A stretch of 64,000 bases of DNA from Cetorhinus maximus. Lineage: Eukaryota. Positions within the stretch are counted from its first letter, which is position 1. Each line of letters starts with the position of its first letter. The position numbers were made by a program, and so were the translations under genes. The notes under the pieces are model-generated. The model was not told where the DNA came from. It ran no database searches and was given only the letters and a program-made list of their open reading frames with translations. This document shows positions 1-64,000 of the stretch, piece by piece. The DNA lies in assembly GCF_964194155.1 (NCBI RefSeq), contig NC_135901.1, positions 21,080,001-21,144,000 on the forward strand, given 5' to 3'.

Positions 1-1420
1 CTTGTGACTGACCCTTCAACTAAGGGGAACAGCTGCTCCCTATCCACCCTGTCCATGCCCCTCATAATCTTGTGCACCTTGATCAGGTCGCCCCTTAGTA
101 TTGTCTCCTCAAACGAAAACAACCCAAGTCTATCCAAACTCTCTTCATAACTTATATGTTTCATCCCAGGCAACATCTTGGTGAATCTCCTCTGCACCCT
201 GTTCAGTGCAATCACATCCTTCCTATAGTGTGGTGACCAGAACTGCACACAGTACTCCAGCTGTGGCCTCACCAAGGTTCTATACAACTCCAACATGACC
301 TCCCTACTTTTGTAATCTATGCCTCGATTAATAAAGGCAAGTGTTCCATATGCCTTTTTCACCACCCCACTAACGTGCCCCTCTGCCTTCAGAGATCGAT
401 GGACACACACGCCAAGGACCCTTTGTTCCTCAGAACTTCCTAGTGCCATGCCATTCATTGAATACTTCCTTGTCAAATTACTCCTTCCAAAGTGTATCAC
501 CTAACACTTTTCAGGTTTAAATTCCATCTGCCATTTATTTGCTCATTTGACCATCCCATCTATATCTTCCTGTTGCCTAAGACACTCAACCTCACTGTTA
601 ACCACCCGGCCAATCTTTGTGTCATCCACAAACTTACTAATCCTAACCCCCACATAGTCATCTATGTCGTTTATATAAATGAAAAATAATAGGGGACCAA
701 GCACTGATCCCTGTGGTATGCCACTGGACAATGGCTTCCAGTCACAAAAGCATCATTCTGTCATCGCCCTCTGCCTCCTACAACTAAGCCAATTTTGAAT
801 CCACCTTATCAAATTACCGTGCATCCCATGTGCATTTTCCTTGTCAGAGGCTTTGCTGAAATCCATATAAACTACATCAACTGCACTACCCTCATCTACA
901 CACCTGGTCACCTCCTCAAAAAATTCAATCAAATTTGTTAGGCATGACCTCCCTCTGACAAAGCAATGCTGACTATCCCTGATCAAACCTTGCCTCTCCA
1001 AATTGGAAATAGATACTCTCCTTCAGAAATTTCTCCAATAGTTTCCCTACCACTGACGTGAGACTCACTGGCCTGTAGTTCCCTGGCTTATCTCTACAAC
1101 CCTTCTTAAATGGCGAACCACATTAGCTGTTCTCCAATCCTCTGGCACTTCCCCCGTGACCAGAGAGGAATTAAAAATTTGGGTCAGAACCTCTGCGATC
1201 TCCTCCCTTGCCTCCCTTAGCAGTCTGGGACATAAATCATCCAGACCTGGAGATTTGTCCACTTTTAAGCCTGCCAACATCTCCAATACCTTGTCACTCC
1301 CTATATCAATTTGCTTAAGGACCTCAGTCTCTCTCCCCGAGTTCGATACCCTCATCCTCATTCTCTTGGGTGACGATGGACATGAAGTATTCATTCAACA
1401 CTCTAGCGATGTCCTCTGGT
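1..1420 (-). mobile_element. CR1 LINE ORF2 (reverse transcriptase) fragment, degenerate
   Basis: Minus-strand ORFs carry KSPGLD, PEDWRTANV, SCLTNLIEFFEEVT, VYMDFSKA, GIPQGSVLGPLLF.IYIND and SKFVDDTK; broken by frameshifts. Confidence 0.95.
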
Positions 1421-1934
1421 TCCACCCATGGATTGCCCCCTTTGTCCCTTATGGGACCTACTCTTTCCCTGATCATATTGAATGGCAGAGCAGGCTCGAA
1501 CGGCTGAATGACCGATTCCTGCTTCTATTTTCTATGTTTCTCTGAACTTTAAATCAATATTGAAGAATACCTGGGACAGAAACAAACGCAAATTGTTAAC
1601 AATGAGCTGTCTATTGCCACCCTGGGTTATCAGCTCTGGTGGGAGATAGTATACAACACAGGACAACGTCCTTGGTAAATTGCAGCCTCTACTTTCCACT
1701 TGGCAGTACACATGATGCTAATTCCCTTTACATTGATGGTCTCGGTAAAGGTCAGTACACAGAGCAGAATGGATGGAAAGATCATGGCAAACTCCTTGTA
1801 AAGCTAACCCTCTCATTTCGGTTTTGTAGCCATCTTTCCACCCATTCTGCTTCCTGGTCCTTCACTCCACACAGCATCTTGGTCACCTGGTAGATTGTAC
1901 ATGCTTTTGTGGATAACAAGCTGCTTACAAAACA

Positions 1935-2090
1935 GAAAACAGAGAGAAGAGGTTAAGAGTAGCTACTCAGACTGGTAAAAGGTGGGACATGATGTTCCAC
2001 AGGGAGAAATGCTGGGACCACTGTTATTCAGTATTTACATAAACGATTTGGACTCAGAAATCAGAGCTCCAATTTTAAAACTTGGGAGCA
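1935..2090 (+). mobile_element. old CR1-type RT fragment
   Basis: Translates to ...DVPQGEMLGPLLFSIYINDLDSEI. Confidence 0.7.
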
Positions 2091-3207
2091 GAATTACAGT
2101 AAATCACAGGTAAGAATTCCCAATTAACAAATCTTTGTAGCATAGTTCATTAAACCTTTAATTCATTAGCTGACTGAACAATGACATGGTGAAGTAATTA
2201 AGTGATATATTTATTAATGTATCGATTAGTAAATTGGGGGGTACAGCTCACCCTGCAGAAGACTGCAATAAAAGCCTGGTATATAACATCAATAAAATAA
2301 GGAATTTATGGAAACGCTGTAAGTCCTTCTGTATCTGAAGATCAAATGAATGTTGTATAATTGTACCAACAGTTAACAGACTCCGATGAAATTCTCCATT
2401 TGTGGTTTTGCTGCAGAATTTAATCCAATTATTTCACTGCATTAAAGGTGCTATATCAATATCAGTTGTTCTTGATGTTGGCCTAAAATGACAGATTCAG
2501 GACTTTGAGGACTGTCACAAAAACTCGTTAAAAACTTCGCAGAATAATCACCGCAGTCATTTTTAAACTGGAGGCTTAATCCTGCCGTTTCATTTTCACT
2601 CAGGAACAGAGCACCGTTTTACACCAATCTCTGATTTAACAACACATTTTCATTCTTCCTGACTAGGTTGAACAATCACATTTGTAAAGGTGCCTCAGAG
2701 CTTTGAAACACGATGGTTACAAAGCAGATATCAGAGGGTCAGACTTACAGGGAGTTTATGATTTTCAATGCATTTTTGTATGTGACCTTTGACTCCACAC
2801 TACCTGGCTTTGGTCATCATTAGGCTGTGCATACTGCATAGAAGCGGCTGGAATACATTTCTTGAGAGACAAGAAAGACGAACATGGCATTTATCCCTCT
2901 CATTGTGACACCGAAGGATCGTGTTCAGGCTGAAGTTCTGTTCCTGTCGTATGATCCTCCCTCAGGTTACACTTACTGAGCTGCAACCAGGTGATGCTAA
3001 ACACTCAGGTGTGAAAGACAAAAATCTACATAAAATGTATTTAAAATAAAGCTTGACAACGATTTGACATTTACCCAGAATATTAAACAGCAGCCAGTTA
3101 TGTGGTTTATTAACATCAGCAGAAACAAACACCAATTGTCAGCATGAAAGAATTCAATCATGAACATGATTAACAGCAGCAACAACTGCAGAATCCAACC
3201 CCGACAG

Positions 3208-3800
3208 TCACTTATGAATTCGCTGATATGTCAGCCAGGAGCATGACTGAGTGAATCCCCTCCCATACACAGAGCAGGTGAACGGCCACTCTCCACTGTG
3301 AGTTTGCTGGTGTCTCTGAAAGCTCAATGAATGGCTGATTGCCTTCCCACACAGAGAACAAACGACTGAACTCTGTTCATTGTGAATGTACTGGTGTCTC
3401 AGAAGGTTGGATGAATTAATGATTCCCTTCCCACACACAGAGCAGGTGAACGGCCTCTCCCCAATGTGACTGTGTCGATGAATTTCCAGCTTTGATGGGG
3501 AAACAAACCCCTTCCTACAATCCACACATTTCCACAGTTTATCCGTGGTACCGGTGTCCGCGTGGCTATCCATGTTGGATGATCAGTTCAAACTTCGTCC
3601 ACACAAAGTTTCTCCCCACTGTGAAAGGTGCGATGCTTTTTCAGGCTGTGCAATTGTTCAAAACATTCTCCTTCTATATTGAAGCTTCAATGATATCCAG
3701 CGCCTGATGTATTGAGTGAATCTGTCAGGTTTTGATGAGGTGTTTGGTTTGAGTTTCCTGCCTGCAAATCCTTCCAAATGAATATCATATAATAGGAGTT
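3208..3800 (-). pseudogene. C2H2 zinc-finger pseudogene (ZNF copy 1)
   Basis: About 4 partly degenerate fingers with GERPFTC-type linkers. The family start codon is mutated to ACG (3544-3546). The family exon-start block lies at about 3700-3800. Confidence 0.85.
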
Positions 3801-3869
3801 TACAAAAGTCAGTGCAGGATGGAAATTCAGAACAACGAAATCCAGTTTATTTCCTTGTCATAATTTGAT

Positions 3870-4370
3870 CACGGGATATGGGCATCACTGGCAAGGCCAG
3901 CATTTGTTGTCCATCCCAAATTGTCCTTGGAAGTTGATGGTGAGCCATCGTTGCAGTCCACGTGGTGTAGATGTTTCTAGGAAGGGAGTTCCAGGATTTG
4001 GACCCAGTGATGCCGAAGCAACACTGATATATTTCTAAGTCTGACTTATGGCAGAGGAAAGATTATTGATGAATGGGCCTCAGCACTACCCTGAGGAACT
4101 TTGCAGCAAGTCTTGGCACTGAGATGATTGACCTCCAATAACCACAACATCCTCCTTTGTGCATCGTATGATTTCCATCCCGGTTCCCATTGAATTCAGT
4201 TTTACTGGGACCCTCGATCCCACTCAGTCAAATGCTGCCCTGATGTTAAGGGCAGCCAATCTCAACTCACCTCAAGAATTCAGCTCTGTTGTGCATGTTT
4301 GTCCCAAGGCTGTAATGAGATCTAGAGCTGCGTGGCCCTGGAGGAACCCAAACTACACACCTGTGAGTAG
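3870..4370 (-). mobile_element. LINE 3' fragment (CR1/L2-group family ending AAGGGCAATTAGGGATGGGC...)
   Basis: Reverse complement of the 3' tail seen at 26700-26780 and 42720-42790. Confidence 0.7.
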
Positions 4371-5529
4371 ATTTTTGGGGAGTAAGAAATCAGAATTGGA
4401 GGAACATTGTACTCACAAAATCAGAGAATTGTACAATTCAGAAGGAAGCCATTCAGCCCATCATGCTGGCTCCACTTTCCTGCCCTTTCCTTGTAGATGT
4501 GCAATTTTTACCAATTCAAGAATTTCTAACTTTTGAAAGCCACAATTGAATTTGCTTCCACCACCCTTTCAGGCAGTGGGATTCCGATCATAACAACTCA
4601 TGTCAGAATATTTTTCCTCATGTCACCTCTGGTTCTTATGCCAATTACCTTTAACTTGAACTGCCTTCTGATGCCGAAAACAGTTTCTTCGTAATAAATT
4701 TGCAAGAGGTCACAGAGATAGGGAGGGGTGACTCCATGGAGGGAATTGAGCAAAAGGATGAGAACTTTAAAGGTTGGAGCCACGAGGCATCTTCCCCAGT
4801 ACAGAATGTGGTTCAGTAATTACAGGAAAGATGTTTCTTTAATAAATAAATGTGTAGAAGGGTGGGATTTATCCTTCTAAGTATCACAAATTGTTCTACA
4901 ATGAAGGGGAATCAATATCTGTATCTTTAATTAACAGCAATGTGGAACGGGGGAAAGGAATGATCTTTAAAAACGTGGTCCACTTGGCACTGAAGAGCGT
5001 GACACTCATAATAGGAGCTCCAGAAAAACAAAATACTGACAAAAGTTAAACGGTTTTGTTAATAAAATAAAATTGAGTTATTTTTTAAAAGATAAATTGT
5101 TTACCAGGGGTTCACACTGACTCATTTGACTGGTTAACTCAGAATCCAGCGCTCCAGCCAGGCAATTTGTTACAGAACTCACTGCTCCCTTGGTCCACTG
5201 GCCTCTGAGCTCCACATCCTATTGGTTCCCTAGGACAATCAATCACAACTGGCCAATATTACACAGCCAGATGGAATTCAGGGGTTGCGAGGGTGTAAAA
5301 AAACATTGAGGCTATCAATCCGAGTTAAGAAATAAAATCAGATGAACATTTTTTTTAAACAAAAGCAAACCATTTAAAAATAATCAAATGAATTATTGTT
5401 GTGAACGTATGCATTTTACGAGAGACTGGCAGGGAGTGGGAGTGGATAATGATCACTGCTTTATGCTGTTCTATTATTCAATGATTACGACACATGAACT
5501 TTCCCTCCGATGAACATAGAAAAGACGGT

Positions 5530-7790
5530 AAAAACAAAAAGCTAAAAGCTACTGCGGATACTGGAAATCCAAAACAAAATAAAAACAGAATTACCTGGAA
5601 AAACTCAGCAAGTCTGGCAGCATCGGCGGAGAAGAAATCAGTCAACATTTCGAGCCCTCATGGCCCTTCGGCAGAACTGAAGCATAGTTTCAACAAGGGA
5701 GAAATATAAATTGGTTTAAGGTGGGTGGGGGGGGAAGAGACACATTGAGGGTGTGGTGTGAGCAGATAATCAAAAGATGTCAGAGACAAAAGGGTCAAAG
5801 AGATGTTGAAGGTGGTGGTCTTTGTCTGAGAAAAGTGCTAATTAAGAATGGAAGACAGGATATTCAAAGTACAGCTCTAGTGGGGGTGGGGTGGAAAGAC
5901 TAAAGGTTTTAGTTTTAGATTTAAAAATAATGGAAATAAGTGGGGAAAGAAGAATCTATATAAATTATTGAAAAAAAAGGCGGGTGTGGGGGGAAAAGAA
6001 ACGGGGTGGGGATGGGGGGAGGGGGAGTTTAAGATCTAAAGTTGTTGAATTCAATATTCAGCCCAGAAGGCTGTAAAGTGCCTAGTCGGAAGATGAGGTG
6101 CTGTTCCTCCAGTTTGCGTTGAGCTTCACTGGAACAATGCAGCAAGCCAAGGACAGACATGTGGGCAAGAGAACAGGGTGGAGTGTTAAAATGGCAAGCG
6201 ACAGGGAGGTTTGGGTCTTTCTTGCGGACAGACCGCAGGTGTTCCGCAAAACGGTGGCCCAGTTTGCGTTTGGTCTCTCCAATGTAGAGGAGACCGCATT
6301 GGGAGCAACGAATGCAGTAGACTAAGTTAGGGGAAATGCAAGTGAAATGCTGCTTCACTTGAAAGGAGTGTTTGGGCCCTTGGACGGTGAGGAGAGAGGA
6401 AGTGAAGGGGCAGGTGTTGCATCTTCTGCGTGGGCATGGGGAGGTGCCATAAGTGGGGGTTGAGGAGTAGGGGGTGATGGAGGAGTGGACCAGGGTGTCC
6501 CGGAGGGAACGATCCCTACGGAATGCCGTCAAGGGGGGTGAAGGGAAGATGTGTTTGGTGGTGGCATCATGCTGGAGTTGGCGGAAATGGCGGAGGATGA
6601 TCCTTTGAATGCGGAGGCTGGTGGGGTGATAAGTGAGGACAAGGGGGACCCTATCATGTTTCTGGGAAGGAGGAGAAGGCGTGAGGGAGGATGCACGGGA
6701 TATGGGCCGGACACGGTTGAGGGCCCTGTCAACGACCATGGATGGAAAACCTCGGTTAAGGAAAAAGGAGGACATGTCAGAGGAGCTGTTTTTGAAGGTA
6801 GCGTCATCAGAACAGATGCGACGGAGGCGAAGGAACTGAGAGAATGGGATGGAGTCTTTACAGGAAGCGGGGTGTGAGGAGCTGTAGTCGAGGTAGCTGT
6901 GGGAGTCGGTAGGCTTGTAATGGATATTGGTGGACAGTCTATCATCAGAAATTGAGACAGAGAGGTCAAGGAAGGGAAGAGAAGTGTCAGAGATGGACCA
7001 TGTGAAGATGATGGAGGGGTGGAGATTGGAAGCAAAATTAATAAATTTTTCCAGGTCCCGACGATAGGGTCCCCCTCTACATTGGAGAGACCAAACGCAA
7101 ACTGGGCCACCGTTTTGCGGAACACCTGCGGTCTGTCCGCAAGAAAGACCCAAACCTCCCTGTCGCTTGCCATTTTAACACTCCACCCTGTTCTCTTGCC
7201 CACATGTCTGTCCTTGGCTTGCTGCATTGTTCCAGTGAAGCCCAACGCAAACTAGAGGAACAGCACCTCATCTTCCGACTAGGCACTTTACAGCCTTCTG
7301 GGCTGAATATTGAATTCAACAACTTTAGATCTTAAACTCCCCCTCCCCCCATCCCCACCCCGTTTCTTTTCCCCCCACACCCGCCTTTTTTTTCAATAAT
7401 TTATATAGATTCTTCTTTCCCCACCTATTTCCATTATTTTTAAATCTAAAACTAAAACCTTTAGTCTTTCCACCCCACCCCCACTAGAGCTGTACTTTGA
7501 ATATCCTGTCTTCCATTCTTAATTAGCACTTTTCTCAGACAAAGACCACCACCTTCAACACCTCTTTGACCCTTTTGTCTCTGACATCTTTTGATTATCT
7601 GCTCACACCACACCCTCAATGTGTCTCTTCCCCCCCCACCCACCTTAAACCAATTTATATTTCTCCCTTGTTGAAACTATGCTTCAGTTCTGCCGAAGGG
7701 CCATGAGGGCTCGAAATGTTGACTGATTTCTTCTCCGCCGATGCTGCCAGACTTGCTGAGTTTTTCCAGGTAATTCTGTTTTTATTTTGT
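5530..7790 (-). mobile_element. Penelope-like element (RT C-terminus + GIY-YIG endonuclease) with inverted 3' duplication
   Basis: ORF 6029-7063(-) has FLDL, YKPTD, SQFLRLRRICS, NLVYCIRC..C..LYIGETKR and GLN. 7073-7789 is the reverse complement of 5575-6290. Flanks ATAGAAAAGAC(G/A)GT at 5516-5529 and 7791-7804. Confidence 0.95.
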
Positions 7791-7819
7791 ATAGAAAAGA
7801 CAGTCCTTAATATCCAGAA

Positions 7820-8350
7820 TACACGGCGCGGGGTAATACGACCTATCTCTGAGAGAGTGGCCGCATTGCGCAGATGTGGGAAGGTCCCGCCCCCGGAAAC
7901 AGTCGAACTGCGCTGAGCATGCGCGGTGCGGCTCCCAGAAGCTGAGCGGGACGAGCGCAGCCTCAGCAACAGTGAAGAAACATCATAAACTGATAGGTAG
8001 TTCCAACGGCGGGGGTTATACCCAGCATTCCGAGCGGGGGGAGAAGGTCCTCTGTCCTCGCAACAGAAGACCTGAACGCATGCGCAGTTCCACTGAGTGT
8101 TCCGAGCATGCGCAGGGTGAGTGTTGATGCTGGGGAGATGTTTGTTTGTCGCTCGGCAGCGGGGAGGGGAACCGGCGGTTAGGCGGCCTCTGTTCACCCG
8201 GTGTAGGCCGCGAAATCCGACAAAAGACCTGCAGCTGCCGCGTTTGCAGCGGGGCTTTTTCCCGGATTAAGCCCGCGTTCACGGCCGCCATCTTGTTTGC
8301 GCTTGGAGCGGGGGAATGATGGGTCATTTTGGTGACGCAGGGCGGGGCTT
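7820..8350 (+). promoter_or_regulatory. CpG-island promoter and non-coding first exon of ZNF copy 2
   Basis: CpG-rich. NRF1-like GCATGCGC motifs at about 7917, 8078 and 8106; splice donor GTGAGT at about 8117; YY1 motif GCCGCCATCTT at 8284; GC box at about 8340. Confidence 0.75.
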
Positions 8351-9014
8351 CAGGGTCCCAGTGACTAGGAGAGAAAATAATTGATTCATTAATTTTATTC
8401 TCAGTCTGTGCGCAGGGGCTGGAAAACAATCCAGGCTTAGTAAAGGGAGGGGAAAAATTGGGAGTGGAAGAAAGAAATGGTAACAGATAGTGCGATGGGT
8501 TGGAACTTCAGCACGGGTATGGGAGAGTGTGTGAGACGGGAATGTTCAGTTTTGGGGGAACATAAGAAGAAAATTGTTTCACAAAAACTTGATTTGTCTG
8601 TTACGATTTTTTCCTGCACTGAGAGTGATGACTTTTGTAAACACATTTTACAGGACAATTAAAGAAGGACGATTTACAGACGGGAAACTCAAACCAAACA
8701 TTACATCAACATCTGACAGTCATTCAATCATCAGGACCTGAATATCATCGGCCTTTGGATGTGGAAAGAGAAATGTTTGTCTGTTCTTTCTTTGGGAAAA
8801 GATTTCAAATATCAGTGTGATTGGAAAAGCACCAAGACACACTCACACCCGAGTGAGAGTGTTCCAGTGCATTGACTGTGGAAAGAGAATTAACAAGTTA
8901 CACAGCCTGAAACAACATCACACAATTCGCAGTGGCAGGAACCATACATTTGTTCTGTGTGGACAAGGCTTCAATTGATTTTCCAACCTGGAGAGACACA
9001 AGAACACCCATACC

Positions 9015-9761
9015 ATGGAGAAACAGTGGAAATGTGAGGACTGTGGGAAGGGATTCAATTATCGATGCCTGTTGGAAACTCATCAACGCATTCACACTGG
9101 AGAGAGACCGTTCACCTGCTCTGAGTGTGGGAAGGGATTTACTCAGTCAGCTGGCCTTATGTTACACCAGCGAATTCACACTGAAGACAGACCATTCAGC
9201 TGCACTGCTTGTGGAAGGAGGTTCAGGCATTCTTCCACCCTCATCGCACATCAACGGGTTCACACTGGAGAGAAGCCGTTCACATGCTCCGTGTGTGGGA
9301 AGGGATTCACTCAATCAGCTGGTGTCATGTTACACCAGAGAATTCACACTGAGGATTGGCCATTTAGCTGCACTTCCTGTGGAAAGAGGTTCAAGTCTCC
9401 ATTTAGTCTCACTGTACACAAGCGAGGTCACACTGGCGAAAGACCATTTATCTGCTCTGTGTGTGGGAAGGGATTCACTCAGTCATCCAACCTGCTGACA
9501 CACCAGCGAGTTCATACTCAGGAGAGACCATTCACCTGCTCCGTATGTGGGAAGGGATTTACTCAGTCAGCCAGTCTCATGTTGCACCAGCGAGTTCACA
9601 CCGGGGAGAGGCCGTTCAGCTGCTCTGTGTGCGGGATGAGATTCGCTCAATCATCCAGCCTGCTAAGACACCAGCGAAGTCACACTGAGGAGAAGCCATT
9701 CAGCTGCACTTCTAGTGGGAAGAGGTTCAGGAAGTCATCCACCAACAGTGCGAACCAATGA
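9015..9761 (+). CDS. C2H2 zinc-finger protein, 8 intact fingers (ZNF copy 2)
   Basis: Kozak ACCATGG start and tandem CxxC...HxxxH units with TGERPF/TEDRPF linkers. Two degenerate fingers continue to about 9854. Exon acceptor at about 8653. Confidence 0.85.
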   Translation: MEKQWKCEDCGKGFNYRCLLETHQRIHTGERPFTCSECGKGFTQSAGLMLHQRIHTEDRPFSCTACGRRFRHSSTLIAHQRVHTGEKPFTCSVCGKGFTQSAGVMLHQRIHTEDWPFSCTSCGKRFKSPFSLTVHKRGHTGERPFICSVCGKGFTQSSNLLTHQRVHTQERPFTCSVCGKGFTQSASLMLHQRVHTGERPFSCSVCGMRFAQSSSLLRHQRSHTEEKPFSCTSSGKRFRKSSTNSANQ

Positions 9762-10279
9762 CTTCACATTAGGAAGAGACCGTTCACCTGCTCTGTGTGG
9801 GATGGGGTTCACTCGTCATGGTACCTGCTGACACACCAGTGAGTTCACAAGTGACTGTAGGGGTTGGATTCTGCTGTTATTGCTGCTGTTAATATGGGAT
9901 GCACAATAAATGCTGTCTTATCCAAAGATGCCCACATCCCATGAATGAATAAAAAAAACTCACATCCAGGACTGTAACAGCCTCTATAATTGGCTGGAGT
10001 TTAATGTTCTGGACATGTCAGTGATCTTCAGGGCTGCAGTGTCCCGTTTTAAAAGCACCATTTGTGATCTTTCCCCTTAATTCAAGAACTCTCAGCAGGA
10101 ACTTATTTACAATAAAATTATGAACTTTTATTTCAACCCTAAATTGGTATTTGCAAAAACTACAATTCAGTGTTTGAAAGGTTTCACCGATTAACATCTC
10201 CCATTAGAAAGTGCTGATTAATCCTTGATGACAATTCTTACTGACTTTCACATTCTTCACAGTGACATTCTTCACATCG

Positions 10280-10900
10280 GCACCTCCATTTTGAAATAGA
10301 GGAACATTAAATAAAACAGTGAAATATTTTACAGGCACATCAATAAAAGCTTCATCAATCAACATTGATATTGATGAAGCTTAGAAATTATTGAACTCAG
10401 CAACTTCCAACAGCAGCAGCAACATTTGGTAAATGTGGAACCCACAACAAAGACTGGTTTGAGATCTGCTCAGCAGAGATAACATCTGTCATTGAAGCAA
10501 AAAGCAAAGCCTACCTGATGCACAACATTGATTGCTTAGCAAGCAGGAAGACACCAGCAAGGATGGAATTCCAGCTGAACTGCTCAAGCATGTAAAGTCC
10601 CATCTACTGCCACACCTTTATGACCTCATCCTTCTCTGTTGGAAGGGACGATCCGTTCCAGTGGAGATGTGTGAGGCAGAAATCTTCACATTATATTAAA
10701 ACAAAGGTAATTGAGGAGATTGCAACAACCTCAGGAACATCTCATTCCTTAGCCTCATGGGGAAGACCTTTGCTAGGGTCATGCTTAAAGACTTTATCTA
10801 CTTGCAGACTGAGTGTATCCAGAAGCATAGTTCAGTTTCTGTGCTTGCACATCTACAGTTGACATGATCTTTTCCATATGCAAGCTACAAGAGTAGTGTA
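10280..10900 (+). mobile_element. RTE-clade LINE fragments, degenerate
   Basis: DGIPAELLKH and KG..GDCNN.R.IS.LS motifs; homologous to 30520-30950. Confidence 0.7.
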
Positions 10901-11169
10901 TGATTGGTATTAAATCTAAAATGCTGCCAGCTTCTGTGCTGAGAAAAGTGAAACATTGTAATTGCTGAGCAAAAGCAAATCTTTAAGTATGAATTACAAT
11001 TTACTTGTAAAAATTGTAATTGTAAAAGCCATTGAAAAGTTTGATTTGCTACTGATAAGCTTCAACCTTGAAGCTATGTTTTGGATCTCACAAGCTGTGG
11101 GAAGTTGAAGCTCCATTTCTTGCCTGCTCTCAGCCAACCCGCTGCACATGGGACACGATCACCACCATT

Positions 11170-11490
11170 CAGCTACAACTGACAATGCCCGGATGATTGA
11201 CGGCAGCTCCAGACCAATCAGAACAGGGGGCAGGGCAGCAGGACCCAATGGCAGTGACTGGTCCTACAACCAATCGGAGTGAATGAGGGGCGGGGCTGAG
11301 TCCAGATCCCTTTCATTGGCTGAAACTCTGCATCATTTTGAAACCTGATTTGTCTCAAACTCCAGAAGAAAACTGGATCTTTCTGTTTGTGGCTTTAAAC
11401 AGATGAAATCCTGTGGGTGCGGAGCAAACATTTCAACATTTGTTCGTGAAATGGATTTATTCAGGACAGACAGCAGGGATTATTTGAGTG
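11170..11490. promoter_or_regulatory. orphan copy of a CCAAT/GC-box promoter block
   Basis: Several CCAAT boxes plus GGGGCGGGG; direct-repeat homolog of 37950-38245. Confidence 0.55.
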
Positions 11491-11779
11491 AATACTAAAG
11501 ATTTGAGAACTGAAATAATCTGTAGAGAGAGAGGAGAAAATTACAACAAAATAAAAATGAATATTCACATGAACATATGAATTAGGAGCAGGAGTAAGCT
11601 ATTTGGCCCCTTGAGTCTGCTCCGTAATTTGATAACATCATGGCTGATCTGATTGTGGTCTCAACCCTACTTTCCCAATAACTTATGACTCCATTTTTAA
11701 TCAAGAATGTATCTAACTCAGCCTGTGCTCTGGGGAAGAGAATTCCATAGACTAACAATCCTCTGAGAGAAATAGTGAA

Positions 11780-12440
11780 ATGATCATGTGGTAAAAGGCT
11801 GCAGACTGCTCGTGAAGGAAAAGGAGGGATAGTTTATCTTTGTCACAATCACATAGGATGTCATCTGTGATTTTAAGAAGAGTTCGGTCCAGTGATAGAG
11901 GGGCAGAAATCTGATTGGAGGGATTGAAACATGGATTTCCAGGAAAGATGGGAATGGATTTGGGAGGTGACAAAATGTTCTCAGACTTTGGAGACAAAAG
12001 GGAGGTTAGAGGTGGGACAGAGGTTTGCAAGAATGGTGGAGTCAAGGGTTTGTTTTGAGGAGTGGCCTGATGATGGCAGATTTCGAGGTAACTGGCACAG
12101 TATTTGAGAGAGAGAAAACTATTAACAATATCAGATGACATGGGGAGTTTGGGTGGTCAGTAGGTTAGTGAGAATAAGATTGAGGGAAGAAGAGGTGGGT
12201 TTCATGGTCACGATGAGCAGTGGGAAGGCATGAGAGGAGATGGGAAAGTAAGTGGAGAAAGATGTGTTTAGGGCTAGGAAAAGGGTAACTTTGGAGACAG
12301 TTCAGCCCAGTGGCCATTGGAAGAGAGGGAAGCAGAAGAGGCAGCTGATTGGATTGTCTCAATCTTAGTGACAAAGAAGCTCCATGAGATCTTCACACTT
12401 GTTGTTGGAGGTGAGGATAGAGGAGGCAGGGGAGAGGGAG
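11780..12440 (-). mobile_element. L2-like LINE RT fragment
   Basis: LLKITDDILCDCDK.KLSLL.L...SAAF motif; homologous to 22960-23480 and 33890-34190. Confidence 0.75.
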
Positions 12441-12508
12441 AGCCCTTCAAAAGGAACTAAAGTGTTAGGTATATTAAAAAGACTTGACACTGTGTGTGTT
12501 TAACACAA

Positions 12509-13526
12509 ATTATGCAAAAAATGTCTAATTTCATGAACAATACATTTTAGGAATGCAACTGTTAGTTTGGGGGATTGAAGTTTTTAAAAATAAGATAAGG
12601 AAGCACTTGGTTTTGGAGGTTAGTACACAGACCAAACGTGATTGTAACCCAAAAGATGAACAGAGTTTATTTAATAAGGTTACAGTTCGAGGTAAGAGGA
12701 CAATAAACAAGAGGTGGTTCTTCCTCAGCTTCAGAATAGTCAGTGAGTCTAGTAAGATGACAGTTGTTGCTTTTAGAGATATAAATTCTTCATGTAATTT
12801 TCCAGATCATGGAAAGGTTGGAAAGCAACTGGTAAACAAAAGAAGGTCTTAACGTATCTGTATACCTTTCAGATCAAAGGACAGATTTAGAATTGTGGAT
12901 GATTGATTTGAATCTCTATCTGGGACATGTAGATAGATTACAGGGAGCAATTTTTATGTATCTTGTTTTGGGTTGACCTTTGTGTTTTCTTGCAGACACA
13001 GGCAGTTTACGTCTGGAGCGGAATAGCTTGGAAACAGGCAGCTAGCGGAAGCTGTCAGGAGCTTCTAAGCAAGAAGACAGTGAAGCCGATGCTTGAGCTG
13101 GGGTATCCACAGACATGAGGGGCTTAAGAGACTTGGAGTGTAACCTGGCTGAATGCTAGTGAAGGTGCCCAACAAATCTCATACCTGAGAGAATAGCAGG
13201 AATACAGAGGAGAAGCCAAGTCAATTCCTGATAGCTTTGGCACACCTTGGTTTGGACCCAGGAGAACTGAATGAACCCTCAAGATGTGGAAAGTATAGGG
13301 GAATTCAGGTGAAATATAATTAAAACAGAAAGTGACCATTAAGTTTTCAGGCTGAAAGAATAAGTGTTTGTAAAATGTAGTTTTAAGTTACTAGTACTTT
13401 GTTTAATTCTTGTACAGTAAAGATTTTTCTTCAAAACATAAAGCCTTGTGCTGTAATTTTTTCAGTTAACAACTGGGAGTTTGAATTTCTTTTTAAAACT
13501 TAATGGCCTCCCTTGAGATAAGAACA
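12509..13526. mobile_element. about 1 kb solo-LTR-like insertion in the ZNF copy 3 3' flank
   Basis: Absent from the paralogous sequence at 34245-34260. Homologous to 43356-44439 and ends ...AACA. Confidence 0.6.
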
Positions 13527-13649
13527 GCAAGATGATTTATTTGACTTTTATCTAGAATATAAGGGCTGGAGTTTGTTAATATCAGCAGAAATAGGTCCCA
13601 AATGAACATGGTTCAGTCCTAGATATGACGTAAATCAAAATCCAATCAC

Positions 13650-14270
13650 TTATTGTTTGTGAACTCGCTGGTGCCTCAGTAGGTTGGATGAACAAGTAAA
13701 CCTCACCCCACAAATGGTGCAGGTGAACGGCTTCTCTCTAGTGTGAACTCTCTGGTGTCGCACCAGACAGGATGATCGAGTGAATCCCTTCCCACACACT
13801 GAACAGGTGAACGGTCTCTCTCCAGTGTGAATTCGCTGGTGTACAGTGAGTTGAGATGATCGGCGGAAACCAGTCCCACAGTGAGGGCACCTAAACGGTC
13901 TCTCGTCAGTGTGAACACGCTGATGCGTCATCAGCTCCCCAGAACTTTTATAGCACTTTCTGCAGTCAGGACATTTAAAAGGTCTCTCGTCAGTGTGACT
14001 GCGCTGGTGTTGCAGCAGGTTGGGTAAATTAGCAAATTCCTTCCCACACAAGGAGCAGGTGAACGGTCTCTCCCCAGTGTGGCTACGTCGATGAGTTTCC
14101 AACTCAAATGGATAATTACATCTCTTCCCACACTCACCACATTTATATGGCTTCTCCCCGGTGTGACTTCGCTTGTGTCTCGACAGGCTAGATGATTGGC
14201 TGAATTCTCGTCCACACACAGAACACATGTATGATTTCTCTCGGCTGAAAATGCTGCTTTTTCCTTCCAT
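13650..14270 (-). CDS. C2H2 zinc-finger protein, 7 fingers (ZNF copy 3)
   Basis: ATG of MEGKS at 14270 in context AACATGG; 7 intact fingers; ends HQRVHKQ*. Confidence 0.88.
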
Positions 14271-14734
14271 GTTCAAAACCCTACGATATTCAGGTTCGGA
14301 TAAATTGGGCGATTCTGTCAGGTCCTGATGAGATGTTCGAGTTTCTTGACTGCAAATCATTCTCTTCTAATGCCCTGTGAAATTGATTTAAAAAGCGGAT
14401 GTGAGAGAATCCACAAAAACACAAAGGTAAGTTGTGAAATTGAGCTGAATGAATCTGGTAATTTGTGGGACTGGAACTTGGAAATTGTGAACAAGAAAGC
14501 TGCTCGGTTGTTATAAAAACCTGCTACCCGTTCTGGACCTACACGAGAATCTAGTCTCTATGGGAAGGCAGGGAGAAAGAGACAGGTGAAGGAGAGGGAT
14601 TTTAGATTTCTCCAACAAAACCAGAAGCTTGGCAGAACCTCCCAAGCCTTCAACTTCCAGCACCTAGAAGGACCAGAGTAACAGGTGTGTGCAAACACCA
14701 TCACCTCCAATCACCCCTCCAAGTCACACATCGT

Positions 14735-15150
14735 GCTGACTTATCTGACATCCAGGACTGGATGAACAGAAGTTGCTTCCATTTAAATATTGGGAAGACT
14801 GGAGCCATTGTCCTCAAACTCCACTCCCCAGTCACACACTTCATCTCATTCCCAGGTAACTGTCTGAGGTTGGATATATCAGCTCACAATCTTGGTCATA
14901 TTTCAGCTGAGCTTCTGACCAAATATCTGTGACATCACAAAGACGGTCTGTTTCCACTTCAGTGACATCACACACCCTTGCCCCTGCTTCAGCTCATCTG
15001 CTCTGAAACTCTCATCCATTCCTTTGTTACCTCTGGACTTCACAATTCTAATATGCTCCCAGCCGGCCTCCCACATTCAATCACCTATAAACCTCAGATC
15101 ATCCAAAACACTGCTGCCTGTGTGCTTACCCCTAGTCTTGTTCAACCATC
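14735..15150 (+). mobile_element. L2-like LINE 3' RT fragment
   Basis: LSDIQDWM...LNIGKT, ETLIHSFVTS.L..SN..PAGLP and QIIQNTAA; homologous to 35860-36270. Confidence 0.75.
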
Positions 15151-15279
15151 ACCAGTATTCTTTTTTATTCTTTAATGAGCTGTGGGTGTTGCTGGCTAGA
15201 CCAGCATTTATTGCCCATCCTAATTGCTCTCCCTTGAGAAGATGGTGGTGAGCTCCCTTCTTAATCCTCTGCAGTGTCT

Positions 15280-15432
15280 GGTCTGGCCTACACATGATTC
15301 CAGACACACAGCAATGGGGTTGACTCTTAACTGCCCTCTGAAATGACCGAGCAAGCGACTCAGCTCAAGGGCAATTAGGGATGGGCAAAAAATGCTGATC
15401 TTGCCAGTGATGCCCACATCCCATAAAATAAT
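15280..15432 (+). mobile_element. SINE-like 3' portion with LINE-derived tail
   Basis: GGTCTGGCCTAC...GGTTGACTCTTAACTGCCCTCTG followed by the AAGGGCAATTAGGGATGGGC tail. Related central parts at 14440-14545, 21050-21215 and 35525-35680. Confidence 0.55.
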
Positions 15433-16279
15433 ACATTTAAAAAAGCTTGTCGATGGAGAAGCTGTATCAAAGGCACTATATAAATGCAAGTTAATGTTGT
15501 TGACTTGGATATTCGACACCATGGGTGAAAATCCAGTAACTCCTCACCTAACAGCACCATAAGAGCACCTTCTTCAATGTGCTTCAAGAAGAAGGTCCAC
15601 CAACATTTTCTTAATTAGTCACCGGTGATTAACAAACATGTTATCATACTAATGATACCCACAACCCCAAAATAAAATAAAATGTCTGCAATAAAAGCTC
15701 CTGCAGAAATACTTGTTCCTGAAACAATACTCTTTTACACTGAATGAAAAATGTCCATTCAGCAACTGAATATCCCTTAGAATCCAGCTCCCTTGATAAT
15801 CCCACACCAGGAATTGTTGGACCCTCTTCCTCTCAATAGGACTCGAGGTTAAACCCAACAGCTTCTCCTCTATCTCTAGTCCAACTCAAACTGAAACGAC
15901 TAGAAAACCTGGACCTATAGGTTTCTGGACTCGAAAGACGTCAATGGGTATGGGGAGAGAGCGGGAGCACGGCTTTGAGATAGAGGATCAGCCATGGTCA
16001 TATTGAACAGCGGAGCAGGCTCGAAGGGCCGAATGACTCATTCCTGCTCCTACTTTCTATGTTCCTACAGAGGGCGACTTCCTCATCCACCCTCCACTCT
16101 AATGCAAAACGGCTCCTATGTTTCTGGATTCGGTTCTATAAAACAACAGCAAAAATCTGCGGAAATTGGAAATCTGAAATAAGAGAAAATGTTGGAAATA
16201 CCCAGCAGTTCCGGCAGTATCTGAGCAAAGAGAGAGAGAGTTAATGTTTCAGGTCTCTGACCTTCCGTCAGTCTGTAAT

Positions 16280-16750
16280 AAACCCCTTCCCTCCAGCCGC
16301 TGTCTGATGTCCCCCAGCCCCCAGCCGCTCTCACCCAGGCTCCGAAAGCCAAACTCGCTCTCATTGAGGCTGCGCTCCAGCCCGCTCAGCCTGGAGCCGC
16401 ACTGCGCATGCTCCACTAAGCCTGGAGCCGCACTGCGCATGCTCCGCTCAGACAGGCGGGCTCCAGGGGGCGGTGGCGAGTAATGGCGATGGGGAGACGG
16501 TTATCTTTCGGATCCACAATCGGTAGGAGTATTCCTGTTAGAGGGGGGTGATGGATCCGGCAGGCTAGCAGAGAGGCTTCAAAAACATGTTCTGTAAACC
16601 GCAAACCCTAAAAGAAAACTTAACGGTCCTTAGCTTGTACCGAGGGCGATCCGAGCTTCCAGCGAAAGGCCCGAGTTAACGGCCGTCATCTTTATTGGGG
16701 GCGATGTGCAGCAGTGCGCATGCGCCATCTCCATCTTTGTCGGGGGCAAT
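16280..16750. promoter_or_regulatory. CpG-island bidirectional promoter between ZNF copies 3 (-) and 4 (+)
   Basis: Two tandem 31-bp units containing TGCGCATGCT (16388, 16419) and TGCGCATGCG at about 16715. Candidate donors GTGAGA (minus, about 16335) and GTAGGA (plus, about 16523). Confidence 0.7.
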
Positions 16751-16789
16751 GTTTTTAATGAATGGAGCTTGTTACCCATTGTTCAAAGT

Positions 16790-18385
16790 AACATAGAAAC
16801 TAGTAGCAGGAGTAGGCCATTGGGCCCTTCGAGCCTGCTCCGCCATTCATTATGATCATGGCTGATCATCGAGCTCTATAGCCTTCTCCCGCTTTCTTCC
16901 CGTATCCTTTGATCCCTTTTGCCCCAAAAGCTATATCTCACTCCTTGACAACATACAATATTTTGGTCTCAACTACTTTGTGGTAACGAATTCCACAGGC
17001 TCACTACTCTGGGTGAAGAAATTTCTTCTCATCTCAGTCCTGAATGGTGTACCCCAAATCCTCAGACTGTGACCCCTGGTTCTGGACTCCCCCACCATCG
17101 AGAACATCCTTCCTGCATTTACCCTGTCTAGTGTTAGAATTTTATAGGTTTTTATGAGATTCCCCCCTCATTCTTCTGAACTCCAGCGAATATAATCCTA
17201 ATCGACTCAATCTCTCCTCATATGTCAGTCCTGCCATCCCAGGAATCAGTCAGGTAAACCTTCGCTGCATTCCTTCGATGGCAAGTGCATCCTTCCTCAG
17301 ATAAGGATCTGCACCCAATATTCCAGGTGTGGTCTCACCAAGGCCCTGTACAATTGCAGCAAGCCTGTATGGTTCCTGTACTCGAATCTTCTGGCTATGA
17401 AGGCTAACATACCATTTGCATTCTTTACCGCCTGCTGTACCTGCATGCTTACCTTCAACGACTGGTGTAAAAAGACACCCAGGTCTCGTTGCACATTCCC
17501 CTCTCTCAATTTATAGCCATTCAGATAATAATTTGCCTTCCTGTTTTTGCTACCAAAATGGATAACCTCACATTTATCCACATTATACTGCATCTGCCAT
17601 GCATTTGCCCACTCACTCAGCTTGTCCAAATCACACTGAAGCATCGCTGCATCCTCTTCACAGCTCACCATCCCACCCAGCTTTGTGTCAGGTGCAAATT
17701 TGGAAATATTACATTTAATTCCCTCATCTAAATCATTAATATATATTGTGAATAACTGGGGTCACAGTTCCGATCCCTGCGGTACCCCACTAATCACTGC
17801 CTGCCATTCAGAAAAAGACCCGTTTATCTTCCTACTCTTTGTGTCCTGTCTGCCAACCAGTTTTCTATCCATCTCAATACGCTACCCCAATCCCATGCGG
17901 TTTAATTTTACATGCCAATCTCTTACATGGGACTTTGTCAAAAGCCTTCTGAAAGTCCAAATAAACCACATCAACTGGCTCCCCCTCATCAACTCTACTC
18001 GTTACATCCTCGAAAAACTCCAGTAGATTTGTCAAGCATGATTTTCCTTTCATAATTCCACGCTTACTCTGTCCGATTCTGCCACTGTTTTCCAAGTGCT
18101 CAGCTATTAAATATTTTATAATGGACTCTAGAATTTTCCCCATTACCGACGTCAGGCTGACTGGTCTTTAATTCCCTGTTTTCTCTCTGCCTCCCTTTTT
18201 AAATATTGGGGTTACATTAGCTACCCTCCAATCTGTAGGAACTGTCCCAGAGTCTATAGAACTTTGGAAGATGACCACCAATACATCCACTATTTCAAGG
18301 GCCACTTCCCTAAGTACTCTGGGATGTAGATTATCAGGTCCTGGGGATTTATTGGCCTTCAATCCCATCAATTTCCCCAACACCA
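16790..18385 (-). mobile_element. CR1 LINE, 5'-truncated, with 3' UTR
   Basis: KSPGPDNLHPRVL, SCLTNLLEFFEDVT, DFQKAFDKVP and LVRPHLEY; CR1 3' end at about 16790. Confidence 0.95.
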
Positions 18386-18819
18386 GAATGTTAGAATGAT
18401 GACAATTTGTCCATCAAACTGCATTGCCCTTTGAGTCCCAAAGTATTATTCATGAGGGAGAGCGACAGCAGAGAAGGAAAGGATAGGAACCAAATCCTGC
18501 TCTCCTACCTTGTGGGACTTCCCACCCCATGTGTCCAATGATCTGAGGGTCTGTTCAGTTATATGAACCCCAACAGCAGAAACTCACGACCCTGAGTACA
18601 CATCATCCTCGAATCGAGGGACTGCTGACGACGATGAGGGGCAATGTGCAGCATGGGCTGTCATCACTGTCTGGGTAGCAGGAGGAGCGAATATTGAGTC
18701 ATACAGACTCGAAACGTTAACTGTGTTCCTCCCCACAGATGCTGTCAGATCTGCTGAGTTTTTCCAGCTATTTTTGTTTTTGTGAATTTCTATCCTGGGC
18801 TGAAAGGGATGGATATTGG

Positions 18820-19050
18820 AAACTCTTTTTACAGGGGGTTAGAAGGGGAGGATTTACACAGAATAAACTCAAACGAAGAGAAATGTCTTTTTTGAATTTC
18901 TATCCTGGACTGACAGTAATGCATTTGTAAACGTCTTTAAAAGGGTATTTGAAGAGGATTTTCAGATGGGAAACTCAAACCAAATATTGCATCCAGATCT
19001 GACAGCATCACTCGATTCATCAGGACCTGGATATTATCGGCTTTTGAGTG
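18820..19050 (+). other. tandemly duplicated ZNF exon-start block without fingers
   Basis: Two copies of TTTACAGG..TTAGAAGGGGAGGATTT..AAACTCAAAC (about 18825 and 18935), followed by CR1 DNA rather than fingers. Mirror copy at 37270-37375. Confidence 0.6.
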
Positions 19051-19380
19051 TAAGCATTGATTTCCCAGTCATTAACGCTCACTATGTAAAATCTCTCCTT
19101 CACAATCCCCTGTACATCTTGTCTAACATCTTGAATCTATGCCCGTAATCCTTTTACAATAAGGTAATGGGAACAATTTTTCTTTATGTACCTTATCTAA
19201 AACCTATTATAAACTTGTACACCTTTATCAAATCACCCCTCAGTCTCCTTTGCTCCAAGGACAACAAGCCCAGTTTCTCCAAACTAATCTTGCAACTAAA
19301 ATCCCTGATCCCTGGAACTATTCTGGTGAATCTCCTCTGCACCCTCTCAAGGCCACTCACATCCTTCATAATGTGTGGTG
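19050..19380 (-). mobile_element. CR1 3' fragment
   Basis: Antisense of the ERVQRRFTRMVPG / LFSLEQRRLRGDL region; mirror copy at 36925-37270. Confidence 0.8.
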
Positions 19381-20554
19381 ATCACTGGTTTGCACAGACC
19401 CAGATGTTCTGTGTTCGTGTCTGTGATGTCATCACACACCGACAATTGCACAGTGACATCACCCCGCTCCCCGGGTATTTCCTCAACTGGGAGATTTTTC
19501 TTTGACTCCAGTGTTTCTGATATCTTTCCAACTGCAGGCTCCAGCGGGAGATTTTAACCCTGAAAATTTAAATTGTTACAGATGTGAGCATTTCTGACCA
19601 TCTACAATTTAGAGCTGTTAGTGCTATGCTTTGTTATCTGTGTGAGGTTCCATGGCTCTGGGGCTGGTGTGGCTCCTTTATTGTGGATCTGAATCCATGT
19701 CCATCCATTGCTCTGTTTCACCTCTGCCCTCCCTGATCACCTCTCTGCCATTCTTTAACTTCCTCTGTACTAATAACGAATGTATTTTAGTTGTGTTTAG
19801 TATTTTACTGTTACTTCTGCCGACCATGTCTAAATGAGGTTCCCACCGCTGCCCATCCCCCAACCATGTGCTGCTGACTTCCCAGCTTTATCTTCCCACA
19901 ATATCTTTCACAGTCAGGAATTGTTTTTCTTGCACTGTGGTCCATTTCTCTTCCACTTCTGAGCTTATATCGGCCATCAAACTCTGCGCCGTTTTTATTT
20001 CCTGTAGCTCATTCTACACCCTCTGAAACGTTAACTCTGTTTCTCTCTTCACAGATACTGCCTGACCTGCTGAGTATATCCAGCATTTGCTCTTTTTGTT
20101 TCAGATTTGCAGCAGCTGCAGTATTTTGCTATTATTTTATTGCAGGCTTCACTCACAAAACAGAGTCTAGAAATACATGGGGACCAATTAAGAGTTGGTT
20201 TGTTGCTGGGTAGGCTTTGGTTGTAGCAGTTCGTCGCTGGCCTCCAGCTTTGGTCCTTTTTCATCGAGTCAAATAATCACTGAAGGATTCCAATACAGAC
20301 GGAGGCTATTCAGCCCATTGTGCCCGTGCTGGCTCTCTGCAAGAGCAAATCAGCTAGTCCCACTCCCCTGCCCTTTCACTAGCTAGACCAGCAGCAGATA
20401 TCACCCATCCCCAGTTACTGTGGAGAAGATGATGTTTAACGTTCTTGAACCGCTGCAGTCCGTGTGGTGAAGGTGCTCCCACAATAATGGTAGGTAAGCA
20501 GTTACAAGTTATTCACAATTGATGATGAAGGAGCAGTGATATATGTCCAAATCA

Positions 20555-20910
20555 TCAGCAACAGTTTGTATTTATGTAGCACCTGTCATCTAATGGAACA
20601 TTCCAAGGTGTTTTACAGGAGTGTGATAAAGCAACATTTGACAGCAAGTCACATAAAGAGATATCCGGGCAGATGACCAAAAGTTTGGTCAAAGAGGTAG
20701 GTTTTCAGGAGTATCTTAATAAGGAAAATGATGTGGAGAGGCTGCAGGGAGGAAATTGATTTGCTTACAGCCTTGGCAGCTGAAGGCAGGGGTAATTAAA
20801 TCGGAAATGTTCAGATATCTTGGAGGACTGAGGTTGGAGGAGATTATGGAGTTAGGGAGAGGTGAGACACCAGAGGGAGTTGAATAGATGTTGAGAATTT
20901 CAAAGTTTAG
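20555..20910 (-). mobile_element. L2-like LINE 3' end
   Basis: Antisense L2-type 3' tail (TTTGTATTTATGTAGCACC...) plus degenerate C-terminal coding sequence. Confidence 0.6.
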
Positions 20911-21378
20911 GTTTTGGAGATTCTGTCAAAGCTCTGATTGAGTTGTAGATACAAAAAAATCTCTCTCTTTCACCCCCTGTCTCCCCCGTCTCTCTCTCCC
21001 TCTCTCTCTCTCTTACTCGCTCGCTCTCTATCTCTCATCCCCAAGTGGCCAGAGCCTTGTGTAGGCCCAGACTTGGTGGCAGATTCCCTTCCCTGAAGGA
21101 CATTAGCAAACCTGTTAGGTTTTTATGACAATCCATCAGCTTTCATGGTCACTTCTTCCTCGTACCGGCCCCGCAAATTACCAGATTCATTCAGCTCATT
21201 TTCACAACCTGGCTTTGTGTTTTTGTGGGTTCTCTCTCACTCTCTTTTTCTCTGTTTTAAACCAATTTCACAGGATGTTAGAAGCGGAGGATTTGCAGGA
21301 AACTCAAACTTAACATCACTTCAGAACCTGACAGATTCAAGCAGCATATTGTAACCTGAATATCATCAGATTTTGAAC

Positions 21379-22464
21379 ATGGAAGGAAAAAGCATTCACA
21401 GTGGAGCGAAACCGTACATGTGTTGTGTGTGTGGTCGAGGCTTCAGACAGTCATCTAGCCTGTCAAGACACAAGCGCGGTCACACCAGGGAGAAACCGTG
21501 GAAATGTGGCGACTGTGAGATGGGATGCAGAACCCCATCTGAGCTGGAAACTCATCGGCGCAGTCACACTGGGGAGAGACCATTCACCTGCTCTGAGTGT
21601 GGGAAGGGATTCATTAATTCTTCCAATCTACTGACACACCAGCGAGTTCACACAGGGGAGAGACCATTTACCTGCTCCGAATGTAGGAAGAACTTCACTT
21701 CCTCATCCACCTTGCTGACACACAAGCGGGTTCACACTGGGGAGAGACCTTTTAAATGCCCAGACTGCGGGAAATGCTATAAAAGTTCCTGGGAACTGAT
21801 GTCCCATCAACGTGTCCACACTGATGAGAGACCATTCAGGTGCACTCATTGTGGGTCTGAGTTCAAGACATTATCTGACCTTACTGTACACCGGCGCACT
21901 CACACTGCAGACAGACTGTTCACCTGCTCTGAGTGTGGGAAGGGATTCATCCGTTCATCCAACTTGTTGGAACACCAACGGGTTCACACTGGGGAGAGAC
22001 CGTTCACCTGCTCCGAATGTGGGAAGGGATTCACTCAGTCATCTAGCCTGTTGAAGCACAAGCGAGTTCACACTGGGGAGAGGCCGTTCACCTGCTGCGT
22101 GTGTGGGAAGGGATTCACTCAGTTGTGCAGCCTGCAGAAACACCAACGAGTTCACACTGGGGAGAGACCGTTCACTTCCATTGAACATGGGAAGAGAGTC
22201 ACTCAATCATCCAGCCTGCTGATGCACCAGGGAGCCTGCACTGGGAAGAGGCCATTTACCTGCTCTGAATGTGGGAAGGAATTCACTCGGTCCTCCCAGC
22301 TGCTGGCACACCAGAGAGTTCACACTGGGGAAAGGCTGTTCAGCTGCTCAGAGTGTGAGAAAGGGTTCACTCAGTTCTCCAGCTTGCTGAGACACCAGCG
22401 AGTTCACAAAGATGAGAGATCTTTTAAGTGCCCAGAAAATGGTATAAAAGTTTCCAGGAACTGA
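21379..22464 (+). CDS. C2H2 zinc-finger protein, 11 intact and 1 degenerate finger (ZNF copy 4)
   Basis: MEGKS start (AACATGG). A frameshift in finger 13 ends the ORF; decayed fingers continue to about 22735. Confidence 0.85.
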
Positions 22465-22959
22465 TCTCCCATCAACGTTCACACTGACAAGAGACCATTC
22501 AGGTGGTCTCACTGCCAAAATGGATTCAGGAAATCACCTGGACACTCTCTGCACCAGTGAGTTCACCTGGGGAAAGTCCATTCACCTGCTCTGAATGCAG
22601 GAAGGAATTTTCCCATTCATCCACCCTGCTCTCATACCAGCGATTTCACACCAGGGAGAGGCTCTTTATCATCTCTGAATGTGGGAAGGGATTTGCTTAT
22701 TTATCCAATCTGCTAAGTCACCAGTGAGCTTAGAAATAATTATATTGAATAGGATTTTGCAGTTCATCACATCTAGTACTGAACCATGTTCATTGGGCTA
22801 TTTCTGCTCATGTTATAGGTGTTAATATTAGGGACAAAAGTCAAATAAAACATCTTTGTGTTAAATACAGTGTATTGAGTGTTTTTAATATTTCTAACAC
22901 AAGTTAGTTCCTTTTGTCGATCTTCCCCTTCCCCCGTCTCCTTGAGAACATCTGATCAG

Positions 22960-23480
22960 CTGCTTCCCTCCCACTAGCCCACTGGGCCAAACTGCCTTTC
23001 AAGGTCCCCCTTACCATAGCCCTGAACTCACAGCTTCCTTTAGTTTCTCTCCTATGTCCCCTCATGCCATCTCATGAGACCCACCTCCTTCTCAATCGAC
23101 CCTATTCCCACTAAACTCCTGATACCCCAATTTTCCCATATTAGCTGATACTGTTGATGGTTCTCTCTCTCTCATTCTTATTTTACTGTCCCTCTCGCCT
23201 TTAAATCCACAATTTTCACCCATCCTCAAAATAAAATTCTCACAAACTACTGCCCCATCTCCGACCAACCTTTCCTCTCAGAAGTCCTTGTCATCTCCGA
23301 GATCCATGCCTGTCGTTCCAGGAATTCCATTTTTGAATCTCTCCAATAATGTTTCTCATCCTGCCACAGCACTGAAACAGCTCTTTCTTAAAGTAACAAA
23401 TTACATCCAACGTGACTATGACAAGGGTAAATTCTCCCTCATTGTCCTTCTTGGCCTGTCCACAGTCTTTGACACCACTG
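22960..23480 (+). mobile_element. L2-like LINE RT fragment
   Basis: DPIPTKLL, NYCPIS..PFLS, STET.L.KVTN.I and LIVLLGLSTVFDT. Confidence 0.8.
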
Positions 23481-23483
23481 AGT

Positions 23484-25757
23484 CATAAAGGTCTACAGCA
23501 CAGAAAAAGGCCCTTTGGCCCATTGAGCTTGCACTGGTGAAACAAGTACCTAACTATTCTAATCCCATTTTCCAGCACAGGCCCATAGCCTTCTATGCCA
23601 TGGCATCGCAAGTGCACATCCAATTACTTCTTAAATGTTATGAGGGTTTTGCCCTCTCCCACCCTTTCAGGCAGTGAGCTCCAGATTCCCACCAACCTCT
23701 GGGTGAAAGAATTCTTCCTCACATTCCCTTTAAACCTCCTGCCCCTTACCTTAAATCTATGCCCCCTGGTTATTGATCCCTCCACCAAGGGGAAAAGTTC
23801 CTTCCTATCTACCCTATCTATACCCCTCATAACTTTATACACCTCAACCAAGTCCCCCCTCAATCTCCTCTGCTCCAGGGAAAATAACCTCAGTCTATCC
23901 AATCTCTCCTCATAACTAAAATTCTCCAGCCCAGGCAACATCCTGGTAAATCTCCTCTGCACTCTCTCTAGTGCAATCACATTCTTCCGATAATTCGGAT
24001 TCCAGAACTGCACGCAATACTCTAGCTGTGGCCTAACCAGCATTTTTTGCAGTTCCAGCATAACTTCCCTGATCTTATATTCTATGCCTCAGCTAATAAA
24101 GCCAAGTATCCCACATGCCTTCTTAACCACCTTATCTACCTGTCCCGCTACCGTAAGGAATGTGGACATGCACACCAAGGCCCTTCTGATCCTTGGTACT
24201 TCCCAGGGTCCAACCATTCATTGTGTATTCCCGTGCCTTGTTTGTCCTGCCCAAGTGCATCACCTCACACTTAACCAGATTAAATTCCATTTGCCACTGA
24301 TCAGCCCATCTGACCAGCCCGTCTCTATCCTCCTGTAATCTATGCTATCCTCCTCACTATTTACCAACGTACTAATTTTCGTGTCATCTGCAAACTTACT
24401 GATCAACCCTCCTACATTCAAGTCTTAATCGTTTATATATACCACAAACAGCAAGGGACCCAACACCGATCCCACTGGTCATAGGCATCCAATCACAAAA
24501 ACATCCCTCCACCATCACCCTCTGCTTCCTGCCACTCAGCCAATTCTGGATTCAATATGCCAAATTGCCTTGGATCCCATGGGCTCTTACCTTCATTATC
24601 AGTCTCCCATGCAGGACCGTATCAAAAGCCTTGCTGAAGTACAAGTAGACGACGTCAAATGCATTGCCCTCATCTACACACCTGGTCACCTCTTTGAAAA
24701 ATTGAGTCAAATTGGTCAGACATGACCTCCCCTTAACAAAACCATGCTGACTGTCCTTGATTAATCCCTGCCCCTCCAAGTGTCGATTAATTCTGTCCCT
24801 CAGAATTGCTTCCAATGGTTTCCCCACTACTGAGGTTAGACTAACTGGCCTATAGTTCCCTGATCTTTCCCTTCCTCCCTTCTTGAATAACGGTACCACA
24901 TTGGCTGTCCTCCAGTCCTCTGGCACCTCCTGTGGCCAGAGAGGTATTGAAAATTATTGCCAGCACCCCTGCCATCTCCTCCCTTGCTTCACTCAACAGC
25001 CTGGGATACATTTCATCCGGGCCTGGAGATTTATCTACTTTTTAGCCTGCCAGACCACTTAGAACCTCCTCCCTTTCTATGCTAATTTCTTTAATTATAT
25101 CACAGTACTTCTGCCTGAGTTCCATACCCACGTCGTCCCTCTCACCTGTGAACATCAACACAAAGCATTCATTTAGAACCCTACCTACGTCTTCCGGCTC
25201 CACACGCAAATTACCACTGTGGTCATTAATGGGCCGTACTCCTTCCTTAATTATCCTCTCACTCTTAAAGTACTTGTGAAATAACTTTGGATTCTCCTTT
25301 ATTTTACCTGCCTATGTTTTTTCATGCCCCTTTTTGCTCTTCTAATTTCCTTTTTAAGTTCCCCCTGCACATTCTATACTCCTCCAGGGCTTCCGCTGTT
25401 TTGAACCCTCGATATCTGCCATAAGCCTCCCTTTTTCTCTTTATCCAATCCTGTATATCCCTCGACATCCAGGGTTCCTTGGCTTTGTTGGTCCCACCCT
25501 TTGCTTTTATTGGAATATGTTGGCCCTGTACTCTCCCTATTTCCTTCTCGAATGAGTCCCACTGCTCTGATGCAGATTTACCTAAAAGTAGCTGCTCCCA
25601 GTCCATTCTGGCCAAATCATATCTGACCTTATTAAAATCAGCTTTCCCCCTATTCAGAACCCTGATTTCTGGCTCATCCTTGCCCTTTTCCATAACAACC
25701 TTCAATCTAACGGAGTTATGATCACTATCTGCAAAATGTTCCCTCACTGATGTCCCC
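23484..25757 (-). mobile_element. CR1 LINE, about 2.3 kb, 5'-truncated
   Basis: EHFADSDHNSV (endonuclease end), PEDWRTANV, SQHGFVKGRSCLTNL, LVRPQLEYCVQFW, then CR1 3' UTR. Confidence 0.95.
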
Positions 25758-26139
25758 AATTGTATATTATCTAATAAATCATTTGGTTCACACTAGACTC
25801 AATTATCGGGCAAGACTGAACACTTCAAATGGTAAATTTAGAAGATTTGTCAACAATGAAAAAGTAGAAAGGTAACAAGTTAAGAAGATAGAAAACCAAG
25901 TTTCAATTAAAAGTAAAAGGAAAAAGCTTAACTTAACAACTAAACAGCCTTCCCACAGCTTCCTCAGGTGATCAAGCCGAAGGTGTGAAATGATGAAAAC
26001 CCTCTGCTCGGTCATGGACAGTTGATCTTTCAGAATCCCGTCTCGGACACTCAGTACGTGGAGAACATGCCAGCAAAATTGCTTCTCCAAACCTTCATTT
26101 TATCCCCTTAACTCATACTTTCTTATCTCAAATTAGTCT

Positions 26140-26780
26140 AACTGTCAAATAATAAACTGGGATAGCCATATAAATACTGTGGCTACACAGGCAGGCCAGA
26201 GGCTAGGAATCCTGCAGCATGTAATTCACCTCCTGACTCCCCAAAGCCTGTCCACCATCTGCAAGGCACAAGCCAGGAGTGTGATGGAATATTCTCCACT
26301 TGCCTGGATGAATGCAGCTCACACACACACTCAAGAAGCTTGACACCGTCAAGGACAAAGCAGCCCGCTTGATTGGCACCACATCCACAAACATTCACTT
26401 CCTCCACTACCAACGCACAGTGGTAGCGGTGTGTACCATCTACAAGATGCACTGCATGAACTCACCAAGGTTCCTTAGACAGCACCTTTCAAACCCACGA
26501 CTGCTACCATCTAGGACAAGGGCAGCAGATATGTGGGAACACCACCGCCTGGAGGTTTCCCTGCAAGCCACTCACCACCCTGACTTGGAAATATATCACC
26601 GTTCCTTCACTGTCGCTGGGTCAATATTCCTTCCTAACAGCACTGTGGATGTACCTGCACCACATGGACTGCAGCGGTTCAAGAAGGTGGCTCACCACCA
26701 CCTTCTCAAGGGCAATTAGGGATGGGCAATTAATGCTGGCATAGCTAGCGATGCTCACATGCTGTGAATGAATAAAAAAA
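26140..26780 (+). mobile_element. LINE 3' fragment (CR1/L2 group) with A-tail
   Basis: ORF ends GLQRFKKVAHHHLLKGN*, then tail ...GAATGAATAAAAAAA. Confidence 0.8.
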
Positions 26781-27431
26781 GAATTGGTTAACTATCTGCT
26801 TATTTATAATTGGTTTCTCACATATGTGAACGTTTTCCCATACAGTAATACAATGGGGCTACTCGGTATGTTTCAGTGTCTGATTTTTATATAATTCTTG
26901 AATAATGCCTTATTCTTTACCCATCTTTATGTGACTCTGCAGGGTCATGAAGGCTTCGACTTAGCGCACCTTATCTTTCTAGGCTGGCTTGTGAAACATA
27001 ATTTTGCAATGCACAGCCTTATAATGTACAATTAGTATATTTAAAATTATGTGTAAACATTACAGACTTTCTGTTACAAGTTATATGTCCAGCCTTCATC
27101 AATACATCTATTGATTAATTATTTATCCTCCAACTGTCCCACAATTGAGGCTCACTATTTTGTTCAATCATTCCTGGCTGGTTTTCAATCATGCAGTAAC
27201 TGGTTAGTTTTAAAATGTCTCCTGGATTAGTTCAAAATGGCTGATTGACCATGTCAGCTTACTCTTTAAATAACATATTCATTCAGACTACAAAATAGTC
27301 AAGCCACACTAAAATTATTGATTTTAAAACTACCAATAGTCCACAGGTTGAAATATATTGTCAGAAAATTGATCCCTCACTATTCAATTTATCTCACCAG
27401 TTTCTATTTGGCATCAGAATTGACCTCCAGC

Positions 27432-27854
27432 TCAGATCAGAAGTACGAATTTGCAATCTCCTGGTGAGGACCTCAAGTATCGAACAATGAAAATAACGAC
27501 AACTGTGGTTATCAGTTGTATGAACACAAAGATGGTGGAAATAGCCCTTAACCAGGGGTCTTGACTTGCATTGACAACAGTTTGCAAACAGTGGGTTTTG
27601 TCATTTCCAAGTTCCTCAATTCCTTTCTCTCTCCTCTCATTATCCTGCTGCATCTTAACCTCCATAACTCCTGGAATTGCACTCACTCTCAGCCCTTCAC
27701 CCTCTTCTATTGAGAGTAGTCTGTTATCTCCATCTGTGGCCCAATCACAGCTGTTACAATAGACAGCCAAGTCACAATAGTTACACTGATGGCCAGCAAA
27801 GCTGATGAAATTACTCCAGTTACAGTGTCTCTCAAGAGGTGTCATCAATTGCAC
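27432..27854 (-). other. unassigned 140-codon ORF with Cys-rich segment and C-terminal hydrophobic stretch
   Basis: Stop-free frame; ISTIFVFIQLITTVVVIFIV followed by RYLR. Confidence 0.25.
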
Positions 27855-28089
27855 TGGAATGCTGCTTTGGGCTGCATTAAAGTGCTTAAGTTGGAGTTTG
27901 GTGAGTGAGGGAGTTCAGAAAGAGGGAAGATGGTGAGCCTTTTATTTGCTACCGTTCCTCAGCCTGCAATATCTGGCTCTTACTTTGCTACTCTGGAAGC
28001 CCATAAAGCAGCAGGGGTTCAGGAAGAGAGAGCCAAAAAAGCAGTGTGAGAGAGAGAGAGAGAGAGCGACAGGAGTTTACAGAGAAAAT

Positions 28090-29435
28090 CTAAAAGTGAC
28101 GCCACAGGAGTCCCGTAAGTTGATTGGTTGGTAAGCATAGGCCTTTCCAGACTCGGCACACAGGAGAGGTAAATGACAGGTGGATTATTATATTGTACCA
28201 TATTGTGGAAACACTTCATATAAAGTTTAAGGTATGACAGTGCAGCTCGGCCATGTGGAATGTGCATCCTGCAGGGCGTGGGACGCCGTGCAGGCACAAA
28301 GTGCTCTCAATGACTACATTTGCAGGAAGTGTCATCAACTGCAGAAACCTGAGCTCTGGGTTGCAGAAATCAAGGGCTAGCTAAAGTTGTTGTGTGCACC
28401 CAGAAGGCTGAGGATTATATTGATAGCACATTTAGAGAGGAGGTCACACTACAGCTAAGAAGTACACAGGCAGAGAGGGAATGGGTGGCCACCAGAGTGT
28501 CTACAAGAAACAGGCAGGTCATGCAGGAATCCCCTGAGGCTATTTCACTCACTAACAGCTTTTCAATTTGGATACTGGTGAGTGAGATAGATCCTCAGAG
28601 GACTGTAGCAAGAGCCAAGTTCATGGCACCATGGGTGACTCAGTTACACAAGAGGGGAGGGGGGAAGTGTGAAAGAGGTATAGTGGCAGGGGATTCCATA
28701 GGGGAGCAGATAGACATTTCTGCAGCTTTAGACGTGACTCCAGGATGGTATGTTGCCTCCCTGATGCCAGGGTCAAGGATTTCACAGAGCAGCTGCAGGA
28801 CATTATTTTGGGGGAGGGTGAACAGCCAGAGGTCGTGGTCCACATTGGGACCAATGACATAGATAGGAAAAGGGATGAGGTCCTGAAAGCAGATTTTAGG
28901 GAGCTAGGGCGGGAATTAAAGAGCAGTAATCAAGTGCAGAAATCCCAGGATTACTCCCAGTGCCACGTGCTTGTGAGTTTAAGAATTGGAAGATTAAGCA
29001 GTTCAACACATGGCTGGAGAAATGGAGTAGGAGGGAGGGTTTTAGATTTCTGAGGCATTCGGACCGGTTCTGGGGCAGGTGGGACCTGTACATGAAGGAC
29101 AGGTTACACCTTAACAGGACTGGGACTAATGTCTTTGGGGGGAGGTTTGCGAATGCTGTTGGGGAGGGTTTAAACCAGATTGGCAGGGGGATGGGAACCT
29201 GAGGGGAAAATCAGAGTGGAGAGCAGAAAAACTGGCAGTGGGAACTAGAGAAGCATTAACTGATAAGGGGGATATATTGGAGAGTAGCATCAAGGTAAAT
29301 AGAATACTTAGAGAGTTCGATAGAATTAGAGCAGGCAATAGTAAGTCATTAGATGGGGTCAGAGTAAGGGCAAAGTAAAACAACTCTAATACAGGTTTAA
29401 TGTGCATGAATGTGAATGCACAGAGTATGGTTAAT
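28090..29435 (+). mobile_element. CR1 5' region: ORF1 (zinc knuckle + SGNH esterase) and start of ORF2
   Basis: CRKCHQLQ, GDS, VCCLPDARVKD, VVVHIGTNDI and DRLHLN; then CMNVNAQSMVN (endonuclease start). Confidence 0.88.
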
Positions 29436-29975
29436 AATTCTAGTCCTCTCGAAATAAATGCCAACATTGCATTTGCCTTCCTAACTACCGACTCAACCTG
29501 CAAGTTAACCTTAAGAGAATCCTGGGCTAGGACTCCCAAGTCCTTTTGCACTCCAGATTTATGAATTGTCTCCCCATTTAGAAAATAGTCTATGACTCTA
29601 TTCTTCCTACCAAAGTGCATGACCTCACACTTCCCCACGTTGTATTCTATCTGCCACTTCTTTGCCCATTCTCCTAACCTGTCTAGATCCTTCTGCAGCC
29701 TCCCCGCCTCCTCAATGCTACCTGTCCCTCCACCTATCTTTGTATCATCTGCAAACTTAGCCAGAATGCCCTCAGTTCCTTCATCTAGATCATTAATGTA
29801 TAAAGTGAAAAGTTGTGGTCCCAACACTGACCCTTGCGGAATTCCACTAGTCACCGGCTGCCATTCTGAGAAGGACCCCCTTATCCCAACTCTCTGCCTC
29901 CTGCCAGACAGCCAATCTTCTATCTATGCTAGTACCTTGCCTCTAACACCATGGGCTCTTATCTTACTGTCCAGC
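29436..29975 (-). mobile_element. CR1 RT fragment
   Basis: GIPQGSVLGPQLFTLYINDL, AKFADDTKIG and KCEVMHFG. Confidence 0.92.
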
Positions 29976-29979
29976 AGCC

Positions 29980-30176
29980 TTCTGTTAAATAAGCACACTC
30001 ACAGTCATTAGAAGCCATTTACTTGCTCTGTGTGTGGGAAGGCATTCACTCAGTCTGGCAGCCTGCATTTATATGAACGCACTCACACTGGGGAGAAGTC
30101 ATTCACCTGCTCCACGTGTGGGAAGGGTTTCATTCAGTCACGGTACCTGCTAACACATCAGCGAGTTTATGAGTAA
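29980..30176 (+). pseudogene. 3' remnant of a ZNF gene (copy 5)
   Basis: Last two fingers ([23 protein letters not shown]). 3' UTR 30177-30510 is homologous to 9960-10230 and 59830-60100. Confidence 0.85.
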
Positions 30177-30519
30177 TTCTGGGGGTTGGATTCTGCTGTT
30201 AATCACACCCAGAATTGATAGTCTGACAATACGGGGTTTGTTTCTGCTGTTAGTAACAACCCCTATAACTGGCTGGAGTTTAATATTCTGGAGATGTCAC
30301 TGATCTTTGGGACTGCAGTATCCCTTTCTAAAAACACCATCTGTGATCTTTCCCCTTAATTCAAGAACTCTCAACAGGAACTCATTTACAATAAAATGAT
30401 GAACTTTTACTGCAATCCTAAATTGGCCTTTGCAAAATCTAAAATTCAGTGTTTGATAGGTTCCACTGATTAGCACCTCCAATTAGAAAGTGCTGATTGT
30501 CAGCAAGGATTAATCAGGA

Positions 30520-30950
30520 CCATCACACTATTGAAAAAAAAGGTGACAGGGGAGATTGCAACAAACTACAGGGACATCTCACTCCTGAGCGTCACTGGGA
30601 AGGCCTTCGCTGGGATCATGCTTAAAGACTTCATCTACTTGCAGACTGAGTGTATCCAGAAGTACAGTGAGGTTTCTATGCTGGCAGATCTACAGTGGAC
30701 ATGATCTTCTCCACACACCAGTGACAGGAGAAGTGTAGGGAACAGGATATACCTCTTTACCTTACTGTTGTAGATCTCAGTAAAGCATTCAACACCGTCA
30801 GCAGGGCAAGGCTCTACAAGATTTTGGAGAAAATTGACTGTCCTACAAAGCTGCTCAGTCTGATCCACTCCTTTCATGACAACATGCAGTGACTGTGAAG
30901 TTTGACAGCACCACTTCCGACAGTTTCAGGGTGAAGAATGGAGTGAAACA
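30520..30950 (+). mobile_element. RTE-clade LINE RT fragment
   Basis: KKGDRGDCN..RDISLLSVTGKAFA, DLSKAFNTV and KNGVKQ. Confidence 0.8.
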
Positions 30951-31252
30951 GACGCCAACACTGAAAACAACAACCCACAACGACACCTGATCACCACGAA
31001 TAATAATAATTTCTATCAGGGAGATAGAACAGGGAGATGTGACGTTGAATGGTGAGATGAGTCATGAGATAATTGCATCTAAAGTCCAGAAAGGGGTTGT
31101 TTAAATCAGTGCTTCCCAAACTTTTTCCCAGTGTGACCCCATTTTAATGCCTCAGATTCCGTGTTACCCCAGAGTAAAAATTTGAGGAGAGTTGTCGTGC
31201 TGGGGGTGGGGTGGTGGTGGGGGGTCTTCAGCTGTTGAGCGGGGTTGGGGGG

Positions 31253-32577
31253 ATTATTAATGTATTTGATCTCTGATTATTAATGTAATACCATCCTGAT
31301 TATTCGTTTATAGGATCCTGATTATTGACGCAATTGACAAACAACATGACTGGATTCTGATTGTTGATGCCATAGGACTCTGTTATTAATTGAAATAATT
31401 CTGATTAATGTATTTGCATCGTGATAATTGCAATAATTTCCTGATTACTGAATCGGGAGCTTAATCACAGTATCTTTACAGTGCAGAAGGAGGACATTCA
31501 GCCCATTGAGTCTGCACTGGCTCTCTGAAAGAGAATTCCACCTAGTTCCACTCCTCTGCCTTAACCCCGTAATCTTGCACATTCTCTCTTTTCAGGCAGC
31601 AATCCAATTCCCTTTTAAATACCTCGATCAAACCTGCATCCACCACCCTTTCAGGAAGTTTGTTCCAGACTCCAACCACCCTCTGGGTGAAAAAAAATTT
31701 CCTCACGTTACATTTACTGCTTTTGCCAATTATTTTGTATCTGTGCCCTCTAGTTCTTGGTGTTCTCTTGAGTGGGAACAGTTTCTCACGATTTACCCTG
31801 CCCATACTCCTTAGGATCTTGAATACCTCTATCAAGCCTCTTCTCAGCCTTCTTTTCTCCAAGGAAAACAGTCCCAACCTCTCCAATCTATCCTCATAGC
31901 TACAGTTCTTCATCGCGGGAATCATCCTTGTGAATCCCCTCTGTACTTTCCCTAATGCTTTCACATCCTTCCTCAAGAATGGTGCCCAGAACTGGACGCA
32001 GGCTCCAGATGAGGCCTAACTAGTGTCTTATACAAGTTCAACATGACCTCCTTACTCTTGTACTCAATGCCCCTATTAATAAAGCCTAAGATACTATATT
32101 CTTTATTAACTGCTGTCTCAACATGCCCTGCCATCTTCAATGACCTATGTATATATATAATGAGGTCCTGCATCTCCTTTCGAGGCTCTCCCTTTATTTT
32201 ATACTGTCTCTCCATATCTTTCCTGCTAAAACGAATCATCTCACACTCCTCTGCATTGAACTTCATCTGCCACATTAATGCAATTGAAATCGTGTAAGTA
32301 ATGTAATAGAATCCTGATCATTAATGTAATAAGACATTGATTATTTATACAATAAGATCCTGATTGTTGATGCAATAGGCACCAGACTATTAATGTAATA
32401 GTATCCTGATTATTAATGTGTTGGGATCCTGAATCTTAAAGTAATTGGACTCTAATCATTAATGTAATAGGAACCTGAGCATTGATGTAATAAGGTCCTC
32501 ATTATTGATGCAATAGGATTCTGATTATTAATGTATCAGTATCCTGATTATTGATACATTATGATCCTGATTATTGA
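31253..32577. repeat. degenerate 23-bp minisatellite (about CCTGATTATTAATGTAATAGGAT), split by a CR1 insertion
   Basis: About 8 units at 31253-31452 and about 13 units at 32275-32577. Confidence 0.85.
31465..32274 (-). mobile_element. CR1 3' fragment nested in the minisatellite
   Basis: WQMKFNAEEC, LYKTLVRPHLE and LFSLEKRRLR. Confidence 0.92.
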
Positions 32578-32829
32578 AGAAATCCGTTTTCCAGAAACAA
32601 CTGACCTTTTCACAAACTTCATTTGCAGCAGCAATTGGGCCTCAGAGAGCAGTCCTTTAGGCTATGCCCACCAACAAAACAAAATGCAAGGATTTAAAGG
32701 GGCCTTGCAGCTGTTAGGAAGCAGTTGGAGTTCCACAGCAGCCATTGCTGCCACAGAACTCATAAGCCCAAAATCTCATTTTGGGACACCACTGGGGGGG
32801 TCACGACACTCAGTTTGGGAAGCCCTGAC

Positions 32830-33130
32830 TTACACTGAGACTATAAAATCCGAACAGGCTTTTAAAGCTCTTGTCACAGTCTAAGCGTTTAAACTCTCTC
32901 TCTCTCCAGTAATAACTCGCTGGTGCGTTTGGGGGGGCTGGATGACCGAGTGAATCCCATCCCACACACGGAGCAGGTGAACAGCCTCTCCGCAGTGTGC
33001 ATGCACTGATGACTTTCCAACTCAAATGAGTAATTGAATCCCTTGTCACTGTCCTTACATTAACACAGTTTGTCCCCAATGTGACTGTGCTTGTGTCTTG
33101 ACAGGACAGATGATCGACTGAAACCTCATC
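32830..33130 (-). pseudogene. ZNF remnant (copy 6)
   Basis: Degenerate fingers (CKDSDKGFNYSFELESHQCMH; CSVCGMGFTRSSSP). Confidence 0.75.
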
Positions 33131-33289
33131 CAGGGATATGGGGAAAGAGTGGGTGAGTGGGATTAACTGGATAGCTCTTTGAAAGAGCCAGTGCAGATTC
33201 GATGAGCCGAGTGGCCTCCTTCTTTGCTGTACTTTGATGAGATCCTATGATTCTATAACAGGATATTGATTCATAATAAACACCATAGG

Positions 33290-33893
33290 ATTTAATCATA
33301 AGAGTTCAGAAGGCGGCCATTCAGCCCACTGTGTCTGTATTGTGTCTCTGAAAACGTTACCATTCTGACCCATTCCCCTGATCTTTCTCCTGATATCTGA
33401 AAATATTTCCTGATTGAGTGAAAGTCCAGATCACTTTTGAAAGTTACTATTGGATCTGCTTCCACCAGATTCAGACAATGTGTTCCAATCATCAGAACTC
33501 ACTGAGTAAAATAATCTCTCATCTTCACCCTGGATTTTTTGCCAATTATTTTAAATCTGTGGTTACCAACCATCCTGTCAATGGAACCAAAATCCACCTA
33601 TGTAAATGATAATTCTTCAAAAATGTCCACACCTCTATTAAATCACTCTTCTCTGCTCTAAATAGACAATTGCAGCTTCTCCAGTCTCTCCACATAATGG
33701 AAACCCCTCATCCTTGGTACTATTCTGGTCAATTTTCTGTGTACTCGCTCCAAGGCCTTGACATCTTTCCTGAAGTGTGGTGCTCAGAACTGAACACAAT
33801 ATTTTAGCTGAGGTTTAAAAAGTAATTTATAAAGATTCAGTGTGACTTCCTTGCTTTGTACTTCATGTCTCCATTAATAAATGGAGGACCCTA
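33290..33893 (-). mobile_element. old CR1 3' fragment
   Basis: Antisense of LEYCVQFWAP / ERVHRKLTRIVP-like sequence plus 3' UTR. Confidence 0.7.
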
Positions 33894-34380
33894 TTGTTGG
33901 GGAGATGTTGGGTGGTCAGCAGTTTAGTGAGAATAGGGTCAAGGGAGCAGAAGGCAAGTCTCATGGACAAGATGAACTTTGAGTTAGAAGATAGGAGAGA
34001 AACTGGAGAAAGATGCGAGTTCAGGGCTCGGAGAAGAGAAAACTTCAGAGGGAGTTTGTCCCGGTGGGCTAGTGGAAGGGAGGGAAGCAGCAGAGGCAGC
34101 TGATCAGATTGTCCCAATCTTAGTGACAGAAAAGCTCCATGAGCTCCTCGCGCTTGTTGTTGGGAAGTGAGGATGGAGGAGACGGGAGAGAAATTCAAAA
34201 GGAATTAATGTTAGAGATATTAAAAAGATTCAACACACTGTGTTTAATACAAAGCTGATTTTATTTGACTTTTATCCAGAATATTAACTACGATAATTGG
34301 GCTGGAGTTTATTAACATCAGTAAAAACAGACAACAATGAACATGGTTCAGTCCTGGATGTGATTAACAGCAAAATCCAG

Positions 34381-35343
34381 TCACTGTAATTGTTTGTGAA
34401 CTCGCTGGTGACTCATCAGGGTGGATGACCGAGTGAATCTCTTCCCACACACGAAGCAGATAGATGTTCTCTCTGCACTGTGAATTTGCTGGTGTTTCTG
34501 CAGGTGGGCTGACTGAGTGAATCCCTTTCCACACAGAGAGCAGATGAATGGTCTCTCTCCAGTGTGAGCTTGCTGGTGTATAGTGAGCTGAGATGATTGC
34601 CTGAACCCAGTGCCACATTGAGAACATCTGAATGGTCTCACGTCAGTGTGAATACGTTGATGGTGCATCAGTTCCCCAGAACTTTTATAGCACTTTCCGC
34701 AGTCTGGGCATTTAAAAGGTCTCTCTCCAGTGTGAATTCGCTGGTGTACAGTGAGTTCACATGATTGCCTGAACCCAGCCCCACAGTGAGAGCACCTGAA
34801 CGGTCTCTCGACAGTGTGAAAACATTGATGGGACATCAGTTCCTCAAAACTTTTATAGCACTTCTGACAGTCTGTGCATTTGAAAGGTTTCTTGTCGGTG
34901 TGAATTTGCTGGCGTCTCATCAGGTTTGATGAACAAGTAAATCCCTTCCCACACACAGAGCAGGTGAACGGTCTCTTCCCAGTATGACCTTGCTGGTGTA
35001 AAAGCAGGGTGGATGACTGAGCGAATCCCTTCCCATACTTGGGGCAGATGAACAGCCTCACCCCAGTGTGAACTCTTCGGTGTGTCAGCAGGTCAGATGA
35101 ATTAATGAACCCCTTCCCACACTCGGAGCAGGTGAACGGCCTCTCCCCAGTGTGAACTCGCTGGTGTTTTAGCAGGTAGTTTTACTTTGTGAATCCCTTC
35201 CAGCATTCAGAACGGGTGAACAGCCTCTCCTCGGTGTGAATTCGCTGGTGAATTTCCAGCTCCGATCGGTAATTGAATCCATTCTCATAGTCCCCATATT
35301 TCCATAGTTTTTCCCCAGAGTGAATGGTGGTGTTTGGTTCCAT
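34381..35343 (-). pseudogene. ZNF gene with one in-frame stop and degenerate N-terminal fingers (copy 7)
   Basis: ATG at 35343 and in-frame TAA at 35182-35184. Downstream 7-8 fingers are intact, including a duplicated KCYKS.ELM / G.GFRQS..LT pair. Confidence 0.75.
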
Positions 35344-35859
35344 GTTCAAAGGCTGATGATATTCAGGTCCTGATGAATTCGGCAACTCATTCTGATCCTG
35401 ATATGATGTTTAGTTTGAGTTTCTAAACTGCAAATCCTCCCCTTCTAATCCCCTGTGCAATTGATTTAAAACAGAAAAAAGGGGAGTGAGAGAACCCACA
35501 TGTACCAAAGGCAGGTTGTGAAAAATGAGCTGAATGAATTTGGTAATTTGTGGGTCAGAACTAGGAACAAGTGACCATGAAAGCTGCTCAATTGTCATAA
35601 AAACCCAACTGGTTCACTAACGTCCTGCAGGGAAGGGAACCTGCCACCTGGTCATGGCCTACACAAGATTCTGGACACTATGGGAGGAGAGATAGAGAAG
35701 TGGGAGAGGCAGGTAGCAAACGAGAGACCAACTCAACCATAACTTTGACAGAAACTCCCAAACCCTCAACCTCCACCACTTGGAAGGACCAGGGTAGCAG
35801 GTGCATGTGAACACCATCACTTCCAAGTTCCCTTCCAAGTCACGCACCATCCTGACTTG

Positions 35860-36270
35860 TCTGACATCGAGTCCTGGATGAGCAGAAATTTCCTCCATTT
35901 AGATATTGGCAGACTGAAGCCATTGTCTTCAGTCCCTGTGGTAAACTCCACTCCCTAGTCACCAACTCCATCCCTCTCCCTGAAAACTGTCTGAGGCTGA
36001 ACCAGACTGTTCACGACTTTGTTGTAATATTTGACCCCAAGATGAGCTTTAATCACATATCAGTGTTATCACCAAGACTGCCTATTTCCAATTCAGTAAC
36101 ATCGCCTGACTCCACCCTAGTCTCAGCTCATCTGCTGCTGAAATTCTCATCCATTCCTTTGTTACCTGTAGACTAAACACCCCTAACACACTCCCAGCCA
36201 GCCTCCTACATTCAATCTTCTTGTAATCTTGAGGACATCCAAAACTCTGCTGTCCATGTGCCGACGCACA
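35860..36270 (+). mobile_element. L2-like LINE fragment
   Basis: LSDIESWMSRNFLHL.IG.TEAIVF and EILIHSFVTCRL. Confidence 0.75.
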
Positions 36271-37679
36271 CTCGGCAGGTCAGGCAATATCTGTGGAGAG
36301 AGAAACAGAGTTAACATTTCAGTGTGTTAATGAATAAAAATGGTGCAGAATTTGATAGTCAACCTAAGCTCAGAAATGGAAGAGAAATGGACTATAGCAT
36401 AGGGATAACAATTCCTGACTGAAAGATAAAACTGATAAGCCAGCAGCACATGGTGGAGGGATGGGCGGCCGTGGAAAATGCATTTTTACATGATCAGTAA
36501 AAGTAACAGTAAAATACTAAACATAACTAAAATGCACCCATTACTTAGACAATAGCAGAGAGGTGATCAGTGAGGGCAGAGGTGGAAAAGAGCAATGGAT
36601 GGACGTGGATTCAGATCCACAGTGAAGGTGTCACACCAGCTCTAAGCCATGGAATCTCTCACAGATAACAGAGCATAGCACTAAAAGCTCTAAATTATAG
36701 ATGGATGCTCAATAATACTCCCCTCTGTAACAATTCCACTGTTTTCAATTTTAAAATCTCCTGTTGGAGACTGAAGCTGGAAATATATCAGAAGCACTGG
36801 AGTCAGGGAAAAATCTCCCAATTGAGGAAATACCCAGGGAGCGGGGTGATGTCACCGAGCAATTGTCAGTGCGCGATGACATCACAGACACGAACACAGA
36901 ACATCCGGGTCTGTGCAAACCAGTGATCCCCACACATTATGAAGGATGTGAAGGTCCTTGAGAGGGTGCAGAGGAGATTTACCAGAATGGTTCCAGGGAT
37001 GAGGGGCTTCAGTTGCAATGTTAGGTTGGAGAAACTGGGGTTGTTCTCCTTGGCGCAAAGGAGGTTGAGGAGAGAGTTGATAGAGGTGTACAAGATATAT
37101 ACCTTATAAGGGGTTTAGATAAGGTAGGTAAAGAAAAACTGTTCCTATTATCTGATTGTAAAAGGATTATGAACATAAATTGAAGATTTTAAGCAAGAGA
37201 TACAGAGGGAATGAGAGTAGAACTTTTTTTACACAGTGAGTGGTAATGACCTGGAACTTGATGCTTAAACTCAAAGGCCGATGATATTCAGGTTCCGATT
37301 AATCGAGACTTAATGTTATGTTTGGTTTGAGATTTTTGTCTCAAAACCCTCTTCTTACCAACTGTAAAAGGAGTTTCCAAAATCCATCCCTGTCAGTCCG
37401 AGATAGAAATTGACAACATTGGTATTCAAAATAATAAGGGGCATCGATAGTGTAGATAGGAAGAAACTTTTCCCTTTAGCGGAGGTGTCAATAACCAGAG
37501 GGCGTAAATTTAAGTAAGGGGCAGGAGGCTTAGAGGGGATTTGTGAAAAAAATATTTCACTCAGAGGATGGTTGGAATCTGGACCAGGCTGCTTGATGGC
37601 CGGCACGGACACGATGGGCCGAAGGGGCTGTTTCTGTGCCTGTTTCACTCTGTCTCTTGTCATTCCTGATGACAGGGAG

Positions 37680-38245
37680 AGTGGTGACCGCGCATGCGCA
37701 CCCCCCATGACGCTGGCGGCCGTTAAACTGAGCCTTTCATCGAGAAAGATACCGCCCCATTGGTGCAACCAAAGTACTTGCAGCTTCCTGTTTATGGCGT
37801 TGAGGCCTCCACTGGGTGTTTGTGAAGCCTCCCCTCCCACCCACTGCCCCTAACGCTGCCTCTGCTTATCCGCCTCCTTCCCGCCTGAAGATGAGACAAA
37901 CAAGCGTCTGTCCAAAGACATCACCCACACTGCGCATGCTCCAGATCACAATGCCCTGCGAGTGATTGACGGAGGCTTCGGACTGATAGGACCAATAGGC
38001 TGGAGCGGGAGCTGCTGGTCTTCCAACCAATTGGAGTGAATGAGGGGCGGGGCTGAGCCCGGATCTCTCTCATAGGCTGAAACTCTGCATCATTTTGGCA
38101 GCTGATTTGTCTCAAACTCCAGGAGAAAACTGGACCTTTCTGTTTGTGGCTTTAAACAGATGAAACCCTGTGGGTGTGGAGCAAACATTTCAACAATCGT
38201 TACTGAAATGGATTCTTTCAGGACAGACAGCAGGAATTATTTCAG
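37680..38245 (-). promoter_or_regulatory. promoter and first exon of ZNF copy 7 (possibly bidirectional)
   Basis: NRF1-like motifs at about 37690 and 37931, CCAAT boxes at about 37992 and 38027, GC box at 38044. 37870-37945 is the reverse-complement homolog of 8100-8180. Confidence 0.7.
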
Positions 38246-39793
38246 GAAATCACACAGTGTAGTGATTGTTTCTCTTTGAACTCATCCCTTGGAGAATAGT
38301 CTGAATTAATGGAAGAATTCATAGGCTGTTCAACGCTCCTTCTATGACTAGTACCATTTAATTCCAGCCGATCTGTTGGTCCGGCTTCAACCGGGAGAGT
38401 TTGATGAGTTCCCACAACTCACACAATACGAGTGGACAGCCAGACCAGCAGGACACACCTATCCTGCCTGACATCAACCCAGAATGAGCTGGAGAGCCAT
38501 CTCCATTCAGCAGGTCAGTCTGCAGTGGGGTTTCTGACTCAGAGGTGGGAATGCGAAGTTACTTTTTATTAATAACCCTAAAAGTTACAATTGCCACCGT
38601 ACTAACAGATCTTCTCCTTTGTCTGTCAACTTCATTGTCCAAATAAAGTTTTGTTTTACTTTTGCAGCTTAATAGTGGCACTTACACCATCTAACCACCT
38701 CCTTCCTTGTGAAAGTGCTTAGCTATAGTAGTTGCAGAAACCACATCCTTATCTATCCTCTACCAAACTTCTCCTCATTCTCTCAGAATGAAATCATTCC
38801 TATCTTTATCCAGTATTTTCCATTATCCTTAAATGAATTGTCTCAGTTTATGACTGATTCTGCATTATGAATCTAATCAAGCTCCTCCAATGTTCATTCT
38901 AATTCAGTTTGATTTATGGTTAATTGTGAACCATCACATCTGCTTGTGTTTCTGCCTTATCTTCATGTTCAGCCTGGTTTTGCTTGTGGTCAGAATTCAG
39001 TTCAGTGACCCCTGTCCAGCTGCATGTATTCTCACAGGGTAACTGGATTTGTGTCCATGGTGCCTGTGTTAGACATTGAGTCATTGTTTGATACCCAACC
39101 AATGCAGTGAAATCAGAAACAACTTGTTCACATAAAAGGTGATGCAAATCTGGACCAATCTCCACAAAAGGCTGGGGATCAATTGAAATTTTCAAGATGG
39201 GAATCGATAGATTCTTGTTAAATAAAGATCTCAAAGAAAATGGATCGAAGATGGGAAAATGGAGTTGAGGTGCAGGTCAAATTGAATGGGGGAGCAGACT
39301 TGTGGGACTGAATGGCCTCATCTTGTTCCTATGTCCTGGCTGCTGTCCCTCCAGCAATGATTATCTCAGAGCGGGGCCAGTTTGGGATATCCCTGTGGGT
39401 CAGTTTGTTCAGCATCCAACCCTGAGCTGTCCCAGAAAGGGGCAGTTTGTGATGTCCCCTTGGGGTGCAGTAACTTCAGTGTCTGTCCTTGAAATGCACC
39501 AGGAAGGGAAGTTTGTGATGTTCCTGTGGAGTGCAGTATGATCAGCATCTAACCCTAAAGTGCCCTCACACATCCTGCTCAGACTCATCATGTCTCTGTC
39601 CCTTATTTCCCACAGTAATCCAAACACAAAGTCCAGCTACAAACATTACTTTCATTTTCTAATTGTTTTACAGGGATTCACCACATTCATGGTAGTTTAC
39701 ATTACTGGAAGTAAGCCTTTTAAAAAGTGACCCTTCCCACTATACTTTATACAGCATGCAGATTAAAAGTATATGAATATATACTTTAAGTAT

Positions 39794-40447
39794 ATGTCCA
39801 TCCTTGGACTGCTGCAATGTTCCAGTGAAGCTCAACGCAAACTGAAGGAACAGCACCTCATCTTCCGACTAGGCACTTTACAGCCTTCCAGACTGAATAT
39901 TGAGTTCAACAACTTTAGATCATGAACTCTCTCCTCCATCCCCACCTCCTTTCTGATCCCCCTTTTTTCCAATAATTTATATATATTTTTCTTTTCCTAC
40001 CTATTTCCATTATTTTTAAATGTATTTCCATGCATTGTTTTATCTCTACCTTTTAGCCTATTTCGATCCCTTCCCCCCCACCCCACCCCCACTAGGGCTA
40101 TCTGCACCTTGCTCATCCTGCTTTCTACCCTTAATGTCACCTATTAGCACATTTCTTACCTAATATTACCACCGTCAACGCCTCTTTGTCCTTTTGTCTA
40201 TGACATCTTTTGGCAATCTCCGCCTATCACTGACCCTCTATCCAGCTCTACCTGTCCCACCCCCTTTAAACCAGCTTATATTTCAACTCTCTTCTATTTT
40301 TCCTTAGTTCTGTTGAAGAGTCATATGGACTCGAAACATTAACTATGTTCCTCTCCGCAGATGCTGTCAGACCTGCTGAGTTTTTCCAGGTATTTTTATT
40401 TTTGTTTTTGTTGTGGATTTCCAGCATCCGCAGTTTTTTGCTTTTAT
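39794..40447 (+). mobile_element. Penelope-like element 3' end
   Basis: EAQRKLKEQHLIFRLGTLQPSRLNIEFNNFRS, then 3' UTR with a hammerhead-like motif at about 40310-40340. Confidence 0.92.
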
Positions 40448-40689
40448 CATGTTCTGTGGACATGGGTTCAAATGTGGAATTTTAAAGCTGGTTTGATGAT
40501 TGATTAATTCACTGAGGAAATCTATTGTCCTGAAAAACCATGGAAATCTGAAAGGAAAAACTGGAAAAGCTCAGCAGGTCTCTCTGGCTCTATAATAAAC
40601 CAAGGGCCCGAGGCCCCTCCGAGCATTCACAATCCACCTGGCCAACCCGCAGTAGATAAAGCAGTTTCTGAAGTGCCCAGGATTCACGG

Positions 40690-40990
40690 ATCACAGAATT
40701 GGTACCGTGCAGGAGGCCTTTGGGCCCATCATGTCTGTACCGGCTCTCCGAATGAACAAATCACTTAGTAACATTCTACAGCCTCTTCCCCGTAACCCTC
40801 CACAACATTTCTTTTCAGATAACAGTCTAATTCCCTTTTGAATGCCTCAATTGAACCTGCCTCCTCCAAACTCTCAGGTAGCTCATTCCAGACCTTAACC
40901 ACACTCCGTGAAAAAAATTCCTCATCACCTTTGCTTCTTTTAGCAATTACTTTAACTCTGTGCCTTATCATTCTCGTTCTTTTCAAAAGT
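40690..40990 (-). mobile_element. CR1 3' end
   Basis: VVKVWNELPE..EAGSIEAFKRELDCYL. Confidence 0.85.
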
Positions 40991-41269
40991 TATTGCTGAG
41001 TACGTGCCATTTGATAGCACTTTCAATGACACTTTTGATTACTTTGCTGATTATCCAGTGAATGGGCGGTAATTGGCAAGATTGGATTTGTCGTACGTTT
41101 TGTGAACAGGACATACCTGGGCAATTTTCCACATTGTGGGGCAGATACCAGTGCTGTAGCTATACTGGAACAGCTTGGCTATGGGCAAGTCAAGCCAAGA
41201 TAAATGTTTATTTCTTGGGAACTAGGATCCTGGACTGACAGTGATGGCTTTTGTGAACTCCTTTTACAC

Positions 41270-42383
41270 AGGATATTAGAAGCGGAGGACTTGCAGACAG
41301 AAATCTCAAACCGAAGAACATGTCAATGTCTGACAGTCACTTGATTCATCAGGACCTGAATATCATTGGAAATTTGAATCTAGAAGGAGAAATGTTTGAC
41401 TGTTCTGTCAGCTTCTAAACGTTTTGAACATCATTGTAACTGGAAAAGCACACACACACACGCACTCACCTTGGTTACAGTGCTCCAGTGGACCGACTGT
41501 GGAAAGAGCTTTAACCAGATACACAGCCTGAAAAAACAGGGCACCATTCACAGTGAGGAGAGACAGTACACATGTTCTGTGTATGGACGAGGCTCCAACT
41601 GATCCTCAAACCTGGAAAGACAAAAGGACACCCACACCATTGGAGAAACCATGGAAATGTGGGGACTGTGGGAAGGGATTCCCTTCCCCATCTGCGCAGG
41701 AAACTCATCGTCGTATTCACACTGAGGAGAGGCCTTTCACCTGCTCTGATTGTGGGAAGGGATTCACTCAGTTACGCAATCTCCTGCGACACCAGAGAGT
41801 TCACACTGGGGAGAGGCCATTCACCTGCTCTGAGTGTGGAAAGGATTCACTGATTCATCCACCCTCCTGAGACACCAGCGAGCTTACACTGCAAAGAGAC
41901 TGTTCACTTGCTCTGAGTGTGGGCAGGGATTCAATGCTTCATCCACCCTGCAGACACATTAACGTCTCCACACTGGGGAGAGGCCATTCATCTGCTCTGA
42001 CTGCTGGAAAGGATTCACTCAATCCTCCCATCTGCTGACAAACCAGTGAATTCACACAGGGGAGAAATCCTACACCTGCCCTATCTGTGAGAAGGGATTC
42101 ACTCAGTTGTCTAATCTGCTGCAACACCAAGGAGAGGCCATTCAGCTGCTCTAAATGTGGGAAGGGATTCAGTGCTTCATCCACACTGCTGAGACACCAG
42201 CGAGTTCACACTGGGGAAAGGCCGTTCACCTGCTCTGAATGTGGGAAGGGATTCACTCAGTCATCCCACCTGCTGTCACACTGGCAAGTTCACATCTGCA
42301 AAGGGTAATTTACCTGCTCCATGTGTGGGAAGGGATTCACTCAGTCATCTAGCTTGCTGGGACACCAGCAAGTTCACAAGTAG
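41270..42383 (+). pseudogene. ZNF pseudogene (copy 8)
   Basis: Exon-start block at about 41270. Start codon disrupted (CACCATTGG). Multiple frameshifts and stops among about 9 fingers. Confidence 0.88.
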
Positions 42384-43355
42384 GTACAGGGGTTAGATTC
42401 TGCTGTTATTGCTGCTGTTAATCACATCCAGGACTGAACCATGTTCATTCTGACAGTTGGTGAAGTGGGAAGGTTGGAGGGTCTCTTTCTGCTGGACTGG
42501 ACGGTCTCATGACTTTGCTTCCAGTGAGCTGATGCTCTTTGAATGTGGGAGTACACTTTTCCACTGAAATTTCACTCGCCATCCTGACTTGGAAATATAT
42601 CGCCATTCCTTCACTTTCACTGGGTCAAAATCCTGGAGCTCCCTTCCTAACAGCACTGTGGATGTACCTGCATCACATGGACTGCAGCGGTTCAAGAAAG
42701 CAGCTCACCACCTCCTTCTCAAGGGCAACTAGGGATGGGTAGTAAATGCTAGCTCAGCCAGCGAAGCCCACATGCCGTGAATGGATTTTTTTAAATGACC
42801 TGCAAAAGCTGATGAAATACATTTATTTTATCCTGATAGTAAATAGTATTTTTCCTACCACTACAGGTAGATCTCAAATAAATAAATTTATCTCTGTTCC
42901 TTTGAGTCTACATCACGGGGCCAGGCCAGTCGGCTCAATTCGTCTATGTCAGTATTTATGCTCCACATAAGCCTCCAACCCGCCCTCCCACCCCCCCACC
43001 CACCCGCCCTCCCGCCCCCAACCCACCCATCAGCATATCGTTCTATTTCTTCTCCCTCATGTATGTATCTAGCTTCCCCTTAAATGTATCCATGTTACTT
43101 ACCTCAACCGCTCGCTGTGGTAGCGAGTTCCACATTCTCCCACTCGCTGGGTAAAGAGGTTTTTCTCATGAAATCCCTATTGGATTATTAAAGCGCTTCA
43201 GAATCTTTCATATTTCCATCAGGTATCCTTCAGGGATTATTATGTGTATTGCAGGTTATAAGATAGTTGAACATAGGGAAACATACGACTCAGGAACAGG
43301 AGTCGGCCACTTGGCCCCTCGAGCCTGCTCTGCCATTCGATAAGATCATGGCTGT

Positions 43356-44439
43356 TGTTAAGATGTACAGCAGGTTGTAAATTGTGATATTCTAAATGGG
43401 GTATTACAAAGATGAGACATTTTCATTTCTTCCTGACGAAGATGTTGTGAAGATCTAGTTTCATAATTTTAATGTTTCCGTAATACAAATTAGTTTGGGA
43501 ATTTTTTTTATTGTAAGATCAATGGAAAATCTGGATTGAGAATCTGATAGAAACACCCTAAGGGAATTCATAATCACAAGGTGTGGCTCATGTTGATTTA
43601 AGAAGTCAAAGCTCGAAGGGTAAGAACTGTAAAACGGCAGGTGGGCTCTTTTAGCTGGAGACATTGGGTCTCACAATTATTGTCCTGTCTTTGTTAGAGA
43701 GGTGAATTATTCATGCAGACCTCAGGGAAAAAAGGTTTAGTTTTGAAGCTAAAAGTTAATAAATTTAAATATCAATTAGACATCCCAACTGGCCTCTGTA
43801 ACCATGGGGATAAGTGATTCAGGGTGGAGCCTTGGTTAGAATTTTGGGTGTTTCTCACAGAAAGCAGGCAGTCTGCAGTTCGCTTGGAAGCAGTCAGCTG
43901 TGGTCCCAGGAGCTGTGAACCAGCTGTGGGACTGGAAGCCTAGAGGGCCATTAGGAACTAGGGGTGTTCCTGATGCTTAAATCCCTCAGCAAGAGGGCAG
44001 TAAGCCCACGCTTAGACTGAGGAATCCAGAGTTTTGAGGTCTTAAAGGAAAGTTGGAGAGTTGTTTAGTCAAAAGCTAATTGAAGGGCCACCATAAAATC
44101 TTGGAGCTTGGTGAATAGCTGGAATACTGAGGAGAATTAAAGTGAATTCTGGAGAGCTTTGGCATACCAGGAACAGAAGTGAATGAACCTTCAAGATATT
44201 GTTAAGTATAAGGGAACTCTTGGGGGCAAGTTAAAAAGTAGAACTGTGTTTACAGCATAAGTCTTTATAAATTATAGTGTTAAGTTCATGGTGCTGGTTT
44301 TTAATATTCTTTTCTTTTCTATGTACAGTAAAGTTTAGTTTTGTTTAAAAACATGGAATCTTGTGGCATAACTCTTTCAGTTAATCACTGGGTTCGAATT
44401 TCTCTTTAAATGTTAACGGTTTTGACTGGGATCATAACA
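43356..44439. mobile_element. solo-LTR-like element (TGTTA...TAACA)
   Basis: 5-bp terminal inverted ends; homologous to 12509-13526. A similar ...GGGATCATAACA end occurs at about 49775. Confidence 0.6.
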
Positions 44440-44499
44440 GCACGCACAAACAATATTTCAAAAATTGAAAAAGAAAATTTTCCTTATTTTGTACAAAGC

Positions 44500-46204
44500 T
44501 TACATTATAAGACACCCCTCTTCCAGGATCCCCAATAATTTCCTCGTTTGAGGACTTCCTTTCATGAAACATTCCGATAATTGATGATTAAAATTGGAAC
44601 TATTTGTAGTCCCTTGTAAAGCAGGAGGGCTGTCGCCCAGCACAGAGCGTAATTTGGGATTTCTCCCATAGACCAATTGATAGGGACTATACCCTCCAGC
44701 CATCTGAAATGAATTCTTTACATGAATTGTCCATGTCAGTGCAGTTGTCAACTTGCAGTTTGGCTGATCAGCTAAGATTTTATGCAGCATTTCATCGATC
44801 ACTGCCTGATTCCATCCACAGAGCCCATTGCTGAAAGGACTTTCAACTGCGGTGTTCATGACCATAATGTTCACATCTAAATTTGTAATTAGCAAATTCC
44901 CCTCCATTATCAGTCAGAAACTTAGCTGGTGCCCAGGTTCAATACCTATCCATTTCCCATGGTTTGGTCTATAATCACCCTTTTGTCCTTGCCTTGTATT
45001 ATTGGAGAAAAACTTAATTGGGTTACCATGTCTATAAAGTGTAGAATGAAAACATTCCTGTCTTTATCCCTTTTGATCCATGCCAGCTACCTTGTTAAAG
45101 TCACGTGCCAAGGGAAGGTTTTCAATAGAATGTGACGGCGTTCTCCGATACTTTTTAAATATTTCACACTTTGCACTAATCTCTTTTATGAGCCTCATAT
45201 ACTCTTCATCCACCACCCTTGCATCCTTTACGAGGGTTTTTAATCTTTGACAGAAGGGTGAGAAAATTGTCCGTGCAGCTTAAAAAAAATGTTTTTTCTT
45301 TCTGATTCTTATCACCTGATTCCATTAATCCTTCTCAAATACTCTGATTAGAAACATCAGGTATTGTTAAGGGGATACAATAATGTCCTGATTGAGTAGG
45401 CTGCAGATCCACTGACTTTCCAAAAAGTTACTTGCCTTATCTCGCTCTGTGCCAAGTGGCATAATGATCATCATATTTTGAGTCAGACCTGTAACACCTG
45501 TTAATTGTTCCCAGTGTCATTCCTGGGGTTCTTTCACCTATTAGTGCTGTTCCAATCCAGATCTGCTAAAGATGCTTTCAACCTCATTCGAAATCTGTCC
45601 AAGTCTGACTATGCTTCATTGGCATCCAATTTGATCATCTTTCTTGTAAATTTCTTCAATGAACGCTAATAGAAGAGCCAAACCTTCATTAGTATCCAAC
45701 TGACAGGTATCTAGCTCACACAATACTTCTGCTTCTGATTTTACTTTAGTTAGGAAGTGACAATGCCAAGACCAGACTTTGTTTCCTCCTTGGTTGGGAC
45801 GTAATCCGTGTCCACATATCCACTTCATTCTTCCACTGGTCATATGGCTCAGACTCTGAGAACATTAGCGGCTAATCAGGCCCTGAGAATTTCCACTTGC
45901 TTTCAGCCATTCCTCACTAAAACTGCTAGGATTGTAAGCCTCTATCTGAAATCTTATTTTCTTTGCATTGCCAAACTTTACCATTAGACAATCATTCTCA
46001 GTTACCATGTTATAATCCTGACAGCCTTATGGTGAAGGAAGAAACTGGAACCAATCCTTACTTGGTATAGATTTCACAGTGAAACATTAACCTCCTAACT
46101 CTACTCCATGCTCTGTCAGTAAGTGTCTCTCTATTTGTACTCATGTAACCATCCAAACAGGCCCTCCATCTGAATATACTTAACCTCCATTGATACAATT
46201 AACA
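44500..46204 (-). mobile_element. degenerate Ty1/Copia (GalEa-like) LTR retrotransposon, 5' half
   Basis: LTR 46008-46204 (TGTTA...TAACA), then PBS-like TGGTAACTGAGAATG. gag YDQWKNEVDMW. Integrase LHGQFSHP..KCE, ILHFID, KFLTDNGGEF, SPFSNG and GYSPYQLVYGRNP. Confidence 0.8.
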
Positions 46205-46257
46205 CGCGCAGTCGGAGTATCTAAAATGTCTCTAATCCGTGTGACTGCCATGGGATC

Positions 46258-47079
46258 TCAGCCAGTTGGCTGACTCAGTGAATCCTTTCCCACACTCAGA
46301 ACAGGTGAACAGTCTCTCTCTTCTGTATGAACTCGTTGGTGCCTTCGCAGGCTGGATGAATCAGCGAATACCTTCCTGCATTCAGAGCAGGTGAATGGCC
46401 TCTCCCTGGTGTGAACTCGCTGATGTCTCAGCAGCTGGGATGACACACTGAATCCTTTCCCACACATACAGCAGGTGAAAAGCCTCTCCCCGGTGTGAAC
46501 TCGCTGGTGTTTCCACAGGCTGGATGAGTGTGTGAATCCCTTCCCACACTCCTTGCAGCTGAATGGCCTCTCTCCAGTGTGAACGTGTCGGTGTGTCCGT
46601 AGACTGGTCGACCGAGTGAATCCCTTCCCACACACGGAGCAGGTAAATGGCCTATCTTCAGTGTGAGCCATCTGGTGTAGCAGCATGTTGGTTAACTGAG
46701 TGAATCCCTTCTTGCACACAGAGCAGATGAATGGCCTCTCCCCAGTGTGAACTACATGGTGATTCTGCAGGGTGGATGATTCACTGAATCCCTTCCCACA
46801 CACAGAGCAGGTGAATGGCCTCTCCCCAGTGTGAACTCGCTGGTGTGTTTGCAGTTGGGATGAGCAAGTGAATCCCTTCCCACACTCAGTGCAGGTGAAT
46901 GGCCTCTCCCCAGTGTGAACTCGCTGATGTGTAAACAGGTGGGATGAGTGTGTGAATCCCTTTCCACACATGGAGCAGATGAACGGCTTCGCCCCGGTGT
47001 GAATCCGTCGATGAATTTCCAGTGCAGATGGGGTACGGAATCCCTTCGCACACTCCCAACATTTCCATGGTTTCTCCAT
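46258..47079 (-). CDS. C2H2 zinc-finger protein, 9 fingers (ZNF copy 9)
   Basis: Kozak CACCATGG start and 9 intact fingers. A frameshift in a GA run ends the ORF; the 3' end abuts the LTR. Confidence 0.85.
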   Translation of the reverse strand: MEKPWKCWECAKGFRTPSALEIHRRIHTGAKPFICSMCGKGFTHSSHLFTHQRVHTGERPFTCTECGKGFTCSSQLQTHQRVHTGERPFTCSVCGKGFSESSTLQNHHVVHTGERPFICSVCKKGFTQLTNMLLHQMAHTEDRPFTCSVCGKGFTRSTSLRTHRHVHTGERPFSCKECGKGFTHSSSLWKHQRVHTGERLFTCCMCGKGFSVSSQLLRHQRVHTRERPFTCSECRKVFADSSSLRRHQRVHTEERDCSPVLSVGKDSLSQPTG

Positions 47080-48354
47080 GGTGAGGGTGTCCTTGTATCT
47101 CCCCAGGTTCGACGCTCAGTTGAAAACTTGTCCACACACACAACATGAGTATGGTCCCTCTCCACTATGAATGGTGTGTTTTTTCAGTCTGTGTAACTAG
47201 TGAAAGCTCTTTCCACTGTTAGTGCACTGGAACACTCTCAGTCGTGTGTGTGTGTCAGTGCTTTTCCAGTCACACTTAAGTTTAAAACCTTCCGAAGCAC
47301 ACAGAACAGACAAACATTTCTGCTTCTTGTTTCAAAAGCTGAAGACATTCAGCTCCCGATGAATCAGGTGACTGTCAGATTCTGATGTGATGTTTGGTTT
47401 GATAATCTGTCTGCAAATCCTCCCCTTCTAATGTCCTGTAAAAGGAGTTTACAAAAGTCATAAATGTCAGTACAATATAGAAATTCAGAACACACAATTC
47501 TAGTTTCTATGGATCATTCCTTCTTCTCTCATTCCCCAAAATGCTGTAAATCTTGATCCCACAAACTCTCCCTCCATTCTCACTCTGCTGGTACTAATAT
47601 ACACCCTCCCAATTCTCCTGAAGGTGTTAATTCATGCTGATTGACAAATCCATGCTTACAAATTCTATATATTTATTGGACAAAAATTAATGTAGTATAA
47701 AGTACTGTATTGCATGATACATGGGGCATGTGAGGATGAACTTTATTTAGGCAGTGAGTGGGCATGAACTGGAACTTTTTGCCTACGAGCGTGGTGGAAA
47801 CAGAGTTGATAAATGATTTCAAAATGAAATTGGATGGGCACTTGAAGGAAATAAACTTGCAGGGCTGCAGGGTCATAGAGGAGGAATGGGACTGAGTGGA
47901 TTCCTCTACAAAGAGTCAGCATGGACTTGAATGGACTCCTTCTGTGCCATCGTGACTCTATATATAATATATAACATAGCTACAGTTCAATATTACAAGA
48001 CTAGAAATAACAATAAATGTACTTTATTACAGAACCATAAATAATAATCTAATCTGATCATATAACATTAATCATATCTCTGTCTTATATTAATTAACTG
48101 TCCCCTTAAATGCCAGCCATCTCTTGGGGAAACTACCCCTCTAATTAGAAACATTAGGAAAAAGACCATCCTTTTAGCCAGACAAATAAATGTGTCAAGC
48201 TGAGGGAGCAAAGGATGTCAATGTCTTTAAGAGAGAGGGAGACCTGAGCCAACCTTTCCAGAGTCTGCGCCCTCCCTGGATTCACTTCCTTTCCCTTCAG
48301 CTCCTGTAAGACAACAATTAGAAAATAATTTCCCGAATTAGAAAACAAATGGAA

Positions 48355-49250
48355 ATGGGGAGAAAAGAAAGTGTTTTACTCACAGATGTTGCACGGAGGA
48401 GGGTGTTTTAACGTCTGTGAAATTGAACTTTCATTCGGAGAGAGAGTAGCAGCTTTGCTGGACAGTAATGAGCAGGTCAGCAAACTCATTGTTCAACTTC
48501 CGCGTTCAAACAACGGGGAAAATCCGTGCAGCCAGAGGCACAAAGGCCACACTCTGATTGACTGGAGGACTAGTCCACTTCTGGTCCTCCAGCTCTTTCC
48601 ATTGGTCAACCCCGGTCAGATCACAATGAGGGAGCGTAACCGGAGTGCACGTGGGGGTGGGAGAGACTTTGACCTCCAGACGCGCTGAGCTGTTGTCCAA
48701 TCCGCAGTAGTTTGCTCCTGTACCAGGGCTATTGATCCCATTGAGACGTTGTGTTGGGAACGCCCCTTTGAGTTATTATGACGTTCATAATGGAACACTC
48801 TCTGAATTAAACAATAGGACTCACTCTGCTCCACGGTGACGTGCTCGGGTTTAGTCTGCAGGCCAGGCGCGCGGACACAGGAGCCCCACCCCCACCCATT
48901 GTTTTTCCTCCCCCGAGCCAACGTTTCCAGGCAACCGACTCGGCGAACTCCCCCCACCCCCAACGGCGGCTGGCTGGTCCAAAAAGAGATCGAGAGCGAC
49001 CGCTGGCGGCAGCTGCATTGCGCCTGTTCCCAACAGCTAGGTCAGCAGCGTTTTCTGCGCCTGCGTGCTGGGCTGCCGGCTGAGGGAGTCGGACAGGGGA
49101 CTTTGCAAAATGTCTTTTCCCCTTATTTTGTTCCAAGTCATGTAGTTTGATTTTAAACAGCACAGCATTTGTTTTTACCTTGACAAACACACTAAAACTT
49201 CCTCCTCTGTTCAACATCTGTGAGTAAAACACTTTCTTTCCCCCTTCCCC
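48355..49250. promoter_or_regulatory. bidirectional promoter with mirror-image first exons (copies 9 and 10)
   Basis: CpG-rich core with CCAAT, CACGTG and TGACGT motifs. Paralogous donors ACATCT|GTGAGTAA on the minus strand (about 48382) and the plus strand (about 49219). Confidence 0.75.
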
Positions 49251-49503
49251 TGGGAAATACAGAGAGTCGTGGGACTCTGTAACTGGAATTAGTGCCAAAT
49301 ATGCTGAGGGGGAAAATGCTGCTGATTTTGTGAAACCTGTTTTTTATCGAATGAGCTGGTTCAAGTCAATTTTGTCCTGTCTATTCAAATATTGTTTGTC
49401 TGTTAATGCATGCTTCACTTGCGTTAATTTTAGTTTGATTGTTACAGTAGAAGTTTGAAATTTTGTCCTTTGGTTTATTCCATTCGGGTTGTCTGGGAAT
49501 TTG

Positions 49504-49721
49504 AAACAAAAACAGAAAATTTTGGAAAACTCAGCATCTGTGGAGAGAAAGACAGAGTTAACGTTTCAAGTCCGTATGATTCGAAAGAAGACTGAAGAAG
49601 AGTCATACGGACTCGAAACATTAACTCTATTTCTCACTCCACAGTTGCTGTTAGACCTGCTGAGTTTTTCCAGCATCTTTTGTTTTTGTTTCAGATTTTC
49701 AGCATCCGCAGTATTTTGCTT
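49504..49721 (+). mobile_element. short fold-back Penelope 3'-end insertion with hammerhead core
   Basis: Perfect 15-bp TSD TTGTCTGGGAATTTG (49489-49503 and 49722-49736). Inverted arms. CTGAAGA-A-GAGTC-loop-GACTC-GAAA at 49592-49618. Confidence 0.88.
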
Positions 49722-50519
49722 TTGTCTGGGAATTTGTTTATTTTAAGGTTATCAGTCTCCATGGGGATCATAACAACAGAGATATATCTAGTGTTGTTAT
49801 GTGGTAGATATTAGATATATTGTTGGTTCTGTAATAAATTTCTTTTGATTGCTAGTACTTGTAGTACTTCTAGCACTATTTCTTGTAATATAGTGCTGTG
49901 GCTACGTTATATATTTCCAGTCATAGACTATTATGGCGCAGAAGGAATCCACTTGGAAACTCAGGCCCATGCTGACTCACTGTAGAGCAACACAGTCAGT
50001 CCCATTTCCTTCCATATCTCCATTCTGCTGCAAGTTTATTTCCTTCAAGTGTCCATCCAATTTTATTTTGAAATCATTGATCATCTCCACTTCCACCAGC
50101 CTCATAGGCAGCAAGTTTCAGGTCTTGGCTGCTCACTGACTAAGAAAAGCTCTTCTTCACAACCCACTTGTATCTCTAATTCAGTAATACAGTAACTGTA
50201 CAGTATTACACACATATTTAGTCCAATAAATATAAATAGAGGCTAGCAGCCTGCATGAAGTTTTTCAGGTCCTTTTGTCTTGGACAGGGAGCGATAAGCA
50301 TGGATCTGTTGATCAGCATGAATTGGCGCCTTTAGGAGAATTTGGAGGGTGTATATTAGGTACAGCAGAATGAAAATCGAGGGAACAGGGAGGGGGGGAA
50401 ACAGAGATTTACAGCTTTGGGGGAATGAGAGAAGAAAGAATTTTCCATTGAAACTAGAACCATCTGTTCTGAATTTCTATCCTGTACTGACAATGATGAC
50501 TTGTGTTAACTCCTTTCAC

Positions 50520-51572
50520 AGGTTATTAGAAGGGGAGGATTTGCAGACAGATATCTCAAAACAAATATCACCTTAAGATCTGACAAAGTTACTCGATTCA
50601 GTGGGGCCAAATATCATCGGTTTTTGAATCTGCAGGGACAAGTGTTTGTTCTGACTGCTTCAGAAGATTTTAGACATCAGTGTGAGCGTTCCAGTGCATT
50701 GACTGTGGAAAGAACTTTAACCAGTTACACAGCTTGAAAAAACATTGCTATTTACTGTGGGGAGAGACTGTACATGTGCTCTGTGTGAGGCTTCAGCTGA
50801 TCATGCAACCTGGAGAGACACAAGGACACCTGCACCATGGAGCAACCATGGACATGTGGGGTCTGTGGGAAGGGATTCAGATCGCCATCTGCACTGGAAT
50901 CTCATCGATGCATTCACACTGGGGAGAGGCCATTTACCTGCTCTGAGTGTTGCAAGGGTTTCATTCATTCATCGCACCTACTGAGACACCAGTGAGTTCA
51001 CACCGGGGAAAGGCCCTTCAGCTGCTCTGAGTGTGGGAAGGGCTTCAGTGATTCATCCAACCTGCTAACACAGCAGAGGCCGTTCACCTGCTCTGATTAT
51101 GGGAAGGGATTCACTCAGTTATCCCATTTTTTGACACATCACCGAGTTCACATTGGGGAGAAGCCGTTCACCTGCTGTGAGTGTGGGAAGGGATTTACCA
51201 CTTCACCTGAACTGCTGACACACCAGTGAGTTCACACTGGGGAGAGGCCGTTTACCTGCTCTGAGTGTGGGAAGGGTTTCACTCACTTAACCAACCTGTT
51301 GAGATACCAGCGAGTTCATACTGGGGAGAGGCCATTTGGCTGCTCTGAGTGTGGGAAAGCATTCATTGATTCGTCCAGCCTGCTGATACACCAGTGAGTT
51401 CACACTGGGGAGAGGCCGTTCATCTTCTCCGAGTGTGGGAAGGGATTCAGTCGGTCAACTTACCTGCAGAAACATCAGCGAGTTCACACTGGGAAAAGGC
51501 AATTCCCCTGCTCTGAGTGTGGAAAGGGATTCAGCGATTCATCCACCTTACTGAGACACCAGCAAGTTCACG
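50520..51572 (+). pseudogene. ZNF pseudogene (copy 10)
   Basis: ATG at 50837. Repeated CAG-TGA-GTT-CAC (probable CGA>TGA) stops and a deletion. The 3' flank is paralogous to 42450-43250. Confidence 0.9.
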
Positions 51573-53084
51573 ACAGTTGGTGAAGTGAGAGGGTCGGAGG
51601 GTTTCTTTCTGATAGACTGGCCGATCTCATGACTTTGCTTCCAGTGGGCTAATGCTCTTTGAGCCTGGGAGTGTGCATTCCTACAAAAATGATCCACAAT
51701 GGCTGATGAAGGACATTTATTATATCCTGGATAGTAAATAGTATTTTCCCTACCACTGCAGGTAGATCTCAATTAAATACATTTGTCTCTGTTCCATTGA
51801 GTCTGCAGCACAGGTCCAGGTCAGTTGGCTCAATAGGTCTATGTCAGTATTAATGCTCCACATGAGCCTCCACCCACCCTTCTTCCTCTCACCCCATCAG
51901 CATATCCTTCTATTCCTTTCTCCCTCTTGTATGTATCGAGCTTCCTTAAACGTATTCATGCTATCCACCTCAGCCGCTCACTGTGGTAGTCAGTTCCACA
52001 TTCTTATCACTCACTGGGTAAAGATGTTTCTCCAGAAATCCCTACTGGAATATTGAACCTGTTCATAATCTTAAAGACTTCCATCAGGTCTCTCTTCAGT
52101 AGAGCCGCAGGTTGTTCAAATTTTCCTGAAGGTTAAATGCTCTCACTTCTGGTTTTGTTCTTGTGAATCTTTGTTTGCACTTTCTCCAGTGCCTCTATGT
52201 CCCTTTTTTAAATGGAAATCAGAAATGTTGACCATGCTGGCCATCTAGTTCGAACATGGTTCTAAACAGAGGTCTCACATATAAATGGATTCTATGATTT
52301 AGAAAAGATATGAAGATTTATGAGAATAACACCAGGGATGAGGGACTTCAGCTGGTTGGAGTGGAGCAGCTGAAATTTCCCTCTTTAGATCACAGAGTCA
52401 TTAGGCCATGAAAGAGGCCATTTACCCCATCGAGTCAATGCCAGTTCCCAGCAGAGCATTGCCCCGTTCTATTCCCGTATCCCTGCATGTTTATTTTCCT
52501 CAAGTGCCCATCCAATTTCCTTATGAAATTGTTAATCTCCTCTGCTTCCATCATCCTCTTGGCATTATAGTTTTTTGGGGGGTCATTTAACCTCTAAATC
52601 TCCTCGCTCAATATTAATTTTTTTTGTTAACCATCCAGACTTAACTGTTCAAGTAATAGGGGACAATTTAGTGATGTAACTCAGGGAACATTTATTAAGC
52701 AACAAAAGTCATACTTAACAAAGCTAGGCAGTGACTTTACTGGCTCAATGCGATACTTGCTTCCCGATTCAGCCTCGGGTGTGAGCTGACACGGGGCCTT
52801 CACTCTCTTTCTCTCTCTTGCTCGACCCCTCTGGTCTTCTGCTTTGAGCTGACAGGCAGTTTTCACTTTCAAATTCAAAGCATCTGGCAGCTCAAAGCTG
52901 GTGATTTTTAACTCCTTTCAAACCACAAACCATGCACATGATCAGTGATGTTACTGATTCATGATTGAATAGTGTGGTGTGTGATCGGGCCCTGATTGGT
53001 TTAGCTGGTGCACGATCAGATTCTGATTGGTTTCTCGAGGGTGATGGTCATCTATTAATGTCATTTCCCATTGTGCCTTGACTA

Positions 53085-53620
53085 GCCCTCTGAGGTCATC
53101 ACATTACAGGGAAGACATAATTGCTCAGGAGAGAGCACAGAGGAGACTTACAAGAATGTTGCCACGGCTTGAAGATTGCAGCTATGAGAAGAGATTCGAT
53201 AGGCTAGGGTTGTTTTCCTTAGAACAAAGGAGGCTAAGGGGTGATCTATTTGAGGTGTACAAAATTATAAGGGGCCTAGATAGGGTAGACAGGAAATACT
53301 TGTTTCCCCTAGCAGGTCAATTACCAGGGGACTTAGATTTAAGGTGATTGGTAGGAGGAGCAGAGGGGACATGAGGAAAAACCTTTCTACTGAGAGGGTG
53401 GTGGGTGTCTGGACTTCACTGCCTAAATTGGTGGTTAACGCTGAAATGCTCAACTCATTTAAAAGGTACTTGGATCTGCATCTGAAGTGCTGTAACCTGC
53501 AAGCGACAGACCAGGTACTGGAAAATGAGATTAAAATGAACGGCTAGTTTTTTTTTCTCTTTTTGGCAGACATGATGGGCTGAATGGCCTCTTTCTGCAC
53601 CGTAACTTTTCTCTGGTTCT
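53085..53620 (+). mobile_element. CR1 3' fragment
   Basis: ERAQRRLTRMLP, LFSLEQRRLRGDL and 3' UTR. Confidence 0.88.
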
Positions 53621-53994
53621 AGGTGTCAATTACTCGTGGGACCATCACTTTCATTATAAAGTTTCTGTCATTTCATTAAAAGTTATGACTTTCTTCTAAA
53701 ATGACAGGGGACTTCGGATGGTTTTGATGTCTGCTTATTTGAGATAATAGAGCATATGATGTCTAGTAACACAGGACTCATCAGTCTAGATGTCTAATTA
53801 ATCTATAGGTATTGATATCATATGTACTATAGAAGTCTCATTAGGATAGGTGCTTATCAGCATGTTATTGGTTGAAAGAACTGCTTTGCCATCATGTTTT
53901 TGTTGTATCTGAACGTCCTTGGTATAAATTAATTAAAAATGCAGAATCGTTCATAGACTTACAAAAATTACAAAGTTACAGAAATTACACAGTC

Positions 53995-54110
53995 TATATA
54001 AAATACCGATAAAATCAGTGCTTGAAAGTGATCTATATCAAATATATATAAAATCAGTCTTTGAAAGTGATTTATATAAAATACATATAAAATGAGTGCT
54101 TGAAAGTGAT
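53995..54110. repeat. 39-bp tandem repeat, about 3 copies
   Basis: AAAAT(C/G)AGT(GC/CT)TTGAAAGTGAT starts at 54011, 54050 and 54089. Confidence 0.85.
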
Positions 54111-54510
54111 TGGTGTGCTAAAGCTAAGGCAACAAGATTCACTTAAAAATATAACATGATACATTCCTAAGTAATAAAAATCAAGAGAACTTCAGAGATA
54201 TAAAGGCTAATTACAGAACTTAATTCTAAACTTACAGATTCAAAGATGAAGGAAAGTGACTGCTTCTTTTATAACATCATAAGTTAAACTACACTAATTT
54301 AATGCACAGGATGAATATTTTATCACCTGTTTTTCTTTGCATAATAAGTCTTTGAATCTGAGGGGAAATACAACTGGCCGAGCCTCTGAAAACCTGATTA
54401 AGCTAGTAATCTAATTAACTAGTTGCAGTTGCAAGCAGAGCCTGTATGAACCCTATTTTAAGGCTGGACTAAAACTCACCTTCTTCCAACCCTAACAGCA
54501 ACTTTTAGTT

Positions 54511-54706
54511 TAGTTAGGAGGTGAAACATGTTATATTTCACCTCTCTCCTAACTATACTTCAGTTCTGTTGAAGGGTCATGTTGGACTCGAAACGTCAAC
54601 TCTTTTCTTCTCCACCGATGCTGCCAGACCTGCTGAGTTTTTCCAGGTAATTCTGTTTTTGTTTTGGATTTCCAGCATCCGCAGTAGCTTTTAGCTTTTT
54701 GTTTTT
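54511..54706 (+). mobile_element. short Penelope 3'-end insertion with 5' hairpin and minimal hammerhead
   Basis: 14-bp TSD AGCAACTTTTAGTT (54497-54510 and 54707-54720). The tail matches the reverse complement of 5530-5560. Confidence 0.88.
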
Positions 54707-55310
54707 AGCAACTTTTAGTTAATTGCTAAATTAAAGAAAGATTAGACTTTAAATATAATTTAACCCTTAAACTCCCTCAGTCACTAAACTCCAATTTAAT
54801 CACTCTACTACAGACAAATTCCCTGCTGTCTGTCCTGAATGAATCCATCTCATTAACAAATGTTGAGATTCAGGGACAGACTCAGTGCTCCAGACCCTTT
54901 TCCTTATTCCTGATGGTCTGAAGCTCACCTCAGTCCCCATGGCCGGGTTCATGGTGAAACTGATGGTCCTGAGCTGCCTTTAAAAAAATAATCAGCAATC
55001 CAACTCATTGGTTACAATATTTAATAGAACAAAATTGATCAAAGATTCAAGTAAAATATTCTCCAAGGTTTTCTGACATGGTGCAGTGATTGTTTCTGAT
55101 GGTTTAATGGTGGTCACCATTACCTGGTGCAGCTCGGGCTTAGTTTATACCAATTCCTGTCCAATACTGAGACACTTTACCCCACCCTGATTCTCCATCC
55201 CAGAGAAAACTCAGTTACTGACCTGAGATTAGGACCTTTAATGGTGACTCTGGCAACCCAGCATTCATCATGAGGCAGGATCAACCCTATCTAATAAACC
55301 ACAGAGCTCA

Positions 55311-55404
55311 ATATAAAACAGTGAACATTATCCCCCAGACCCAAATATAAAACATTGAACATTATACCCCAGACCTGAATATAAAACAGTGAACATTATC
55401 CTCC
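55311..55404. repeat. 34-bp tandem repeat, about 2.8 copies
   Basis: ATATAAAACA(G/T)TGAACATTAT at 55311, 55345 and 55379. Confidence 0.85.
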
Positions 55405-55811
55405 TGGATGCGGGAGCTGTGCTGATGGATTCAGACTGCGACAGTCCAATGTTCCAGTCGGGTTCGTTCCAGGAACCAGATTTAAGGGGCTGGATCATTG
55501 CATATGAGGGTCTCCCCCTTCAAACTCGGCTCCTGTGAGGAACCGCACCAATGCGGCTCGGGAATGCTACAACCAGAGTCACATGACCACCAGGTGTGTC
55601 ATCGAGCAAAGCATCACAATGTTTCGGTGTGAAATGGCTTGTTTAACCTGTTGTCCAAACTTCTGAGAAAATTTACCATTCCAGGGTAGTTTGAGGTAGA
55701 CCAGGTACTTCTCAGGTCTGAAAGTAGTGGCCAATGGCCCATTTACAAATTTGCACAATACACAGCAAGCAAAGCTACTGTGTTGTGGTTATGCAAGTGT
55801 TTTCCATGAGA

Positions 55812-58800
55812 AGCATAGAAACGAGGATCAGGAGTAGGCCATTTGGCCCTTTGAGCCTGTACCGCCATTCATTATGATCATTGCTGATCATCCAACTCAA
55901 TAGCCTGCTCCCGCTTTCTTCCCATACCCTTTGATCCCTTTCGCCCCAAGAGGTATATCTAACTCCTTCTAGAAAACATACAATGTTTTGGCCTCAACAA
56001 CTTTCTGTGGTAGCGAATTCCACAGGCTCACCAGTCTGGGTGAAAAAATTTCTCATCTCAGTCCTAAATGGTCTACCCTATATCCTCAGACTGTGACCCC
56101 TGGTTCTGGACTCCCCTACCATCGGGAACATCCTTTTTGCATCTACCCTGTCTAGTCCTGTTAGACTTTATAGGTTTCTATGAGATCACCTTTCATTCTT
56201 TTGAACTCCAGCGAATATAATCCTAACCTATTTAATCTCTCCTCATATGTCAGTCCCACCATACCAGGAATCAGTCTGGTAAACATTCGCTGCACTCCCT
56301 CTATTGCAAGAACATCCTTCCTCAGATAAGGAGACCAAAACTGCACACAATATTCCAGGTGTGGTCTCACCAAGGCCCTGTATAATTGCAGCAAGGCATC
56401 CCTGCTCCTGTACTCGAATCCTCTCGCTATGAAGGCCAACATACCATTTGCCTTCTTTACCGCCTGCTGCACCTGCATGCTTACCTTCAGCGACTGGTGT
56501 ACAAGGACACCCAGATCTCGTTATACATTCCCCTCTCTCAATTTATAGCCATTCAGATAATAATCTGCCTTCCTGTTATTGCTACCAAAATGGATAACCT
56601 CACATTTATCCATATTATATTGCATCTGCCATGCATTTGTCCACTCACTCAGCCTGTCCAAATCACATTGAAGCATCTCTGCATCCTCCTCACAGCTCCC
56701 CCTCCTACCCAGCTTTGTGTCATCTGCAAATTTGGAGATATTACATTTAGTTCCCTCATCTAAATCATTAATATATATATTGTGAAAAGCTGGGATCCCA
56801 GCACCGATCCCCGCAGTACCCCACTGGTCACTGCCTGCCATTCAGAAAAAGACCAGTTTATTCCTACTCTTTGTTTCCTGTCTGCCAACAGTTTTCTATC
56901 CATCTCAATACACTGCCCCCAATCCCATGTGCTTTAATTTTACACGCTAATCTCTTATGTGGGAGTTTGTCGAAAGCCTTCTGAAAGTCCAAATAAACCA
57001 CATCCAATGTCTCCCCCTCACCAACTCTACGAGTTACATCCTCGAAAAACTCCAGTAGATTTGTCAAGCATGACTTCTCTTTCGTACATCCATGCTGACT
57101 CTGTCCGATGCTGCCACTGTTTTCCACGTACTCAGCTATTAAATCTCATAATGGGCTCTAGAACTTTCCCCACTACCGACGTCAGGCTGACTGGTCTATA
57201 ATTCACTGTTTTCTCTCTACCTCCCTTTTTAAATAGTGGGGTTAAATTAGCTACCCTCCAATCTGCAGGAACTGTTCCAGACTCTCTAGAATCTTGGAAG
57301 ATGACCACCAATGCATCCACTATTTCTAGGGCCACTTATTTAAGTACCCTGGGATGTAGATTATCTGGCCCTGGGGATTTATCGGCTTTCAATCCCATCA
57401 ATTTCTCCAACACCATTTCCCTACTCATACTGATTTTTTTCAGTTCCTCCCTCACACTAAACCCTGTGTTCCCCAAAATTTCTGGTATGTTATTTGTGTC
57501 CTCCTTTGTGAAGACAGAACCAAAGTATTTATTTAGTTGGTCAGCCATTTCTTTGTTCCCCATTATAAATTCCCCTGTTTCTGACTGTAAGGGACTACAT
57601 TTGTCTTCACCAATCTTTTTCTCTTCACATACCTATAGAAACTTTTACAGTCAGTTTTTATGTTCCCCGCAAGCTTACTCTCGTACTCTATTTTCCCCTT
57701 CTTAATCATCCCTTGGTCCTCCTTTGCTGAATTCTAAAGTGCACCCAATCCTCAGGTTTGTTGTTTTTTCGGGCCAATTTGTATGCCTCTTTCTTGCATC
57801 TAATACTATCTCTAATTTCCCTTGTAAGCCATGGTTTGGCCACGTTTCCTGTTTTACTTTTGCGCCAGACAGGAATAAACAATTAGATAAAAGCAAAATA
57901 CTGCGAATGCTGGAAATCTACGCTCTTTGAATGTTTGCCATTGCCTATCCACCATCATCCCTTTAAGTAACGTTTCCCAATCCATCATTGCCAACTCGCA
58001 TCTCATACCATTGTAGTTTCCTTTGTTAAGATTCTGGACCCTAGTCTCAGAATCAACTATGTCACTCTCCATCTTGATGAAGAATTCTATTATATTACGG
58101 CCGCTCATCCCCAAGAGGCCTTGTACAACTAGATTGCTAATTATTCCTTTCTCATTACAATACCCAGTCAAGGATGGCCTGTTCTCTAGTTGGTTCCTCA
58201 ACGTATTAGTCCAGAAAACCATCCCGTATACACTCCAGGAATTCCTCCTCTACAGTATTGTTACTAATTTGATTTGCCCAATCTATATGCAGATTAAAGT
58301 CACCCATAATTACAGATGTTCCTTTGTTGCATGCGTCTCTAATTTCCTGTTTAATGCCATTCCCAACTGTAATTGCCATTACAGTTTGGGGGTCTATATA
58401 CAACCCCCACTAACGTTTTTTGCCCCTTGGTGTTTCTCAGCTCTACCCATACAGATTCCACATCATCAGAGCTAATATATTTCCTCACTATTGCGTTCAT
58501 TTCCTCTTTAACCAGCATTGCGACTCCACTGCCTATTCCTTTTTGTTTGACCTTCCTAAACTGAATACCCCTGGATGTTCAGTTCCCATCCCTGGTCACC
58601 CTGCAGCCATGTCTCCGTAATCCCAACTATATCATACCTTTTTACATCTATTTGCGTGGTTAATTCATCCACTTTATTGCGAATGCTCCTCGCGTTAAGG
58701 CACAAAGCCTTAAGACTTGTCTTTTTAACGTTACTTGTCCCGTTCCCACTATTTTTCACTGAGGCCCGCTTTGATTCTTGCCCTTGATTTCTCTGCCTAT

Positions 58801-59105
58801 CACTTTTCTTATTCCCCTTTCTGTATTTTGTTCTTGTCCTTGATTCCTCCTCCTCTGGCTGCTTGCATAGGTTCCCATTCCCCTTGCCATTGTAGTTTAA
58901 ACCCTCCCCAACCACTCAAGCAAATATTCCCCCTAGGACATCAGTCCCGATCCTGCCCAGGTGTAACCTGTCTAATTTGTACTGGTCTCACCTCCCCCAG
59001 AATCAGTTCCAATGTCCCAGGAATCTGAAACCCTCCCCCTCACATCATCTCTTCAGCCATGTATTAATCCGATATATCCTGCTATTTCTACTCTGACTAG
59101 CACTA
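55812..59105 (-). mobile_element. CR1 LINE, about 3.3 kb: end of ORF1 esterase, APE endonuclease, RT, 3' UTR
   Basis: LCLNARSIRNK, VGITETWL, IMGDFN, KSPGPDNLHPRVLK, SKFADDTKLG and LVRPHLEYCVQFW; multiple frameshifts. Confidence 0.95.
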
Positions 59106-59109
59106 ACAG

Positions 59110-59730
59110 GATGTGGGCATCAGTCCAAAAAGAGGTTCTACCAACTACATAACTGAGCAATATTGTGTATGAATTTCAGTGCCAGTGCAGTGCCAGGTAT
59201 GAAGGACGTACATCCCAGTGATTGACTGATTGAATCAAACAGCATGTTCCTTCGCTTCTCCCTAATAGGTAGAGTACCAGCCCGCGCTTGCAAAACCAAA
59301 AACACGTCTACTGTTAGATGCAATTCCACCATTGAACAACACCTGCTGAACAATCCAGAGTGTGCTAATAGCTACACTAACAACCAATTTAAGGTAATCA
59401 GTCAATCTTGTAACATGGCTCATTTCTGTTTTCTAGAAGTGACATACATTCATATGCAGTGACCCACTCCCTACAAACCAAAGGAATGTTTTCATGCCTT
59501 GCACCTTTTTTGAATAACCCAGAAGTTTGGGAACCTATAGATTCATGTTGATTTCCCCATGGCAACGCCTCAGCCAATCATAGTTCACTTGCCAACCAAT
59601 CAGCACCGGTTTCCCCTGTAGTAGATGTTGTTGTGATCATTTGAAATTTGGCATTCTTGTGTTTGTCCTGATCAGTACAAGATGAAAACCTTCGGCAACA
59701 TGTCTCCCTTTTCAGAAATATTTAAGTTTT
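59110..59730 (+). mobile_element. second Penelope-like family, GIY-YIG 3' fragment
   Basis: SNIVYEFQCQCSARYEGRTSQ and STIEQHLLNNPEC; degenerate hammerhead CTGATCAGT..GATGAAA at about 59668. Confidence 0.75.
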
Positions 59731-60099
59731 GCACTACCAAAGAACTGTATGTTGTTTTATGTTCCTTGATAACTTAATATCATAATGGGGGTGTCACTGA
59801 GAAGAATGTGTAAGTCAGTAAGAATCGTCAGTAAGGATTAATCAGCACTTTCGAATTGGAGATGTTAATCAGTGGAACTTTTCAGACACTGAATTGTAGA
59901 TTTTGTACCAAAAATCAATTTAGGATTGAAGTAAAAGTTCCAGTTGAGAGTCCTTGAATTAAAACAAAATATCACAGGTGGTGCTTTTGAAAAGGGGCAT
60001 CACAGCCCTGAAAATCAGCAACAGGTCCAGAATATTAAACTCCAGCTAATTATAGGGGTTGTTAACATCAGCAGAAACAAACCTAATATTGTCAGACTA

Positions 60100-61092
60100 T
60101 CAGTCCTGGGTGTTATTTACAGGAGCAATAACACCAGAATCCAACCCCTGCAGACACTTGTGAACTCGCTGGTGTGTTAGCAGGTGGGATGACCGAGTGT
60201 ATCCCTTCCCACACTCAGAGCAGGTGAACGGCCTCTCCCCAGTGTGAGTGAGTTTGTGTAAATGCAGGCTGCCAGACTGAGTGAATCCCTTCCCACACAC
60301 AGAGCAGGTGAATGGTCTCTCCCCAGTGTGAGTGCTTTGGTGAGCAGTGAGAATTGATAACTGCCTGAAACTCTTTCCACAGTGAGTACAGCTGAATGGC
60401 TTATCCTCAGTGTGAATTCGCTGGTGTGACAGAAGGCTGGATGAATTTGTGAAATCCTTCCCACACATAGAGCAGGTGAATGGCCTCTCCCCCGTGTGAA
60501 CTCGCTTGTGTGCATTGAGGTTGGATGAAGACCTGAATCTCTTTCCACAGTAAGTGCAGCTGAATGGTCTCTCCTCAGTGTGAACTCGCTGGTGTGACAA
60601 CAGGTTAGATGAAAGAGTAAATCCCTTCCCACACACAGAACAGGTGAATGACTTCTCCCCTGCGTGAATTCGCTGGTGTGACCAAAGACCGGATGGCCCA
60701 GTGAAATCCTTCCCACACAAGGAGCAGGTGAATGGCCTCTCCCCTGTATGAACTCGCTGATGTGCGTTGAGGTTAGATGAACACGAGAACTTCTTTTCAC
60801 AGTAAGTGCAGCTGAAAGGTCTCTCCTCAGTGTGAATACTTTGGTGTGACAGCAGGTGGGATGACAAAGTGAATCCCTTCCCACACTCAGAGCAGGTGAA
60901 TGACTTCTCCCCAGTGTGACTGCGTCGATGGATTTCCAGCAGGTATGGATAATTGAATCCTTTCCCACATTCCTCACATTTCCACGGTTTCTCCAGGGTG
61001 CCAGCCCCAATGTGATTGCGTTTATGGATTTCCAGTCGGGATGGATAATTGAATCCTTTCCCACAGTCCCCACATTTCCATGGTTTCTCCAT
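60100..61092 (-). CDS. C2H2 zinc-finger protein, 11 fingers (ZNF copy 11)
   Basis: Kozak CACCATGG at 61092; 11 intact fingers; C-terminal tail CLQGLDSGVIAPVNNTQD*. Confidence 0.9.
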   Translation of the reverse strand: MEKPWKCGDCGKGFNYPSRLEIHKRNHIGAGTLEKPWKCEECGKGFNYPYLLEIHRRSHTGEKSFTCSECGKGFTLSSHLLSHQSIHTEERPFSCTYCEKKFSCSSNLNAHQRVHTGERPFTCSLCGKDFTGPSGLWSHQRIHAGEKSFTCSVCGKGFTLSSNLLSHQRVHTEERPFSCTYCGKRFRSSSNLNAHKRVHTGERPFTCSMCGKDFTNSSSLLSHQRIHTEDKPFSCTHCGKSFRQLSILTAHQSTHTGERPFTCSVCGKGFTQSGSLHLHKLTHTGERPFTCSECGKGYTRSSHLLTHQRVHKCLQGLDSGVIAPVNNTQD

Positions 61093-61851
61093 GGTGCCGG
61101 TGCTCTTGTGTCTCTCCAGGTTGGACAATCAGTTGAAGCCTCGCCCACAGACAGAACACATGTACGGTTTCTCCCCACTGTGAATGGTGTGATGTTTTTT
61201 CAGGCAGGATAACTGGTTAAAGCTCTTTCCACAGTCAGTGCCTGGAACACTCTCACTCAGGTATATGTGTGTCTCTTGGTGCTTTTTTACTCGTACTGAA
61301 TTTTGAAATCTTCTTCCAAAGACAGAACAGGGTAACATTTCTCTTTCCACAGTCAAAAGCCAATGATATTTAGGTCATGATGAAGCATGTGGCTCTGTCA
61401 GATCTTGACGTGAAGTTTAGTTTGAGTTTCCTGCCTGTAAATCTTCCTCTTCAAAAACCCTGGAAAAGGAATTCACAAAATTAATTCAGAACAGACAATT
61501 CTACTTTGTATGGAAGATTTTTCCTCTCATTTACCCAAAAGCTGTAAATCCTCGTCCCACACACTCTCCCTCCTCCCTGGGCTGAAATCCAAACTCATCG
61601 CACCATCTCCACCATTTCATGGCTGCACTCCCAGTCTCCACACCCCCTGATCCCCACTCTGGCTGAGTTCAGTTTGCCAGCCCGTATGTAGAGGGAGAGT
61701 CAAATCAAGAGTCAATAATTTTCTCTCCTAGTCACAGGACCCCAAAGTCCCACCCATTCTGTGTTGCATTACCACATTGGCCACACATGTACTCTGCTTG
61801 CCGCTGAAACATGACGACCGCCAACATGAGCCTGTTCCCTAAAAAGGCTGC

Positions 61852-62571
61852 TTTTTTTTTTCAGGTTTAACATTTTATTGCAAAGTTGCACTTTTTACCA
61901 AACTCATCCTCACACTAAAGCCTTTTTATTCTCTTGTGACAAAGAATATAAATACACTAAAAGATTTTTAAAACAAAAAAAGTTACAGAATGGGTTTCTT
62001 AGATACATCAGTCATGAATCAACTCATCCACAAAAAAGAATTCAATTCAAAAGGAAGCTTGGTACAAGGTTGGAATCCCACTTTAGATATCATCAATGTC
62101 CTCATCATCGTCCCCAATATCGTCAAACTGGATTTCATCATCATCACTAGGTCCAAAGGTGTCTGTTTCATTGATTTTGGCATGCTCTGGAAGTTCACCT
62201 TAGGCTTTTAAACTTCTTGCCTCATCCGCATTATATTTCAGGATGACATCAGCCTTATTATCCTGATAATCTCTCAACCCAACCAATATAATGTCTGACG
62301 TGTTTATCCAAACCTTCTTTCTCAGCTTCCCTCGAATATGGCAAAGCCTCTTCACACCATCAAAACACATGGCTTCCAAACGTCCATTGCCCAGCATCTT
62401 AATCACCTGGGCATATTCCTGACCATCTTCTTTAAACACCAGCTCACGTTTCTCGGACTCATTTTCATTCTTACCACGTCGCCTGTTCTTACCTCCCTTA
62501 CCTTTATTCTTGGGCATAGCTCTACGTGTGTCCGCGGCCTCCGGCTGCTCCTGTTCACCGCACACCGCACT
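61852..62571 (-). pseudogene. EIF1AX: EIF1AX (eIF1A) processed pseudogene
   Basis: Intronless 144-codon frame 62517-62083 ([15 protein letters not shown]...DEDIDDI*) with one nonsense codon (62200-62202). AATAAA at 61874-61879, poly(A) at 61852-61861, 17-bp TSD. Confidence 0.97.
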
Positions 62572-63019
62572 TTCCCTAGAAAGGCTGCATTTATTTGTGC
62601 TACAACACCAGGGGAAGTACTTCCTGCATCAACACAAAGACAGTGTGAGTCGTGGAAAGCGAGAGTCGCTTTTAAGTGCAGCTGGTGTCTTATATCTCAT
62701 TTTACCATTTGCTGCTGGACTGACATTCTAAATTAAGTTTTGAAATACAAGCTGAAATCTGGTATCAGGGAGTAAATTAAAACACAATCATGTTAGGATT
62801 GACTGTTCCCCAAAATCCTGTCAGTCAAATTCTCATCAGAAATACATCAGGGGATTGTATTTTAATAGGTCTTTTCACAGATGCCATAAAATGACTTATT
62901 TTTAAATAAATATGAACATAGTCTTCAGTAAATAAATAATAAATAACGATATTTAATAAAACAACCACCCAATGTAGGGTTCGACACTCTGACTCTGGGT
63001 TTCTGATCTCCATTAACCA

Positions 63020-63500
63020 CTAACTGAGCGGCCGCTTTGCGGATCCACAAAGTGTTTCCAAATCCTCTCCGTCCAGCCACCGGCTCCATCGCTCCCTCCC
63101 CCCAGGGCCTGTCACCGCGGGGTAAACACGGGGCCTGGGGCCTACCCCAGAAGTTGATCCAGTTCCCAGTCCAGCCGCGGTTTCCATTCCTACCCTGTGC
63201 TCACAATCTCCTCCCGCCTCCCGAACCGTCCGATCCTCCTCACTCTGTCACCATGACTGACACTGAGCATGCTCAGAGCGCACACCCACACTGCACCTGC
63301 GCAGTGGGAGCCGGGCTCACCGGCCGTCGCCATCTTGGGAGAGGAAAGCGAGTCTGTTCAGGGAGCCGGGCGTATGGGCGGCCATCTTAGTGAGGGAACG
63401 GGTGAATGAGGATGGGGCTTCCTCCCCGGTGACAGGCCCGGGTTACCCGGGCAACCGGCCGCCGCCATCTTGTGCTGAGGGTTTTCCATCCGGGTCTTTA
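63020..63500. promoter_or_regulatory. CpG-island promoter upstream of ZNF copy 11
   Basis: CpG-rich. Three YY1-like GCCATCTT sites (about 63328, 63381, 63463). Palindrome CTGAGCATGCTCAG at about 63263. Minus-strand donor-like GTGAGC at about 63198-63203. Confidence 0.7.
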
Positions 63501-63624
63501 GTGAAGGAATGGACAATAAGGTGGAGTCAGTTTGAAAACTGTTCAGAGGAAGGTCTGAAATCAGATTTACATCCAGATACCTGTAAGGACAATAAAGTTT
63601 ACATCAATTATGTGTTTAAAATGA

Positions 63625-63782
63625 AATCAGAATGCTGGAAATACTCAGTTCTGAAGAAGAATCATATTGGATTGGAAATGTTAAATCTGTTTCTCTCTCT
63701 TCAGAGAAGCTGCCAAACCTGCTGAGGATTTCCATAACTTTCTGTTTTTATTTCAGATTTCCAGCATACACCGTATTTTACT
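63625..63782 (+). mobile_element. degenerate Penelope 3'-end fragment with short inverted arm
   Basis: CTGAAGAAGAATCATATTGGATTGGAAA plus the CCTGCTGAG...TTTCCAGCAT tail. Confidence 0.65.
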
Positions 63783-64000
63783 AAAATTATATTTCTTTGA
63801 AATTTTGTTGCATATCTAGTTAAGAGTAAAATAATTGTTACCATTTAAATGTACAAATCAGTGATATTTATTTGTGTAACTGAGACTCGGCTGTTCAGGA
63901 ACAATGTTAGAAATCAGTTCACAGAAAATATAGTGGAAATCTGGAATTCTGTTGAGATTCAGACAATTGAAAATAAATAACACAGATTGCCGGACGTTTG

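Follow-up and report, generated by a model that had tools for sequence, protein, structure and literature searches.

According to the available passages of two sources, CUG and ACG in optimal context initiate translation at about 1-10% of the AUG level, CUG being the best (PMC9789052, PMC5666671), and AAG and AGG practically never serve as starts (PMC9789052). The vertebrate genes named in the review passages as having a non-AUG codon as their sole start are EIF4G2/DAP5 (GUG) and TEAD1 (AUU) (PMC5666671). Lineage-specific tandem expansions of C2H2 zinc finger (ZNF) genes have been described for the tetrapod KRAB-ZNFs and the cyprinid FiNZ-ZNFs (available part of Wells et al. 2023, PMC10547256); the words shark, Chondrichthyes and cartilaginous are absent from the main text of that paper as available (PMC10547256). 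KRAB-domain families are reported, in the available part of another study, to be enriched among those lost in cartilaginous fishes (PMC8455134). In the open literature that we searched, nothing was found on the leader described here or on non-AUG initiation in ZNFs of sharks.

The window analyzed here is the whole stretch of 64,000 nucleotides (G000:C24:21.08-21.14 Mb, in a genome of 3.99 Gb). It contains nine C2H2 arrays, six of a long-leader type and three short-leader sisters. The genes themselves are ordinary lineage-specific tandem C2H2 genes: they show the C-x2-C-x12-H-x3-H array with TGEKP-type linkers of the PF00096 type (8 PF00096 stretches in copy 2), and, as in tandem C2H2 (Kruppel-type) families, the paralogs are clustered and their structural residues are under purifying selection. 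Like the KRAB- and FiNZ-ZNFs, as far as the available text describes these, they comprise hundreds of clustered tandem-finger genes with birth and death of copies, variable DNA-contact residues and conserved Cys, His, Phe and Leu. Unlike in those families, the protein of copy 2 consists only of fingers from its start (the ORF opens six residues before the first finger), an effector domain was not found, and the 5’ leader is made of dead fingers. A Pfam search of the main ORF and leader showed no KRAB domain, either among the best 25 of 29 families for copy 2 or among all 11 for the leader translated with X.

Copy 2 has a 3’ splice acceptor AG (TTTTACAG|G; 8652..8653, +) that opens an exonic 5’ leader of 361 nt (8654..9014, +), composed of an old linker region and three fossil C2H2 fingers, recognized in part by Pfam zf-C2H2 matches on an in-frame paralog with X read at TGA. 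The main ORF follows from ACCATGG and encodes 248 aa with 8 intact fingers (9015..9761, +). The acceptor was placed using contig cover, joints to an upstream exon and conservation. In four runs from four organisms cover begins at the acceptor (8653/8654), and in two of the four an upstream exon is joined to it, according to loose ends; that these runs are RNA is a guess, and as they consist of contigs, depth was not taken as expression. Across unbiased lineages the A of the acceptor is kept in 63/66 and the G in 64/66, so the conservation test is able to detect selection. The first-pass annotation had proposed that the first three fingers have become a 5’ leader; the cover and joints at the acceptor support this, now as a spliced leader, and so do the divergence data given below. 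The majority sequence of the family runs in a single frame from the acceptor through the three fingers into the array, interrupted by two TGAs, one at helix +3 in finger 1 and the other at helix -1 in finger 3; both are DNA-contact positions.

In each of the six long-leader copies of the window a fossil finger has TGA at its helix position -1, with the linker codon following 39 nt later; the coordinates agree with those previously annotated. In copy 2 this in-frame TGA, in fossil finger 3, lies at 8976..8978 (+). Copy 7 (46258..47118, -) has the TGA at 47118-47116, an ATG at 47079 and a 273-aa ORF with 9 fingers; copy 9 (60100..61131, -) has the TGA at 61131-61129, an ATG at 61092 and a 330-aa ORF with 11 fingers; and copy 8 (50798..50839, +) has both TGA and ATG, its ORF ending after 52 codons. 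Copy 6 (41600..41641, +) is a frameshifted pseudogene with the TGA and a broken start. Thus the linker codon reads ATG in ACCATGG, as annotated, in 4/6 copies; it is ACG at 3546 and ATT at 41639, where an extra base shifts the frame. Copy 1 (3208..3585, -) combines the TGA (3585-3583) and the linker ACG (3546-3544) with a short degenerate array, and its start had been taken as simply decayed, which does not hold: an in-frame ATG in optimal context (AACATGG, 3573-3571) replaces it nine codons upstream. Two of the sister genes, copy 3 (13650..14270, -) and copy 4 (21379..22464, +), have Gln at helix -1 (CAA and CAG, respectively) and start at the upstream ATG of MEGKS, as had been noted; in copy 3 finger 3 is still coding.

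Several other features of the window were recorded. Copies 1 and 2 lie head-to-head, with a perfect inverted duplication of at least 190 nt (5574-5763 vs 7601-7790; the query began at 7601). An open frame of 381 codons at 6029-7174 (-) seems to resemble the reverse transcriptase end and GIY-YIG endonuclease of Penelope-like elements, and many LINE-like fragments lie between the ZNF genes. A match to eIF-1A (PF01176) is an uninterrupted ORF (62203-62625, -) inside the ZNF cluster, likely a processed retrocopy. A promoter-like GC-rich stretch is found at about 8060-8300 and in upstream regions of paralogs, and two motifs, GCATGCGCAG and GCCGCCAT, which we take to be NRF1-like and YY1-like, have 21 and 19 matches in 83 upstream regions.

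A 22-nt anchor from the leader has 636 exact matches, which sets a minimum for the number of family members, most of them located on a single 65-Mb contig; the anchor is matched exactly in only 17 of 83 unbiased copies, which extrapolates to some 3,000 copies, a rough upper figure. Loci selected by the anchor are biased in fossil finger 2 and in the TGA flanks, and site tests were therefore run on an unbiased set: 1.264 Mb sampled without the anchor gave 83 copies (low-identity matches and duplicates dropped), which represent 72 independent lineages. These samples were taken from 19-29 Mb, and a young sub-family located elsewhere is under-represented in them; random 10-kb sampling across the whole contig was sparse (3 long-leader copies in 200 kb). 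The comparison of intact and broken lineages at the linker ATG and the next Trp and Cys used 92 clean lineages out of 109, and the tree used 136 of 197 copies, 61 being left out for poor alignment in a segment. This tree is star-like, with TGA at its root.

The closest named proteins come from sharks, and proteins beginning with MEKPWKC were found in Pristiophorus, Chiloscyllium and Heterodontus. TGA also predominates at this codon in contigs from four other organisms, with C at its first base in 1.6, 3.4, 27 and 3.0% of depth. Because of these proteins in three sharks and of these contigs, we infer that the dead-finger leader is an old arrangement among sharks. A protein search with the leader read with X returned no protein with all three fingers intact (weak evidence).

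The leader shows little sign of coding constraint. The Cys and His codons of the fossil fingers are kept at 0.31-0.83, vs 0.83-0.93 in live fingers; with CpG-prone sites masked, divergence at non-degenerate and four-fold sites is 0.107 vs 0.120 in the fossil fingers and 0.105 vs 0.184 in the CDS. In intact lineages 18/148 leader indels are multiples of three, vs 4/4 in the CDS, and the frame between the upstream ATG and the main ATG is distributed 28/26/22. Leaders are also mosaic: L138 and L206 differ at 2/85 intron sites but at 42/316 leader sites. RNAalifold gave no consensus structure for 56 leaders. Two apparent signals were discarded: a twofold gap between leader and intron in recent pairs was an artefact of pairing, being gone or reversed with pairs picked on other regions, and the fossil frame had a raw pN/pS of 0.49, a signal that vanished once CpG-prone sites were masked.

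Neutral evolution of the leader had been set as a check on the first-pass proposal, and the outcome is mixed: indels fall in random frame, as under neutrality, but fossil finger 2, the slowest-diverging block of the leader (8850..8932 in copy 2, +, end approximate), diverges at 0.092, about 40% more slowly than intron (0.157), evenly and with no codon pattern. The first Cys codon of this finger (about 8868), TGC, reads TGA in 16/72 unbiased lineages, a high count for a C-to-A change, which marks a large young sub-family. The slow divergence may reflect selection on a motif or gene conversion. A selected DNA or RNA motif within fossil finger 2, such as a protein-binding site, could hold the whole leader in place; the block diverges less than expected from context-matched intron and leader sites (0.092 vs 0.150), with no codon periodicity, and its mean pairwise divergence (0.167) equals that of non-degenerate CDS sites (0.166). 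However, the reduction is even over about 80 nt with no invariant core, intact and broken lineages do not separate (p=0.30), no consensus structure was found, the block is partly or wholly gone in about 6/67 signature-defined copies, and conversion, given the mosaic leaders, can explain the slow divergence. We consider such a motif unlikely.

The sharing of the TGA by six copies out of six suggested a conserved function. The codon is TGA in 58/78 unbiased copies and TAA in 5/78, and its 39-nt spacing to the linker is kept in 60/77, about what leader indel rates predict for 36 nt. The check whether TGA is better kept than its neighbours was answered in the negative: across the 72 independent lineages it is kept in 50/65, vs 342/437 for the seven other exonic TGA triplets (p=0.87), and on the tree of 136 copies it changes 15 times, vs 12-19 times for neighbouring codons. 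The presence of TGA in all six copies, judged from these alignments, reflects descent, not chance and not selection. An apparent excess of TAA (6/44) was rejected, as it is clade-bound and matches other TGA triplets.

The sister family indicates where the codon came from. Its members lack fingers 1 and 2, start at MEGKS and still code for finger 3; at the TGA site, 19 copies have CAA (10), CGA (6), CGT (1), GGA (1) and TAA (1), and none has TGA (7 further sister copies lack finger 3 and are outside this count). CGA is a CpG codon, in which deamination gives Gln on one strand and a stop on the other. Since the sister family has CGA or CAA at this codon, a single CpG mutation is indicated, and the simplest alternative listed in the first-pass annotation, one inherited CGA-to-TGA change, fits best, the TGA being kept like other triplets. 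Very probably, then, the TGA is passive, a single old mutation inherited by the family.

Weak selection on the TGA is possible, because any stop (TGA or TAA) is kept in 46/51 intact vs 22/29 broken lineages (p=0.11) and intact lineages have fewer indels in the interval from TGA to ATG (8 in 53 vs 11 in 29, p=0.053). A crude link between stop and intactness (p=0.008) was rejected, as it fell to p=0.11 after 17 misaligned lineages were removed. In the clade formed by L131, L026, L193 and L248, TGA has become AGA and the linker ATG has become ATT; this clade has an in-frame ATG at -23 codons, and fossil finger 3 may be coding again.

The start codon itself turns over. The linker ATG is kept like neutral triplets (44/62 unbiased lineages) and is present alike in intact (42/53) and broken (22/29) lineages, whereas the next Trp is kept in 51/53 intact lineages (p=0.015), and the next Trp and Cys do separate intact from broken lineages (p=0.008 and 0.001). 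In the sister family the start is ATG in 23/23 intact copies (not de-duplicated). Eleven intact lineages lack the linker ATG; in four of them a different ATG lies in frame at -5, -9 or -23 codons, whereas the remaining seven are without any. Lineages without ATG are intact in 7/16 cases, vs 10-16% expected in a neutral simulation (p=0.008), a figure inflated by the use of the most intact member of each cluster. In the contigs of the four other organisms, C is read at the T of the ATG in 15-35% of depth, to which other linkers may contribute.

A pattern search of the genome yielded 26 copies with ACG or ACA at this position, 16 of them with at least six intact fingers. The sequence AAC CTG G, nine codons upstream (8988..8990 in copy 2, +, where this in-frame CTG in the optimal context AACCTGG is a candidate alternative start whose use we infer), is present in 25/26 of these copies vs 211/371 ATG copies, the latter figure being lowered by a young sub-family. 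In a comparable region it is found in 24/24 copies without ATG vs 85/100 with ATG (p=0.04, about eight clades), and allowing for relatedness in 7/7 vs 24/42 (p=0.04), a weak association found after many tests.

Four sub-families have ACG or ACA for ATG, no in-frame ATG, and the CTG in optimal context nine codons upstream. Clade B (L298, L301, L302, L307, L309, L311) comprises the sole matches of at least 98% among 40 candidates scored, the next being at 88%, and none of the 40 scored that belongs to it bears the ATG; all members have TGA at -13, no in-frame ATG and leader frames that differ. A search with one clade B protein found no close ortholog. The 223 open codons have their first Met at codon 122 (85 in L309), and before codon 122 there are 14 silent and 6 replacement changes, vs a neutral replacement share of 0.73 predicted from the leader’s own mutation spectrum (p=6e-5). 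The leaders of this clade change at 46/341 sites, near the silent rate (14/86). Clade C has 10 silent vs 4 replacement changes (p=2e-4); clades A and D, counting intact members only, are not significant singly (4 vs 3, p=0.09; 8 vs 9, p=0.06). The four clades pooled have 36 silent vs 22 replacement changes before the first Met (p about 1e-8), and 21 vs 15 when CpG-linked changes are left out (p=4e-5). L322, an 88% relative of clade B, has ACA, no in-frame ATG and the same CTG, and between it and L302 there are 17 silent and 6 replacement changes before the first Met (p=2e-6). In L309 (G000:C24, about 21.047 Mb) the intron and acceptor are replaced by unrelated sequence and the start is ACA, with the 223-codon frame fully open; this copy was probably silenced recently.

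These substitution patterns indicate that purifying selection acts, in the ATG-less clades, on the fingers ahead of the first Met, and that these fingers are translated, likely from a non-standard start codon. The start of clade B must fall in the 13 codons behind the stop, barring an AUG gained by splicing or editing. As in genes with a sole non-AUG start, coding constraint here extends ahead of the first in-frame AUG and is limited by a stop. The resemblance to EIF4G2/DAP5 and TEAD1, as the available passages describe them, extends to an in-frame stop shortly upstream, to the absence of AUG before the conserved coding region, and to a candidate near-cognate codon flanked by a purine at -3 and by G at +4; unlike in those genes, the putative shark start is polymorphic among paralogs of a single large family (ATG, ACG, ACA and replacement ATGs). 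We lean slightly towards a CUG or ACG start in the ATG-less clades. CUG at -9 would be favoured over ACG, because intact copies with ACA and AGG exist and because ATG was gained twice independently at -9.

An AUG could instead be supplied to the ATG-less clades by C-to-U editing of the ACG, or by a hidden first exon that is coding and joins an AG shortly behind the TGA. Exon 1 is variable, and all 19 listed clade members have the AGs of CTG GAG AGA, but the best-placed AGs follow G with no pyrimidine tract, and the contigs, which are not specific to ACG copies, cross the 171-nt stretch whole, with one low-depth joint among those listed. Editing would agree with the reading of both T and C at this position in the other organisms’ contigs; it would leave three ACA copies (L269, L309 and L322) and one AGG copy (L190) without an AUG. 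We regard this as quite unlikely.

Our preferred reading is a passive TGA followed by a start within the next 13 codons, mostly ATG and likely non-AUG in the ATG-less sub-families, a joint reading that we consider probable. The ancestral gene would have been read through all fingers, as suggested by the majority sequence, still in frame apart from its two TGAs; the stops and the linker ATG would have been fixed before the star-like expansion, judging from the tree and from the proteins of other sharks. The leader, spliced into the mRNA, would since have been drifting, which in the DNA is visible as random frame, new stops and gain and loss of upstream ATGs. Ribosomes would scan the leader and arrive at ACCATGG through re-initiation or leaky scanning, and selection against strong overlapping upstream ATGs would be no more than ordinary. 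Where the ATG was lost, the start would have moved inside the 13-codon window, as seen in the new ATGs at -9 or -5 of some lineages; in other ATG-less lineages it would probably be the optimal-context CUG at -9 or the ACG itself, judging from the selection on the fingers. The TGA needs no function, and only fixes where the start can be. That whole sub-families are translated only from CUG (-9) or ACG, so that the 13-codon start window, in which paralogs would alternate between ATG and near-cognate starts, would tune dose gene by gene, is a more tentative proposal, to which we give a little less than even credence.

Regulatory uORFs such as those of ATF4 and GCN4 are conserved; they are short and terminate at some distance ahead of a main start that is strong. 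The central proposal of the first-pass annotation was of this kind: selection would maintain the upstream ATG together with its short ORF and with the TGA that precedes the start by 39 nt, for control through re-initiation or leaky scanning. The upstream ATGs do exist, at 8773 and 41392 as annotated and at 47317 and 61338, one base off the numbers given, and so does the short ORF; it closes at the TGA at 8818, at helix +3 of fossil finger 1, and not at the helix -1 TGA. A purine stands at -3 of the upstream ATG, whose ORF of 15 codons (8773..8820 in copy 2, +) ends about 195 nt before the main ATG, which resembles ATF4 and GCN4. Every lineage has some upstream ATG (none lacking in 42 intact lineages, though none in 23 broken ones either), good-context upstream ATGs overlapping the start are found in 0/42 intact vs 4/23 broken lineages (p=0.013), and TGA predominates in the contigs of the four other organisms. 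The depletion of overlapping ATGs is ordinary for a scanned leader. Unlike in ATF4 and GCN4, upstream ATG, uORF length and stop are not conserved in the shark: the ATG is kept in 42/65 lineages (32/50 intact vs 17/24 broken) and differs in 22/99 recent pairs, the ORF has 15 codons in just 10/28 intact lineages and ranges from 3 to 69 codons, and the -1 TGA, which is conserved no more than neutral triplets are, closes a frame opened by an ATG in 4/37 intact lineages, copy 9 of the window among them. Gains of ATG are not rarer than gains of CAT (259 vs 294 expected, against 221 vs 244). These counts largely refute a conserved uORF device, which we hold to be very unlikely. In copy 9 (61338-61129, -) one frame of 69 codons leads from the upstream ATG to the -1 TGA, the sole such case among 28 intact lineages, with CGA at the finger 1 stop and compensating frameshifts.

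Recoding of the UGA, by readthrough or as selenocysteine, into longer proteins that include the fossil fingers, the other function suggested at first, is extremely improbable: the majority sequence does keep its frame and its only two stops are TGAs, and one in-frame paralog has five stops, all TGA, but the frame from upstream ATG to main ATG is random as counted above, the leader has further stops and no codon periodicity and is unshifted in only 4/225 copies, each with five stops, the last His of finger 3 is kept at 0.31, TAA replaces TGA as noted, the extra TGAs derive from CGA or TGC codons, and an Rfam search of the window at gathering score gave no match to SECIS or any other recoding element or family.

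The TGA is thus ordinary, a founder mutation copied hundreds of times, and an example of shared descent mimicking conservation. The more interesting feature is the turnover of the start codon, with likely non-AUG initiation in the ATG-less sub-families. The review passages available name only single genes with a sole non-AUG start (PMC5666671). If true, repeated non-AUG starts in a duplicating family of transcription factors would provide a natural allele series for start-codon strength; the counting of shark ZNF repertoires would change, since annotation would miss or truncate the ATG-less genes; and protein dose would be set gene by gene across a family of hundreds.
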